A DNA stretch of 64,000 nt. Origin: Candidatus Latescibacterota bacterium. GTDB lineage: Bacteria; Latescibacterota; UBA2968; UBA8231. The DNA lies in the NCBI GenBank assembly GCA_965221775.1, contig CBDCSU010000004.1, forward strand, positions 224,001 to 288,000, given 5' to 3'. Shown here one piece after another: positions 1-64,000 of the stretch (positions within the stretch are counted from its first letter, which is position 1; each line of letters begins with the position of its first letter). The translations under genes and the position numbers were made by a program. The notes beneath the pieces are model-generated. The model searched no databases, was not told the origin of the DNA, and was given only the letters and a program-made list of their open reading frames with translations.

Positions 1-2
1 CC

Positions 3-299
3 GTCCACGCCGGCTTTTCCGGCGGCGAGTTCACCACGCCTGCATTCGTGTTCTCCGGGGGTGAGCTGGTGCTCAACTACTCCACCTCCGCCGCCGGCTC
101 CCTGGGCGTGGAGCTTCAGCGGGCCGACGGCACCCCCGTCGAGGGGCGCACCCTCGCCGACTTCGGCGAGCGCTACGGCGACGAGATCGACGGCGCCGTG
201 AGCTGGAACGGCCGCGGGGTGGGGGACCTGGCGGGAGAGCCGGTGCGCCTGCGCTTCACCCTGCAGGACGCGGACCTCTACGCCTTCCGCTTCCGCTGA
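3..299 (+). CDS. Hypothetical protein, C-terminal part (5' truncated by window); resembles the C-terminal module of GH-like propeller proteins of PVC/FCB bacteria
   Basis: Frame open from base 3; GEFTT..F.G.EL.LN and VRLRF.L.DADLYAFRF pattern. Confidence 0.6.
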   Translation, partial: VHAGFSGGEFTTPAFVFSGGELVLNYSTSAAGSLGVELQRADGTPVEGRTLADFGERYGDEIDGAVSWNGRGVGDLAGEPVRLRFTLQDADLYAFRFR

Positions 300-309
300 G
301 CGGGGCGCC

Positions 310-2034
310 TCAGCGGAAGTGGGGCGTGTCGCGCAGGTGGTACTCCAGCAGGTGGCCGCGGGCGCCGATGTAGAACACGCCGTCCTCGAAGCCCTCCACG
401 ATCTGGTAGAGGTCCGGGATCGGCGCCTTGTCGAGGTAGACGAGGCGCTCGGCGGAGACGTCGATCTTGAAGACCCGGGTCCTCGAGACGCCGTAGATGT
501 CGCCGTCGCGGCCGGCGGTGAGGTGGACGACGCCGTGGGCCTCGGGGACCCCCATTAGCGGCGTGCCCTGCTCATCGAGGCTCCAGCGCACCATCACCCG
601 ACGCTGCTCCGGGCTGAAGGCGAAGAGGCCGCCCGTGTCGGTGGATCCGTAGACCAGGCCGGTGGCGGGGCTGCAGGCGAGGTTGCCCACGGCGATCGCC
701 CCCCACTCGGGGATGCACTCGAAGACGCGGCGCTCCTCCCGCGGGCAGAACATGAAGAGCCGCGCCTCGGTGGTCGTCTCCACGCAGCCGCGGCCGCCGC
801 GGATGCTGGTGCCGCCGTAGACCCAGGTGCCGTCGGAGGCGACCGACTGCACCGACTGGTCCTCGTCGCGGAAGACCTTCTTCTCCTCCGTCTCCGGATC
901 GAAGCGGGCCAGGCCGCCGCCGGGGACGTGGTAGTTGGCGCGGCAGGCGATGTAGATGCGGCCGTCGGGCCCGACGGTGTACTCGAAGGGGCGGTTCATC
1001 TCGGGGCCGAGGCGGCCGAAGTTGCGGGGGTTGGCCTCGGGGTGCTCGCCGCCGTCCCCGGGGCGGGGGTTCCACGGGAGGGCCGGGTCGTAGGCGGCGA
1101 AGTAGCCGCCGCCGTAGCTGCCCATGTAGACCTTGTCGCCGCAGGCGATGACGTCGTAGACCTCGCCGCCCGACCAGCCGACCTTGCCCAGGTCCTCCAG
1201 GTGCCGCGATTCCGGGTCGAAGCGGAAGATGTGCATGGAGATGATGGTGGCCCCGTAGATGCGGCCGTCGGGACCGCGGTGGAGGCCGCAGATGTCGGTG
1301 GCCACCGTGGGGCGGTAGCCGGCGCGGCGCTCCTCGCCGTCGACGGTGTAGGTGACTCCGTCCTGGCGGAAGCTGGAGGCGGCGATGGTGCGGCTCACGG
1401 CGGCGGGGGAGGGCGCCGGCTCGGGGTCCTCGCCGTCGGCCAGCGTGCGCGTGGAGTCTGTGGCCGGGTCGTAAGCGACGCGGCTGGCGGGGTCGCGCTG
1501 GATGCCGCAGACGACCTCCCCGGCGGCGGAGACGTGCTTCGGGCTGCACCAGACCTGCTGGCCCGGCACGTGGGGCGGCGGCGCCTGCACGCCGTGGTCG
1601 TGCCAGGCGTCGGCCTCCGGGTCGTAGCTGACCAGCCGGCCCTGGGGATGGGTGCCGAGCCAGACGCGGCCGTCGGGACCGACCACGGCGTTGTAGAACC
1701 GCTGCTCGCTCATGAGGGGAAAGCCGTGGGAGCGCAGCCCGCGCTCCGGGGTCCACGACTGCAGCACGTGGCCGAACTCGTAGATCCCGTGGAGGGTGTG
1801 GACCCACAGGGTGCCGTTGCGGGGATCGACGTTGCACTGGAACTCGCGGCCGCAGATCCAGTGGCGCTCGACGATCTCGCCCGTGTCGGCGTCGATGCCG
1901 AAGAGGACGGAGCCCTCCTGGCCGAACTCGCCTCCCCAGAGGATGTCGATGCCGCGCCTGTCGTCGCGCGACACCCAGCCTCCGCCCATCCAGCCCCCCA
2001 CCACCGCACGGCCCACGTCATAGAAAACACCCAT
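310..2034 (-). CDS. Hypothetical beta-propeller repeat protein (Vgb/NHL-like)
   Basis: Repeated GPDGRIY/GPDGRVW and FDP motifs; ATG at 2034 after GAGGAAG; no signal peptide. Confidence 0.7.
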   Translation of the reverse strand: MGVFYDVGRAVVGGWMGGGWVSRDDRRGIDILWGGEFGQEGSVLFGIDADTGEIVERHWICGREFQCNVDPRNGTLWVHTLHGIYEFGHVLQSWTPERGLRSHGFPLMSEQRFYNAVVGPDGRVWLGTHPQGRLVSYDPEADAWHDHGVQAPPPHVPGQQVWCSPKHVSAAGEVVCGIQRDPASRVAYDPATDSTRTLADGEDPEPAPSPAAVSRTIAASSFRQDGVTYTVDGEERRAGYRPTVATDICGLHRGPDGRIYGATIISMHIFRFDPESRHLEDLGKVGWSGGEVYDVIACGDKVYMGSYGGGYFAAYDPALPWNPRPGDGGEHPEANPRNFGRLGPEMNRPFEYTVGPDGRIYIACRANYHVPGGGLARFDPETEEKKVFRDEDQSVQSVASDGTWVYGGTSIRGGRGCVETTTEARLFMFCPREERRVFECIPEWGAIAVGNLACSPATGLVYGSTDTGGLFAFSPEQRRVMVRWSLDEQGTPLMGVPEAHGVVHLTAGRDGDIYGVSRTRVFKIDVSAERLVYLDKAPIPDLYQIVEGFEDGVFYIGARGHLLEYHLRDTPHFR

Positions 2035-2068
2035 CTTCGTCTTCCTCGGCTCTTGTGTGTTTCTCGCC

Positions 2069-3043
2069 CTAAGGAGCAAGCCAGCCGCCGCTGTCGCGGA
2101 AGGCCGGGAAGCGCAGGACCTGGGCCGCCGTTGCCCCCATCAGCTGCCGGCGCTCCTCCGGCGCCAGGTCGGGGAAGACCTCGCCGGGCAGCCGCACGAC
2201 CTCGCCGTACCCGGGATCGACGTCGATCCACGGGAAGTCGGTGGCCCACATCATGCGGCCGGCGCCGAAGACCATGCGCAGGCTGTCGCCCCAGCCGGCC
2301 AGGTCGGGGTAGGGGTAGCCCTGCCTGGTGAAGGCGTAGTGGCCGGAGAAGTGGACGTACACGTTGGGGTAGGGGTAGCGCCCCCGCGTGTTGCCGGGGA
2401 TGCGCCCCACCTTCAGGCCCAGGGTCGAGTAGCGGGTCTCCGGGGGCATGGGCACGTCGGCCTGGGGACGGCCCTTCTCGTCCCACCAGAACCTCGGCCC
2501 GGGGCAGACCATGAGGTGGTTGAAGACGACCCGCACCTGGGGGAAGGCCTCGAAGAGGTGGGGGACCACGTGGGCGTCCACCGCTCTCGGGTAGAGCCAG
2601 ATGACGTAGTCGCGTCTCGCCGCGTGCTCCCAGATGGGGTACACCGGCAGGCGGCGCACGTCCACGGGCTCAAAGGGGTCGGCGGGGCCCCCCAGCCGGC
2701 TGAGGCGGAAGCCGATGACGCGGCCGTCGCCGGCCTCGGCGAGCCGGTCCATGTGGGCGCCCGGGTCCTCGCAGTCGGGCGGGACGAGGCCGATCCCGAG
2801 AAAGCGGTCAGGGTGCTCGCGCAGGCAGTGGAGCAGGTAGGCGTGGACTTCGAGGCTGGTGCCCCCGATCTGCACGAGCACGGCGCCGTCGACGCCGTGG
2901 CTCTCCATGCGCTCCAGCAGCCGCTCCACCGGGGCCTCGCGCTCGGCCGGCAGGTGGTCGTTCACCTCCCGCGGGAACTCGGCGGACTGGCGCGCGAAGA
3001 CGTGCAGGTGGGCGTCGATGACGGGGGAGGGCCGGTCTTTCAC
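2069..3043 (-). CDS. Amidohydrolase family protein (Amidohydro_2, lactonase-like)
   Basis: VIDAHLHVF metal motif, MMWATDFPW C-terminal motif; GTG start overlaps upstream stop (GTGA). Confidence 0.85.
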   Translation of the reverse strand: MKDRPSPVIDAHLHVFARQSAEFPREVNDHLPAEREAPVERLLERMESHGVDGAVLVQIGGTSLEVHAYLLHCLREHPDRFLGIGLVPPDCEDPGAHMDRLAEAGDGRVIGFRLSRLGGPADPFEPVDVRRLPVYPIWEHAARRDYVIWLYPRAVDAHVVPHLFEAFPQVRVVFNHLMVCPGPRFWWDEKGRPQADVPMPPETRYSTLGLKVGRIPGNTRGRYPYPNVYVHFSGHYAFTRQGYPYPDLAGWGDSLRMVFGAGRMMWATDFPWIDVDPGYGEVVRLPGEVFPDLAPEERRQLMGATAAQVLRFPAFRDSGGWLAP

Positions 3044-3780
3044 GGGGCGGTCTCCGCTTGTGGCCGCGGCTCCCGGCGGAAGAGCTGGCGGCGGTCGGCG
3101 GTGGTGAGGCGGTCGGCGAAGCGGGCGAAGGCGTCGGGGTTGAAGGTCGCCTCGCTGTAGACCTCGTAGATGAGGATGATGGAGCGCCGTCCGCGCCCCG
3201 AGCGGTTGGCCAGGGAGGTGTGCAGGCCGTGGCTGTTGAAGACGACCGCCGTCCCGGCCTCGCCCTCGAAGACGCGGTGGCCCGGCATCTCCACCGGATC
3301 GGCCACCAGGGGCCAGGGGCCGGCCTCCGGATGGTGGCTGCCGGGCACGTAGGCGAAGGCGCCGTCGCGGCGCGAGACCGGGTCGAGGTAGAGCTGCACC
3401 TTCAGATGGAGGGGAGTGGAGCGCGGGACGTCGTAGTGCCAGCCCACGTAGCTGAGGGGTGCCGGCGGCAGGGTGCGGAACTGGGCCCCCAGGAAGGTCG
3501 CCTGGCCGCCGGTGTAAGCCATGAGGTGGCCGTACCAGGAGGGGTGATCGACCAGGTCGAGGAAGAGGGGGTCCCGCGGCAGGGCGTCGGGGATGTCGAA
3601 GAACGCCGCCGGCCGGGTGCCCTGCTCGACGCCCTGGAGCCAGCCCGGTCTGGCCTCGGCCGCCTCCCGGGAGAACGCCTCCTGAAGGCGGGACAGCTCT
3701 TCGCCGGAGAGAGCCCCGGGCAGGGGAACGACGCCGTCGGCGCGCCATCGGGAGGTCTGCTCGGGGGTCGGTCGGTTCAC
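3040..3780 (-). CDS. Phytanoyl-CoA dioxygenase (PhyH) family Fe/2OG dioxygenase
   Basis: WHYD (HxD) motif, YVPGSH, distal His in GLHTS, basic residues in last strand. Confidence 0.85.
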   Translation of the reverse strand: MNRPTPEQTSRWRADGVVPLPGALSGEELSRLQEAFSREAAEARPGWLQGVEQGTRPAAFFDIPDALPRDPLFLDLVDHPSWYGHLMAYTGGQATFLGAQFRTLPPAPLSYVGWHYDVPRSTPLHLKVQLYLDPVSRRDGAFAYVPGSHHPEAGPWPLVADPVEMPGHRVFEGEAGTAVVFNSHGLHTSLANRSGRGRRSIILIYEVYSEATFNPDAFARFADRLTTADRRQLFRREPRPQAETAP

Positions 3781-3854
3781 GGCTCGGCTCCTTCGAGGCG
3801 CCGCAAGTTAGTGATGGTCGCCGCGCCTGCGCCACCGGGGCGCCGACGTTCACC

Positions 3855-3882
3855 TTGACCCTGCCGGGGGGCCGGCTATCTT
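3855..3882 (+). promoter_or_regulatory. Putative sigma70 promoter for cupin-mmsA
   Basis: TTGACC-16 bp-TATCTT in the divergent intergenic region. Confidence 0.45.
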
Positions 3883-3917
3883 GCCCGCGCCGCTCACCCT
3901 CAAACAGGAGGACTCCC

Positions 3918-4283
3918 TTGGTCATCCGCAGCTGGCGCGACGCCAAGCCCCACGTGGGCCACGAGAACAAGATCATCTGGTCCATCTTCCGCTCGAAGGG
4001 CATCGAGGACCTGGAGGAGAACGAGGCCTGCCTCCTCGGGTTCTCCGGGCTCACCGTGCACCGGCTGCAGCCCGGCTGCGACGGGGACTACCACGACCAC
4101 GAGAACAAGGAGCAGGTCTACTACTTCACCGAGGGCCGGGCGAAGATGAAGATCGACGGCGAGATCTTCGAGGTGGGCGCCGGCGACGCCGTGCACCTGC
4201 CGCCGAAGTGCATGCACCAGATCGTCAACGACACCGACGACTGGGTGGAGCACCTGATCATCAGCGCCACGGTGGGCGGGTAG
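3918..4283 (+). CDS. Cupin domain protein
   Basis: HDHENKEQVYY and GDAVHLPPKCMHQI cupin motifs; TTG start after AGGAGG. Confidence 0.85.
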   Translation: MVIRSWRDAKPHVGHENKIIWSIFRSKGIEDLEENEACLLGFSGLTVHRLQPGCDGDYHDHENKEQVYYFTEGRAKMKIDGEIFEVGAGDAVHLPPKCMHQIVNDTDDWVEHLIISATVGG

Positions 4284-4335
4284 CCGATGGTAGTACTCGC
4301 CGCCACGGCTCCCGCGAGTACCGGGAGGAGGAGTG

Positions 4336-5814
<1,479 letters not shown>

Positions 5815-5839
5815 CGGGACCTGGGCCCGCCCCGGGCCG

Positions 5840-6670
5840 TCAGGCCCCTCCCGCCGCCGCCATGCGCGGCTCCGCCAGGGAGCGCCAGTTGTCGTAGTAG
5901 CGGCGGGTGCGCTCAGGCAGGCCCGGACGCACGTTGTCGGCCAGCAGCCACCGCTGGTCGCCCTTCTCGCTCTCTTCGTACGCCGACCGGTGGTCGACGA
6001 GGGCGCCCATCAGGGTCGAGCGCTCCTTCATGCCCTCGGGCTTGCGTCCCCGGTGGATGGTGTTGCCGTTCCAGAAGATCGTCTGGCCCTTCTTCAGGTC
6101 GATCCGCAGGCCGCCGGGCAGCTCGCCCTGGCCGCCCTCCATCAGGCACTCCTTCTCCTCGTCCGTGCGGAAGCGCCGGTGGCTGCCCGGCACGATCCAC
6201 AGGCAGGGATCGTCGAGGAGGGCCATGTGCCACTTCACGAGGTGCTTCCGATGCCGGGCGAGGAGCGCCATCTCCTCCTCGTAGCCGGCGTTCCGGTCCT
6301 GGCCGCCCACGTCCCGGTGCCAGTGGCCCTTGTAGTCCCCGGCAATGGCGCACAGGTGCACCCATCCCAGGCGCAACTCGTGGCCCAGAAAGGGTCGGAC
6401 GCAGGCGGCCACCTCTTCCGAGCCCAGGTACGCGGCGAAGACCGGCTCGCCGAACTCCGGGGCCATGAGGCCGGTCACGAAGGCCGGCTCCGCGCCGGGC
6501 CCGCCGGTACCGAGCCCGTCCTCGTCGTCCACCACCTCTCCCGAGCGGATGCGGTCCACCACCCGGCGCGCCGCCGCCGCCAGTTCCTCCAGCATCGGCG
6601 GCTCCACCGCGTCGTCGGCGATGAAGTACCCCTCTTCGTGGTATTGCTCTATCTGTCTCTGGCCGGGCAT
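5840..6670 (-). CDS. PhyH family dioxygenase
   Basis: YHEEGYF start, WHRD, IVPGSHRR, TIHRG. Confidence 0.85.
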   Translation of the reverse strand: MPGQRQIEQYHEEGYFIADDAVEPPMLEELAAAARRVVDRIRSGEVVDDEDGLGTGGPGAEPAFVTGLMAPEFGEPVFAAYLGSEEVAACVRPFLGHELRLGWVHLCAIAGDYKGHWHRDVGGQDRNAGYEEEMALLARHRKHLVKWHMALLDDPCLWIVPGSHRRFRTDEEKECLMEGGQGELPGGLRIDLKKGQTIFWNGNTIHRGRKPEGMKERSTLMGALVDHRSAYEESEKGDQRWLLADNVRPGLPERTRRYYDNWRSLAEPRMAAAGGA

Positions 6671-6685
6671 TCCCTGCTTTCCTGG

Positions 6686-7798
6686 TCAGTCCCGTTTGTA
6701 GGCCGCCATCTGCTCCATGTACTCCTCCCGTCCCTGGGCCGCTTTCTTGCTGTACATGCGGCCGGCGTGAGGAAGGATCTTCATGCTTCGGTCCTCGAGG
6801 GGCAGAGCGACCGGCGCGTGCCCCTGCCGGTGGGACTCGCGCAGGGCGATGCCGATCTCCAGGCCCTTGCGCATGTTGTCGCCGCTGGTCCTCGGCTCGC
6901 GGCCGGTCTCCAGGGCCTCGACGATGGCCGCCACGCTCGACGCCAGGCGGTAGCTGACCTCGCGCCAGCCGTGCTCGTCGTACCCGAGGTCCCAGGTGCC
7001 GGCTCTCTCGAAGAGCCCCTCCCGCTCGCGCAGCACTCTGTCGTCTCCGTCGTCCTCGGCATCCTGGAACGAGAACTTCAGCCAGTCGCTGAGGAACACG
7101 CCCCTCTCGGTGAGCACCTCGATCCCCCGCCGGCCCACGGGGTCCATGTGGACGTGGGCGAGGATGCCGTTGGCGAAGCGGATGACGCCGCCCATGCCCT
7201 GGTCCTCCTCGTCCCAGGGGTCGCCGCGGACCCAGCCCGTGACCCACTCCACGTCGGCGTCGCCGGCCATGAGGCGGGTCACGCCCAGGCTCTGGCAGCC
7301 GCCGCCCAGGATCTCGTTGTGGGGGTGGTAGACATTGACGGCGCGCACCTCGCCGACCTCCCCCGAGTCGACCATCTCGCGGAACTGCGAGAACTGGGGA
7401 AGGTTGCGCCAGGCGTCGCCGCAGGCGAAAGGGATCCCCTTCGCGCGGCAGGTCTCGACCATGCGGTCGGCGTCGGCCAGGCTGGAGGCGATCGGCTTCT
7501 CCGAGAAGATCGCGCCCACGCCGGCCTCGGCGCAGTCGATCACGGCCCGGGGGTTGACGCTGACGGGCAGCACCGGCCCGGCGATGTCGAGACGCTCCTT
7601 CGCCAGCATCTCGCGGTAGTCGCTGTAGACCGCGACGCCGAAGCGACTCCGGAAGAGCTCCAGGTTCTCCGGGTCCGTGTCGGCGGCGGCCACCAGCTCG
7701 GTCTTCGGGTTGACCACGTAGGCCCGGGCGTGGTTGCTGCCCATGCGGCCGACGCCGATCAGGCCGACCCGGTACGGCGGTGTCCTCGATGCGCTCAT
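6686..7798 (-). CDS. Gfo/Idh/MocA family oxidoreductase
   Basis: GLIGVGRMG Rossmann motif, EKP motif. Confidence 0.9.
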   Translation of the reverse strand: MSASRTPPYRVGLIGVGRMGSNHARAYVVNPKTELVAAADTDPENLELFRSRFGVAVYSDYREMLAKERLDIAGPVLPVSVNPRAVIDCAEAGVGAIFSEKPIASSLADADRMVETCRAKGIPFACGDAWRNLPQFSQFREMVDSGEVGEVRAVNVYHPHNEILGGGCQSLGVTRLMAGDADVEWVTGWVRGDPWDEEDQGMGGVIRFANGILAHVHMDPVGRRGIEVLTERGVFLSDWLKFSFQDAEDDGDDRVLREREGLFERAGTWDLGYDEHGWREVSYRLASSVAAIVEALETGREPRTSGDNMRKGLEIGIALRESHRQGHAPVALPLEDRSMKILPHAGRMYSKKAAQGREEYMEQMAAYKRD

Positions 7799-7957
7799 GT
7801 CGGCTCCTCTGCGGGTTTGGGGCGGGCCCTATGTTATGGCCCCGGCAGCGGAAGCGTCCATCCAGGAGCAGCCGGCAGCGGCCCGGGAGGCAGCGTGGGG
7901 CATCGACCGCCGCCGTGCGTTTGCCGCCCGGAGGACGAGCGGTTTTTCTATCGCCCC

Positions 7958-9361
7958 ATGAGCGATAGCATGCAGAGCATCGAAGAAGCCGTCGCCGCCG
8001 AGATCGAGGCGCGCTCCGAGGCCTGGGAGAACCTGCTCGTCCTGGCCGACGACATCGGCGTGCGCGTCGCCGGCAGCGAGGGCGAGGTCAGGGCCCGCGA
8101 CTTCCTGCTGGAGACCCTGGAGGGGTACGGGCTCGACGATGTCCACCTGGAGCCCTTCGAGCACCGGGCCTGGCGGCCGGAGCGCGAGGAGCTGGCCGTC
8201 GTCGCACCGGAGGCAGGCCGCCCGATCCCGTGCCGGTGCGGGGGCCTCTCGCCGTCGACGCCGGAGGCCGGGGTGGAGGGGGAGGTCGTCTTCCTCGAGC
8301 GCTGCGACGCCGAGGAGCTGGAGCAGCGCGCTGGCGAGGTACGGGGGCGCATCGTCGTGGCCCCGTACTACCCCTTCGCCCGCCAGCTCAAGACCCCCCT
8401 GGCGGCGCGCTTCGGGGCCGCGGCCCTCCTGGAGCACCGCAACTACGCGGGCGCCCTGCAGCCGGCGCGCACCTGCTGCTTCCAGCGGGTCGGCGACCTG
8501 CCGGTCGCCTCCATCAGCCTCGAGGACGCGGAGTATCTCAAGCGGCTGCAGCAGCGCCGGGGGCCGGTGCGACTGCGCCTCACCCTGGACAGCCGCATCG
8601 AGACCCGGGAGTCGTGGAACGTCGTCGGCCAGCTCACGGGGACCGCCGACCCGCACCAGGTTCTGGTCGCCGGCGGCCACTACGACACCTGGCACGTCGG
8701 CCCCGGCGCCATCGACAACGCCGCGGGGGTGGTCGCCGTGGTCGAGGCGGCACGAGCCCTCGCCCGGCACCGGGAACACCTGCGGCGGACGGTCCGGTTC
8801 ATCGCCTTCGGCGTCGAGGAGTCGGGGCTGGTCGGAGCCTGGGCCTACACGCGCCGACACGCCGCCGAGTTGGACGACACCTGGCTGATGGTCAACAACG
8901 ACGTCGGCGGCCGGCCCTCGGGCCTGGGCATCTCGGGCGCCGAGGAGCTGGTGCCGGTCCTGGAGGAGGTGGCCTCCCGCGTTCGCGTGGAAGGGCTGGA
9001 GCGACCCTTCGGCGTCTCCTGCGGCGTCCCGAGCTGGGGCTCCGACCACTTCCCCTTCTTCGCCCACGGCGTCCCCACCGTCGGCTTGGGGACCGAGTCG
9101 GTCACCCCCGAGGACCGCTTCTACGGCCACAGCCGGGCGGACACGCCGGACAAGGTCTACCCCCGGGGGCTGAGCGAGAGCGCCGCCGTCAACGCGCGCG
9201 TCCTCCTCCACGTGGCCAACCTGGACCGGCGCCCGGCGCGGCGGCGCACGCGCGAGGAGCTGGAAGCCTCCTTCGCCGGCCACGCCCTGGAGGAGGCGAT
9301 GGCGCTCCTCGACGTGTGGCCGCCGGAGCGCGCCCTCGAGAGGTACTTCGACCAGCCATGA
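7958..9361 (+). CDS. M28 family metallopeptidase with PA domain (carboxypeptidase Q-like)
   Basis: GGHYDTW, GAIDNAAG, EESGLVG, SDHFPF, HSRADT Zn-ligand motifs. Confidence 0.88.
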   Translation: MSDSMQSIEEAVAAEIEARSEAWENLLVLADDIGVRVAGSEGEVRARDFLLETLEGYGLDDVHLEPFEHRAWRPEREELAVVAPEAGRPIPCRCGGLSPSTPEAGVEGEVVFLERCDAEELEQRAGEVRGRIVVAPYYPFARQLKTPLAARFGAAALLEHRNYAGALQPARTCCFQRVGDLPVASISLEDAEYLKRLQQRRGPVRLRLTLDSRIETRESWNVVGQLTGTADPHQVLVAGGHYDTWHVGPGAIDNAAGVVAVVEAARALARHREHLRRTVRFIAFGVEESGLVGAWAYTRRHAAELDDTWLMVNNDVGGRPSGLGISGAEELVPVLEEVASRVRVEGLERPFGVSCGVPSWGSDHFPFFAHGVPTVGLGTESVTPEDRFYGHSRADTPDKVYPRGLSESAAVNARVLLHVANLDRRPARRRTREELEASFAGHALEEAMALLDVWPPERALERYFDQP

Positions 9362-11208
9362 AGCCGGCTCTCGACCGTCCAAGGGGGACCCGCTACGACC
9401 TGCAGGGCGCCGCCGGCCGCTACCTGCGGGCGGTCACCGATCAGTGGCTGCTGCCGGCGCCGGCGGCCAACCCCGCCATGCTAGAGATCTTCCGCGACCG
9501 GGACCGCACGCCGTTGCGGGACCTCGTGCCCTGGGCCGGGGAGTTCGCCGGCAAGTACCTGACCCACGCGGTGCAGATCCTGCGCCTCACCGGCGACCGG
9601 GGGCTGCGCCGCCACCTGCGCTCCTTCGTCTCCGAGCTGGTGGCCCTGCAGGCGGAGGACGGCTACCTGGGCCCCTGGCCCCGGGACCACCGGCTCACGG
9701 GCACGGCGCCCAACGCCATGGGCGGGCGCGGGACCTGGGACGCCTGGGGCCACTACCACGTGATGCTCGGCCTGCTGCTGTGGCACGAGGAGACGGGGGA
9801 CCGGGCGGCCCTGGGCTGCGCCGCGCGCATGGGGGACCTGCTGTGCGAGCGCTTCCTCGGGGTGAAGAGGCGGGGCCGCCGTCTCGTCGACACGGGCAGC
9901 ACCGAGATGAACCTGGCGCCAGTGCACTCCCTGGCCCTGCTCCACCGGCGCACCCGCGAGCCCCGCTACCTCGACCTGGCGCGGCAGATCGTCGCCGAGT
10001 TCGCCGCCGCCGGCCGCGGCGGCGCCCCCCTGGCCGGGGACTACGTCAACACCGCCCTGGCGGGCCAGCCCTTTTTCGAGACCCCCAAGCCTCGCTGGGA
10101 GTCCCTGCACCCGGTCATGGGCATGCTCGAGGTCGGCCTCCTCACCGGCGACGAGGATCTGCGCCGGGCCTTCGAGCACATCTGGTGGAGCATCGCCGAG
10201 CTCGACCGCCACAACAACGGCGGCTTCAGCTCCGGCGAGAAGGCCCAAGGCAACCCCTACCACCCGGGGGCGATCGAGACCTGCTGCACCATCGCCTGGA
10301 TGGCTGCCAGCGTCGAGATGCTGCGGCTCACGGGAGACCCGCTGGCGGCCGACGAGCTGGAGCTGTCCACCCTCAACTCCGGCCTCGGCCTGCACTCCCA
10401 CTCCGGCCGCTGGGTGACCTACGACACCCCCATGGACGGCGTCCGCAAGGCGAGCGCCCACGACATCGTCTTCCAGGCGCGCGAGGGCAGCCCCGAGCTC
10501 AACTGCTGCTCGGTGAACGGCCCCCGGGCCCTGGGCATGATCTCCGACTGGGCGGTCATGACGGACGGGGACGAGGCCCTCACCCTCAACTGGTACGGCC
10601 CGGGGCGGATCCAGGCCGAGGCCGCCGGCACTCCGGTGACTCTGACGAGCGCCACCGACTACCCTGTGGAGCCTGCCGTCCAGCTGTCGGTCACGCCCCG
10701 GCGGGCCTCCGAGTTCACCCTGCGCCTGCGCATCCCGCGCTGGTCGGAGCGCACCCGGGTCCGCGTCAACGGCGAGACCGTGAGGGGGGTGCGCGCCGGG
10801 AGCTGGCTGGATCTGCACCGCCGGTGGAAGCGCGGGGACCGCGTCGACCTGCGTTTCGACTTCCGGCCCCACCGCTGGGTGGGCGAGAGGGAGTGCGGCG
10901 GCCTGACGTCCCTCTACCGAGGCCCCCTGCTGCTGACTTGGGACCGCCGCTTCAACGACGGCGATCCGGGAGAGCTGCCGGCCCTCGACGCCGGGGAGCT
11001 GCGCCTGCACCGGGTGGAATGGACAGGACCCGCTCCCGCTCCGGAGTTGCTGGTGCGCGCTCGCGGCACCGGAGGGCGCGAGCTGAACCTGTGCGACTTC
11101 GCCAGCGCCGGGGAGGGCGGATCGCCGTACCGCAGCTGGCTCGATGTGCGCAACGCCGGCCGGCCCCGGAAGTTCACCCGCCACAACCCGTTGCGCTCCT
11201 GCCGCTGA
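9358..11208 (+). CDS. Glycoside hydrolase family 127 (beta-L-arabinofuranosidase-like, DUF1680)
   Basis: ETCC and NCC Zn/Cys motifs, TDYP, LRLRIPRW, YRGPLL; ATG overlaps upstream stop. Confidence 0.85.
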   Translation: MKPALDRPRGTRYDLQGAAGRYLRAVTDQWLLPAPAANPAMLEIFRDRDRTPLRDLVPWAGEFAGKYLTHAVQILRLTGDRGLRRHLRSFVSELVALQAEDGYLGPWPRDHRLTGTAPNAMGGRGTWDAWGHYHVMLGLLLWHEETGDRAALGCAARMGDLLCERFLGVKRRGRRLVDTGSTEMNLAPVHSLALLHRRTREPRYLDLARQIVAEFAAAGRGGAPLAGDYVNTALAGQPFFETPKPRWESLHPVMGMLEVGLLTGDEDLRRAFEHIWWSIAELDRHNNGGFSSGEKAQGNPYHPGAIETCCTIAWMAASVEMLRLTGDPLAADELELSTLNSGLGLHSHSGRWVTYDTPMDGVRKASAHDIVFQAREGSPELNCCSVNGPRALGMISDWAVMTDGDEALTLNWYGPGRIQAEAAGTPVTLTSATDYPVEPAVQLSVTPRRASEFTLRLRIPRWSERTRVRVNGETVRGVRAGSWLDLHRRWKRGDRVDLRFDFRPHRWVGERECGGLTSLYRGPLLLTWDRRFNDGDPGELPALDAGELRLHRVEWTGPAPAPELLVRARGTGGRELNLCDFASAGEGGSPYRSWLDVRNAGRPRKFTRHNPLRSCR

Positions 11209-11365
11209 AGGCCGGCCGCTTCCGGCCGCCGGCGCCGCGCCGATAGGGGCTCTCGCTTCGCCGAACTGGCCGCGACCGGCACGGCCGCCTTCCGGCGGCT
11301 GAGCCGGCGGGGCTGCGGCATCGAGTGGTCCGAGCCGAGGGGCGAATCCCCGGTGCCCGGCAGGC

Positions 11366-11797
11366 TCAGGTGGCGCGGGCCCCGGCGAGGTGGTAGAGCA
11401 TCCAGTAGATGGCGACGCCCGAGAGACCGACGAACATCCAGATCGGCCACAGCCACCGGGTGACGCGGCGGTGACGGCGGAAGCGGCCCCGCCAGGCGTG
11501 GTACAGGGCGGCGAAGACGAGGGGAACCATGCCCGCGGCGAGGATGACGTGAGGGACGAGGATGGCGAAGTAGAGGGGCCGCGTCCAGTCGTGGAGGGGG
11601 TAGGGGACGGAGCCGACGCGGATGTGGTAGAGGCAGTAGGAGGCCAGGAAGAGGGCCGACGCGGCCACGGCGCCGAGCATGCAGAGACGGTGCGCATCCC
11701 GGCGGCCGGCGCGGATGAAGATCCAGCCCACCGCCAGCAGGAGGGTGGCGGCTCCGTTCAGGGCGGCGTTGATCGGAGGTAGATCGACGTAGGACAC
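11366..11797 (-). CDS. DUF420 family membrane protein
   Basis: LPPINAALN, HRLCM, FLASY..YH, LYFAIL.PHVILA, HRRVTRW..PIW. Confidence 0.9.
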   Translation of the reverse strand: MSYVDLPPINAALNGAATLLLAVGWIFIRAGRRDAHRLCMLGAVAASALFLASYCLYHIRVGSVPYPLHDWTRPLYFAILVPHVILAAGMVPLVFAALYHAWRGRFRRHRRVTRWLWPIWMFVGLSGVAIYWMLYHLAGARAT

Positions 11798-11834
11798 TGT
11801 CTACCGCGGAGGATTGCGGCGGCACCGCAGCTTC

Positions 11835-11862
11835 CCCCCGGGGTCCGGTCCGGCCCCGGGGG
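11835..11862. terminator. GC-rich hairpin downstream of tRNA-Thr
   Basis: CCCCCGGGG...CCCCGGGGG inverted repeat; no clear U-tract. Confidence 0.45.
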
Positions 11863-11878
11863 AGAGGCATCCTGGTTC

Positions 11879-11954
11879 TGGAGCCACCCGCCGGAGTCGA
11901 ACCGGCGACCTACTCATTACGAGTGAGTTGCTCTACCAACTGAGCTAGGGTGGC
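11879..11954 (-). tRNA. tRNA-Thr (anticodon CGT)
   Basis: Reverse complement GCCACCC-TAGCTCAGTTGGTAGAGC-ACTCA CT CGT AA TGAGT-GGTTCGACTCC-GGGTGGC-T-CCA; 76 nt with encoded CCA. Confidence 0.97.
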
Positions 11955-12025
11955 GAAGCTGTTGCGGCGCAATGGGATAGAGAATTCCCGAGAACTCTCT
12001 GCCATGAGCTCTCCGGGACAGGTGA

Positions 12026-12055
12026 AATCTACGGGCCGAAGCGGAATCCGGTCAA
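12026..12055 (-). promoter_or_regulatory. Putative sigma70 promoter of tRNA-Thr
   Basis: Minus strand TTGACC-18 bp-TAGATT. Confidence 0.5.
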
Positions 12056-12066
12056 CGGCCCCTCGC

Positions 12067-13278
12067 TCAGAGGAAGCTGAACAGGCGCGCCACCCGGTCG
12101 ACGATCCGTGAGCGGCTGCGGCCTCCGCCCGACGATCGCAGGTCGACGCCGGTATCGCAGGCGAAGCGGAGCAGACCGATGCTGGTGGCGTACTCGGGGG
12201 TCTGCACCGACTCTGGCGCGATGATCTCGGTGGGGACGCCGATGCGCACCGGCATGCCCAAGGCTTCCTCGCCGAACCGGTCGATGTTCCGCAGCAGGGC
12301 GCCGCCGCCTGTGAAGACCATACCGGTGGTCAGCAGGTGACCGCAGCCGCTGCTCTCGATCTCCTGGGCGACGAACTCCATCATCTCCTGCTGTCGCGCC
12401 TCGATGATGCCGTCGAGATCCTCCCGCTTGATCGTGTGCGAGCGCCCCGCCGTGGTCTGGAAGGTGAGGGGCTCGCCCGCCTCCTCGGCATCGGTGCGCA
12501 CGCCGCCGAAGTTGCACTTCAACTCTTCGGCCTCCCGTGGAGAGGTGTTGAGCACCATCGACAGATCCCGGGTGATGTCCTGGCCGCCCAGGGGCACCTC
12601 GGTGAGGTGCCGCAGGGAGCCGCCGGCGTACAGGGCCATGTCACAGGTGCCGGCGCCGAGGTCCAGGAGGCCGACCCCCATGTCGCGCTCGTCCGTGCTC
12701 AACAGGGAGGCGGCGGTGGCCACCGACTCCACCAGGAAACCGGCGATGGCCACGCCCGCTTCCTCCGCGGCGCGCTGCAGGGTGGTGCAGGCGTGGTCGG
12801 AGGCGGTTGCGCTCAGCGTCTCGACCTCGAGCTTGTGTCCGTGGAGCCAGAGGGGGTTCTGCACCGGCTCGCCATCGACGGCATAGCTCTGCACGAAGCG
12901 GTGCAGGATCGCCGCCTCTGCCGGCGGCGCCGTGGCTTCGGCGGCGGCCAGGGCGCGCTCCACGTCCTCGTCGTCGATCGGGTCGGAGGGGCCGGAGATC
13001 GCAACGGCGCTGCGGCTCGCCTGGGCCTGCACGTCGCGGCCGGCGATTCCAGCGTAGGCTCCCGTGATGCGCAGTCCGGCGGCGCGCTCTGCTTCGGCTA
13101 CGGCCGTCCGCATGGACTCGACCACGAGAGGCATGTCGATAACGGCACTGCGGCGGATGCCGCGGCAGGGGCTGGTGCCGATCCCCAGAATCTTGCAGTC
13201 CCCGCTGGACTCGGTCTGGCCCACGAGGCAGCGGACGCGGGAAGCTCCGATATCGAGTACGACGACGGGTGATGACAT
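12067..13278 (-). CDS. ftsA: Cell division protein FtsA (stand-alone copy)
   Basis: VLDIGASRV, SHS2 insert, DLGAGTCD, GGQDITRDL, FTGGGALL, C-terminal amphipathic helix RVARLFSFL. Confidence 0.9.
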   Translation of the reverse strand: MSSPVVVLDIGASRVRCLVGQTESSGDCKILGIGTSPCRGIRRSAVIDMPLVVESMRTAVAEAERAAGLRITGAYAGIAGRDVQAQASRSAVAISGPSDPIDDEDVERALAAAEATAPPAEAAILHRFVQSYAVDGEPVQNPLWLHGHKLEVETLSATASDHACTTLQRAAEEAGVAIAGFLVESVATAASLLSTDERDMGVGLLDLGAGTCDMALYAGGSLRHLTEVPLGGQDITRDLSMVLNTSPREAEELKCNFGGVRTDAEEAGEPLTFQTTAGRSHTIKREDLDGIIEARQQEMMEFVAQEIESSGCGHLLTTGMVFTGGGALLRNIDRFGEEALGMPVRIGVPTEIIAPESVQTPEYATSIGLLRFACDTGVDLRSSGGGRSRSRIVDRVARLFSFL

Positions 13279-13500
13279 GGATCGTATGCCCTGTCCCCTT
13301 GATGGTTGGCTGGTTCTGCCGCCATCGCAGCAAGGATGGGCGAGGGCCCGCCCTTGGACGGCAGGATGGAGATCGAGGACGGGCCCGGAGGCCGGAGAGT
13401 GCAGGGAGGAGGACTTCTGATGCTGCTGGAGAGCCCCGGGGGAGGGGGTCTCCGGAACCGTTCCGGGACGTTTCGAGATGGAACGGCAAGAGTATCGATC

Positions 13501-13568
13501 AAGGTAGCTTGGGAGCACCCGGCAGTCAAGCGAATTCGCTTGACCGGGTTTTGGGGCAGGCGTAAGAT
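13501..13568. promoter_or_regulatory. Back-to-back sigma70 promoters (ftsA and ssb) built on a 20-bp palindrome
   Basis: GTCAAGCGAATTCGCTTGAC at 13525-13544; plus strand TTGACC-17-TAAGAT, minus strand TTGACT-17-TACCTT. Confidence 0.7.
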
Positions 13569-13625
13569 AGTTCGCCCGCATGGCGGGGTCCCGCGGCCTG
13601 CCCCAAATCTACAGAGGAGAACTCC

Positions 13626-14117
13626 ATGGCACGGGGGGTCAACAAGGTCATCCTGATCGGCAACCTCGGGGGCGATCCCGAGGTCCGTTACACGCCGAAC
13701 GGCGCAGCCGTCGCCAACGTCAGTCTGGCCACCAACGAAAGCTGGACCGACCGCAGCGGCGAGCGCCAGGAGCGCACCGAGTGGCACCGTCTCGTTCTCT
13801 GGAGCAAGCTGGCCGAGATCGCCGGCCAGTATCTGCGCAAGGGCAGCAAGGTCTTCATCGAGGGGCGGCTGCAGACCCGTTCCTGGGACGACCAGAGCGG
13901 CCAGAAGCGCTACACCACCGAGGTGGTGGTCAACGACATGCAGATGCTGGACGGCCGCGGCGAGGGCGGCGGCCCCGGAGGGCCTCCTCCTCCGGGGGGC
14001 CCGACCGACGGCGGCGCGCCCGGCGGCAACCTCCCGCCTACGGGTGAGGCCGGTGGCCCCCAGGGCGGGGCCGGGGGACCGCAGAGTCCGGCCGAAGACG
14101 ACGACCTGCCCTTCTGA
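13626..14117 (+). CDS. ssb: Single-stranded DNA-binding protein
   Basis: [29 protein letters not shown], Gly/Pro linker, acidic DDDLPF tail. Confidence 0.98.
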
Positions 14118-14143
14118 AATCGCGGGCGGACGGCGGCCCCGCC

Positions 14144-15012
14144 GTGGCGGGCAGTTACCTTCACCTGCACCTTGCGACCGGCGCTTTTCGTTCCGCTTTC
14201 GGGGACGATCCTCCCCGCCGTCCGGTACAGCACGCCGCCTTTCTCGCCGGCTCTGTCGCCCCCGACCTTGGCTTCTTTCCGGGAGGGCCGTCGGCCTTTT
14301 CTCATCGCGTCCACCACCAGCACACGGCCGATCTCGTCCGTTCACTGCTGGCCGCCGCCGAAGATGAGATCGAGGCCGCCTTTGCCGCCGGATGGGCGTT
14401 GCATGTGTGCACCGACGTGACCACCCATCCCGTCGTCAATCGCCGCGCCGACGACCTGCGCCAGGAACGGAGCCGGCAGCCCGCGAGCCGTCTGGACCTC
14501 TGGCACAAGCGCGTCGAATGGGGAATGGACTGTCACCTCCTGAGCGTCCTGGAGCCCCGACCCCTGTGGCGCACGGACTTGCACTTTCCGGCCTCGGCCG
14601 AAGGCCCGAGCCTGCTGGCGATGGCCGCAACCCAGGTCTTCAAAGAGGGGGTCGACGACGGCTCCCTTCGCGCGGGCTGGTCCTCCACACTTCGCTGGGT
14701 GCGCCGCTTGGCGCCGATCTTCGCCTGGACGGGGGCCTGCCGATCTCCCGGCCGCGGCTGGACCGCGGCCGCTGTCGGCCCGGTGCTGCAACCGCTGGCC
14801 AGGAGCCTGGGCCGCCTGCTCCAGGATCACGAAACGCGGGAGGACGAGGCCGCCGTGTTGTCGCCGGAACCGCCGCCGCCGGCATTCGTCGACTCCATGA
14901 TGGAGGCCGCGCAAGCGGCCGTGGCCACCTTCCTGTTCCACTGGCGTGACCGGTTCGAGAATCTGCCCAATCTCGATCTGGACACCGGTGAGCCGGTTGC
15001 AGGGGGACCGGG

Positions 15013-15016
<4 letters not shown>
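14144..15016 (+). CDS. Zinc-dependent phospholipase C-like protein
   Basis: N-terminal His, GSVAPD, H-rich SHRVHH, GWALHVCTD..HP, HKRVE..MD. Confidence 0.7.
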
Positions 15017-19397
<4,381 letters not shown>

Positions 19398-19403
19398 CGG
19401 ACG

Positions 19404-20582
19404 ATGGCCGACGGCCTTCCGGTGCAGCTGACCACCATGGTCCTGCTGTCCGGCACCGTTCTCTACCTCGGTATCGTGGTCTGGCTCCTGACCGGCATCG
19501 GCCGCAGCCGGCGCGCTCCCGGGACAACCCTCCCGCCGCCTCCCGTCTCGGTGGTCGTAGCCGCCCGCGACGAGGGCGACAGGATCGAGGCCTGTGTGCG
19601 CTCCCTGGCCGATCAGTCCTACGACGGGACCCTGCAGATCGTCGTCGTGGACGACCGTTCGGGGGACGATACGGGCCGGGTGCTGGCGGCGCTCCGCTCG
19701 GACTGGAAGGCGGCGGTCGACCTGGTCGTGGTGCGGGCGCCGGACCCGCCGCGGTTCGCGTGCCCGAAGAAGAGCGCTCTGGCCGCCGGGATCGACAGGG
19801 CCGGAGGGGAGATCCTGCTGTTCACGGACGCCGACTGCCAGCCGCCCCCGGACTGGGTGGAGGCAATGGTCTCGCGGTTCGACGGCGGCGTCGGTCTCGT
19901 GGCGGGCTATGCCTATCCCCATCCCCCCGGCGGCGTCCGGCAACGGGTGCTTGCACTCGACAACCTGGGGGTGGCCGCCCTGGCGGAGGGCAGCATCGGC
20001 ATGGAGGCTCCGCTGGCCTGCACGGGGCGGAGCCTGGCGTACCGCCGAGCGGTGTACGAGGAGGTCGGCGGATTCGACGCTATCGGCCACCTCGTCGGCG
20101 GCGATGACGTCTACTTCCTGCGCCTGGTGACAGCGCGGACCGGCTGGCATATCCGCTACTGCGCCGACGAGGCGGCGGCGGTGCCCTCCGCCCCGCCGCC
20201 GCCCGGCTGGCGTGCGTTGCTGGATCAGAAGGTGCGGCACGCCTCCAAGGCCTCCCGCTACGAGGGCGGCGCGCGATGGCTCGGGGTCGCCGTGTACCTC
20301 TACCACGCGGCCCTCCTCGCCGGCGGCCTGCTGGCCGCGGGAGGCATTCAGGCGGCCTTCTTTCTATGCTGCTGGTTGGCGCGGTGGCTGGCCGACTTGC
20401 TCCTCCTCGCCCGGTTTGCGCCGCGGGCCTCCGACCGATCCGGCCTCCTCCTCCTGCCGGTGGCGGAGATCCTCTATATTCCCTACGTGCTGCTGCTGGT
20501 GCCCCTGGGGCGTGCGGGATGGTTCCGGTGGAAGAGCGGCGCCGCCCTCCCTCCCGATCCTGAAAGCAAGTCACGGTCATGA
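19404..20582 (+). CDS. GT2 glycosyltransferase, membrane-bound
   Basis: VSVVVAARDE, VDDRS, KKSAL, TDADC, GGDD, QKVRH (QxxRW variant), N- and C-terminal TM segments. Confidence 0.9.
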   Translation: MADGLPVQLTTMVLLSGTVLYLGIVVWLLTGIGRSRRAPGTTLPPPPVSVVVAARDEGDRIEACVRSLADQSYDGTLQIVVVDDRSGDDTGRVLAALRSDWKAAVDLVVVRAPDPPRFACPKKSALAAGIDRAGGEILLFTDADCQPPPDWVEAMVSRFDGGVGLVAGYAYPHPPGGVRQRVLALDNLGVAALAEGSIGMEAPLACTGRSLAYRRAVYEEVGGFDAIGHLVGGDDVYFLRLVTARTGWHIRYCADEAAAVPSAPPPPGWRALLDQKVRHASKASRYEGGARWLGVAVYLYHAALLAGGLLAAGGIQAAFFLCCWLARWLADLLLLARFAPRASDRSGLLLLPVAEILYIPYVLLLVPLGRAGWFRWKSGAALPPDPESKSRS

Positions 20583-21691
20583 CCCTGGTTTCTCCGAGAG
20601 CGGTTCCGCGCTACATCGAGCGCTACGGCTACGCCTTCTCCTGGAGACGGCTGTGGAACGCCGCCAAGGTCATCGCCTCCATGGGGCTGGCGTGGAGCCT
20701 CCGCCGCCCCATCGTGTGGGGGCGGCCCTTCATGTTGATGGTGGAGCCCACGAACCTGTGCAATCTCAAGTGTCCTCTGTGCCCTTCGGGCAACGGGGAG
20801 ATGTCCCGAGAGCGCGGCAACATGGATCTCGGGCACTACAAGAGGCTGATCGACGAGACCGGAGACGACCTGTTCCTCCTGCTCTTGTGGAACCAGGGAG
20901 AGCCGTTCATCAACAAGGGTCTGGCGGAGATGATCCGTTACGCGCACCAAAAGCGGATCCCCACGATCACGAGCACCAACGGCCACTTCGTGCGCACCCG
21001 CGAAGAGGCCCTCGAGCTGGTGGACAGCGGCCTCGACGAGATCATCATCTCTCTCGACGGGGTCGACCAGGAGACCTACGAGCGCTACCGCGTGGGGGGC
21101 AAGCTGGAGAGGGTTCTGGGGGCGGCGAGACTGCTGGCCGCCGCCAAGCGCGAGCGCAGCTCGAGCACGCCGCTGGTCAATCTCCAGTTCATCGTCTTCC
21201 GCCACAACGAGGAGGACCTGGCCGAGGCCGAGCGCCTGGCGCGGGAGCTCGAAGCCGACCAGTTCCTCGTCAAGACCGCCCAGGTCTACTCCCCGGAAGA
21301 GGCGGCCACATTCCTTCCGGAGCAGGACCTCTACCGGCGTTACGAGGGGACGGAAGCGAACGGCCGGCCCCCCGGCGCAGAGGGGAACGGGTTGCGCGTG
21401 AAGGGACAGCCGGCGCGTGGTTGCAAGGTCCTCTGGTACAGCTCCATGGTCAACTGGAACGGAGACGTGGCTCCCTGCTGCTTCGACAAGGATGTGGACT
21501 ACCGGCTGGGGAATGCGTTCTCAGCCGATGCCAACGGTCAGGAGGGCACCTTCGGGGAGGCCTGGCGAGGCCGCGCCTATGCGGACTTTCGCCGCACCGT
21601 GCACGCCGACCGCGGCGCCGTCGACATGTGCCGCAACTGCTCCGAGGGCTACCGCGGCATGTTCTCCCTGGTGAAGGAGCTGCGCGGCTGA
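20579..21691 (+). CDS. Radical SAM protein with SPASM/twitch domain
   Basis: CNLKCPLC (CxxxCxxC), GEP, ISLDG; C-terminal C..PCCFD..CRNC. Confidence 0.92.
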   Translation: MTLVSPRAVPRYIERYGYAFSWRRLWNAAKVIASMGLAWSLRRPIVWGRPFMLMVEPTNLCNLKCPLCPSGNGEMSRERGNMDLGHYKRLIDETGDDLFLLLLWNQGEPFINKGLAEMIRYAHQKRIPTITSTNGHFVRTREEALELVDSGLDEIIISLDGVDQETYERYRVGGKLERVLGAARLLAAAKRERSSSTPLVNLQFIVFRHNEEDLAEAERLARELEADQFLVKTAQVYSPEEAATFLPEQDLYRRYEGTEANGRPPGAEGNGLRVKGQPARGCKVLWYSSMVNWNGDVAPCCFDKDVDYRLGNAFSADANGQEGTFGEAWRGRAYADFRRTVHADRGAVDMCRNCSEGYRGMFSLVKELRG

Positions 21692-21704
21692 TCCCGCCGG
21701 CCCG

Positions 21705-22913
21705 GTGATCGTGGACCTGGTCCCGGCGGCCCTGGCCCTCTGCGCGGCCGTGTACGCGGCGGGCCTGCTTTGGTTCTCCCTCGGGGCCCTGCGGCCCGGG
21801 AGGCAACCGTCGGCCCCGGGGGATGAGCCACCCTCCGTGGCCGTCGTGGTGGCCGCTCGCGACGAGGCGGGCCATGTGGAGGCCTGCCTCGAAGCGCTGT
21901 GCGCCCAGACCTACCCGGCCGGCCGCTACGAGGTCGTCCTCGTCGACGACGGGTCCCGCGACGGCACCGGCTCCCTGGCCCGAGCCGCCGCCCGGCGCCT
22001 GGAGGAGGAGGGGCCGCGCGTCCGGGTGCTCGACGGGCCGTCCCGGTACGGCCCGACCGGATCCAAGAAGGCGGCCCTCGGCCTGGGCATCTCCGAGTCC
22101 GACGCCGACCTGATCCTCACAACCGACGCCGACTGCCGCGTGCCCCGGACCTGGGTGGCGGCCATGTCCGGCGCCTTCGCCGAGGACGTGGGAGCCGTCC
22201 TCGGCTTCTCCCAGATCGGGTCCCCCGGCGCCGTGAGCAGGCTCCTGGCGCGCTGGGAGGCTCTCGATTTCCTGCAACTGATGACCGCCGCCGCCGGAAG
22301 CTGCGCCTTCGGGCATCCCATGGCCGCCACGGGCCAGAACCTCGCTTTCCGCCGCTCCGCCTACGACCAGGTGGGAGGCTACGCGTCCATCCTGCATCGG
22401 GTCTCCGGAGACGACGTGCTGCTTCTGCAACTGATCCGCCGGGCGCGGCGCTGGCGCGTTGTCTTCTGTGAAGACCCCGGCAGCCATGTGGTCCACCCGC
22501 CCTCCGCCGGCCTCGGCCGCTTCCTCGGCCAACGCGCCCGGTGGGCCTCCAACGCTCCGGGGCAGAGCCGGATGGACCCGGTCTTCTTCATGTACATCCT
22601 GGGTACTTTCGGCCTGTCCGTGGGTCTGACCATCAGCCCCCTGCTCTGGTCCGCCGGCCTCCTGACCGCCGCGGAGACGGGGGCCCTGTGGCTGGTGAAG
22701 GCGGGGCCGGAACTCGGCCTGGCACTGGTCGGGGGGGGCCGCTTCGGGCGCCGCGATCTGCTTGGGATCTTTCCGCTGTGGGCCCTGCTGCACCCGGTCT
22801 ACACCGCCGTCGTCGGCGGCTTCGGCGCCTTGGGCTTCTACCGTTGGAAGGGGAGGTCCGCCGCTCTCGGACGCCGTTGGCGGGTGGAAAATATCGCCGG
22901 CACCCGCCGCTGA
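21705..22913 (+). CDS. GT2 glycosyltransferase, membrane-bound
   Basis: VVVAARDE, DDGS, KKAAL, TDADC, SGDD, QRARWA. Confidence 0.9.
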   Translation: MIVDLVPAALALCAAVYAAGLLWFSLGALRPGRQPSAPGDEPPSVAVVVAARDEAGHVEACLEALCAQTYPAGRYEVVLVDDGSRDGTGSLARAAARRLEEEGPRVRVLDGPSRYGPTGSKKAALGLGISESDADLILTTDADCRVPRTWVAAMSGAFAEDVGAVLGFSQIGSPGAVSRLLARWEALDFLQLMTAAAGSCAFGHPMAATGQNLAFRRSAYDQVGGYASILHRVSGDDVLLLQLIRRARRWRVVFCEDPGSHVVHPPSAGLGRFLGQRARWASNAPGQSRMDPVFFMYILGTFGLSVGLTISPLLWSAGLLTAAETGALWLVKAGPELGLALVGGGRFGRRDLLGIFPLWALLHPVYTAVVGGFGALGFYRWKGRSAALGRRWRVENIAGTRR

Positions 22914-22927
22914 GCGCGGGCGGCCCC

Positions 22928-23860
22928 TCAGAGCCTCCCCGCCAGCATCTCCATCAGCAAGCCGTAGCGGATGCCCCGGGTCGACACGATCACCCCGGGG
23001 GATCGCAGGCGGTCGAGGCAGTGCCGCAGGATCAGCGAACCGGCGCCGATGATGTCGGCGCGGGCGTCGCTTACCTGGGGAAGGGCCTTGATCTGCTCCC
23101 AGGTCATGCCCACCAGCCGGTCGCTGAGGCGCCGCACAGCGTCGGCGGGGAGGAAGTGCCCGTCGACACCGGCCGCATCGAACCGGGGGGCGCCGTGGTC
23201 GAGGGCGCCCAGGGTGGTGATCGTGCCGGCCACTCCCACGATGGCCGGGTCACCCGGCCATGGCGGCAGTTCCTCGAAGGCGGCGCGGATCAGGTCGGTG
23301 GCGCGGGTCCGTTCGGCGTCGGTGGGGGGCAGGGCCGAGAAGCAGCGTTCGGTGACGCGCACCGCCCCCACGTCGACCGACCGGGAGCGTTCCACGCCGT
23401 CGGCGGAACCCAGGGCCAGTTCGGTGGAACCGCCCCCGATGTCCAGGACCGCGTACCGGGCCGGCAGGTCGAGCCCGAAAGCGGCGCCGGCGAAGGTGTG
23501 GCGGGCCTCCTCCTCGCCGCTGAGCTCGGTCAGTTCGATCCCCGTGCGCCGCGCCACCATGTCGATGAACTCGGCGCCGTTGGCCGCGTCCCTGAGGGCG
23601 GAGGTCCCGAAGGCGCGGATGCGGCGGGCGCCGAGCCCTTCGGCGCGGCGGCGGTAGCTGGAGAGGAATCCACAGACCCGGTCGACGGCGGCGGCTCCGA
23701 TGCGGCGCTCGGCGTCGACGCCCTGTCCCAGACGGGCGATGGCGTGGGCGTCGTCGAGGATGTCGATCCCGCCTCCGGGGCCGGTCCGCCCCGTGACCAT
23801 CAGGATGGTGTTGGTGCCGAGGTCGATGGCGGACTGCACCCCTGTGGGGGCGGGACTCAT
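22928..23860 (-). CDS. ppx: Ppx/GppA exopolyphosphatase (short form)
   Basis: AIDLGTNT, RLGQGVD, TSALRDAAN, SGEEEA, DIGGGSTE, RADII.AG. Confidence 0.92.
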   Translation of the reverse strand: MSPAPTGVQSAIDLGTNTILMVTGRTGPGGGIDILDDAHAIARLGQGVDAERRIGAAAVDRVCGFLSSYRRRAEGLGARRIRAFGTSALRDAANGAEFIDMVARRTGIELTELSGEEEARHTFAGAAFGLDLPARYAVLDIGGGSTELALGSADGVERSRSVDVGAVRVTERCFSALPPTDAERTRATDLIRAAFEELPPWPGDPAIVGVAGTITTLGALDHGAPRFDAAGVDGHFLPADAVRRLSDRLVGMTWEQIKALPQVSDARADIIGAGSLILRHCLDRLRSPGVIVSTRGIRYGLLMEMLAGRL

Positions 23861-25140
23861 GCGTCGGCGCAGCGCTCGCGGCTCTTGAGCAGGGCGGTCA
23901 GCTCCGATGGCGTCTGGCAGTGCAGCATGGCGTCCCGGGTCTCGTCGGCGTGCATCAGCGAGGCGATCTGCCCGAGGACGGGGATGTAGGTGCGGTAGTT
24001 CTGCTGCGGGGTCAGCAGCAGGAAGATGTAGCGCACGGCGCCGCCCGGACCGCTGAAGTCGACGCCCTCGGGACAGATCCCGAGGGAACCGATGATGCTC
24101 GGCAGGCCGGGCAAGGGGGCGTGGGGGATCGCCGTCTCCCTGCCTATGGAGGTGGAGGACTTCCGCTCCCTGGCGCGGGCGGCCTCGAGGACGGTATCGC
24201 GCTGGGACTGGGGCACCTGCTTCTCGTCCACCAGGATATCGACCATCTGGTCGATCGCTTCCCACTTGTCCCGCGGATGCAGGTCCAGCCGGATCGTGTG
24301 CTCCCAGAAGATGTTGCTCAGCCGGTTGCCGCCGGGGGACCGGGAGCGGACCATCAGCACCGAGCAAGGCGCCTTGTAGGCGATCTCGTCCGGGATCGAG
24401 CCGGCGAGAAACTCCTCCTGCCGCCAGTCGTTGGAGCCGCCGAGGACGAGCAGGTCGTCCGCCCGGGAAAGCTCGATCAGGGGCGCCGCGACCTCCGTGG
24501 CAGGCACCACCCGGCAGGGCGCCTCGATTTCCAGCAGGCGCAGTTGCATCTGCAGGTCGTCGCCCAGTTGACGGCAGTAGCGCTCGAGGAGAGGGTCGTC
24601 CGTCGGCGCCCCGAGGTGCCGGGCGACGCGCACGGCGAGCATCTCCGAGGACCAGGTCCTGGCGAGTTGGTGGGCCACCTCCAGGCCCAGCAGGGAGTTG
24701 GTGCCGCCGCCGGTGGGCACCAGCACGCGCCGGGCGGTCGTGAAACCCTTGTCCTTGAAGATCAAGGTGTCCACGTCCAGGGCTTTCGTCAGCTCCCGGT
24801 TGGGGGAGGAGAGAACGGTGGTCCGGTTGACGTCACCGTACCAGCCGATGAGCAGGATGTCGCAGTTCCAGCGTTTGAGACCGTCCTGCACCGCCCCATT
24901 CACCGTCTCTCCATGCACGAGATGAGGGAAGGCGCTGACACCCATGCCAGAGGCGAGGCCGGCCGCACGCCGAAGCTGTGCATCCAGGTCCGGCCGGGGA
25001 GCCTGATCGGGGGTGACCACGTGGGTGAGGTGCAGTTCCCCCAGGGGATCCGTGGCCAGGGTGGCGGCCAGCCGGACGAGGGCGTCCTCCGTCGCCGGGT
25101 TCTCAAGGGCGACGAGGATCCGCACGGCGGATTTCGGCAT
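23857..25140 (-). CDS. Tandem universal stress protein domains fused to a PTS EIIA(Ntr/Fru)-like domain
   Basis: ILVALENP and VLVPTGGG...GSIPD.I...APCSVLMVR (USP); RE..SSTSIG..AIPHA (EIIA phospho-His). Confidence 0.8.
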   Translation of the reverse strand: MPKSAVRILVALENPATEDALVRLAATLATDPLGELHLTHVVTPDQAPRPDLDAQLRRAAGLASGMGVSAFPHLVHGETVNGAVQDGLKRWNCDILLIGWYGDVNRTTVLSSPNRELTKALDVDTLIFKDKGFTTARRVLVPTGGGTNSLLGLEVAHQLARTWSSEMLAVRVARHLGAPTDDPLLERYCRQLGDDLQMQLRLLEIEAPCRVVPATEVAAPLIELSRADDLLVLGGSNDWRQEEFLAGSIPDEIAYKAPCSVLMVRSRSPGGNRLSNIFWEHTIRLDLHPRDKWEAIDQMVDILVDEKQVPQSQRDTVLEAARARERKSSTSIGRETAIPHAPLPGLPSIIGSLGICPEGVDFSGPGGAVRYIFLLLTPQQNYRTYIPVLGQIASLMHADETRDAMLHCQTPSELTALLKSRERCADA

Positions 25141-25404
25141 GTCAGTCAACAAGGCGGGCAGGCGCCGTGGGAGCGCTGTGACCGCCGGTCATCGGGGATG
25201 AGAGGGCGCGGGCCTTGGGGATGGTCGCGCCGTTCCCGTATGGTCTTGAAGATACGCAGGGACCCTCGGAATCGCCACCGTACGCGACTTCTGACAATTG
25301 CTGTAACTCAAGTGTTTCTCGTGGCTTGCGCCGGTCCGAGGAGGGTTGCGGCAGGGTCCGGGCATGAGTAGCTTTGCAGTTCGATGGAGGAGGTGGGTCC
25401 ATCC

Positions 25405-26091
25405 ATGGCCGTCGTTACCGTTGCTCGTCAGTTGGGAAGCGGGGGAGACCTCATCGCCGAGAAGGTCGCCGGGGTCCTTGGATACGAGCACGTCGACCGG
25501 CGGCTGGTCGAGGAGATCGCGAACATCACCGACACCTCTCCGGAAGAGGTGGAGAAGTACGATGAGAAGGGAGAGGGGAGGGTCCGCTACTTCCTGAAGC
25601 GCCTCCTCGTTCCGGAGATGACCCCCGGCGGGTTCCCACTTTCCTCGGCGGCCTACTTTCCCGAGTTCGGCCTGGAGTTCCCCTACGTCATGGAGCGGGC
25701 CGGCGCCGATCAGCCCGCCTACCTCGACCGCGGCACCTACCAGCTGCTGATCACCACCCTCGTGCAGGACTTCGGCGAGACCGGCAAGGCGGTCGTCGTC
25801 GGCCGCGCCAGCCAGGTGATCCTCGCCCAGAATCCGCGGGCCCTGCACTTGAAGATCATCGCCCCCTTCGACCTGCGTTGCGAGCGGGTCCGCGAGGGGA
25901 GGGAAGTCACGGCCGAGCAGGCCGAGGAACTGGTGCAGCAGCACGACCGCTGGCGCAAGCAGTACCTGCGCAACCACCACGACGCCGACTGGGACGACCT
26001 GCTCCTCTACCACCTCACAATCAACACCGGCAAGGTCGATGCGGAGGACGCCGTCGACCTGATCGTCAGGTACGCAAACCGCCAGGGCTGA
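25405..26091 (+). CDS. Cytidylate kinase-like family protein (Cytidylate_kin2)
   Basis: VTVARQLGSGG, VVVGRA, D..R..Y, YHLTINTG. Confidence 0.85.
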   Translation: MAVVTVARQLGSGGDLIAEKVAGVLGYEHVDRRLVEEIANITDTSPEEVEKYDEKGEGRVRYFLKRLLVPEMTPGGFPLSSAAYFPEFGLEFPYVMERAGADQPAYLDRGTYQLLITTLVQDFGETGKAVVVGRASQVILAQNPRALHLKIIAPFDLRCERVREGREVTAEQAEELVQQHDRWRKQYLRNHHDADWDDLLLYHLTINTGKVDAEDAVDLIVRYANRQG

Positions 26092-26107
26092 GGGCCCGGG
26101 AGACGGA

Positions 26108-27241
26108 ATGGCAAAACTGAAGGCCGCACTGATCGGAGGCGGAGGGCCGGGCAACTTCTTCGGACATGTGCACAAGCGCGCCATCGCCCTCGACAACAGC
26201 CGGGAGCTGGTCGCCGGCGCTCTTCGCAGCGATCCCGTGGAGGCCATGGCGGCGGCCGCCGATTACGACGTGACGGGATACCCCAGCCACTCCGCGCTGC
26301 TGGAGGCCGTGAAAAAGGGCGACCAGCCCCTCGACTACGTGACCATCGTGACCCCCAACCACGCCCACTACGAACCGGCGAGGGCCTTCGTGGAGGCGGG
26401 GATTCCCGTGCTCTGCGAAAAGCCGGTCACCATGACGGTGGAGGAGGCCGAGGACCTTCAGCGCCGTGTCGAGGCCCGCGGCGTTCCCTTCGTCCTCGCC
26501 CACACCTACACCGGTCATCCGATGATGATGCTCGCCAAGGAGCTGGTGCGGCAGGGCCGGGTCGGAGAGGTTCGCAAGATCGAGGCGTTCTACAACCAGG
26601 GCTGGCTGGCCACGGCCCTGGAGACGGAAGGACTGCAGCAGGCCGAGTGGCGAACCGACCCGTCCCGGACGGGTATCTCCAACTGCGGCGGCGACATCGG
26701 CACCCACGCCTTCATCGCCGCCACCTGGGTCAGCGGCCACTCCGTCAAGCGGGTCTCGGCCCGGCTGAGCGCCTTCGTCGACGGACGCGTTCTCGACGAC
26801 GACTTCAACGTCATCGCCGAACTCGACAACGGCGGCACGGCGGTGATCACGGCTACGCAGATCGCCATCGGCTACAAGAACGACCACGGCTTCCGCATCT
26901 ACGGGAGCGAGGGCTCGCTGGAGTGGAACCAGGAACAGGCCGAGTCCCTCCTGGTGCGCACCGGCGAGGTGGACGAGACCTACTGGATCGGGGGCAACTT
27001 CTCCTTTTTCCCCGAGTCGGTGGCCTCCTACCTCCGGCTTCCCTCCGGCCACCACGACGACTTCTTCGGCGCCCTGGCCAATCTGCACACCTCCCTGGAA
27101 CGGCTGATCCGCAGAGGACGGGGCGAGGAGGCCCCCGCAGCCTTCGACCATCCAGGGGCAGCCGAGGGCGTGGCCGGGATGCGCTTCGTGAAGGCCGCCG
27201 TGGACAGTTCCGCGGCCGGGGGGGCGTGGACGGATGTGTGA
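26108..27241 (+). CDS. Gfo/Idh/MocA family oxidoreductase
   Basis: IGGGG..FFG.VH, VTPNHAH, CEKP, QGWL, WRTDP, GDIGTHA. Confidence 0.92.
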   Translation: MAKLKAALIGGGGPGNFFGHVHKRAIALDNSRELVAGALRSDPVEAMAAAADYDVTGYPSHSALLEAVKKGDQPLDYVTIVTPNHAHYEPARAFVEAGIPVLCEKPVTMTVEEAEDLQRRVEARGVPFVLAHTYTGHPMMMLAKELVRQGRVGEVRKIEAFYNQGWLATALETEGLQQAEWRTDPSRTGISNCGGDIGTHAFIAATWVSGHSVKRVSARLSAFVDGRVLDDDFNVIAELDNGGTAVITATQIAIGYKNDHGFRIYGSEGSLEWNQEQAESLLVRTGEVDETYWIGGNFSFFPESVASYLRLPSGHHDDFFGALANLHTSLERLIRRGRGEEAPAAFDHPGAAEGVAGMRFVKAAVDSSAAGGAWTDV

Positions 27242-27372
27242 GGCACGCGAGGCGGGGGCCAGGCAGGCCCGCCATTCGTGAAGGCGGCGCTTGCTCACCG
27301 GGGATGAGCGTCCTATTTTGAGCGAAGTCCAACCTTTGCGAACCACGATGTGGCTTTGAGGAGGGCAAGCCC

Positions 27373-28305
27373 ATGCGCTGTCATCTGCGGCTTCTGATCG
27401 GTGCCGCTTTCGTTCTGTCCCTGGTGACGGTTTCGGAAGCGGTGGTGAACATCCAGAATCTCGGGGCCGGCGCGCGGTCGGCGTCCCTGGGCAACGCCTT
27501 CGTGGCGGTGGCCGACAACGGCGATGCGATGTTCGCCAACCCGGCGGGTCTGGCGACCTTGACGGGGCGCCAGGTGGCGTACACCAACGTGTCGCTTCTG
27601 CACTCGGGTCTGGAGGAGGACGACCTCGGCCAGCACGTGGTGTCTCTGACGCAGCCCCTGGGCGGCCGTCTGGCGCTGGGGGTGGGCTACGAGCGCATCG
27701 GCTCGGAGCAGATGTCGGAGAACGGGGCGTTTCTGGGCGTGGGCTATCGCCTGAGCCGGGATCTTCAGTTGGGTCTGACGGGCAAGTACGTGTTCTGGCA
27801 GGTGTCGGACTTCGACAGCAACGATCCGGTGTCGGGTCAGAGCGCGGGTTCGGTGGGCGCCGACGTGGGTCTTCTGTGGCGGACACCGTTTCAGGGGGCT
27901 CGTCTGGGGGTTCAGCTGCAGAACGTCCTTCAGCCGAACGCCACCTGCAACTGCGGGTCCGGCGGCTCCCTGGAGTCGGGGGCGGGGGACCTTCCGATGG
28001 ACCTGTCGGTGGGCGTGAGCCACCGCCGGGACCAGATGCTTCTCTCGGTTCAGTGGTCGGTCCGGGACGTGGGCGGCGAGGGTTCGGAGAGCCGTCTGGT
28101 GCTGGGCGGGGAGACGAGCCTGGTGGAGGGTCTGATGCTCCGCGCCGGCGGCAGCCGGGCCTTCGAAGAGGACGCCAAGGGCGACCTGAACGCGGGTCTG
28201 GGGTACCGGTGGAACAAGATGCTCTTCGACTACGGCTACCACATCCCCCTCGAACTGTCCGAGGCCAACGGCTCCCACCGATTCTCCCTGGCTTGGCAAC
28301 TGTAG
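27373..28305 (+). CDS. PorV/UPF0164-like outer-membrane beta-barrel
   Basis: Signal peptide; GARSASLGNAFVAVAD...NPAGL plug motif; amphipathic strands; C-terminal HRFSLAWQL. Confidence 0.7.
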   Translation: MRCHLRLLIGAAFVLSLVTVSEAVVNIQNLGAGARSASLGNAFVAVADNGDAMFANPAGLATLTGRQVAYTNVSLLHSGLEEDDLGQHVVSLTQPLGGRLALGVGYERIGSEQMSENGAFLGVGYRLSRDLQLGLTGKYVFWQVSDFDSNDPVSGQSAGSVGADVGLLWRTPFQGARLGVQLQNVLQPNATCNCGSGGSLESGAGDLPMDLSVGVSHRRDQMLLSVQWSVRDVGGEGSESRLVLGGETSLVEGLMLRAGGSRAFEEDAKGDLNAGLGYRWNKMLFDYGYHIPLELSEANGSHRFSLAWQL

Positions 28306-28335
28306 GGGCGGCACTCAGGGTTTCAGGACTACGAC

Positions 28336-28371
28336 ACCGGGCCGTCCCCTTGCGGGGGCGGCCCGGTTTTT
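28336..28371 (+). terminator. Rho-independent terminator
   Basis: 14-bp stem ACCGGGCCGTCCCC/GGGGGCGGCCCGGT followed by a T-run. Confidence 0.85.
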
Positions 28372-28396
28372 CTGCCGGAGGTCCCGATTCCTCTCC

Positions 28397-29401
28397 TCAG
28401 GCCACCCGGTACCGTTCGACCACCTCGAGGTCGACGTCGATCCCCAGGCCGGGCCCCTCGGGCACGATGAAGTGGCCCCCTTCGACGGCGAGGGAACCAT
28501 CGCAGATATCGGCGACGCGGGTGAAGGGCAGCTCGTCGCAGGGCAGCGTGGCGTTGGGAATCGTCGCCTGCAGGTGCACGGAATAGGCTGCGTGAACGCC
28601 CAGGCACAGTCCCCCCGCCTGCACCCAGATGGGCACGTTGGCCGCCTGGGCCAGGGCGGCGCAGGTTCGGATCTGCACGGCGCCCCCTCCGATGTTCAGG
28701 TAGTCGACGGCCTCGGCCTTGAGCGCCGCCAGGACGGAGGGAGGCGAGCCGAGGTGGAGTGCCTGGGGGATCCATGTCTTCTCACGCAGCAGCCGGTACC
28801 AGTCGAGATTGTCCTTGAGGACCGGATCCTCGAAGTTGGCCACCGTTCCGAAGGGCTCGAGTTCGGCGGCGAGCCTCGCCGCCTCGGAGGGCTGCACGAA
28901 CTGGGTGTTCGGGTCGACGCCGACCGTGTAGTCGGGTCCGGCGGCCTCCTTCATCAGCCGCACCGTCTCGACGATGTCCCAGGGCCGCGCCTTGAGCTTG
29001 TGGTTGGTGAATCCCAGGCGCGCGCCGACCTCGGCCTCGGCAGCCGTCTCGGCCGGCTCCATGTGGCAGGACCAGTAGGAGACCGGGACCCTGTCGCGCA
29101 CCTTGGCGCCGAAGAAACGGTGCAAGGGCACGCCCCAGGCCTGGCCTGCGATGTCGAGCAGGGCGCAACAGATGGGGTCCGGCTGGGCCATGGCGTCGAG
29201 GCCCAGCGGGTCCTGGCCGGCGAAGGCGGAGAACCCTGCCTCGAGATCCGTCTTGCGGCCCTGGCACTCCCCCCAGCCGGTCAGACCTTCGTCCGTGGTC
29301 AGGCGGACGAGGGTGAGATCGTAGATCTTGGGGACGTACCTGGCGATGGGAGGTATGGGGGGGATCTCCACCTCGAAGAGATCCACTTCCGTGATCTTCA
29401 T
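28397..29401 (-). CDS. Mandelate racemase/muconate lactonizing enzyme family protein
   Basis: TDEGLTGWGE, DIAGQAWGVP, KLK, VDPN, FEDP, PEGPGLG. Confidence 0.88.
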   Translation of the reverse strand: MKITEVDLFEVEIPPIPPIARYVPKIYDLTLVRLTTDEGLTGWGECQGRKTDLEAGFSAFAGQDPLGLDAMAQPDPICCALLDIAGQAWGVPLHRFFGAKVRDRVPVSYWSCHMEPAETAAEAEVGARLGFTNHKLKARPWDIVETVRLMKEAAGPDYTVGVDPNTQFVQPSEAARLAAELEPFGTVANFEDPVLKDNLDWYRLLREKTWIPQALHLGSPPSVLAALKAEAVDYLNIGGGAVQIRTCAALAQAANVPIWVQAGGLCLGVHAAYSVHLQATIPNATLPCDELPFTRVADICDGSLAVEGGHFIVPEGPGLGIDVDLEVVERYRVA

Positions 29402-29462
29402 GGGGTCGGCCTTTCTCGGGAGTCGCCGCGGGCTGCGCCGGAGCACAAGATAGGAGGTTCCG

Positions 29463-30212
29463 TTGGAAGCCGCCTCGACGACGCACCTGGGAATTCTGAA
29501 CGCGGTCCTGGCCCTGGCAGCCCTCGTCGCCTCGGTAACCGGCTTCGGCTACGCCATGGTGGCCGTGCCCTTGCTGGTGGTGCTGCTCCCCCCGCTTCAG
29601 CTGGTGCCCGTGGTGCTCATCAGCTGGGTTCCCCTCGCCCTCGTGCTGATCGCCCAGAGCTGGAGGCACCTCAACCCGGGGCGGCTCCTCCAACTCCTCG
29701 CCGGCGCCCTCCTCGGCGCGCCCGTCGGCCTGTGGCTGCTGTCCTCCCTGGCCGAGGGCACGATGCGGTCCGTCATCGGCGGCATCACGCTCCTGGCCGC
29801 GGGAGCCCTCGTGGTCAGGCCCGGCCGGCCCTTCGCCCGCGAGGGACCGCCCCTGTTGGCGGCAGGTCTGGCCGGCGGGATCATGGGGGGCGCCAGCGGC
29901 ATGTCGGGTCCTCCCATCGTGCTGCTCGGCCTCAAGCAGGGCTGGGAACCCCAGGGCTTCCGCGTCGACCTGCTCTGCTTCTTCCTCCTGCTGCACGGTT
30001 CGGTGGCGGCCGGGCTCGGTGGGTTGGGTCTCCTCTCCGCCGGGACCTTCCGCCTGTCCCTCGCCGTGCTCCCGGGGGTCTTTCTCGGCTTTGCCGCCGG
30101 CATGAGGCTCAGGGGGCGCATCGACGCGGCCATGTATCGGCGACTGGCTGTCATTCTCGTGGTGGCCGGAGGGATCTGGGCGCTTCTCTCCCCCCTGACC
30201 GAAGGCCTGTAG
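29463..30212 (+). CDS. TauE/SafE (TSUP) family membrane transporter
   Basis: GFGYAM..P, GAPVG, GGASGMSGPP motifs; about 8 TM segments. Confidence 0.88.
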   Translation: MEAASTTHLGILNAVLALAALVASVTGFGYAMVAVPLLVVLLPPLQLVPVVLISWVPLALVLIAQSWRHLNPGRLLQLLAGALLGAPVGLWLLSSLAEGTMRSVIGGITLLAAGALVVRPGRPFAREGPPLLAAGLAGGIMGGASGMSGPPIVLLGLKQGWEPQGFRVDLLCFFLLLHGSVAAGLGGLGLLSAGTFRLSLAVLPGVFLGFAAGMRLRGRIDAAMYRRLAVILVVAGGIWALLSPLTEGL

Positions 30213-30303
30213 CGCGCTGGCGGTGCACCTGGGTGGCCCCTCGCCGCAACGTGGGCCGGGGCTCACGGCCCCGGCTCCGGCCATCCGGAAGGAAGGGGTT
30301 CTG

Positions 30304-30984
30304 ATGGACGGGAAGACGGCTGCCCTGCAGGCCACCGACAGCGTCCGCCGCTACTACGAGGAGCGGGGGATCTTCATGCGGCGATGGGGTTTCGGTCGCA
30401 GCCCGGCACTCGTCGTCATCGACATGGCCTACGGCTGGACCGACGCGGCCTACGCCACCGGCTCACGGAGGCTGGACGAAGCCGTGGAGGGCATCGGCCG
30501 GCTCCTGCCCCTCTGCCGGGAGAGGGGGGTGCCGGTGATCTACACCACCTCTCCCTACCGGCCGGAGGAAGAGGAGGAGCCCATGCCCCGGCGCGGTGAC
30601 CCGGCCTCGCGGCCCTGGGACGCCCGCGCCTGCGAGATCGACGCCAGGCTGGCGCCCGACCCGGGGGAGCTGGTGATCCTCAAGGAGAACGCTTCCGCTT
30701 TCTTCGGTACCCATCTGGCTCCCTACCTCGTGGAGCGCGGCGTCGACACGGTACTCGTCACGGGATGCTCCACCAGCGCCTGCGTGCGCGCCACGGCCAC
30801 CGATGCCCGGGCCTATCGCTTCCGGGCGATCGTGCCCCGCCAGTGCGTGCAGGACCGCTGCGAGGCCGCCCACGAGTACAACCTCTTCGACATCGATGCC
30901 AAGTTCGGGGACGTGGTCGACATCGAGGAGGCCGCCGGATATCTCCGCGGCTTGCCCGAAGAGGACTCCCTAGGCGCCTCGTGA
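30304..30984 (+). CDS. Isochorismatase-family cysteine hydrolase (N-carbamoylsarcosine/maleamate amidase-like)
   Basis: ALVVID, K..ASAFFGT, GCSTSACVRATATDA, NLFDIDAKFGDV. Confidence 0.88.
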   Translation: MDGKTAALQATDSVRRYYEERGIFMRRWGFGRSPALVVIDMAYGWTDAAYATGSRRLDEAVEGIGRLLPLCRERGVPVIYTTSPYRPEEEEEPMPRRGDPASRPWDARACEIDARLAPDPGELVILKENASAFFGTHLAPYLVERGVDTVLVTGCSTSACVRATATDARAYRFRAIVPRQCVQDRCEAAHEYNLFDIDAKFGDVVDIEEAAGYLRGLPEEDSLGAS

Positions 30985-32012
30985 GAATCCTGGTCACCGG
31001 CATCACGGGCCGCATCGGCGCCAATCTGGCGGCCCGGCTCGCGCAGGGCGGGCACGAGGTCCGAGGTCTGGTGTGGGAGGGGGACCGGCGTACCGGCAAG
31101 CTGGAAGGCCTCGGCGTGGAACTGGTCGAGGGCAGCCTGACCGAACCCGGGGACGTGGACTCGGCAGTGGACGGCATGGAGGCGGTCTATCACCTCGGGG
31201 CGGCCTTCCAGGGCGGGGGGCCTTTCACCGAGGAGGACTACTTCCGCGCCAACGTGGGCGGCACCTTCCACGTCCTGGAGGCCTGCCGGCGCCAGCCCGG
31301 GTTCCGGCACCTGCTCTTCGCCAGCAGCGACGCCCTCTACGAGAAGTACGTCCCCGGAGGCCTGGATGGCCCGATCACCGAGGACATGCCGCGGCGCCCT
31401 TCGGGCTGGTATGCCCTGTCGAAGGCCCTCGGGGAGGAGATGTGCGAGGGGTACTGGCGCAGTTGCCGGCTGCCGGTGACGATCCTGCGCTTCTCCATGG
31501 TCCTCGGCGCCGGGGAGGTCCTCGACTTCCCGCAGTTCTACCTCAGCCGGATGAAGGAGGGCCGCCCCGAGCTCGAGGCTCTATGGGAAGGGGAGGAGCG
31601 CCTGGTGCTGTTGAAGGACGACGCCGGACGGCCCTGGATGAAGCACGTGGCCGACGTGCGCGACATCGTCCAGGGCTGCCTCTGCGCCCTCGGCAGGGAG
31701 CGGGCCCATGGCCGGCGGTACCAGCTGGCGGGTCCCCGGGCCTTCACCTGGGACGAGGTCATCTACCGGCTCACCGAGATCCTGGGGATCCCTTTCGTCG
31801 AAGCCCGGCCGGGAGGGATACCCACCCGCTACGAGTTCGATCTGACACGCGCGATGCAGGAGCTGGGTTTCCGGCCCGAGTACGACATCGTGCGCATGAT
31901 CGTCGATGCCCTTTCCCATCGCCGGGGGGAGCCGACGGGCGTCGTCCCTACACACCAGAGCCGGGCGGCCGCAGGAGAGAGGAAGGCATGGGGAGTGACC
32001 GGGAGCAGTTGA
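30981..32012 (+). CDS. NAD-dependent epimerase/dehydratase
   Basis: ILVTGITGRIG, ASS, YALSK; GTG overlaps upstream stop. Confidence 0.88.
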   Translation: MRILVTGITGRIGANLAARLAQGGHEVRGLVWEGDRRTGKLEGLGVELVEGSLTEPGDVDSAVDGMEAVYHLGAAFQGGGPFTEEDYFRANVGGTFHVLEACRRQPGFRHLLFASSDALYEKYVPGGLDGPITEDMPRRPSGWYALSKALGEEMCEGYWRSCRLPVTILRFSMVLGAGEVLDFPQFYLSRMKEGRPELEALWEGEERLVLLKDDAGRPWMKHVADVRDIVQGCLCALGRERAHGRRYQLAGPRAFTWDEVIYRLTEILGIPFVEARPGGIPTRYEFDLTRAMQELGFRPEYDIVRMIVDALSHRRGEPTGVVPTHQSRAAAGERKAWGVTGSS

Positions 32013-33331
32013 AGGACTCCGTCTGCGCCTCCGTCGAGGCCAGCCGTGAGCGCATCGTCTCCCTCGGAGAGTCGGTGATGGACGAGCCGGAGGTCGGGTT
32101 CAAGGAGCACCGCACCGCCGACCGGGTGAAATCGATATTCGAGGAGGCGGGCCTGCCCTTCGAGGAGGGCCTCGCCCTCACGGGAGTGCGGGCGGTCCTG
32201 GAGGGAGGGCGGCCCGGGCCCACCGTCGCCCTCATGGGCGAGCTGGACGCCCTGGTCCTTCCCGGCCATCCGCGCGCCGACGGAACGACCGGCGCGGCCC
32301 ACGCCTGCGGCCACAACGCCCAGATCGCCGGTCTCGCGGGTGCCGCCCTGGGTCTGGCCGCGTCGAACGTCGCCCGGCAGCTGTCCGGGCGCGTCGTGTT
32401 CTTCGCCGTTCCCGCCGAGGAGTACGTGGAGATCGACTACCGTCTCGACCTCGTGCGCCGCGGCCGGACCACTTTCCTGGCCGGCAAGCCGGAACTGCTG
32501 CAGCTGGGCGCCTTCGACGACATCGACATGGCGGTGATGATCCACTCGGGAAGCGCCGACACCCTGGAAGGCTCCTACGCTCTGTCCGAATCGTCGAACG
32601 GCTTCCTGGCCAAGAGCGTCCGCTTCCGCGGCAAGGCCGCGCACTCCGGGCTGGCGCCCGAGCGGGGGGTGAATGCCCTGAACGCCGCGAACCTCGCTCT
32701 CACCGCCATCAACGGCCAGCGGGAGACCTTCCGGGACGAGGACTGCGTGCGCGTCCATCCCATCCTCACCAAGGGCGGGGACATCGTCAACATCGTCCCC
32801 GCCGAGACGCGCCTGGAGACTTACGTGCGGGCGCGCACCGACCCGGCCATGGAGGACGCCGCTGCCAAGGTCGACCGCGCCCTCAAGGGCGCGGCCATGG
32901 CCTTCGGGTGCTCGGTGGAGATCGAGACCCTGCCGGGGTACCTGCCTCTTGCCAACGACCCCGGGCTGGCCTGCCTGTTCCGCCACAGCGCCGGACGCCT
33001 GTTCGGCGAGGACGAATACCAGGCCCTTGGCCACGGCGGCGGGTCCACAGACGCGGGAGACCTGAGCCAGATCATGCCGGTCCTGCACCCGGTGATGACC
33101 GGGGCCCGCGGTGCGGCCCACGGCGTGGACTGGCACATCGCCGATGCCGAGGCCGGGTACATGGCGCCGGCGAAGACGCTGGCCATGATGGCCGTCGACC
33201 TGCTCGCCGACGACGCCGAGGGGGCCCGCCGGGTGCTGGCCGAGGCCCGGCCGCCGCTGACCCGGGAGGACTACCTCCGGCAGCAGAAGGCGCGGTTCCA
33301 GTCGGAGGTCTACGACCCCGAAGCCGCATGA
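31988..33331 (+). CDS. M20 family amidohydrolase (Acy1L2/AbgB-like)
   Basis: EPEVGFKE, GELDAL, HACGHNAQ, PAEE, GKAAH, GSTD.GD. Confidence 0.88.
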   Translation: MGSDREQLKDSVCASVEASRERIVSLGESVMDEPEVGFKEHRTADRVKSIFEEAGLPFEEGLALTGVRAVLEGGRPGPTVALMGELDALVLPGHPRADGTTGAAHACGHNAQIAGLAGAALGLAASNVARQLSGRVVFFAVPAEEYVEIDYRLDLVRRGRTTFLAGKPELLQLGAFDDIDMAVMIHSGSADTLEGSYALSESSNGFLAKSVRFRGKAAHSGLAPERGVNALNAANLALTAINGQRETFRDEDCVRVHPILTKGGDIVNIVPAETRLETYVRARTDPAMEDAAAKVDRALKGAAMAFGCSVEIETLPGYLPLANDPGLACLFRHSAGRLFGEDEYQALGHGGGSTDAGDLSQIMPVLHPVMTGARGAAHGVDWHIADAEAGYMAPAKTLAMMAVDLLADDAEGARRVLAEARPPLTREDYLRQQKARFQSEVYDPEAA

Positions 33332-33405
33332 AGGTCGCACCCCCGGCCAGGAGGCCGGCCGCGACTGCCCACGACCACCGACTACCAGTAGAGGAGGGGA
33401 CGGAG

Positions 33406-34179
33406 ATGCCGTATCGACTCGGGCTGGTTACCTACCAGCTGGCCAAGGACTGGGACGTGGAGGAGATCATCGCCAACTGCACCGAGACCGGCTTCGAGGG
33501 CGTGGAGCTGCGCACGACCCACGCCCACGGGGTCGAGGTCGAGCTCGACGCCGGGCAGCGTCAGGAGGTTCGGGCCCGTTTCGAAGGCTCGGCCGTGGCT
33601 CTGGTGGGGCTGGGCTCGGCCTTCGAGTACGACTCGGTGGACCCGGCCGAGCTGCGGAGCAACATCGAGGGCACCAAGGAGTACGCCCGCCTCGCCGCGG
33701 ACGTCGGCGCCCCGGGGATCAAGGTGCGGCCGAACAGGGTGCACGACGACGAAGGCGTCCCTCGCGAGAAGACCTTCGAGCAGATCGGCCGGGCCCTGCG
33801 CGAGTGCGGAGAGTTCGCCGCCCAGCTCGGCGTCGAGATCCGTCTCGAGGTCCACGGCCGCGTCACCTGCGAGCCGGCGCATATCCGCACCATCCTCGAC
33901 CACGCCGACCACGGCAACGTCTTCGCCTGCTGGAACTCCAACCCCCAGGACTGCGATGAGTCGGGCTCCATCGATGCCAACTACGCACTGCTGGAGAAGG
34001 AGATCCGTCTCGTTCACATCAACGAGCTGTGGAGCGGGTACCCGTGGTCCCGCCTCTTCCGCCTGCTGCGCGGCTCGGGCTATGAAGGCTTCACCCTCGC
34101 CGAGATCCCGCCGAGCCGGGACCCGCTGCGTCTGATGCGCTACTACCGCGCCCTGTGGCAGGCGAACGGAGCCGGCTGA
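33406..34179 (+). CDS. Sugar phosphate isomerase/epimerase (xylose isomerase-like TIM barrel)
   Basis: GFEGVELR..H.HG, LEVHG, VHINE, LAE; GAGGAGG RBS. An in-frame ATG at 33328 overlapping the upstream stop is an alternative start. Confidence 0.85.
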   Translation: MPYRLGLVTYQLAKDWDVEEIIANCTETGFEGVELRTTHAHGVEVELDAGQRQEVRARFEGSAVALVGLGSAFEYDSVDPAELRSNIEGTKEYARLAADVGAPGIKVRPNRVHDDEGVPREKTFEQIGRALRECGEFAAQLGVEIRLEVHGRVTCEPAHIRTILDHADHGNVFACWNSNPQDCDESGSIDANYALLEKEIRLVHINELWSGYPWSRLFRLLRGSGYEGFTLAEIPPSRDPLRLMRYYRALWQANGAG

Positions 34180-35018
34180 TGCCCGAGGTCGCCTACGTCA
34201 ACGGTGCCTTCCTGCCCATCGAGCAGGCCGTGGTCTCCATCGAGGACCGTGGCTTCCAGTTTGCCGACGGCGTCTACGAAGTGGTCGCCACCTACGATGG
34301 CCGCCCGTACGCGATGGAGGAGCACCTGCGGCGGTTGGACCGCAGCCTGCGCGAGATCCGCATCGACTTCGACGTCAGCGGGATCCCGGACCTCGTGGAA
34401 GAGGGGATTCGGCGGTCGGGCTTCGACGAGACCCTGATCTACATCCAGGTCACCCGGGGCGCGGCTCCCCGCAACCACGAGTTCCCCGACCGTCCCCCGG
34501 AACCGACGGTGGTGATGACGGTGAAGCGGCTGGAGCGCCCTGAGTCGGACCTGTACGAGAGCGGCGTCAAGGTGATCACCACCCCGGACCTGCGGTGGAA
34601 GCGCTGCGACATCAAGTCGATCGCGCTGCTGCCGAACATCCTCGCCAAGCAGCAGGCCCACGAGGCCGGCGCCTACGAGTCCCTGCTGGTGGACGATCTC
34701 GGCCAGGTGACCGAGGGATCTTCGACCAGCGCCTTCATGGTCTCCGGTGGCGCCGTGTCCACCTCACCCGCCGGGCCTCACATCCTGCCCTCGATCACCC
34801 GCGGCATCCTCCTGGAGATCATCCGCGATCTGGGGATCCCGCTCCGCGAGAGATTCTGCCGGGTCGAGGAGTACCTGGCCGCCGACGAGGTCTTTCTCGC
34901 CGGAACGTCGACCGAGGCCATGCCCGTCGTGCAGGTCGACGACACCCGGATCGGCTCCGGCCGGCCCGGCCCCCTGACACTGCGGATCCGGGAGGCCTTC
35001 CTCTCCAGGGTCGGCTGA
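34179..35018 (+). CDS. dat: Class IV PLP aminotransferase, D-amino-acid transaminase-like
   Basis: EDRGFQFADGVYE, YIQVTRG..PRNH.FP, DLRW.RCDIKS, TEGSS, ILPSITR. Confidence 0.85.
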   Translation: MPEVAYVNGAFLPIEQAVVSIEDRGFQFADGVYEVVATYDGRPYAMEEHLRRLDRSLREIRIDFDVSGIPDLVEEGIRRSGFDETLIYIQVTRGAAPRNHEFPDRPPEPTVVMTVKRLERPESDLYESGVKVITTPDLRWKRCDIKSIALLPNILAKQQAHEAGAYESLLVDDLGQVTEGSSTSAFMVSGGAVSTSPAGPHILPSITRGILLEIIRDLGIPLRERFCRVEEYLAADEVFLAGTSTEAMPVVQVDDTRIGSGRPGPLTLRIREAFLSRVG

Positions 35019-35033
35019 GCCCCGTACATCAAA

Positions 35034-35063
35034 CGAGGGGAACCGGTCCTCCGGTCCCCCTCG
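35034..35063. terminator. Hairpin between convergent genes, probable bidirectional terminator
   Basis: CGAGGGGAACCGG-TCCT-CCGGTCCCCCTCG. Confidence 0.65.
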
Positions 35064-35087
35064 CCAGTCCTTCAGGGCCGATTCCGA

Positions 35088-36497
35088 TCAGTGGATGACG
35101 ACCATCTTGGTCTCGGTCATCTCCTGGATCGTGTACTTCGGCCCCTCCTTGCCCATGCCCGACTCCTTCACGCCGCCGTAAGGCATCAGGTCCGCGCGCC
35201 ACTGCGTGCCCCAGTTGATGTGGATGTTCCCGGACTCGACCTGCTGGGCGTACTTCAGGGCCCGGTCGATGTCCTGCGTGAAGATCGACGCCGACAGCCC
35301 GTAGTTCGTGTCGTTGGCCATGGCGATGGCCGCATCGATGTCGTCCACCCGCGTCAGTGCAACGGCGGGGCCGAAGATCTCGTCGCAGGAGACGCGCATG
35401 GCGGGGGACACGTCGGCCAGGATCGTGGGCTGATGGAGGGTGCCCTCGCGCCCTCCGCCGGTGACGAGGCGAGCCCCGCCGGAGACCGCGTCGGAGATCC
35501 AGCCCTCCACCCTCTCGGCATCGGACTCGCGGATCATCGGCCCCATGGTGGTCCCGTCCTTCAAGGGGTCGCCGGTGGACAGGCCTTCCACCTTGGGGGT
35601 CAGGGCGTCGATGAAGTCTCCGTACACGGTGCCCTCCACGAGAATGCGCTGCGCCGAGATGCATACCTGGCCGGCGTTTGCGAACCCCGAGGAGGTCACG
35701 CCCTCGGCGACCTTGTCCAGATCGGCGTCGTCCATGACCACCACGGGCGAGTTCGACCCGAGCTCCATGGTGACCCGCTTCAGGCCGGCGGTCCTGCAGA
35801 TGTGCTCACCCACGTCCCGGGAGCCGGTGAAGGAGATCTTGCGCACCCGCTCGTCGGAGGCGATGGCGTCTCCTATCGCTGCGCCCGATCCGGTGACCAC
35901 GCTCACCGCCTCCGGCGGGAAGCCGGCGTCGAGCATGATCTCCACCAGCTTGACACCCGACAGGGGCGTGTCGCTGGCCGGTTTGAGGAGCACGGCGTTC
36001 CCCGCGGCCAGGGCCGGCCCGACCTTGTGGCAGACCAGGTTCAGGGGAAAGTTGAACGGCGTGATCGCCGCCACCACGCCGCACGGCACCCTCAGGGTGA
36101 AGCCGAACTTCCCGGCCCCGTTGGAGGCGGCGCCCAGGTCGAGGGTTTCTCCCGTCAGGCGCTTGGCCTCCTCCGCCGACAGGGTGATCGTCTCCTGGGC
36201 CCGCGCCGCTTCGCCCATGCCCTCCGGGAGGATCTTCCCCTCCTCGAGAGTGATGGTGCGGCCCAGGTCGTCCAGGCGCTCGGTCATCAGGTCGGCGGCC
36301 TTGTGCAGCAGCTCGTAGCGCTCGAAGGCGGGCATCCGCCGCATGATCTCCGCCCCGCGCACCGCGGTCTCGATCGCTTCGGTCACGTCGCCGGCCCCCG
36401 CCCTTGGCACGGTGTCGACGACGGAGCCGTCGAAGGGATTGAGGACCTCGATCTCATCCTCCTTGCCGATCCACTGGCCGCCCACATGCATCTTCAT
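35088..36497 (-). CDS. Aldehyde dehydrogenase family protein (GapN/lactaldehyde dehydrogenase-like)
   Basis: ITPFNFPLN, FTGS, MELGSNS, NAGQVCIS, EIFGP, MPYGGVKESG. Confidence 0.93.
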   Translation of the reverse strand: MKMHVGGQWIGKEDEIEVLNPFDGSVVDTVPRAGAGDVTEAIETAVRGAEIMRRMPAFERYELLHKAADLMTERLDDLGRTITLEEGKILPEGMGEAARAQETITLSAEEAKRLTGETLDLGAASNGAGKFGFTLRVPCGVVAAITPFNFPLNLVCHKVGPALAAGNAVLLKPASDTPLSGVKLVEIMLDAGFPPEAVSVVTGSGAAIGDAIASDERVRKISFTGSRDVGEHICRTAGLKRVTMELGSNSPVVVMDDADLDKVAEGVTSSGFANAGQVCISAQRILVEGTVYGDFIDALTPKVEGLSTGDPLKDGTTMGPMIRESDAERVEGWISDAVSGGARLVTGGGREGTLHQPTILADVSPAMRVSCDEIFGPAVALTRVDDIDAAIAMANDTNYGLSASIFTQDIDRALKYAQQVESGNIHINWGTQWRADLMPYGGVKESGMGKEGPKYTIQEMTETKMVVIH

Positions 36498-36552
36498 GGC
36501 TTTGATCCTGTTGCTGAGGTGGTCGTTTTCGCGAAGACGCGAAGGAAGATAG

Positions 36553-37041
36553 TCACTCCGTCGATTCGAGGTCGAGGTGCTCCGCGTGGACCCTGCTCGG
36601 GCCGATCGTCAGCATTCCCGCCAGCCGGGGCTTCCCGAACCGCTTGCGCCCCGCGCTGGCCGGGTTGAAGTAGAGGACGGGGGTCTCGGGCGGACCCGCC
36701 CCCTGCAGGAAGGGGATGTGGCTGTGACCGAAGATGACGACCCTGGCGCCGGGCGGCAGCGGGTCTTCGGAGGTCCCGCCGCCGGGCGGCGTGAAGATGT
36801 GGGTCATGTAGATCGAGACGCCGGCGACCGAGAGGCTGATCGACTCGGGGAGGTGTGCGAGACCGGGACCCTCGTCGACGTTGCCCCGTACAGCGATCAC
36901 GGGGGCGACGTTGGACAACTCTTCGAGGATCGACGGGTTCCCCACGTCGCCGGCATGGAGAATGAGGTCGACTCCGGCATAGAGCCGCGGCACCCGCGGA
37001 TCCAGGAACCCGTGGGTGTCGGAGACGACGCCGGCCCGCAT
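36553..37041 (-). CDS. YfcE-family metallophosphoesterase
   Basis: SDTHG, HAGD, RGNVD, GHSH, NPAS. Confidence 0.9.
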   Translation of the reverse strand: MRAGVVSDTHGFLDPRVPRLYAGVDLILHAGDVGNPSILEELSNVAPVIAVRGNVDEGPGLAHLPESISLSVAGVSIYMTHIFTPPGGGTSEDPLPPGARVVIFGHSHIPFLQGAGPPETPVLYFNPASAGRKRFGKPRLAGMLTIGPSRVHAEHLDLESTE

Positions 37042-37046
37042 GCGGC

Positions 37047-37952
37047 TCAAGGATCCATGGCGCACCGGAATCCGATGCGCGGTCCCTTGTCGCGCGGTTT
37101 CCCGAAGGCCCGCATGGCGATGCGGATCTGGTGCGAGGGGGATTTGTAGGACCCTCCCTTGACCACCTTCTTGGTTCCGGTGGACGGCCCCGTCGGATCA
37201 CGGATCGCCTCCTTGCCTCCGCCGGGGTCCCGGGCTTCCGCCAACTGGCGGTAGTAGTACACCGCGTACCAGTCGTGGACCCACTCCTCGGCGTTGCCCG
37301 CCATGTCCATGATGCCGAAGGGACTCACCCCGTCGGGATAGGAGCCCACCGGCGCCGTCCACGTATGGCCGTCCTGGTCGTGCCCGGTCCTGGGGCGGTA
37401 GTTCGCCCACCAGATGCCGTTGGAGTAGGGATGCCCCTCGCCCCAGGGATACTGCCGGTACTCCCTCCCCCGGGCGGCGTACTCCCACTCCGCCTCGGTG
37501 GGCAGGCGCTTCCCCGCCCAGTGGCAGTACGCGTAGGCGTCGTACCAGTTGAGCCCGACCGCCGGTAGCCGGTCCCCACGCAGGTCGTCGTTCAGGTAGC
37601 GCTGCCTGTGCTCCAGGTTCTCCGGCTGATCGGGATGGCTCCACTTGCGGCCGTGGGCGGCGACATCGTCGAGGAAGCGCCCGTACTGGGCGTTGGTCAC
37701 CTCTTGCTTGTCCAGGTAGTAGGCGCTGAGGTGCACCTCGTGCTCGGGCCGCTCGGCGACATAGGTGAGCAGGTGGCCGTCCGGTGCCTGGCTGACCTCC
37801 TCCTCGCGACCCCCCATGGGGAAAGCGCCCTCCGGGATGAGGACCATCACCGAGCCGTCGTCGGCGGTGATCACGGGGTCGGGGCCGCAGCCGAGAACGA
37901 CGAAGCCGGCCAGGGCCAGGAAGAGATGGCGGAGGCGATGTCCTCCTGTCAT
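37047..37952 (-). CDS. FGE-sulfatase/SUMF1 domain lipoprotein
   Basis: Lipobox VVLGC; F.MG, EVTNAQY, RLPTEAEWEYAAR, DMAGNA.EW, GFRC. Confidence 0.9.
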   Translation of the reverse strand: MTGGHRLRHLFLALAGFVVLGCGPDPVITADDGSVMVLIPEGAFPMGGREEEVSQAPDGHLLTYVAERPEHEVHLSAYYLDKQEVTNAQYGRFLDDVAAHGRKWSHPDQPENLEHRQRYLNDDLRGDRLPAVGLNWYDAYAYCHWAGKRLPTEAEWEYAARGREYRQYPWGEGHPYSNGIWWANYRPRTGHDQDGHTWTAPVGSYPDGVSPFGIMDMAGNAEEWVHDWYAVYYYRQLAEARDPGGGKEAIRDPTGPSTGTKKVVKGGSYKSPSHQIRIAMRAFGKPRDKGPRIGFRCAMDP

Positions 37953-38022
37953 CGTGCGAAGTCTCCTTGGGTTGGCGTGATCAGGATGTAGAATGATGGC
38001 GCCCCCTCAAGGTTCCCGAAAG

Positions 38023-39462
38023 CTACCACCCGAGGCGCTCCCGAAGGGGGATCGGACGGCCGGAGTCGTCGGAGAGCCGGGACGCCGGGGAGGAGACGCG
38101 CGTGAGGCGGCTTGCCGCCAGCAGCGCAGCGAGGGACGGGAGGACGGCGAGCAGGTCGGGGGGCCATCCGGGGGGAAGGGTGTACATGAAGAGCAGCCAG
38201 GAGGCGAATCCGGCGAGGATCGCGGCGAGGGACCCGACGGCGTTCGCTCCTTTCCACCAGATGCCGGCGGTCAGCGGCACGAAGAGGGTGGCGAGCAGGA
38301 CCGACCAGGAGTCGACCATCAGGTCGTAGACCGAGGTCCGATGCAGGGCCAGCAGGAGGGCGAACACCCCGAGGACGACGACGGAGAGACGGGAGGCCAG
38401 CAGGCAGGTCCTCTCCGTGACCTGGGGCCGCAGCGCCCGGAGCAGATCCCAGCCGATCACGCTCGAAGGCGCCAGCAGGGCGCTGTCGGCGCTGGACAAC
38501 AGAGCCGAGACCAGGGCGCCCATGAACAGCACCAGGGCCGCCGCGGGCAGGTACCGCTGGGCGATCTCCATCATCACCAGGTCGGGGTCGGCCAGGTCGG
38601 GGATGAGCACGGCGCCCGCCATGCCGAGCAGTACCGGCAGCAGACCGACGGTCAGGTAGATCAGCCCCGACAGGTAGGCGCTGCGCACGGCCACGCGGTC
38701 GTCACGACTCGACAGGCTGCGTTGGATCAGGTCCTGTCCGGCGAGGTTCCCGAGGCCGATGACCAGCCACTCGCGGGCATAGCCGAACCACTCGGTGGCG
38801 CCGGCTTCCCGGGGATAGAGGTGGAAGCGCTCCTCCGGGATCCGCGCGGCGATCGCCGCCCATCCCCCCATGTCGTGCAGGAGCAGAGGCGTGATCACGA
38901 CCATGCCGGCGATGAGCACGGCGAGCTGCACGAAATCGGTCAGGGTCACCGCCCACATGCCGCCGGCGAAGGTGTAGACCAGGACCACGGCGGCCCCCAC
39001 CAGGATGGCTACCGTGGGATCCAGCCCGGTCAGGGATTCCAGGATGACGCCGAAGGCGACCATGAGCGCCGCCACCCAACCCACGTAGGCCGGAACGGTG
39101 CACACGCTGGCCAGCAGGCCGGAGCGCACGTCGAAGCGGCGCGTGAAGAAGGAGGCCACGGTCATCACCCCGGCGCGGCGCAGGGCCCGGAGGTAGAAGG
39201 CCCCGGCCAGGAACAGGCACAACGCGGCGCCGAAGGGATCGGCGATGACGGCGAGAAAGCCGCCCTCGTAGGCGGCGCTGGCGGCGCCGATGCACAGGCC
39301 CCCGCCGAACCAAGTGGCCGACAGGGTCGCCGTGGCCAGCGGCAGGGACAGCCTGCGGCCGGCCACCAGGTAGTCGGCGGAGCTTGCGACGCGGCGGCTG
39401 GCGTAGATCCCGACGGCGAGCATCACCAGCAGGTACAGGCCAAGACCGGTCATCACGAACAT
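38023..39462 (-). CDS. Sodium:solute symporter (choline transporter-like)
   Basis: DYLVAGR, ATWFGGG, YT..GGMWAV..TDFVQ, QD..QR, SSADS. Confidence 0.9.
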   Translation of the reverse strand: MFVMTGLGLYLLVMLAVGIYASRRVASSADYLVAGRRLSLPLATATLSATWFGGGLCIGAASAAYEGGFLAVIADPFGAALCLFLAGAFYLRALRRAGVMTVASFFTRRFDVRSGLLASVCTVPAYVGWVAALMVAFGVILESLTGLDPTVAILVGAAVVLVYTFAGGMWAVTLTDFVQLAVLIAGMVVITPLLLHDMGGWAAIAARIPEERFHLYPREAGATEWFGYAREWLVIGLGNLAGQDLIQRSLSSRDDRVAVRSAYLSGLIYLTVGLLPVLLGMAGAVLIPDLADPDLVMMEIAQRYLPAAALVLFMGALVSALLSSADSALLAPSSVIGWDLLRALRPQVTERTCLLASRLSVVVLGVFALLLALHRTSVYDLMVDSWSVLLATLFVPLTAGIWWKGANAVGSLAAILAGFASWLLFMYTLPPGWPPDLLAVLPSLAALLAASRLTRVSSPASRLSDDSGRPIPLRERLGW

Positions 39463-39528
39463 GTCGGCATTATAAGAAAACCGGGGAAGCGGGCCGCAGG
39501 GCCCTCGGCTCCCCCTCGCGCGGTGACC

Positions 39529-39578
39529 GATGGCGGCCCCCGCCATCCACGGATGGCGGAGTTGGCGGTTCCCGCCGA
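39529..39578. promoter_or_regulatory. Palindromic upstream activating sequences for a sigma54 activator
   Basis: GATGGCGG-CCC-CCGCCATC (39529-39547) and TTGGCGG-TTC-CCGCCGA (39562-39578), 100-150 bp upstream of the -24 element. Confidence 0.6.
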
Positions 39579-39678
39579 TTCGCAACGTCACATGACTTTC
39601 CGTTCGTCTCCAGGCAGTACTTGATAAAAGATTGAAGGAGATAACGTTAGGATTCCATCAGAGCCTTCGTAGTGGTCC

Positions 39679-39694
39679 TGGCACCGCTCTTGCT
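39679..39694 (+). promoter_or_regulatory. Sigma54 (-24/-12) promoter of the pspA operon
   Basis: TGGCAC-CGCTC-TTGCT matches TGGCAC-N5-TTGCW; AT-rich tract (about 39620-39660) just upstream. Confidence 0.9.
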
Positions 39695-39784
39695 CAGCAG
39701 GGATGACAGGTCCCGGACCCCTCGGTGGAGGGGGGGGCACGGAAGGGTTAGTTTTCCACAACTTGGCTACGAGAGAGGCGAGCG

Positions 39785-40480
39785 ATGGCAAAGGGCATGT
39801 TCGCGCGCATGGCAGACATCCTGCGATCCAACATCAGCGAGGCCCTCGACCGCGCCGAAGAGCCCGAGAAGCTCATCCGGCAGATGATTCGCGAGATGGA
39901 GGAGGCGGTGAACAAGGCCACCGCCTCGGTGGGCACGGCGGTGGCCAACCAGAAGCGGCTCGAGCGTCAGCACGACGAGCGCGCCGCCCAGTGCGAGGAG
40001 TGGCAGCGGCGGGCCGAGCGCGCCGTCGAAGCCGGCGAGGACGACCTGGCCCGGCGCGCCCTCGAGCGCCGGGCGGTCCTGCAGCAGGCCGCCGCCGACC
40101 TGGCCCCGGCCCTGGAGGAGAGCCGCCGCACGGCAGAGCAGCTGCGCGAGCAACTCCGGGAGCTCAAGGGCAAGCTCGAGGAGGCCCGGACGCGTCAGGG
40201 GACCCTGATGGCCCGCCACCGGGCCGCCGAAGCCCGCAAGCGCCTGGCGCAGTCGATGCACGGCCTCGGAGACGACGCCTTCTCCAGCTTCGAGCGTTTC
40301 GAGCAGCGGGTGGAGGACACCGAGGCCGAAGCCGAGGCCCACGCCGAGGTCGCCGATGATCTGGGCGAGGTCGAGCGGCGGGTGCGGGACATGGACCGGT
40401 CGGCGGCGGTGGAAGATGAGTTGAAGGCCCTCAAGGACCGGCTCCTGCGCGAGCGCGAGCAGGCTTCGGGGAGCGCGTGA
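39785..40480 (+). CDS. pspA: Phage shock protein A (PspA/IM30, ESCRT-III superfamily)
   Basis: GMFARMADILRSNI...DRAEEPEKLIRQMIREME, AE.A...G.DDLAR.AL, FERFEQRV...EAEAEA, VEDEL.ALK. Confidence 0.95.
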   Translation: MAKGMFARMADILRSNISEALDRAEEPEKLIRQMIREMEEAVNKATASVGTAVANQKRLERQHDERAAQCEEWQRRAERAVEAGEDDLARRALERRAVLQQAAADLAPALEESRRTAEQLREQLRELKGKLEEARTRQGTLMARHRAAEARKRLAQSMHGLGDDAFSSFERFEQRVEDTEAEAEAHAEVADDLGEVERRVRDMDRSAAVEDELKALKDRLLREREQASGSA

Positions 40481-40484
40481 GGGA

Positions 40485-40955
40485 GTGAGACCGATGGGCA
40501 CCCCCTTGGAGGGATGGCTCCGACGCGCGGGATCCCTGCTGTTCAGGGCGGCGTCGGCCCTGCTCCTGTCGGTGGGCCTGGGGCTGATCCTCTACGGGAT
40601 GGGTCAGCGCATCGACCACGACGACTGGCAGGAGCCGCTGTCCATCGGGGTCCCCGTCTTCGCCCTCGGGGCCGCGGCCTGGTTCTGCTCCGGACGCCTC
40701 GCCGCCTCTGCCCGGCAGGCCCGCGCCCGGCGCATGGAGAACCGCATCCTGCGGCTGGCGCGAGAGCGCTTCGGCCGGCTCACGGTCATCGAGGCCGCCG
40801 TCGAGACCGGTCTCACCGCCGCCGAGACCGAGTCGATCCTTCGGGGCTTGGCCGATGGCGGATTCGTGGAGATCGAGGTCAACGAAGCCGGGGTCATGAG
40901 CTACCGTTTCCCCGAGGTCATCTACTCGTCGAGAGGCGAACGTTCCGCCTTGTGA
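40485..40955 (+). CDS. Psp-associated membrane protein, 2 TM plus C-terminal winged-helix-like domain
   Basis: Two hydrophobic segments, then ILRLA...GRLTV.EAA.ETGL...E...L..L...G...EVNE.G...YRFPE. Confidence 0.7.
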   Translation: MRPMGTPLEGWLRRAGSLLFRAASALLLSVGLGLILYGMGQRIDHDDWQEPLSIGVPVFALGAAAWFCSGRLAASARQARARRMENRILRLARERFGRLTVIEAAVETGLTAAETESILRGLADGGFVEIEVNEAGVMSYRFPEVIYSSRGERSAL

Positions 40956-40980
40956 GACAGCCCCGAAAGGACTGCGCCCC

Positions 40981-41337
40981 ATGAGGATTCCGACGATTTT
41001 CCACTGGCCCACGCCATGGTTCTGGGTCGGCCTGACGATATTGCTGCTTGGTCTGGTGGGGGATTCTCCGGCCATGGCGGTCGCCGCCGTGATCGTCCTC
41101 GCCGCAAGCGTGGCCCACGTCGCCAGGGGCAAGGCCGCCCGGCCGCGCCCCGAGGGCCACTGGGACGACGCGAGAGTCGGAGAGCCCCCGGGGCTGGACC
41201 AGCGCCTCACCGAGATCGAGCGGCGTCTCACGGACACGCAGGACGTGATGATCGCCCTGAGCGAGAAGATGGACCGCTGGGAGCGGGAGGGGATGTCCCC
41301 GGCCCCGGCTGGGGCCGCCGACAGGGGGACGGAGTAG
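40981..41337 (+). CDS. Psp-associated small membrane protein with C-terminal coiled coil
   Basis: Two TM segments; LDQRLTEIERRLTDTQDVMIALSEKMDRWE. Confidence 0.75.
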   Translation: MRIPTIFHWPTPWFWVGLTILLLGLVGDSPAMAVAAVIVLAASVAHVARGKAARPRPEGHWDDARVGEPPGLDQRLTEIERRLTDTQDVMIALSEKMDRWEREGMSPAPAGAADRGTE

Positions 41338-41701
41338 AGATGCTCGTCAGGATCTTCGCCGGGGCCCTCCTGCTTCTGGGCGCGGCCTCTGCCGTCAGCT
41401 TTCTCGTGGGAGCCTTCCCCGTCATCCTCCTCCCCTGGGACGGATTCCATGGCCCCCCTGGGGGGTTCGGAGTCTCGGGCTGGTTCGGTGATGCCCTCGG
41501 GGCCATCGTGCTGGTCACGCTCTTCGGCGTCCTGCTCAATGGGGGTTACTGGATCCACGTCCATCTGGAAGACCGCAGAGCCCGCACGAAGGGCGCGCTG
41601 CCCGAAGGGGACGTGGCCCGGCGGCTGGACGAGCTCGAGGCCCGCACCCGGGACGTCCTCGACGTGATGATCGCCTTGAGCGAGAAGATGGACCGCTGGG
41701 A
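41242..41701 (+). repeat. 41-bp direct repeat (41242-41282 and 41661-41701), 40/41 identical
   Basis: GACGTGATGATCGCC(C/T)TGAGCGAGAAGATGGACCGCTGGGA encodes DVMIALSEKMDRW in two adjacent genes. Confidence 0.95.
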
Positions 41702-41747
41702 ACGGCAAGGCGCGCCCGCCGCCGCCGACCGCACCCCCGGGAATTGA
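41340..41747 (+). CDS. Psp-associated small membrane protein with C-terminal coiled coil
   Basis: ATG 41340 just after the upstream stop; MLVRIFAG..., 2 TM; RRLDELEARTRDVLDVMIALSEKMDRWE. Confidence 0.75.
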   Translation: MLVRIFAGALLLLGAASAVSFLVGAFPVILLPWDGFHGPPGGFGVSGWFGDALGAIVLVTLFGVLLNGGYWIHVHLEDRRARTKGALPEGDVARRLDELEARTRDVLDVMIALSEKMDRWERQGAPAAADRTPGN

Positions 41748-41761
41748 GGAGGAGCGCGATC

Positions 41762-41908
41762 ATGCTTGTCAGAATACTCGGCGCCGCCCTGCTGGCCGTG
41801 GGCGTCGTCCTCGCCCTGGACATGCTGCTGGGGGTGCTCTGGTCGATCCTCTCGGTGGCCTTCGTCGCCGTCCTCCTCTGGGGCGGATGGAGACTGCTGA
41901 AGTCGTGA
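41762..41908 (+). CDS. 48-aa membrane microprotein (below ORF-track cutoff)
   Basis: GAGGAGGAG RBS; MLVRILGAALLAVGVVLALDMLLGVLWSILSVAFVAVLLWGGWRLLKS; stop overlaps kinase GTG. Confidence 0.75.
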   Translation: MLVRILGAALLAVGVVLALDMLLGVLWSILSVAFVAVLLWGGWRLLKS

Positions 41909-43326
41909 CCTCCGCGGCCTCGGCCGGCCAGCGGGCCCTTCTGGAAGAGGGTCGCCGGCTCTTCCGCCAGGGCCGTCACCCCGAGGCCCGCCAGATCCTC
42001 CAGCGGGCCCTGGAGCCCTCCTCGGAGCAGGCCCCCGGGAACGGTGCCGCCGAGATGCTCTTCCTGCGGGGGATGTGCCACCTGCAGGAGGGCGCCGAGG
42101 CCGACGGCGTGGAGGACCTGGAAGCGGCCGCCGGCCAGGGCTGGCTGGAGGCTCGGTTCCAGCTCGCCCAGCACTACGCGGCCAAGGGCCGACGCGGCGA
42201 TCTGCGCCGGCGGGCCATCTCCCACCTCCGGCAGGTCCTGGCGGCCGACGCCGACGATCCCAGCCTCGCCGCCGGCCGCGACCGTGTCTGCTTCGCCCTG
42301 GGCGGCCTCTACGCCGAAGGCGACGAGCCCGGCGACGTCGACCGCGGCATCGCCGCCTACCGCCAGGGCCTCTCCGTCAACCCCCTCTCCGCCGTCGGGC
42401 ACAACAGCCTGGGACAGCTCCTGATGCGCTTCGAGCCCCTCGGCGCCCTCGGCGAGTTCAAGGTGGCCCTGCAGCTGGACCCGGACCTCCGGGCCGCCTG
42501 CGGCAACCTCGCCCGCCTCCTGGTCGAGCGCATCCCCCCGCGGGAGCTGGCCGCCGAGTACGCCCGCATCGTCGAGGAGTTCGAGGAGCGGGCCCCCCAC
42601 GTGCTCGCCCGCCTGTCCCAGGAGCTGGTGGAGCTGGGGCGCGAGCAGGCCTATCGCGGCCTGTACACCAAGGGCCACCAGCTGAAGAACCTGATCGGCC
42701 TCGTGGGCAGCCGGCTGCGTCGGCTGACCCGCAAGCTGCCTTGCGAGGACGGCGCGGCCGCGGAGCTGCGCCAGGTCGAGCAGGAGCACGCCCGCCTTTA
42801 CGATGAATGGGTGGGCTATCTGTCGGCCATGACCCCCGACCGGGTCGTCACCGGCCTGGTCGATCCCGCCCGGGTCGCCCGCCGGGTGGTGGAAGCCCTC
42901 GGCGCCGACACGCAGGTCGCGTTGGGAATGCGGGTGCAGGAGGGAGTGCCGCGGATCGAGGCGGACGAGCGCCTGCTCCGGGAGGCGGTGACCAACCTGT
43001 GCCTCAATGCCATACAGGCCGTCTCGGGGGAGGCCTTGCCGGGGGAGGTCTCCGTCGGCGTCGGTTTCGACGTCCACGGGGTGTTCATCGAGGTGGAGGA
43101 TTCCGGGCCGGGCATCCCCGCCGACGTGATCGACCACGTCTTCGATCCGGGGTTCACCACCCGGAGCCAGGGCAACGGCTACGGTCTCGCCATCGCCCAG
43201 CGGATCGCCCAGGCCCACCACGGCGACCTCCGGGTCAAGAGCCGCGTCGGCCGAGGCACCGTGTTCCGCCTCGACCTGCCGGTCAACTACGAAGCCGAGA
43301 GCCGGGTCGGCGGGGAGGTTCTGTGA
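41905..43326 (+). CDS. Soluble TPR-repeat sensor histidine kinase
   Basis: N-terminal TPR-like repeats, H-box GHQLKN, N-box NLCLNA, EDSGPGI, FDPGFTT, GNGYGL; no TM segment. Confidence 0.88.
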   Translation: MTSAASAGQRALLEEGRRLFRQGRHPEARQILQRALEPSSEQAPGNGAAEMLFLRGMCHLQEGAEADGVEDLEAAAGQGWLEARFQLAQHYAAKGRRGDLRRRAISHLRQVLAADADDPSLAAGRDRVCFALGGLYAEGDEPGDVDRGIAAYRQGLSVNPLSAVGHNSLGQLLMRFEPLGALGEFKVALQLDPDLRAACGNLARLLVERIPPRELAAEYARIVEEFEERAPHVLARLSQELVELGREQAYRGLYTKGHQLKNLIGLVGSRLRRLTRKLPCEDGAAAELRQVEQEHARLYDEWVGYLSAMTPDRVVTGLVDPARVARRVVEALGADTQVALGMRVQEGVPRIEADERLLREAVTNLCLNAIQAVSGEALPGEVSVGVGFDVHGVFIEVEDSGPGIPADVIDHVFDPGFTTRSQGNGYGLAIAQRIAQAHHGDLRVKSRVGRGTVFRLDLPVNYEAESRVGGEVL

Positions 43327-44747
43327 GCGAGCGGGGCCGCGTCCTCATCGCCGACGATCAGCCGGAGGTGCGCGAGTTGCTGGCCGAGAAGCTGCGGGCC
43401 CGGGGCAAGGAGGCCGAGGTCTTCCACACGGGGAGGGAGTTGCTCGACCACCTGGCCGCCCATGGCGAAGGGGTGGAGCTGGCCGTTCTCGACCTCGACT
43501 TCGGCGCTGCCGAGCCCGATGGCCTGGCGGTCCTCAAGCGGGTGAGGCGGCTCTGCCCGGAGCTGCCGGTGATCATCCTCACGGGCAAAGGGTCCGTCGA
43601 CTCCGCCGTTGCCGCCGTGCAGGAGGGCGCCGCCGACTACATCGAGAAGGACCTCTACGTGGAGGACAAACTCGAGCTCGGCATGGAGAAGGTCGAGCGC
43701 ATGCTCCATGTGCTGCAGGAGAACGCGCGGCTGCGGGCGGAGAACGAAACCCTCGACCGCGACAACCTCTACTACCGCTCGGAGCTGGGAGCCCGCTACC
43801 ACATCGTCCAGGCCAGCGGCCGCGTGGAGCAGATCCTGCGGCAGGTCCAGCAGGTGGCCTCCATCCCGCGGCCCGTTCTCGTGCGGGGAGAGCGGGGGAC
43901 GGGCAAGGAGCTGATCGCCGCGGCCCTGCACTACGGGGGCAGCCGCGCCGAGCGGCCCTTCGTCAAGCTGAACTGCTCGGCCCTCTCCGAGACCCTGCTC
44001 GAGTCGGAGCTCTTCGGCCACGAGCGGGGGGCCTTCACCGGCGCCGGCGACACCCGTCGGGGGCGTTTCGAGACCGCCGACGGCGGTACCCTGTTCCTCG
44101 ACGAGATCGGCAACACCAGCCTCGAGTTCCAGAAGATCCTGCTGCGCGTCATCGAGTACCAGGAGTTCGAGCGCATCGGCGGCTCCCGCACGATCCGCGT
44201 GGACGTGCGCATCGTGGCAGCCACCAACGCCGACCTCGAGAGCGAGATCGAGGCGGGCCGCTTCCGCGCCGATCTCTACGACCGCCTGCGGTTCACCGAG
44301 ATCTCCCTGCCGCCCCTGCGCGACCGGCGCGAGGACATCCGCCCCCTGGTGGCGTTCTTCTCCCACCAGCTGTCCGAGGAAGTCGCCTCGATCCCGGAGC
44401 GCCCCTTCGACGAGCCCAGCCTGGCGGTCCTGGAGTCCTATGCCTGGCCGGGCAACGTGCGGGAGCTGAAGTTCGCCGTGGAACGAGCCCTGTGCGTGGC
44501 CCGGGAGGACCGGGTGACGGTCTCCGACCTGCCGCCCGAGATCGTCGGCGAAAGCGGATCCGCCCTCATCGGGAGGGCGCGCCTGCCCGGGACCTTCGAC
44601 GAGCAGATGGCCGCCGTCGAGAGAGGCCTGCTGCTCGCCGCCCTCGAGCGCAGCGGCCACAGCCAGAAGGACGCCGCGGCCTCCCTCGACCTGACCTACG
44701 ACCGTTTCCGCCACCTCCTGCGCAAGCACGGACTCACCCGGGCGTGA
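43323..44747 (+). CDS. Sigma54-dependent response regulator: REC + PspF-like AAA+ + HTH
   Basis: REC (IADD, LDLD, LTG, IEK); GERGTGKE, GAFTGA, LLRVIEY, FRADLYDRL; C-terminal LDLTYDRFRHLLRKHG. Confidence 0.93.
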   Translation: MSERGRVLIADDQPEVRELLAEKLRARGKEAEVFHTGRELLDHLAAHGEGVELAVLDLDFGAAEPDGLAVLKRVRRLCPELPVIILTGKGSVDSAVAAVQEGAADYIEKDLYVEDKLELGMEKVERMLHVLQENARLRAENETLDRDNLYYRSELGARYHIVQASGRVEQILRQVQQVASIPRPVLVRGERGTGKELIAAALHYGGSRAERPFVKLNCSALSETLLESELFGHERGAFTGAGDTRRGRFETADGGTLFLDEIGNTSLEFQKILLRVIEYQEFERIGGSRTIRVDVRIVAATNADLESEIEAGRFRADLYDRLRFTEISLPPLRDRREDIRPLVAFFSHQLSEEVASIPERPFDEPSLAVLESYAWPGNVRELKFAVERALCVAREDRVTVSDLPPEIVGESGSALIGRARLPGTFDEQMAAVERGLLLAALERSGHSQKDAAASLDLTYDRFRHLLRKHGLTRA

Positions 44748-44894
44748 TCGTCCATCCGGCCGAGTGAGGGCCGACCCGACGCGGGGCGTTCTCCACGATT
44801 CGGACGCCCGGCGGGGCTCCCACCTTGACGCGGGTCCCCCTCACGCCTTCTTAGCGGGGTTCCCGCCGCAGCGCCTCCAACCGCGTAGAAGGCG

Positions 44895-45212
44895 ATGATG
44901 GAGAAGCAGTTCAAGGTCGAGACCTTCCTCGGCGGCGACCTGGCCGAGCTCTACGAGGCCGTCATGGAGCAGTTCGAGGCCTCCGGCTTCTCGAGCCTCT
45001 CCGAGATGAACCAGGCGCTGCTGCGCACCGGGCTGCTGCTGCACCTGACGATGCTGACCTCCATGGGTGCGGTCGCCGACGAGCAGCGGCGGCTCCGGTT
45101 GGAGGAACTGGCCGAGAAGGTGGGCCGGGAGAACCTGATGTGGGAGGTGGTGGAGCTGGCCCGGCGCCACTGGAAGGAGGGGGGGGCCGGCAGTATCGAC
45201 CTGCAGGCCTGA
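44895..45212 (+). CDS. Hypothetical protein, possibly ribbon-helix-helix-like
   Basis: Typical codon usage; N-terminal strand-helix-GFSSLSE-helix pattern. Confidence 0.6.
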   Translation: MMEKQFKVETFLGGDLAELYEAVMEQFEASGFSSLSEMNQALLRTGLLLHLTMLTSMGAVADEQRRLRLEELAEKVGRENLMWEVVELARRHWKEGGAGSIDLQA

Positions 45213-45287
45213 GACCGAGCCTTCGGGATCTGCGCCCACATAGCATAACATGCTGAATTGACTGGAGTTATGATCCGAATCGGCAAT

Positions 45288-45316
45288 TTGACAGGGGGGC
45301 GCGGGGCCCGTACATT
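45288..45316 (+). promoter_or_regulatory. Sigma70 promoter of iscU-sodA
   Basis: TTGACA-17 bp-TACATT. Confidence 0.75.
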
Positions 45317-45328
45317 CCTGCCACTCTG

Positions 45329-45712
45329 ATGGGAATGTACTCCGTGTCGGAAGCCTACAACGAGACCGTCCTCGACCACTACCGGAACCCCCGGAATGTG
45401 GGCGTTCTCAAAGACGCCAATGCCGTCGGCAAAGCGGAGAATTCGGCTTGCGGAGACGTTCTCCACCTCTACTTGGCCATCGACGGAGGCCGGGTGGTCG
45501 ACTCGCGCTTCCAGACCTTCGGATGCGCGGCCGCCATCGCCGCCGGCTCGAGGCTGACCGAGATGGTCACCGGCGCCACCCTCGACGAGGTACGGGCCAT
45601 CCGCCGGCGAGACGTGGTCGAAGCCCTCGGCGGACTTCCGCCGATGAAGGTCCATTGCTCGGTTCTGGCCGAGGACGCCCTTCGCGACGCACTCGAAGCG
45701 TACGAGCACTGA
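45329..45712 (+). CDS. iscU: Fe-S cluster scaffold IscU/NifU-N
   Basis: DHYRNPRNVG, ACGD, FGC..AIA, LPPMKVHC. Confidence 0.92.
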   Translation: MGMYSVSEAYNETVLDHYRNPRNVGVLKDANAVGKAENSACGDVLHLYLAIDGGRVVDSRFQTFGCAAAIAAGSRLTEMVTGATLDEVRAIRRRDVVEALGGLPPMKVHCSVLAEDALRDALEAYEH

Positions 45713-45760
45713 AGCTCCCCGGAACGACAAACCGACAACCTCCACGAAAGGACGCCTTCC

Positions 45761-46375
<615 letters not shown>

Positions 46376-46381
46376 GCCCCG

Positions 46382-46409
46382 CGCCGGGAGCCCGCCCGGG
46401 TTCCCGGCG
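46382..46409. terminator. Hairpin after sodA
   Basis: CGCCGGGAGCCCG/CGGGTTCCCGGCG inverted repeat; no U-tract. Confidence 0.5.
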
Positions 46410-46456
46410 ATCACCCATCGGCGGCCTCGCGCCGCCTCACCAGAAAAGGGCTTGCC

Positions 46457-46921
46457 ATGGCGATCCATCCCGGTGATCCGGCTCCGGATTTCACCCTGAA
46501 GAACACGGACCTGGAGGAGGTGACCCTCTCCTCCCTCCGGGGCCGAAACGTCGTCCTCCTGTTCGTGCCGCTGGCCTTCACCGGCGTGTGCACACAGGAA
46601 TTCTGCGAGGTCTCCCGCGGGATCTCGGCCTACTCCGCCCTCGACGCCGAGGTCCTCGGCATCAGCGTCGACAGTCCCTTCGCGCAGAAGGCCTGGGCCG
46701 AGCAGGAGGGGATCACCATCTCCCTGCTGAGCGATTTCAACAGGGAGGTCTGCGGCGCCTACGGTGCCCGGTACGAAGATCTGCTGGGCATGGTCGGCGT
46801 GGCCAAGCGTTCGGCCTTCGTCATCGACAAGGAGGGGACCGTCCGGTACGCCTCCGTCTCCGATGACGCCAAGGTCCTGCCCGACTTCGAGGCGGTGAAG
46901 GCCTGCCTCGAGTCGTTGTAG
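46457..46921 (+). CDS. Peroxiredoxin (AhpE/BCP-like)
   Basis: PLAFTGVC (PxxxTxxC), ISVDS, LLSDF, RSAFVID. Confidence 0.92.
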   Translation: MAIHPGDPAPDFTLKNTDLEEVTLSSLRGRNVVLLFVPLAFTGVCTQEFCEVSRGISAYSALDAEVLGISVDSPFAQKAWAEQEGITISLLSDFNREVCGAYGARYEDLLGMVGVAKRSAFVIDKEGTVRYASVSDDAKVLPDFEAVKACLESL

Positions 46922-46957
46922 TCACAGGAACCTTCCCAAGGCCCAGGCCACGCCGCG

Positions 46958-48403
46958 ATGCGCGCTGAAGGGACAGGCCGCCCCTTGGCGGCTCCCGCAG
47001 AGGTCCACGACTCGACCTCTCTGGCCGGTACCCGGCTCCCCGGACAGGGCTGCGCCGACACGTCGGCCCTTGCCACTGCTCTCGACGAGTCTCACCGCGA
47101 CCTCCTCGACGGGGAGTTCTGGCGCACGATCCCCGCCTACGCCGGTCTGGGTGCTGACGAGTTCCACGATCACCGGTTCCAGAGCCGGAACTGCGTCTCC
47201 AGCCTCCAGAAGCTGCGTCAGGTTCTGCGCGGCCTCGTCTCCGAGGCGTTCTACGCCGATGTCGAAGCGGGTCTGCGCAGATCGACGATGAGCCTGCGCA
47301 TCTCGCCGTACTTGATGTCTCTGGTCGACTGGTCGGCGCCTGACGTCGATCCGATCCGCATCCAGTTCCTGCCTCTCGGCTCGCGGCATGAGGCCGATCA
47401 CCCGGAGCTGGCCCTCGACTCCCTCAACGAACAGGCCGATTCACCCGTGCCCGGGCTCACGCACCGGTACCACGACCGGGCCCTGTTCCTGGCCCTGGAC
47501 ACCTGTCCCGTGTACTGCCGCTTCTGCACCCGTTCCTACTCGGTGGGCCTCGACACCGCCGGCGTTGACAAGGTCCACTTCGGGGTCAGCCGCGAGCGCT
47601 GGGAGCAGGCCTTCGACTACATCCGCCGCACTCCCGCCATCGAGGACGTGGTCGTCAGCGGCGGCGACATGTACAACCTCAAGGCCGAGCAGGTCGAGTT
47701 GCTGGGCAGAACCCTCCTCGACATCGAGCACGTACGCAGGTTCCGCTACGCCACCAAGGGCCCGGCGGTGATGCCGCAAAAGCTGGTCACCGATCCCGAC
47801 TGGGTGCGCGCACTTGCCGAGGTCGGCGCCGAGGGCCGCCGCCGCCACAAGGAGGTGGCCCTGCACACGCACTTCAACCACCCCGCCGAGATCACCGCCT
47901 TCACCCGCCGCGCCATGGAAGGGCTGATGGCGCAGGGCATGGTCGTCCGCAACCAGACGGTGCTGCAGCGCGGGGTGAACGACGACGCCGACACCATGCA
48001 GCTCCTGGTCCGGCGCCTGGGCTATCTGAACATCCATCCCTACTACGTCTTTCTGCACGACATGGTCCGCGGCGTCGAAGAGTTGCGCACGAGTCTGCGG
48101 ACCGCCATCGATATCGAGAAGCAGGTACGCGGCGTCACCGCGGGTTTCAACCTTCCCGCCTTCGTTCTCGACACCATGGGGGGCGGGGGCAAGCGCGACG
48201 TCCACTCCTACGAGCGCTACGACCAGGAGACCGGCATCTCCGTCTTCACCAGTCCCGTGGTGAGGCCGGGGCAGCGGTTCCTGTTCTTCGACCCGCTGCA
48301 CAGCCTCGGGCCGAATGCGCGCGCGCTCTGGTCCGATCCCGACTCCAGGGCCGGCATGATCGCCGAGGCCCTGCAGGACCAGGCCGCAGGAGCCAGATCC
48401 TGA
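46958..48403 (+). CDS. KamA-family radical SAM/PLP 2,3-aminomutase
   Basis: PGLTHRY, CPVYCRFCTR, SGGD, HFNHP, NQTVL.RGVND, PYY, GGGGK; exact start uncertain. Confidence 0.9.
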   Translation: MRAEGTGRPLAAPAEVHDSTSLAGTRLPGQGCADTSALATALDESHRDLLDGEFWRTIPAYAGLGADEFHDHRFQSRNCVSSLQKLRQVLRGLVSEAFYADVEAGLRRSTMSLRISPYLMSLVDWSAPDVDPIRIQFLPLGSRHEADHPELALDSLNEQADSPVPGLTHRYHDRALFLALDTCPVYCRFCTRSYSVGLDTAGVDKVHFGVSRERWEQAFDYIRRTPAIEDVVVSGGDMYNLKAEQVELLGRTLLDIEHVRRFRYATKGPAVMPQKLVTDPDWVRALAEVGAEGRRRHKEVALHTHFNHPAEITAFTRRAMEGLMAQGMVVRNQTVLQRGVNDDADTMQLLVRRLGYLNIHPYYVFLHDMVRGVEELRTSLRTAIDIEKQVRGVTAGFNLPAFVLDTMGGGGKRDVHSYERYDQETGISVFTSPVVRPGQRFLFFDPLHSLGPNARALWSDPDSRAGMIAEALQDQAAGARS

Positions 48404-48487
48404 CGATGGGAGCCTGCCAGGCAGGTTTCCAGGGTGGAGAAGGGCCCCGCGAGGGCGCCTGCTCCCGGAAACGGAAGTGACGACAAA

Positions 48488-50188
48488 ATGGACCCAAAGG
48501 CAGTCACTCTGCCCGCCGACCTGTGGCTGGCCGTCCTCTGCGGCCTCGGGTTGCTGCTGGTGGGCGTCGGCATCGGGTATCTCATCAGCCTCTATCTGCG
48601 GAGGCCCGATCAGAACCGTCTGGAGGAGGAAGCCGAGGCCAGGGCCGTGCGCCGCCTCGCCGAGCAGGAGCGCGCCCAGCGTCTGACATTTCTCGAGGAG
48701 AAGGACGGCTGGTACAAGCTGAAGGCCGATCAGGAGAACCAGTTGGAGACGGCCCTCGAAGAGCAGGGCCGCCGGGAGAAGGACCTGGCCACCCGGGAGC
48801 GGGAGATCGACACCCGGCGGCAGGAGGTGCGCAAGGAGTGGAGCCGCTTCAAGAACCAGGAGCGGCGCCTCAACTCGAGGGAGCGCAGCCTCCGGTCCAG
48901 CGAGGTGGAGATCGAGTCGCTGCAGCGGGAGTACCGGGAGAAACTGGAGCTCGCGGCCAATCTCACCGAGGACGAGGCCAAGGAGCAGCTCCTCGAGCAC
49001 CTGTCCGGCAAGGTGCGGGCCCGGGCGGCGGCCATGATTCGGGCCGAGAGAACGCGGGCCCGGGAGGAGGCGGACCGGGAGGCGCGCAAGATCGTCGCCC
49101 AGGCTATTCAGCGCTGCGCCGTGGAGGAAGCGGAGCAGGCGGCCACCTCCACACTGACGATCCCCAGTGAGAGCCTCAAGAGTCGGATCATCGGCAAGGA
49201 GGGCCGCAACGTGCGCGCCTTCGAGAACGCCACGGGCGTCAAGGTCGTGGTCGACGACACGCCCGACACGGTGTTGCTCTCCTCCTTCGATCCCCTTCGC
49301 CGCGAGGTGGCGGCGCGCTCGATGGAGCGCCTGGTTCGCGAGGGCGGGTTCACCCCCAACCGGATCGAGGAGGTGGTGGCCGAGGCCCGCCGCCTCGTCG
49401 ACAAGGAGATGGAGGAAGCGGGTCACCGCGCCCTCGGCAAGATCGGGGCGAGCGACTATCACGCGGATCTGCCCGCTGCGGTGGGGCGGCTCAAGTTCCG
49501 CTCCAGCTACGGACAGAACCAGCTCCAGCACTGCCTGGAGGTGGGACAGCTCGCGGGGCTCATGGCCCAGGAGATCGGCCTCGACGCCACTCTCGCCCGG
49601 AGGGCCGGGCTGCTGCACGACATCGGCAAGACCGTGAGCCGGGAGATGGAGGGCTCGCACATCGAGCTCGGAGTGGAGATGGCGGAGCGCTTCGAAGAGC
49701 ACCCGGTGGTACGCGAGGTCATCGCCGAGAGCCACGAGGATCACGAGCGCGTCGATCCGATCTGCTTCCTGGTGAAGGCCGCCGACGCCATCTCCTCGGT
49801 CCGCCCGGGAGGCCGCCGGGAGGACTTCGAGGGCTACGCGCGCCGGATCATGAAGCTGGAGGAGATCGCCACTTCCTTCGAGGGGGTGAAGGACGTCTAC
49901 GCCATCAACGCCGGACGCGAGATCCGCGTCATGGTGCGCGGCGAGCAGGTGAGCGACGACGACGCCGAAATCCTGGCCTTCCACATCGCCGAGCGCGTGA
50001 AGAACGAGCTGACCTTCGCCGGCGAGGTGAAGGTGATGGTCGTCCGCGAGACCCGCGCCGCCCGGAGCACCAGCCTGCGGCCCCGCGGACCACGAGGCGG
50101 CAACGCGAGGTCGAGGCGCCGGGCCCGCGATCCCTCCCCCCGCAACGGACGGCATGCTCGCAACGGACAGCCCCGGCCCGGCGGGTAG
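48488..50188 (+). CDS. rny: Ribonuclease Y (divergent)
   Basis: N-terminal TM, coiled coil, KH (RIIGKEGRNVR), SYGQN, LLHDIGK, AINAGREIRV. Confidence 0.9.
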   Translation: MDPKAVTLPADLWLAVLCGLGLLLVGVGIGYLISLYLRRPDQNRLEEEAEARAVRRLAEQERAQRLTFLEEKDGWYKLKADQENQLETALEEQGRREKDLATREREIDTRRQEVRKEWSRFKNQERRLNSRERSLRSSEVEIESLQREYREKLELAANLTEDEAKEQLLEHLSGKVRARAAAMIRAERTRAREEADREARKIVAQAIQRCAVEEAEQAATSTLTIPSESLKSRIIGKEGRNVRAFENATGVKVVVDDTPDTVLLSSFDPLRREVAARSMERLVREGGFTPNRIEEVVAEARRLVDKEMEEAGHRALGKIGASDYHADLPAAVGRLKFRSSYGQNQLQHCLEVGQLAGLMAQEIGLDATLARRAGLLHDIGKTVSREMEGSHIELGVEMAERFEEHPVVREVIAESHEDHERVDPICFLVKAADAISSVRPGGRREDFEGYARRIMKLEEIATSFEGVKDVYAINAGREIRVMVRGEQVSDDDAEILAFHIAERVKNELTFAGEVKVMVVRETRAARSTSLRPRGPRGGNARSRRRARDPSPRNGRHARNGQPRPGG

Positions 50189-50203
50189 AGCCCCGGGGTC
50201 TTC

Positions 50204-50644
50204 TTGGCGACGGTGAGCAAGAGGGGCTACGGACTCTTCGCCGGCCTTTGGCGGACGATCGGCCGCCTGGCGTCCAGACGGACTCCTGTGGCCGGACGCA
50301 CGTCGGCCTGCGCCACGCCCCTCAGAGGGACTCCGCGCTTGCGCCAACGCTCCGACGGACGCCCCCGGTGCGTCGCCTGCGCCCTTTGCGCCGCCGCCTG
50401 CCCGTCGGACTGCATTCGCATCGAAGCCTCCGCGCCGCCCTGGGTGGAGGAGGCCGACGTGCCGGCCACCAGTGAACGCTGGCCCGCCGTCTTCGAGCTC
50501 GATCTGGGGCGCTGCCTGCTGTGCGGTCTGTGCGAATCGGCCTGCCCCGAGGAGGCCATCTCCCTCGACCCGCAGGGCCCCGAGCCGGTGGCCGCTGAGC
50601 GCGCGTCTCTTCGTCTGGGGCGCGATGCCCTCCTGCGGCGGTGA
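50204..50644 (+). CDS. NuoI-like 2[4Fe-4S] ferredoxin
   Basis: RG..RL, CVACALCAAACP, FELDLGRCLLCGLCESACPEEAI; start uncertain (TTG 50204 or GTG 50213). Confidence 0.8.
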   Translation: MATVSKRGYGLFAGLWRTIGRLASRRTPVAGRTSACATPLRGTPRLRQRSDGRPRCVACALCAAACPSDCIRIEASAPPWVEEADVPATSERWPAVFELDLGRCLLCGLCESACPEEAISLDPQGPEPVAAERASLRLGRDALLRR

Positions 50645-51822
50645 CACGGCTCGCCATCCTCGGCAGCACCGGCTCCATCGGGACGACGACCTTCGAGGTT
50701 CTCGAGGGTTTGCGCCGCCAGGACGGGGACGCGGAGTGGGAGGTCGTGGCCCTGGCGGCGGGGCGCCGCGTCGAGGAGCTGATCCACCAGGCGAGGGAGT
50801 GGTCTCCCGGTCTCGTCTGCGTGGCCGCGAGCGCCGACGCCCGCAGGGCCAGGAAAGAGCTGCCCGGCGTTGAGGTCCTCTCCGGGGGACAGGGGCTGTG
50901 CGATCTGGTCGCCGACGGCCGGGTGGATGTCATCGTCAACGGGCTGGTGGGGGCCGTGGGGCTCCCGCCGACGGTGAGCGCCCTGAAGGCCGGCAAGACC
51001 GTGGCCATGGCCAACAAGGAGCCCCTGGTCATGGCCGGGGGGCTGTTGCAGGAGGCCGCAAGGGAGGGAGGGGGAGAGCTCCTGCCCGTGGACAGCGAGC
51101 CCAGCGCCCTCTGGCAGTGCCTGCGGGGAGAGCGTGAGGAGGACGTCTCCCGGTTGATCCTGACCGCCTCGGGGGGAGCCTTCCGCGACCGCAGCCGGTC
51201 GGAGCTTGCCAAGGTGACCCCCGCCGAGGCCCTCCAGCACCCGACCTGGCGGATGGGGCCAAAGATCACCGTCGATTCCGCGACCCTGATGAACAAGGGT
51301 TTCGAGGTCATCGAGGCCGCCTGGCTCTTCGGAGTGGACGTGAACCGCGTGGAGGTCGTGATTCACCGGGAGTCGATCGTTCACTCCCTGGTGGAGTTCA
51401 CCGACGGCTCGATCCTGGCCCACCTCGGACGGACCGACATGAGCCTGCCGATCCAGTACGCCCTCACCCATCCGGTGCGCAAGCCGGGTCCCTTGCCGCG
51501 GCTCGATCTGGCCGAGGTGGGGGCCCTGCACTTCGAGGCCCCCGACCCGGAGCGAGTCCCGGGCCTGTCCCTGTGCCGCGATGCGGCGCGGGCCGGCGGC
51601 ACCACCCCGGCGGCGCTGAACGCCGCCAACGAGGTCGCCGTCTCCGCCTTCCTCGAGGGACGGCTGGGCTTTCTGGAGATCCACGAGTTGAACCTGGCCG
51701 TCGTCGACAGCTGGGATCCAGGGCCGGCCACCGACCTCGAGACCGTCCTCGAAGCCGACCGCCAGGCGCGGACTCGGGCCGCGGAGCACCTGAGTCCTGC
51801 CACCGCCGGGACTCGCCGCTGA
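50641..51822 (+). CDS. dxr: 1-deoxy-D-xylulose-5-phosphate reductoisomerase
   Basis: ILGSTGSIG, ANKE, PVDSE, TASGG.F, HPTW.MG.KITVDSAT.MNKG.E, NAANE. Confidence 0.97.
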   Translation: MTRLAILGSTGSIGTTTFEVLEGLRRQDGDAEWEVVALAAGRRVEELIHQAREWSPGLVCVAASADARRARKELPGVEVLSGGQGLCDLVADGRVDVIVNGLVGAVGLPPTVSALKAGKTVAMANKEPLVMAGGLLQEAAREGGGELLPVDSEPSALWQCLRGEREEDVSRLILTASGGAFRDRSRSELAKVTPAEALQHPTWRMGPKITVDSATLMNKGFEVIEAAWLFGVDVNRVEVVIHRESIVHSLVEFTDGSILAHLGRTDMSLPIQYALTHPVRKPGPLPRLDLAEVGALHFEAPDPERVPGLSLCRDAARAGGTTPAALNAANEVAVSAFLEGRLGFLEIHELNLAVVDSWDPGPATDLETVLEADRQARTRAAEHLSPATAGTRR

Positions 51823-51832
51823 GGGAGAGAGG

Positions 51833-52105
51833 ATGTCCGCAAAGAAGCCCAGGCCACCCGCCGAAGCACCCGCCCGGGACCCTGCCGCGCTCTACGAGGC
51901 ATCCCACCGTGTGCTGCGCTTTCTCACCGGCGTGATGATCGTCGCTTTCCTCCTCATCGTGGTGCTCACCACGATCTCCACGGGCCCCTTCGTGCAGGTC
52001 ACCGCCCGGGGGCTCTACTTCCTGATTCTCGCCGTCCCCGTCGCTTCCCTCGTCACCTGGATCCTGCGCCTGTGGGCCCAGAGGCGGGCCGCAGAACCCC
52101 GGTGA
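51833..52105 (+). CDS. Small 2-TM hypothetical membrane protein
   Basis: GAGAGG RBS; two hydrophobic segments. Confidence 0.65.
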   Translation: MSAKKPRPPAEAPARDPAALYEASHRVLRFLTGVMIVAFLLIVVLTTISTGPFVQVTARGLYFLILAVPVASLVTWILRLWAQRRAAEPR

Positions 52106-52148
52106 GCCGCGCCGCCTGAGCCGTCCCGGGGCCTTTCCCCTCCGGTCG

Positions 52149-52589
52149 ATGGAAACCCTCACCGCCAAAGGGCACTTTCACGCCGCCCACCGGCAGCTCG
52201 ACTACGACGGCAAGTGCGCCTACGTCCACGGCCATACCTGGCGGGGTTCCTTCGTCGTGCGGGCCGAGCGTTTCCCGCGTCTGGAGGGTATCGACATGTC
52301 CGTCGACTTCGGGGCCCTCAAGGAGATCTTCAGGAGTCTCGACCATCGCATGCTGGTCTCCCGCCGGGACGGGGTCTTTCTCGACAGCCGGCTCTTCGAG
52401 CCCGACGGGATCGTGCTGATTCCCGGCGCCAACCCGAGCGTCGAGAACGTCGCCCGGTACTGCATGGAGCGGGCGGTGGAAGCCCTGTCCAAGCTGTTCC
52501 CCGACCGGGGAATCGACTACGATTTGGAGGTCACCATCCAGGAGACGGACAACAATCTCTTTGCCTTGCGCCGGTCGGTGACCATCTGA
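52149..52589 (+). CDS. queD: 6-carboxytetrahydropterin synthase (QueD/PTPS)
   Basis: FHAAH, CAYVHGH (CxxxHGH), VDF, LDH, NPSVEN, ET. Confidence 0.85.
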   Translation: METLTAKGHFHAAHRQLDYDGKCAYVHGHTWRGSFVVRAERFPRLEGIDMSVDFGALKEIFRSLDHRMLVSRRDGVFLDSRLFEPDGIVLIPGANPSVENVARYCMERAVEALSKLFPDRGIDYDLEVTIQETDNNLFALRRSVTI

Positions 52590-52592
52590 ACC

Positions 52593-52850
52593 ATGCCTCG
52601 CGAAGCGCTGATGACCGTGGCCGAGGTCTCCGATTACCTCGCGTGCTCCGTGTCGCTGGTGAGAAGGCTGGCCCGGCGATCGGAGATCCCCCACTACCGC
52701 CTGGGCCGGCTCATGCGTTTCCGGCGCACCGATGTCGATGCCTGGCTCCAAGCGCGCCACGAGGGCAGTACCTCCCACGGCGGCCGCAGGTCCGCCGCCC
52801 ACCCCGACCAGTTGTTCTTGTTCGAAGGCGATTCCGGGAGCCGCGCATGA
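52593..52850 (+). CDS. Excisionase-like HTH_17 DNA-binding protein
   Basis: LMTVAEVSDYL.CS...V..L....IPHYRLGR.MRF...DVDAWL. Confidence 0.88.
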   Translation: MPREALMTVAEVSDYLACSVSLVRRLARRSEIPHYRLGRLMRFRRTDVDAWLQARHEGSTSHGGRRSAAHPDQLFLFEGDSGSRA

Positions 52851-52917
52851 GCTTCCGCGGCGATCCGGAGACGGGTCCGGCTCCCCGGGCCGCCGCCGGG
52901 CCGAAGGGCGGCGGCGG

Positions 52918-55203
52918 ATGAAGGACGGCGGCATCGAGAGAGTGGCCGTTCTCGGCGCCGGGGTCATGGGCCGCCAGATCGCGGCGCTCATGGCCAACGC
53001 CGGACTCGAGGTCGACCTGCTCGACCTCCCCGAAGGCTCCGACGGGGCGGGCAGGGCGCGGGCCGGACTCGAGAGCCTGGGGCAGCTTCGGCCGAGCCCT
53101 CTCTTCCTGCCGGAAGCGGCGGAACGGATCCATCCCGGCTCCCTGAGCGGCACCCCGGACCTCGCCCGAGTCCAGTGGGTGGTCGAAGCCGTGGTCGAGG
53201 ACCTCCAGATCAAGCGCTCCCTCTACGAGCGTATTCACCCGGGTCTGGGGTCATCCACGATGCTGACCAGCAACACCTCCGGCCTTTCCATCGCCGCCCT
53301 CGCCGAGGGCCTTCCGGCAGACCTGCGGCGCCGGTTCCTCGGCGTCCACTTCTTCAATCCGCCGCGCTACATGAAGCTCGTCGAGCTGATCCCGGGGCCC
53401 GAGACCGCTCCCTCCCGGATGGAGGAGATGTCCACCTTCCTGCGCAGCCGCCTCGGCAAGGGGGTGGTCGCCTGCCGGGATACGCCGAACTTCATCGCCA
53501 ATCGGCTCGGTCTCTTCGCCGTCATGGACGCCCTGCGGCGCATGGAGGCCGACGGCCTCACCGTGGAGGAGGTCGACGCCGTCACCGGACCGGTGTTGGG
53601 ACGCCCCCGCAGCGCCACCTTGAGGCTGTGCGATCTCATCGGACTGGACACCCTCGTCCACGTGGCCCGCACGGCCCGGGACGGCCTGGAGCACGATCCC
53701 GGCCGCGGCATCTTCGAACCGGGCGACGGACTGCGCGCCATGGTCCAGGCCGGTCTCCTCGGAGACAAGGCCGGGAGCGGCTTCTACCGGAAGGGGGAGG
53801 GGGGCATCGAGGCCATCGACCCCGCCACCCTCGAGTACCGCGCCCGCCGTTCGGTCCGGCTCCCCCTCCCGACCCGGGGGGACCTCGGCGAGCGACTGGC
53901 CGCGGTGGCCGCCTCCGGCGAGGACCGCCTCGCCCGCCTGGCTCGCCACCACCTCTTCGCGACCCTGGGCTACTGCGCTGCCTGCGCAGCGGAGGTGGCC
54001 GACTCGCTGGAGGACATCGACCGGGTACTGCGCTGGGGCTTCCACTGGGAAGCCGGCCCCTTCGAGCAGATCGATCTCATCGGCGCCGGCGCCGTGATCA
54101 AGGGGTTGGAAGAGGCTGGCATCGAGCCGCCGGAGTTGCTCGCCCGCATCGCCGCCAGCGGCGCAGGGCGGGTCTATGGAAGCGAGTCGGGAGAACGCAC
54201 CGTGATGGCCCCGGACGGCGGGGGACACCGCCCTCTCCGCGCCTCGGGCCCCCCGACCGACGCGGAACTCATGGCGGCGGCGGATGTCCTGGGCGAATGC
54301 GAGACGGCGCGTCTGGTGCGGCTCGGTGACGGGGCGGCGGCGATCGAGCTGCGCGGCAAGCTCAACGTCCTCGGCCCCGGGTCCCTGGCCTTCACCCGCG
54401 ACGCGGCCGCCGAAGGCGGTTTCGATCTCCTGGTACTCACCGGGGCGGGGGAGCATCTGTCGGCCGGGGCCGACCTGAGGTATGTCCTGCAACGGATCGA
54501 TGCCGGCGCCTGGGCGGAGCTGGACGCGTATCTGCAGCTCTTTCAGCAGGCCACCGCGGCGGTGCGCTACGCGCCGATGCCGGTGGTCACGGCGGCGCGG
54601 GGCCTGGCCCTCGGCGGCGGTTGCGAGTTCAATCTCTCCGCCGCCTCCCGCGTGGCCGCCGCGGAACTGCGCCTCGGCCTCGTGGAGACCCGCATCGGGG
54701 TCGTGCCCGGGGCGGGAGGCTGCAAGGAGATGGTGCGGCGCTTCGGCGCGGAGGTCGATGCCTTCCTGCCGGCGCTTCAGGAGGGACGGATGTCCGACAA
54801 CGCGCCGCAGGCGCGGGCCTGGGGGTTCCTCGACGAGGCGGATGATATCCGGCTCGATGGCGACCGGCTTCTGGGTGCAGCGGTGACGAGGGCCCGGGAA
54901 CTACTCGTCCGAGGATGGTCCCCGCCGCAGCCACGGGAGCTGGCGGTGGCCGGTCCCGATGTGCTCGAGAGGCTGCACGCCGGGATCGACGCCGGTGCCG
55001 TGGAGGGCCGTCTGGGTGCGCACGACGTGGTCGTTGGCAAGGCCCTGGCCCGGGTCGTCTGCGGCGGCGGCGCCCGCGGCACGATCTCGGAGCAAGGGTT
55101 GCTCGACCTCGAGCGCGAAGCCTTCCTCGAACTCTGCGGAACCGCGGCCACCCGGGCGAGGATCGCCCACATGCTGGAAACCGGCAAACCCCTGCGCAAC
55201 TGA
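52918..55203 (+). CDS. 3-hydroxyacyl-CoA dehydrogenase/enoyl-CoA hydratase fusion (FadN-like)
   Basis: VLGAGVMG, EAVVE, SNTSG, HFFNPPRYM, FIANR; C-terminal GADL, GGGCE, LVE..G.VPGAGG. Confidence 0.92.
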   Translation: MKDGGIERVAVLGAGVMGRQIAALMANAGLEVDLLDLPEGSDGAGRARAGLESLGQLRPSPLFLPEAAERIHPGSLSGTPDLARVQWVVEAVVEDLQIKRSLYERIHPGLGSSTMLTSNTSGLSIAALAEGLPADLRRRFLGVHFFNPPRYMKLVELIPGPETAPSRMEEMSTFLRSRLGKGVVACRDTPNFIANRLGLFAVMDALRRMEADGLTVEEVDAVTGPVLGRPRSATLRLCDLIGLDTLVHVARTARDGLEHDPGRGIFEPGDGLRAMVQAGLLGDKAGSGFYRKGEGGIEAIDPATLEYRARRSVRLPLPTRGDLGERLAAVAASGEDRLARLARHHLFATLGYCAACAAEVADSLEDIDRVLRWGFHWEAGPFEQIDLIGAGAVIKGLEEAGIEPPELLARIAASGAGRVYGSESGERTVMAPDGGGHRPLRASGPPTDAELMAAADVLGECETARLVRLGDGAAAIELRGKLNVLGPGSLAFTRDAAAEGGFDLLVLTGAGEHLSAGADLRYVLQRIDAGAWAELDAYLQLFQQATAAVRYAPMPVVTAARGLALGGGCEFNLSAASRVAAAELRLGLVETRIGVVPGAGGCKEMVRRFGAEVDAFLPALQEGRMSDNAPQARAWGFLDEADDIRLDGDRLLGAAVTRARELLVRGWSPPQPRELAVAGPDVLERLHAGIDAGAVEGRLGAHDVVVGKALARVVCGGGARGTISEQGLLDLEREAFLELCGTAATRARIAHMLETGKPLRN

Positions 55204-55216
55204 AGGGAGAAAGCTC

Positions 55217-56662
55217 ATGGGACTGCGCACGGCGGCGGAGTACATGGAAGGACTGCGGGACGGACGCACCGTGTACTTCCATGGACAATCCGTGGCCGAT
55301 GTGACCGACCATCCCCATCTGGGCGTCGCCGCCCGGCACGCGGCCCTCGACTTCGAACTGGCCGAGGAGGGTCGGCACAGGGAGCTGTTCACCTGGGCCG
55401 ACGACGAGGGCTGCCTCCACAGTCGCTACTACAAGCGGCCCGAGTCGTCACGGGACTTGCTTAACCGGCGCGAGATGATCGAGACGTCGACGCGCCGCGG
55501 CCGCAGCGTCGTGCTCCTGGTCAAGGAGATCGGAACCGACGCCCTCTTCGCCCTCGACCTGGTGACGCGGGTTGTCGACGACAAGGCTGGTACCGCGTAC
55601 AACGACCGGGTCGCTTCCTTTCACCGACGCTGCCGGGACCTCGACCTGACCTTGGCCGTGGCGCAGACCGACGTCAAGGGCGACCGAAGCCTGTTGCCGT
55701 CGCAGCAGGCGCATCCCGACTACTACGTGCGCATCGTCGAGGAGCGCGACGACGGCATCGTCGTACGGGGCGCCAAAGCCCACACGACGGGAACCCCCGT
55801 CGTCGACGAGGTCGTCGTGCTGCCCACGAGGGCGATTGGCGCGGAGGACGCCGCCTACGCCGTCTCCTTTGCCGTGCCGGTCGACAGCCCGGGAGTCAAG
55901 CTCCTGACCAGCCCCTTCGGCGCCGCCGAGGGCGACAGCTCCTTCCACTACCCGGTCAGCTCACGGCATCGACTGGTGGACACCCTCACCGTGTTCGAGG
56001 ACGTCTTCGTGCCCAAGGAGCGGGTCTTCCTGCAGGGGGAGTGGCAGGCGGCCGGCTTTCTGGCCAACACTTTCGTGGAGTTCCACCGGTTCACGGCGGT
56101 CTCCTACAAGCCGCCGTTGTGCGACCTCTTCATCGGCGCCGCGGCTCTGCTCGCCGAGTACAACGGCATCGAGAAAGCCGGCCATGTTCGCGAGAAGCTG
56201 ACGCAGTTGATCGCCTGGACCGAGACCGTGCGCGGCCTGAGCCGGGCGGCGGCCCACGACTGCCGCATCACCGACTCCGGTCTCGCCGTGCCCGACGTGG
56301 TGCTCACCAACCTCGCCAAGTACCACTTCGCCGCCCGCTACCACGACGCGATCCGCTGGGTGCAGGACATCGCCGGCGGCCTAGTCGTGACGGGCCCTTC
56401 GGAGCAGGACATGGACAGCCCCGAGACCCGTCCGTACATCGACCGGTTCCTCGGCGGCAGCGGCGCCGGGGCGTCGGACAGACTGAAGGCGATGAACCTG
56501 GTGCGGGACCTGACCGCCTCCGACTTCGGCGGTTACAACCAGTTCCTCGCAATCCACGCCGAGGGGTCCCTGGAAGCTCAGAAGATCACCATCCACCGGG
56601 ACTACGATATCGACCGCTGCAAGGGCCTGGCGGCCGAAGCGATCGGCGTCGATCGCGGCTGA
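55217..56662 (+). CDS. HpaB/AbfD superfamily flavoprotein
   Basis: EY..GLRDGR, AQTDVKGDRS, DGIVVRGAKAH.T, FEDVFVP.ERVF, DIAGG, H.EGS. Confidence 0.85.
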   Translation: MGLRTAAEYMEGLRDGRTVYFHGQSVADVTDHPHLGVAARHAALDFELAEEGRHRELFTWADDEGCLHSRYYKRPESSRDLLNRREMIETSTRRGRSVVLLVKEIGTDALFALDLVTRVVDDKAGTAYNDRVASFHRRCRDLDLTLAVAQTDVKGDRSLLPSQQAHPDYYVRIVEERDDGIVVRGAKAHTTGTPVVDEVVVLPTRAIGAEDAAYAVSFAVPVDSPGVKLLTSPFGAAEGDSSFHYPVSSRHRLVDTLTVFEDVFVPKERVFLQGEWQAAGFLANTFVEFHRFTAVSYKPPLCDLFIGAAALLAEYNGIEKAGHVREKLTQLIAWTETVRGLSRAAAHDCRITDSGLAVPDVVLTNLAKYHFAARYHDAIRWVQDIAGGLVVTGPSEQDMDSPETRPYIDRFLGGSGAGASDRLKAMNLVRDLTASDFGGYNQFLAIHAEGSLEAQKITIHRDYDIDRCKGLAAEAIGVDRG

Positions 56663-56678
56663 GGGGAACGAAGGCCGA

Positions 56679-57455
56679 TCAGGCGGCGGTCCAGCCGCCG
56701 TCGACGTACAAGGTGGTGCCGGTGATGTAGCTGGCCGCCTCCGAAGCCAGGAAGACCACGGCCCATGCCACCTCCTCGGGCCGTCCGAAGCGGCCCAGGG
56801 GTGTGCGTTCCTCCACCCAGCCGCGCAGCTTGTCCCGCTTCTTGACCTCCGCCGTCATCTCCGTGTCGATGTACGCCGGGGCCACCGCATTCACCCGTAC
56901 CCCCCGGGAAGCCCACTCCACCGCCAGGGTGCGGGTCAGCGACGCGAGGGCGGCTTTGGAGGCCGAGTACGCGGCCAGCCTCGGGAGGGTCCGGTCGGCG
57001 CCGATGGAAGTCAGGTTGACCACCGAGCCACGGCCTCTGTTGAGCATCGCCGGCCCCAGGTGACGGATGACGCGGAAGGTGCCGTCGAGGTTGACGCGCA
57101 GGACCTCGCTCCACTCCTCGTCGCTCCAGGTCTCGGCGGCTTTCACGAAGGGGCTCACGGCGGCGTTGTTCACCAGTACGTCCACACCTTCGGGCCACTC
57201 TCCCGAGATACGTTCCCCCAGCAACTCGATGCCGTCGGTCGTGCCCAGGTCGGCGGGTACGGCGATGGCCCGTCCGCCCGATGCCTCCACCCTGGCCACC
57301 GTCTCCCGCAACTGGGACTCGGTGCGGCTCGTGACGGCGACTTCGGCGCCGGACCGGGCGAGGGCCATGGCGCAGGCCCGGCCGATCCCTCGGCCCCCGC
57401 CGGTCACCAGGGCCCGCCGGCCCTGCAGACCAAAAGGGGAGGCATGGTCTGTCAT
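56679..57455 (-). CDS. Short-chain dehydrogenase/reductase
   Basis: TGGGRGIG, NNAA, YSASK, VNAVAP, VDGGW. Confidence 0.93.
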   Translation of the reverse strand: MTDHASPFGLQGRRALVTGGGRGIGRACAMALARSGAEVAVTSRTESQLRETVARVEASGGRAIAVPADLGTTDGIELLGERISGEWPEGVDVLVNNAAVSPFVKAAETWSDEEWSEVLRVNLDGTFRVIRHLGPAMLNRGRGSVVNLTSIGADRTLPRLAAYSASKAALASLTRTLAVEWASRGVRVNAVAPAYIDTEMTAEVKKRDKLRGWVEERTPLGRFGRPEEVAWAVVFLASEAASYITGTTLYVDGGWTAA

Positions 57456-57596
57456 CGTGGTCCTTTCGTCATGCGGTGAGCGCCCAATATAGCCATCGAA
57501 GGTGACTCCCTGTGGCAGCCGCCCTTGGCCCGGGAACCGCTGGACATCCCGAAGGGTCGGAGCGGTGGTTCCCCCTCTCCCGTTCGTCAACAGGGG

Positions 57597-57625
57597 TTGA
57601 TATCCGCCATCCCTGACGTTATACT
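57597..57625 (+). promoter_or_regulatory. Sigma70 promoter of the sigma factor gene
   Basis: TTGATA-17 bp-TATACT. Confidence 0.7.
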
Positions 57626-57876
57626 CTCACGGTTCGCGGGGCCCTACCCCCTCCGGTTTCACTCTCCCCGCGCCCCCTTCCTTTCCCTTCGAGCAATCCT
57701 CACGAGTCAGCGCGCCCGTCTCCCGCGGTGCGTGGTCCGGCCCTTCTCCTCCCCCGTGCTCTCCCGGTTCGACAGAGGCTCGGTTTCTCGTAGTCTGTTC
57801 CGAGCCGCTGCCCGTCCTCTCCCTCTCCCGGCCAAGGGGAGGGGGCACACCCGCCAGAATGGAGGGGTGTAATCGC

Positions 57877-58731
57877 ATGTCGTCATCAACGTTGCAGACC
57901 GATACCCTGGTCGATCGCTACTTCCACGAGATCGAGAACTCGGTCGGACTCTCCGCTGCCGAGGAGGTCAAAGTCGCCGAGCGGATCCGGGATGGCGACG
58001 AGGGGGCCTTGGGCGAGTTGGTTCAGGCCAACCTGCGCTTCGTCGTCAGTGTCGCCAAGCAGTACCAGAATCTCGGACTCCCCTTGTCGGACCTGATCAA
58101 CGAGGGCAACCTCGGCCTGATGACCGCCGCCCGCCGCTTCGACGGGTCCAAGGGGTTCAAGTTCATCTCCTACGCCGTCTGGTGGATCCGGCAGGCGATC
58201 CTGCAGGCCTTGGCCGAGCAGTCCAGGATCGTGCGTCTGCCCCTCAACCGCATCGGCGAGCTGACCAAGGTGAACAAGTGCCTCACGCGCCTGGAGCAGC
58301 GCCTCGGCCGCGCCCCCGAAGTCGAAGAGATCGCCGCGGAGCTGAAGGCCAACCCCGACGACATGGAGATGGTCCTGCGCCTGGCCCAGCGGCCCGTGTC
58401 GCTGGAGACACCGTGCGACGAGCAGGAACCGGACCGCCGACTTGGAGACCTGCTTCCGGACGAAACCCTGAGGGCCTTCGACGAGGTCCTGTCGGAAGGA
58501 AACCTCCGCGAGGAGATCCGGACGGCCATGGGCGCCCTGCCCCGCGGCGAGGCGCGCGTGCTGCGCATGTACTACGGCCTCGACGGCCAGGAGCCGATGA
58601 CCCTGGAGGAGATCGGCAAGTACGTGGGGCGCACGCGCGAACGGGTTCGCCAGATCAAGGAGAAGGCTCTGCAGAAGCTCCGGCACCCGAACCGCAGCGA
58701 GGTGCTCAAGGAGTACTACGGAGAGGGCTGA
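57877..58731 (+). CDS. RNA polymerase sigma70 factor (RpoD/RpoS-like, no region 1.1)
   Basis: ANLRFVVSVAKQY, DLINEGNLGL, KFISYAVWWIRQAI, TLEEIG...TRERVRQI; GGAGGGG RBS. Confidence 0.93.
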   Translation: MSSSTLQTDTLVDRYFHEIENSVGLSAAEEVKVAERIRDGDEGALGELVQANLRFVVSVAKQYQNLGLPLSDLINEGNLGLMTAARRFDGSKGFKFISYAVWWIRQAILQALAEQSRIVRLPLNRIGELTKVNKCLTRLEQRLGRAPEVEEIAAELKANPDDMEMVLRLAQRPVSLETPCDEQEPDRRLGDLLPDETLRAFDEVLSEGNLREEIRTAMGALPRGEARVLRMYYGLDGQEPMTLEEIGKYVGRTRERVRQIKEKALQKLRHPNRSEVLKEYYGEG

Positions 58732-58761
58732 TCGATCGTCGTTCGAGGGGCGCTCCCTCGG

Positions 58762-58789
58762 TTGACAGGGCACAACCCTCCGGTATCTT
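58762..58789 (+). promoter_or_regulatory. Sigma70 promoter of tRNA-Asn
   Basis: TTGACA-16 bp-TATCTT. Confidence 0.65.
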
Positions 58790-58821
58790 TTTTCTGGTTC
58801 GTGCGCCGACTTCCATGCGGT

Positions 58822-58897
58822 TCCGGCGTAGCTCAGTTGGCAGAGCGGGTGGCTGTTAACCACTTAGTCGTAGGTTCGAGTCCTACCGCCGGAGCCA
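58822..58897 (+). tRNA. tRNA-Asn (anticodon GTT)
   Basis: TCCGGCG-TAGCTCAGTTGGCAGAGC-GGTGG CT GTT AA CCACT-GGTTCGAGTCC-CGCCGGA-G-CCA; 76 nt. Confidence 0.97.
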
Positions 58898-58936
58898 AAT
58901 AACCACGCCGCTGAGGTTCGCGGTCCTGGCCGGTCG

Positions 58937-58965
58937 AGACCCCGAGGGGATGCCTTTCGGGGTCT
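58937..58965 (+). terminator. Hairpin downstream of tRNA-Asn
   Basis: AGACCCCGAGGG...CCTTTCGGGGTCT. Confidence 0.65.
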
Positions 58966-59007
58966 TGCCGTACCTGGACCCCGTCCCATCGATCTCGACA
59001 GGCCGAC

Positions 59008-60225
59008 ATGATCTGGCCGTGCAAGAGACTCGACTTCAGCTGGTCCGACTGGCTCTTCGCCCTGGGGAGATGCCTGAGGCCGCCCCGTGGGCAGGACATG
59101 GCCGCCCGAGTGGAGCGTCTGTGGTCGGCGGAGGGGGACGCCATCGCCTGCCTCACGGTTCGCTCCGCTTTCGACCTGTTCCTGCGGGCGAAGCGGTGGG
59201 GGGCCGGCGACGAGATCATCTTCACCGCCCTCACCGTGCCCGACATGCCACGCATCGCCCGGGAGCACGGGCTGAGGGTTGTGCCCCTCGACATCGATCC
59301 CCTGACCGCCGCCTGGGACTTGGACGCCCTGGAGCGATGCATCGGGCCTCGCACGAGAGCCGTCGTGCTCACGCACCTCTTCGGCGCCCGCCTCGACGTG
59401 GAACCGGCCATGGCCGTCGCCCGGCGGCACGGCATCGCCGTGGTGGAGGACTGCGCCCAGGCCTACCGCGGACCGGGCCGGAATGGCCACCCCGCGGCCG
59501 ACCTGTCGCTCTTTTCCTTCGGTCCCATGAAGACCGCCACCTCCCTGGGCGGCGCCGTGGCCCGCGTCCGCCAGCCCGAGGTGCGCCTGGGAATGGCCGC
59601 GTTCCTCGAGCAGTACCCCATGCAGTCCACGGGCGAGTTCACGCGCCGGGTGCTGCTCTACGGCCTGTTGAAGGCGGCCTCCAATCCAACCCTCTACGGG
59701 GCCCTGGTATTCCTGGCGGAGCTTCTGGGGCTCCATCGGGAGCGGTGGATCCATGGGCTCACCCGCAACGTGCCCCGCCACGACCTGCTGGGTCACATCC
59801 GCCGCCGGCCCTGCGCCGCCCTTCTGAGTCTCCTCGAGCGCAGGCTCCAGGAAGGCGACGCGCCGGTGGCGCGGCGCACCGCACCCGGCGAGATCCTCTT
59901 CCGCGCCCTCGGCGGTGAGGTGCAGGTGCCGACGCGCGCCTCCCGCGCACACGCGTACTGGATCATCCCGGTACTGGCCGCCAACCGCGACGAGTTGAAA
60001 GTCTCCCTTCGCCGCCACGGCTTCGATCCCATGTCGGAACGGCTGAGCGTCGTCTGCGAAGAGGGGATGGAAGCTCCCGGAGCCGGGCGCCTGTCGGAGT
60101 CCGTCTACCTGCCCTTCGATCCGGGCATGCCCGCAGCGGAGCTCGAGCGGCTCGGGGCCCTGGTGACTCGTCTGGCCGCCGTGGACCGCCCCCGCGAGGC
60201 GGCCGTGCCACCGGCGCTCTCCTGA
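59008..60225 (+). CDS. DegT/DnrJ/EryC1/StrS-like PLP-dependent protein
   Basis: GDEII, PLDID, THLFG, VEDCAQA, FSFGPMK. Confidence 0.85.
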   Translation: MIWPCKRLDFSWSDWLFALGRCLRPPRGQDMAARVERLWSAEGDAIACLTVRSAFDLFLRAKRWGAGDEIIFTALTVPDMPRIAREHGLRVVPLDIDPLTAAWDLDALERCIGPRTRAVVLTHLFGARLDVEPAMAVARRHGIAVVEDCAQAYRGPGRNGHPAADLSLFSFGPMKTATSLGGAVARVRQPEVRLGMAAFLEQYPMQSTGEFTRRVLLYGLLKAASNPTLYGALVFLAELLGLHRERWIHGLTRNVPRHDLLGHIRRRPCAALLSLLERRLQEGDAPVARRTAPGEILFRALGGEVQVPTRASRAHAYWIIPVLAANRDELKVSLRRHGFDPMSERLSVVCEEGMEAPGAGRLSESVYLPFDPGMPAAELERLGALVTRLAAVDRPREAAVPPALS

Positions 60226-60228
60226 GGA

Positions 60229-61926
60229 ATGGGCCGCGAGGCGATTTCAGGCCTGGGGCGGGTCCGCGTGGGGGCCGCGTGCGAGCGCGATCTGGAGGGG
60301 GCCGGCTATCTCTTCGACGGCTACCTCGTGGCCGACGATGCGCTGCTGGTCGGCGCCGAGGCCTCCGACCACTTCGGGCTTGTGCTGGCCCGCCACGGGA
60401 TCGACGGAGTCCTCGACCGTCTGAACGGTTGCTACCGGTACGTGGTCAAGCAGGAGGGGCGGGTGTGGTTCGGCATCGACCACTTCGGGGGAGCCGCCCT
60501 GTTCTACCAGCTGGCCCCGGAGCTGAGCCTCTTCGACGACCCTTCCGCTCACGTGCGCAACCCGGACTACAGCGACGCCGCGGTCTGTTGTCTCCTGGCC
60601 TCGGGTTTCACCCTCGATGACGAGACCATCTACACGGGGATCCGGGAGTGCGGCTCCGGCGTTCTCTACGAGTTCGAGACCGCCACCGGACAGCTGCGCC
60701 AGAGGACGTGGTTCAAGTTCAACCTCCACCCCCGAAGCGACTGCGATCCGGACGAGCTGGAAGCGGCCCTGCTGCGCTCCCTGCCGCGCCTGGCCCCCCG
60801 GGAGGGGAGCTACCTGCTTCCCCTCAGCGGCGGCCTGGACTCGCGGACCATACTCGCCCTCGCCCTGAAGCGCGGCCAGCCCCTGGAGGCCCTGACCTAC
60901 GGAGTGCCCGGGGCGATGGACTCTTCCATACCCGGCCGGATCTGCGCCGAGCTGGGGCTGCGCCACACCACCATGCCTACGGCAAATGCAGAAGGCAAGG
61001 CCTGGTTCGAGAGCGCGGACATGAGGGAGATGGTGAAGGCCATGCACCTGGGCCGCAGCCTTCCCGAGGAGTCCGACTGGCGGCCCATGGCCCGGCTCGG
61101 CCCCGGTCCCTTCGTCGTCTGCCCGGGCCACGGGGGGGACTGGCTGACGGGCTCCTTCATCGACGCCCGCCTCCTCCACACCCGGACCCTGGAGGGCCTG
61201 GTCGAGTACCTTCTCGACTTTCACTGCAGCCTCACGGCGATCTCGAGCCCCGGCTTCGCGGAGCTGCTGCGGGAGAGGATCCGCCGCAGCCTGGCCGCCA
61301 TCGCCCCCGATTGCGCAGAGGACCCCCTGGCCTGTGCCGAGCGCTGGAACCTGGAGCACCGGCAGAGGAAGTACATCGTCAACTCGGCCAGGAAGTACCG
61401 GTACCTGGGCATGCACACGTACCTGCCGTTCTTCGACCGGAACCTGATGTCGCTCTTCATGAACCTGAAGACGCGGCACCGGACCCGCCAGCGTGCGTAC
61501 GTCGGGTTTCTCGGCGGCCGCCTCTACACCGGATGTCTCGCGGCTCTGCGCCGCATCGACAACACCCGGTGGGATTTCGACGCCGATCTGCCCGGGATGG
61601 GGAGGCCATCGCCGCGGGAGGTGCTGCACCAGCGGCTGCGGGAGCTCGATCGCAGGAAGTACCGCAAGCGCTTCCTCGTCTCCTCATTGGAGGGCTACGA
61701 CGATGCGGCGGCGATGCTGAGTCCCCGGGACAAGGCCTCCTTCCTGCGGCAGAAAGTGGATGAAGCCTTTCCGCTCCTCCACCCCTGCGTGGAGCAGCTC
61801 CGGGGCCTCGGCTGCCAGGAGTCGGCCCGTCACGTGAGCTGGATCCTGAGGCAACAGGTATCCCAGATGAACCCCGTGGGGCTCTTCGTCTGCGCCTTCC
61901 TTCCATACCTGCTCGAGGTCGAATAG
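60229..61926 (+). CDS. Asparagine synthase-related ATP-dependent amidoligase
   Basis: LNG..., D.FG...LFY, PLSGGLDSR PP-loop, PGH.GD, RQRK, LPFFD; no N-terminal Cys. Confidence 0.75.
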   Translation: MGREAISGLGRVRVGAACERDLEGAGYLFDGYLVADDALLVGAEASDHFGLVLARHGIDGVLDRLNGCYRYVVKQEGRVWFGIDHFGGAALFYQLAPELSLFDDPSAHVRNPDYSDAAVCCLLASGFTLDDETIYTGIRECGSGVLYEFETATGQLRQRTWFKFNLHPRSDCDPDELEAALLRSLPRLAPREGSYLLPLSGGLDSRTILALALKRGQPLEALTYGVPGAMDSSIPGRICAELGLRHTTMPTANAEGKAWFESADMREMVKAMHLGRSLPEESDWRPMARLGPGPFVVCPGHGGDWLTGSFIDARLLHTRTLEGLVEYLLDFHCSLTAISSPGFAELLRERIRRSLAAIAPDCAEDPLACAERWNLEHRQRKYIVNSARKYRYLGMHTYLPFFDRNLMSLFMNLKTRHRTRQRAYVGFLGGRLYTGCLAALRRIDNTRWDFDADLPGMGRPSPREVLHQRLRELDRRKYRKRFLVSSLEGYDDAAAMLSPRDKASFLRQKVDEAFPLLHPCVEQLRGLGCQESARHVSWILRQQVSQMNPVGLFVCAFLPYLLEVE

Positions 61927-61948
61927 CCCCGAGCCGGCCGCATTATCG

Positions 61949-63478
61949 ATGTCCCTCGACAGGGATCGCGAACTCACAGGCCACTCGGGCCTCTCCCTCG
62001 GCCGGCGGGCCGGATGGCTCACCCTGGGCCGGATCTCCCATACCGCCGCCCTGCTGCTGGTGGGAGCGATCCTCTCGCGCGCCCTGCCACCGGAGGAGTA
62101 CGGGCAGTACCAACAGGCATGGGTCTACCTGAACATCGCGATCCCCCTGTTCCTCTTCGGGATGCCGGTGAGCCTCAGCTACTTCCTGGCCCCCGCGGAA
62201 GGACCCGCCCGGGACCGACGCGCCGCTCGGCATGTGCTCCTGATCCTGCTCTTCGCCGCTCTCTTCGCCCTGTGCGCCGGGGGCCTCTGGATGGGGGCCG
62301 CAGCGTTCTCCATCCCCGCCGAGGTGCGGGCCCTCATGCCGGCGGGCATCCTCATCGGCGCGGGGATGATCGCCTGCGGCTTCCTCGAGCCGGTTCTCAT
62401 CGTCTACGGCAGGCACAGAGTCCTCGCCGGGTCGCTGCTCCTCTTCGCGGCCCTGCACCTGACGGCGGTGCTGGCAGGCTGGTTCCTCGGGGGATCCCTC
62501 GAGTCGATCTTCGCCTGCCTGGGCGGCTCGGTGGTCCTGAGGGTGGTCTGGAGCTACCTCCTCCTCTTCCGGCTCCTGCGGCCCCTGTCCCTCGATCTGG
62601 TCCGGCAGCCTCTCGAGGATCCCCTGAAGTACGCGTGGCGCGTCGGCCTTCGCGACGGGATCGAGGTCCTGTCCCGGTTCGTCGACAAACTGATCTTCCT
62701 CTCCTTCTTCACCACCGCCCAGTTCGCCTTCTACCACAACGGCGCATGGGAGATCCCCGTCGTCATCTTCGTCCACTCCATGCTCGCCGTTCTGCTGCCC
62801 GAGCTGCGGGTGGCCTGCAGCCGCGGAGACATGGGCCAGGTCCTGAACCTGATGCACTTCGCCGCCAGAAGGGTGGCGCTGGTCCTCTTTCCGGCGGCGG
62901 CCTTCGCCTTCTCGGTGGCGCCCGAGCTGACGAGCTTCCTCTTCGGAGAGGACTACCGCGACAGTGGCGCCTACCTGCGGGTCTTCCTCCTCCTGCTGCC
63001 CCTGCGGGTCTCGACGGCCGGACTCGTCCTGCTGGCGGCCAACCGGACGCGGGCGGTGCTCCTGGGCACCGGGGTCGACCTGGTGCTGGCCGCCGTACTG
63101 GGAGTGGCCCTGGTACCGTGGCTGGGGACGCTGGCGCCGGCCGTGGCCCTGGTGGTGAGCACGTCCTGCCAGGTGGGGTTCTACAACTGGCGGGCCTCGA
63201 CGGTCATCGGCCGGCCCCTGCAGGAGGTCCTGCCGTGGCCGGTCCTCGGGAGGCTGGCCCTGCCGAGCGTGGCGGCGGCCCTGGGCGCGGCTCTCTGCGC
63301 GCGCTTCGAATCGGCTCTCCTGAACCTGCTGACCGCCGGTATCGTCTTCGTCCTGCTGCTCTGCGGGCTGGGCCTGGGCCTGCGGCTGTTCGACGCCAGG
63401 GAGCGGGTCCTGCTGGGGACGTGGGCGAGATCCGTGGCGGCGAGGTGCCGGTCGGTCCTGCTCCCCCGCGGCGACTGA
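61949..63478 (+). CDS. Wzx/MOP-family oligosaccharide flippase
   Basis: ILSR.L..EEYG.Y, FGMP.SL.YF, VDK, FAFY.NGA.EIP, LFGEDY..S; about 14 TM segments. Confidence 0.85.
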   Translation: MSLDRDRELTGHSGLSLGRRAGWLTLGRISHTAALLLVGAILSRALPPEEYGQYQQAWVYLNIAIPLFLFGMPVSLSYFLAPAEGPARDRRAARHVLLILLFAALFALCAGGLWMGAAAFSIPAEVRALMPAGILIGAGMIACGFLEPVLIVYGRHRVLAGSLLLFAALHLTAVLAGWFLGGSLESIFACLGGSVVLRVVWSYLLLFRLLRPLSLDLVRQPLEDPLKYAWRVGLRDGIEVLSRFVDKLIFLSFFTTAQFAFYHNGAWEIPVVIFVHSMLAVLLPELRVACSRGDMGQVLNLMHFAARRVALVLFPAAAFAFSVAPELTSFLFGEDYRDSGAYLRVFLLLLPLRVSTAGLVLLAANRTRAVLLGTGVDLVLAAVLGVALVPWLGTLAPAVALVVSTSCQVGFYNWRASTVIGRPLQEVLPWPVLGRLALPSVAAALGAALCARFESALLNLLTAGIVFVLLLCGLGLGLRLFDARERVLLGTWARSVAARCRSVLLPRGD

Positions 63479-63508
63479 CGCAGCCACCGGGGGCGGCGGT
63501 TGCGGCCG

Positions 63509-64000
63509 TCAGCCTTCGGCGGCGATGGCCCGCACCGCGTCGACCGCCTCGGGATTGACGAGGCTGGAGGTGTCGCCGGGGTCCTCGCCGAGCCAGGCGG
63601 CCCTGAGGACGCGGCGCATCAGCTTGGCGTTTCGCGTCTTCGGCAGGTCGGGGACGAAGAGGACGCGTCCCGGCCGCAGGGGCCTGCCCATCTCCTCGAC
63701 GATGCGCTCGCCGAGGGCGGCCTCGAGATCCTCTCCGGCGGAGAACCCCTCCTCGAGCACGCAGAAGCAGACGATCTCCGCTCCCTTCAGCTCGTCCGGG
63801 ACACCGACGGCGCCGGCCTCGACCACCGCCGGGTGGGCCACCAGGACCGACTCGAACTCCGAGGGACCGACGCGTTTCCCGCCGACGTTGATCGTGTCGT
63901 CGGAGCGGCCCAGGATCCACCAGTGGCCGTCGTCGTCCACCAGGGCCCAGTCCCCGTGGACCCAGACATCGGGGAAGCGAGACCAGTAGGTCTCCAGGTA
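63509..64000 (-). CDS. Acetyl-CoA synthetase-like AMP-binding enzyme, C-terminal part (5' truncated by window)
   Basis: [33 protein letters not shown]. Confidence 0.9.

Follow-up and report, generated by a model that had tools for sequence, protein, structure and literature searches.

Psp/IM30/ESCRT-III systems are nearly universal, and their regulation is understood in three model lineages only. In Escherichia coli K-12, where pspF is divergent from the pspABCDE operon, a sigma54 promoter with upstream activator sites precedes pspA and genes for small membrane proteins follow it. The activator PspF has no N-terminal regulatory domain and is controlled by PspA via Trp56, which one study identifies as the PspA-contact residue, the W56A exchange abolishing PspA binding (PMC3128695). 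In the Firmicute LiaIH-GFSR system, a PspA homolog is instead governed by a two-component system with a membrane kinase, a LuxR/NarL-type regulator, a sigmaA promoter and LiaF (PMC11237479, and in part general background). A further point of comparison is ZraPSR of E. coli, in which a kinase and an NtrC-type regulator drive the sigma54 promoter of an envelope-stress effector. ZraP feeds back on its signalling. In its database record, the protein is annotated as a "signaling pathway modulator". In their survey, Ravi et al. 2024 record psp genes next to NtrC-like regulators that carry an additional ACT or PAS domain at the N-terminus, and pspA or pspC next to classical REC-HTH two-component systems. 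They also report flotillin neighbours and the new PspA partner domains PspAA and PspAB, and their passages on NtrC, receivers, TPR and PspF mention neither a REC-fused PspF nor a TPR kinase (PMC11237479). The searchable literature, the main survey's supplements apart, yielded no description of the arrangement that we report here.

This arrangement is a real system, a PspA stress operon with a PspF that is probably kinase-controlled, and a lineage-restricted variant of the well-known Psp system. It resembles E. coli Psp in the sigma54 promoter and upstream activator sites before pspA, in its PspA effector, in an activator of the same AAA+ lineage and in the small membrane proteins encoded after pspA. 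Unlike in E. coli, however, a receiver and a coiled-coil linker form part of the activator, which lacks Trp56 and is encoded at the operon end, a cognate soluble TPR kinase is present, and the PspB, PspC and PspD families are not detectable. Like Lia, it has small membrane partners and places a PspA homolog under a two-component system whose genes lie within or beside that operon, but its kinase is soluble, its regulator is a sigma54 enhancer-binding protein (EBP), and the locus has no membrane LiaS-type kinase, no LuxR-type LiaR and no LiaF or LiaI match. The sequence-only reading from which we started had called the system a hybrid with Lia, which overstates the case, since nothing in it is Lia-specific beyond its being a two-component system. 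It differs from ZraPSR, where the kinase ZraS sits in the membrane and the effector ZraP is a periplasmic protein without relation to PspA.

Locus layout, promoter and conservation

Within the window, i.e., the whole 64,000 nucleotides of DNA that were analysed, positions 39529-44747 hold two palindromes upstream of an exact sigma54 -24/-12 element, followed by seven co-directional, packed genes on the + strand, with intergenic gaps of 4, 25, 5, -4, -22 and -4 bp. ORF, motif and domain searches thereby confirmed the seven-gene operon with activator palindromes and a sigma54 promoter that had been read from the DNA, with the following features:

39529-39547, no strand: predicted upstream activator site 1, GATGGCGGCCCCCGCCATC, a palindrome (GATGGCGG-ccc-CCGCCATC) whose core TGGCG-N5-CGCCA spans 39531-39545, some 165 bp ahead of the predicted start site
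39563-39577, no strand: predicted upstream activator site 2, TGGCGGttcCCGCCG (with TGGCGGTTCCCGCC at 39563-39576), spaced 32 bp from the first
39679-39693, + strand: sigma54 -24/-12 element TGGCAC-N5-TTGC, TGGCACcgctcTTGC, exact match, 92 bp before the pspA start
39785..40480, + strand: pspA, 231 aa, PspA/IM30 (ESCRT-III superfamily) effector, PF04012 at 1.6e-45
40485..40955, + strand: g2, 156 aa, two TM helices and a cytoplasmic winged-helix domain, without a curated family
40981..41337, + strand: g3, 118 aa, membrane protein that has a conserved cytoplasmic helix (the T-tail) at its C-terminus
41343..41747, + strand: g4, 134 aa, g3 paralog that also bears the T-tail and has more TM segments
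41744..41908, + strand: g5, 54 aa as ORF (the true start is likely the Met at 41762), small 2TM hairpin protein of the family "MLAKILG...GYRLLKS"
41887..43326, + strand: histidine kinase, 479 aa, soluble, with N-terminal TPR repeats, DHp with His264 and HATPase_c
43323..44747, + strand: response regulator, 474 aa, with REC, coiled-coil linker, PspF-clade AAA+ (GAFTGA) and Fis-type HTH

The pspA product belongs to the PspA/IM30 family (155.9 bits against PF04012, cut-off 33.9, covering 2-217 of 220) and stays under the NCBIfam PspA equivalog cut-offs (155.7 vs 242.95).

For comparison, 20 loci from three families of one class were fetched, picked from 30 genomes with an ortholog of at least 61% identity; promoter and site counts upstream of the first pspA refer to n=21 loci, the synteny counts to the n=20 relatives fetched. 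The conserved operon belongs to an uncultured bacterial lineage. Orthologs of pspA in the relatives are 61-98% identical, and pspA, g2, kinase and regulator are colinear and in the same order in every fetched locus, 19 of which also have T-type matches (tblastn). In two of the families, f2 and f4, the kinase-regulator pair is 3.4-5 kb away from the small genes, preceded by an inserted ECF sigma factor, a gene of unknown function and a flotillin-like gene, and the gaps measure 226-232 bp. The pair is probably transcribed there separately from pspA, and positive autoregulation may fail in these families.

Taken alone, the promoter motif at 39679 is within chance for one window, where it is the single match with at most one mismatch while shuffles average 2.62. 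Its weight stems from its position, its conservation and its rarity in the genome: the motif recurs with at most one mismatch 67-139 bp upstream of pspA in 20/21 loci, and the 5.36-Mb genome, which also has rpoN, holds 20 TGGCAY-N5-TTGC sites on both strands. A palindromic 15-mer of the same type (at most two mismatches) is found upstream of pspA in 21/21 loci, where shuffle means are 0.03-0.53, and 14 of these loci have at least two sites, spaced 21-22 or 31-32 bp apart. In family f2, the palindromes have diverged strongly (TGGTC...CGCCA, 2 mismatches), such that no single motif fits all lineages. The genome has a second locus, pspA2, with the same promoter and site type as the first (pspA1), and its promoter is kept in 18/18 loci having a pspA2 match. 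The same regulator probably drives pspA2 too.

We consider it very improbable that the kinase-regulator pair is a mere neighbour that controls other genes while another EBP serves the pspA promoter. The genome does encode 15 EBPs, 14 of which could take this role, and other genes part the pair from pspA in f2 and f4. However, the claim that kinase and regulator are tied to pspA in relatives held in 20/20 loci and three families, even across the 3.4-5 kb inserts; the regulator is of the PspF lineage; and among the 20 promoter motifs genome-wide, an exact palindrome lies upstream at pspA1 and pspA2 only.

A receiver-fused regulator of the PspF lineage

The regulator contains a Response_reg domain (PF00072, 1.2e-17), a Sigma54_activat domain (PF00158, 1.3e-65) and HTH_8. 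With an intact receiver, where at least 90% of the alignment rows keep D11, D12, D57/D59, T87 and K109 (acidic pocket, predicted phospho-acceptor Asp, Thr and Lys), and with a kinase gene overlapping its own by 4 bp, it is an NtrC-type response regulator, and with GAFTGA in the alignment it has the AAA+ and Fis-type HTH of a PspF. Over 312 aa, it shares 48% identity with E. coli PspF, and it is the top hit to that protein among the 15 EBPs of its own genome (254 bits, next 228). Its AAA+ domain is closer to that of E. coli PspF (53%, 241 bits) than to those of the 14 other own EBPs or six other E. coli EBPs. In a maximum-likelihood tree of 31 rows, with sampling limited to seven E. coli EBPs and 15 own EBPs, E. 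coli PspF and 10 regulators form a clade with a support of 100/99, outside of which ZraR falls. The regulator therefore is of the PspF lineage, and the receiver-fused PspF of the initial reading stands, the receiver being intact and the AAA+ domain sister to E. coli PspF. At 351.8 bits, the protein stays below the cut-off of the NCBIfam PspF equivalog TIGR02974 (443.55), and it departs from E. coli PspF in its receiver and at the position equivalent to Trp56, which is Ala, Arg or Lys in 12/12 regulator orthologs.

One may ask whether the E. coli mode of control persists, PspA binding the regulator's AAA+ domain and inhibiting it, with the receiver and kinase serving as a second, unrelated input. 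The AAA+ domain does sit in the PspF clade, PspA shares 38% identity with its E. coli counterpart, and pspA and pspF are described as co-evolving in one report (PMC3041696). The loss of Trp56 may, moreover, be compatible with PspA binding by another surface. Still, we regard this reading as unlikely, given that the residue whose exchange abolishes PspA binding in E. coli is never Trp in the orthologs, and that in a complex prediction covering the TPR domain, the TPR score depended on PspA (see below).

Three families of small membrane proteins

The "four novel membrane partners" proposed at the outset are indeed four genes, but they represent three families rather than four, because g3 and g4 are paralogs. 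These three unannotated, pspA-tied families, i.e., the T-tail proteins, the 2TM winged-helix protein and the small 2TM hairpin, could each provide a membrane anchor or sensor for PspA. None of g2-g5 has a Pfam or NCBIfam match to the PspB (PF06667), PspC (PF04024) or Lia-type families, PspB is above cut-off in 0/168 genomes of the phylum, and PspC has no match in the own genome. This bears out the earlier statement that no recognisable pspB or pspC is present, and likewise its observation that liaF is not recognisable, as no LiaF/LiaI family appears among the Pfam matches of g2-g5.

The g2 protein is found in 101/168 genomes of the phylum and is confined to three families. Its structure model (pLDDT 78.9; topology a1-b1-a2-a3-b2-b3) gave generic winged-helix matches only in the fold comparison. 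Set against the PspAA domain as described by Ravi et al. 2024, the C-terminal domain of g2 shows three helices and three strands and is encoded next to pspA. Across families, no part of the small proteins is more conserved than the T-tail common to g3 and g4 (consensus RLTDIQDVMIALSEKxDRW). An HMM of it has four matches among the 72,970 frames of the own genome, all of them beside pspA1 or pspA2. The membrane or periplasmic modules to which the T-tail is fused vary, and one of these proteins has a long extracytoplasmic domain.

That g3 and g4 are a very divergent PspB, and the operon a classical PspABC-type set extended by a kinase, appears to us quite improbable. They do share the PspB layout, in which a cytoplasmic helix follows an N-terminal TM segment, and one of 15 members matches Pfam PspB at E = 0.022. 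Against this, hhalign of the family with E. coli PspB returned a probability of 1.3%, the phylum-wide count for PspB above cut-off is zero as noted, and no Pfam domain was found among the 120 T-family proteins listed of 552 matches.

The soluble kinase and the proposed wiring

As had been read from the sequence, the kinase is cytoplasmic: it combines TPR repeats with HATPase_c (9.4e-25) and lacks a hydrophobic segment. Across 12/12 orthologs, no variation occurs at the H-box His264 or in the N, G1, F and G2 boxes, as expected of a histidine kinase, and an NtrB model aligned over 241-466, whereas Pfam HisKA gave no match at E <= 0.01. Since the kinase has neither a membrane nor a small-molecule sensor domain, its signal must come by protein contact with the TPR domain.

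For this contact, PspA itself is the best candidate. A complex prediction of the TPR domain and PspA scored 0.47, as against 0.00 for the best of three controls, one of which retained the T-tail but exchanged PspA. Agreement between runs is at least 56% of contacts, with a partner pLDDT of at least 84. In the calibration, the score mark was reached by 58/80 solved complexes and 2/110 mismatched pairs, but only seven of those 80 complexes, and both passing mismatches, reached it at 0.60 or under; these counts hold roughly, because own alignments and three chains were used here, and they indicate that predictions of this class are more often wrong than right unless the guess is already likely. 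The model thus weakly favours a contact between the TPR domain and PspA, in line with the suggestion made at the outset.

TPR domains commonly bind short helices. The membrane partners, be it the T-tail helices or the g2 winged helix, might hence control the kinase in place of PspA, as transmitters akin to PspB/PspC or LiaF. The conservation of the T-tail across families and its fusion to differing modules, one with a long extracytoplasmic domain, speak for such a role. However, the score vanished when PspA was replaced and the T-tail kept, which, being a matter of model confidence, is compatible with binding, and T-tail proteins also occur beside pspA2, where no kinase is adjacent, so that a PspA anchor fits them better than a kinase ligand. 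We therefore hold control by the membrane partners to be possible but rather doubtful.

Our preferred reading, with which all comparative tests run (linkage, promoter, sites, PspF lineage, soluble kinase) agree, is that the locus probably encodes an autoregulated Psp-type membrane-stress system whose transcription is under the control of a two-component pair. RNA polymerase with sigma54 would bind the -24/-12 element at 39679, and the regulator, a PspF-lineage EBP that presumably gained its N-terminal receiver and coiled-coil linker, would bind the two TGGCG-N5-CGCCA palindromes about 135-165 bp upstream. Phosphorylation of the regulator by the soluble TPR kinase would then open the promoter, giving a transcript predicted to encode PspA, the four small membrane proteins, the kinase and the regulator. 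Because the operon encodes its own kinase and regulator, induction would raise its own signalling proteins (positive autoregulation). Free PspA may hold the kinase off, and its being drawn to damaged membrane, or to the T-tail and winged-helix anchors, may release the kinase; the classical PspA feedback would thus have shifted from the AAA+ domain to the kinase. That PspA is the direct ligand of the TPR kinase, the T-tail a portable PspA-docking motif and the winged-helix protein an ESCRT-II-like nucleator is a tentative proposal, which we would not expect to hold in full.

Because the parts are small and soluble or peptide-sized, the model is open to direct tests, both in vitro and in E. coli, although the organisms themselves are uncultured. 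A PspF lineage that turned into a response regulator and lost its PspA-contact residue amounts to a natural experiment on the rewiring of effector feedback. If the proposal is true, the T-tail, with approximately 30 residues, would be a previously unrecognised docking motif on diverse membrane and periplasmic-sensor proteins, and the cell would gauge free PspA by a two-component system rather than by direct inhibition of PspF.

Promoter, gene layout and conservation in relatives

Upstream of pspA we find two palindromes and a sigma54 element, followed by seven packed genes on the plus strand, so that the anatomy drawn by the sequence-only reading is borne out. The genes are pspA, the small membrane protein genes g2, g3, g4 and g5, a soluble TPR histidine kinase gene and the gene for a REC-AAA+-HTH regulator, and they are separated by 4, 25, 5, -4, -22 and -4 bp. 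The upstream elements are as follows.

39529-39547: palindromic upstream site 1, GATGGCGGCCCCCGCCATC, within the sequence read at 39480-39840
39563-39576: palindromic upstream site 2, TGGCGGTTCCCGCC, within the same sequence
39679-39693: sigma54 element, TGGCACcgctcTTGC, the sole match at one mismatch or fewer in the 64-kb window, which taken alone is within chance (shuffles average 2.62)

The spacer between the palindromes and the sigma54 element is AT-richer, and rpoN is present in the genome. The 5′ neighbor of the operon is a divergently oriented sodium:solute symporter gene. Because the alignments of relatives to this open reading frame mostly start near its residue 43-46, its real start is probably the methionine at about 39462, which would make the palindromes intergenic. 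A scan of 39300-45200 for sigma70-type promoters and terminators, which is uninformative for this phylum, returned nothing except one sub-chance hairpin within the regulator gene. RNA-library contigs from four runs in two studies match parts of the operon with 95-100% identity, and some of them cross the pspA/g2, g2/g3, g3/g4 and kinase/regulator junctions, though neither transcription nor strand or ends can be read from such contigs; that two bins 5′ of pspA lack contig cover likewise proves nothing.

Of the 41 genomes searched, including the one that holds the window, 30 have a PspA ortholog with 61% identity or more, and we compared 11 kb around 20 of these orthologs, which were picked for their long contigs. 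The order pspA, g2, kinase, regulator is the same in all 20 loci; the linkage of kinase and regulator to pspA, which the sequence-only reading had marked for checking in relatives, is thus kept throughout. Genes of the g3/g4 type have tblastn matches in 19 of the loci, and the twentieth shows similar motifs by eye. In two families of the phylum, f2 and f4, an insert of 3.4-5 kb separates the small genes from the kinase.

L029 4493-7384, with equivalents in L030-L036 and L040-L042: insert encoding an ECF sigma factor, an uncharacterized protein of 230 aa and an SPFH/flotillin-like protein of 534 aa

The promoter is conserved along with the genes. All but one of 21 loci have a sigma54 element (one mismatch or fewer) 67-139 bp 5′ of pspA; in the remaining one, L030, a candidate has two mismatches. 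The 15-mer TGGCG-N5-CGCCA occurs with at most two mismatches 5′ of pspA in all 21 loci, where shuffled sequences average 0.03-0.53 matches, and 14 of the 21 loci have at least two palindromic sites, spaced 21-22 or 31-32 bp apart. Within the phylum, the g2 profile is found in 101 of 168 genomes and only in families f1 (49/75), f2 (30/31) and f4 (21/22); the eleven remaining families, with 39 genomes, have no match. The submitters have labeled these MAGs Gemmatimonadaceae, Gemmatimonadetes or Candidatus Latescibacterota.

One genome (G021, with locus L039 on C35) has in-frame TAG/TAA codons in pspA, g2 and the second pspA gene (pspA2), and its kinase and regulator matches are fragmented; faulty assembly, a system in decay or some other cause may lie behind this. 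Three open reading frames lie 3′ of the regulator in the window (44895-46375): one of 105 aa without a family match (44895-45212), and two that, from their translations, we take to encode an IscU-like protein (45329-45712) and a superoxide dismutase (45761-46375). They are syntenic in seven of nine f1 loci, but not in f2: L023, L024, L026, L037, L038 and L039 keep all three and L028 lacks the 105-aa frame, while L025 keeps only that frame and L027 none.

A PspF with a receiver and a soluble kinase

The regulator has the domains Response_reg, Sigma54_activat, AAA lid and HTH_8, with a coiled-coil linker, and the ortholog alignment shows the conserved receiver residues and the GAFTGA motif. Its identity to E. 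coli PspF is 48% over 312 residues, HTH included. With E. coli PspF as the query, it ranks first of the 15 sigma54 enhancer-binding proteins of its own genome (254 vs 228 bits). For the AAA+ domain alone, the match to PspF is 53% and 241 bits, compared with 214 bits or fewer for the other 14, and this domain is nearer to PspF than to six other E. coli proteins of the class (AtoC, ZraR, NorR, NtrC, GlrR and RtcR). A maximum-likelihood tree built from 31 AAA+ domains places E. coli PspF as the sister of the ten sequences in the regulator clade (support 100/99), and among solved structures PspF matches the regulator with 250 bits over 222 residues. The regulator misses the cut-off of the NCBIfam PspF equivalog (351.8 vs 443.55). 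Judged by these sequence comparisons, it is a PspF with a receiver. According to PMC3128695, binding of PspA in E. coli requires Trp56 of PspF and is abolished by W56A; the equivalent residue is Ala, Arg or Lys in all 12 regulator orthologs.

The kinase has 479 aa and no hydrophobic segment (maximum KD19 1.18). N-terminal TPR matches are followed by HATPase_c (9.4e-25), and both His264 in the H-box KGHQLKNL and the N, G1, F and G2 boxes are invariant in 12 orthologs. The TPR repeats are the sole candidate for a sensor part. As to their ligand, both PspA and the T-tail, the conserved cytoplasmic C-terminal helix of g3/g4-type membrane proteins, come into question, and we folded kinase residues 1-240 (TPR) in one complex with PspA and the tail of g3. 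This complex scored 0.47, against 0.00 for the best of three controls, which amounts to weak support; at least 56% of the contacts agree between runs, with partner pLDDT of at least 84. Exchanging PspA for another protein while keeping the g3 tail also gave 0.00. In the calibration, 58 of 80 solved complexes and two of 110 mismatched pairs attained the mark; only seven of the 80 complexes, but both passing mismatches, did so at 0.60 or under. These counts are only rough here because we used our own alignments and three chains. The prediction thus weakly favors PspA rather than the T-tail as the putative TPR ligand, and sensing by feedback from PspA to the TPR domain would be the leading idea, if a weakly supported one.

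PspA and the small membrane proteins

PspA itself is readily recognized (PF04012 at 1.6e-45; 38% identity to E. coli PspA), and no match to the PspB, PspC or Lia families was found for g2-g5 in Pfam and NCBIfam. The g2 protein (156 aa) has two hydrophobic segments and a winged helix at its C-terminus, for which an AlphaFold model (mean pLDDT 78.9) gives the topology a1-b1-a2-a3-b2-b3. The Foldseek matches are all generic winged-helix folds at E around 1e-2 (TFE-alpha, MarR, ArsR and ESCRT-II 3cuq_A, the last with an rmsd of 1.6 over 60 columns), such that no specific relative can be named from this search. At E <= 0.001, 2,242 representatives make up its wider family, unannotated proteins of roughly 150 aa that combine two TM helices with a winged helix at the C-terminus; some members carry fusions to TMEM43-like, zinc-ribbon or cyclase domains. 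Scanning with g2-family profiles for linkage to pspA yielded 12 close loci in genome contigs and one 1,435-bp locus in metagenomes.

The g3 and g4 proteins are paralogs with unlike membrane parts and a common, strongly conserved T-tail, and g5 belongs to a family of 2TM hairpins of roughly 50 aa found in all lineages examined. In a large protein collection, the T-tail family has 552 members at E <= 0.001; none of the 120 listed carries a Pfam domain, and where named they are called "hypothetical protein". Protein atlas clusters likewise bear only automatic "hypothetical protein" and TPR-kinase labels. We did not class the T-tail as a PspB: Pfam PspB matches only one of 15 members (E = 0.022), hhalign against E. 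coli PspB gives a probability of 1.3%, and a PspB family search found none of 168 genomes over the cut-off.

The second pspA locus and the place of the system among Psp systems

The T-tail HMM has exactly four matches among 72,970 six-frame segments of the genome, all beside pspA1 (the pspA of the operon) or pspA2.

G000:C5 about 47505-50215 (L057 4506-7215), minus strand: pspA2 locus, in the same genome, outside the window

This locus consists of a palindrome, a sigma54 element, pspA2 (PF04012 at 1.1e-31) and genes for two T-tail proteins, one a 122-aa membrane protein with an N-terminal membrane module of the GxxGxHRFYxG type, the other a long protein that begins with a signal-peptide-like stretch and has a large extracytoplasmic part and one TM helix. 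The 5.36-Mb genome has 20 TGGCAY-N5-TTGC sites, four of them with a palindrome (one mismatch or fewer) 40-260 bp upstream; only at two of these, pspA1 and pspA2 (C5, about 50073), is the palindrome exact. With so few sites, and 15 sigma54 activators to share them, a complete map of the sigma54 regulon looks tractable. In relatives, a promoter (one mismatch or fewer) accompanies pspA2 in every one of the 18 loci that have a pspA2 match, 56-89 bp upstream in 17; two f3 loci gave no pspA2 match. In L027 (about 6650-6960), pspA2 lies directly 3′ of the regulator gene; in front of it stand a sigma54 element and three perfect copies of TGGCGATCAGCGCCA at 50-bp intervals.

In the searchable literature, we found no account of a PspF fused to a receiver and paired with a TPR kinase, though the supplements of PMC11237479 and PMC9239133 may list one. 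The accessible text of Ravi et al. 2024 (PMC11237479) catalogs PspF variants with ACT or PAS, REC-HTH two-component systems and PspAA, PspAB and flotillin contexts; it makes no mention of REC-PspF or a TPR kinase, a context that its supplements or web app may list. Nor is the arrangement described in the accessible parts of Popp et al. 2022 (PMC9239133), Huvet et al. 2010 (PMC3041696) or Kazakov et al. 2015 (PMC4641369), the last of which presents Desulfovibrio PspF as a single-component regulator. The operon is a real and conserved system of the Psp type, restricted to its lineage, whose two-component front end is built around a regulator of PspF descent; comparative evidence supports its proposed regulatory logic well.
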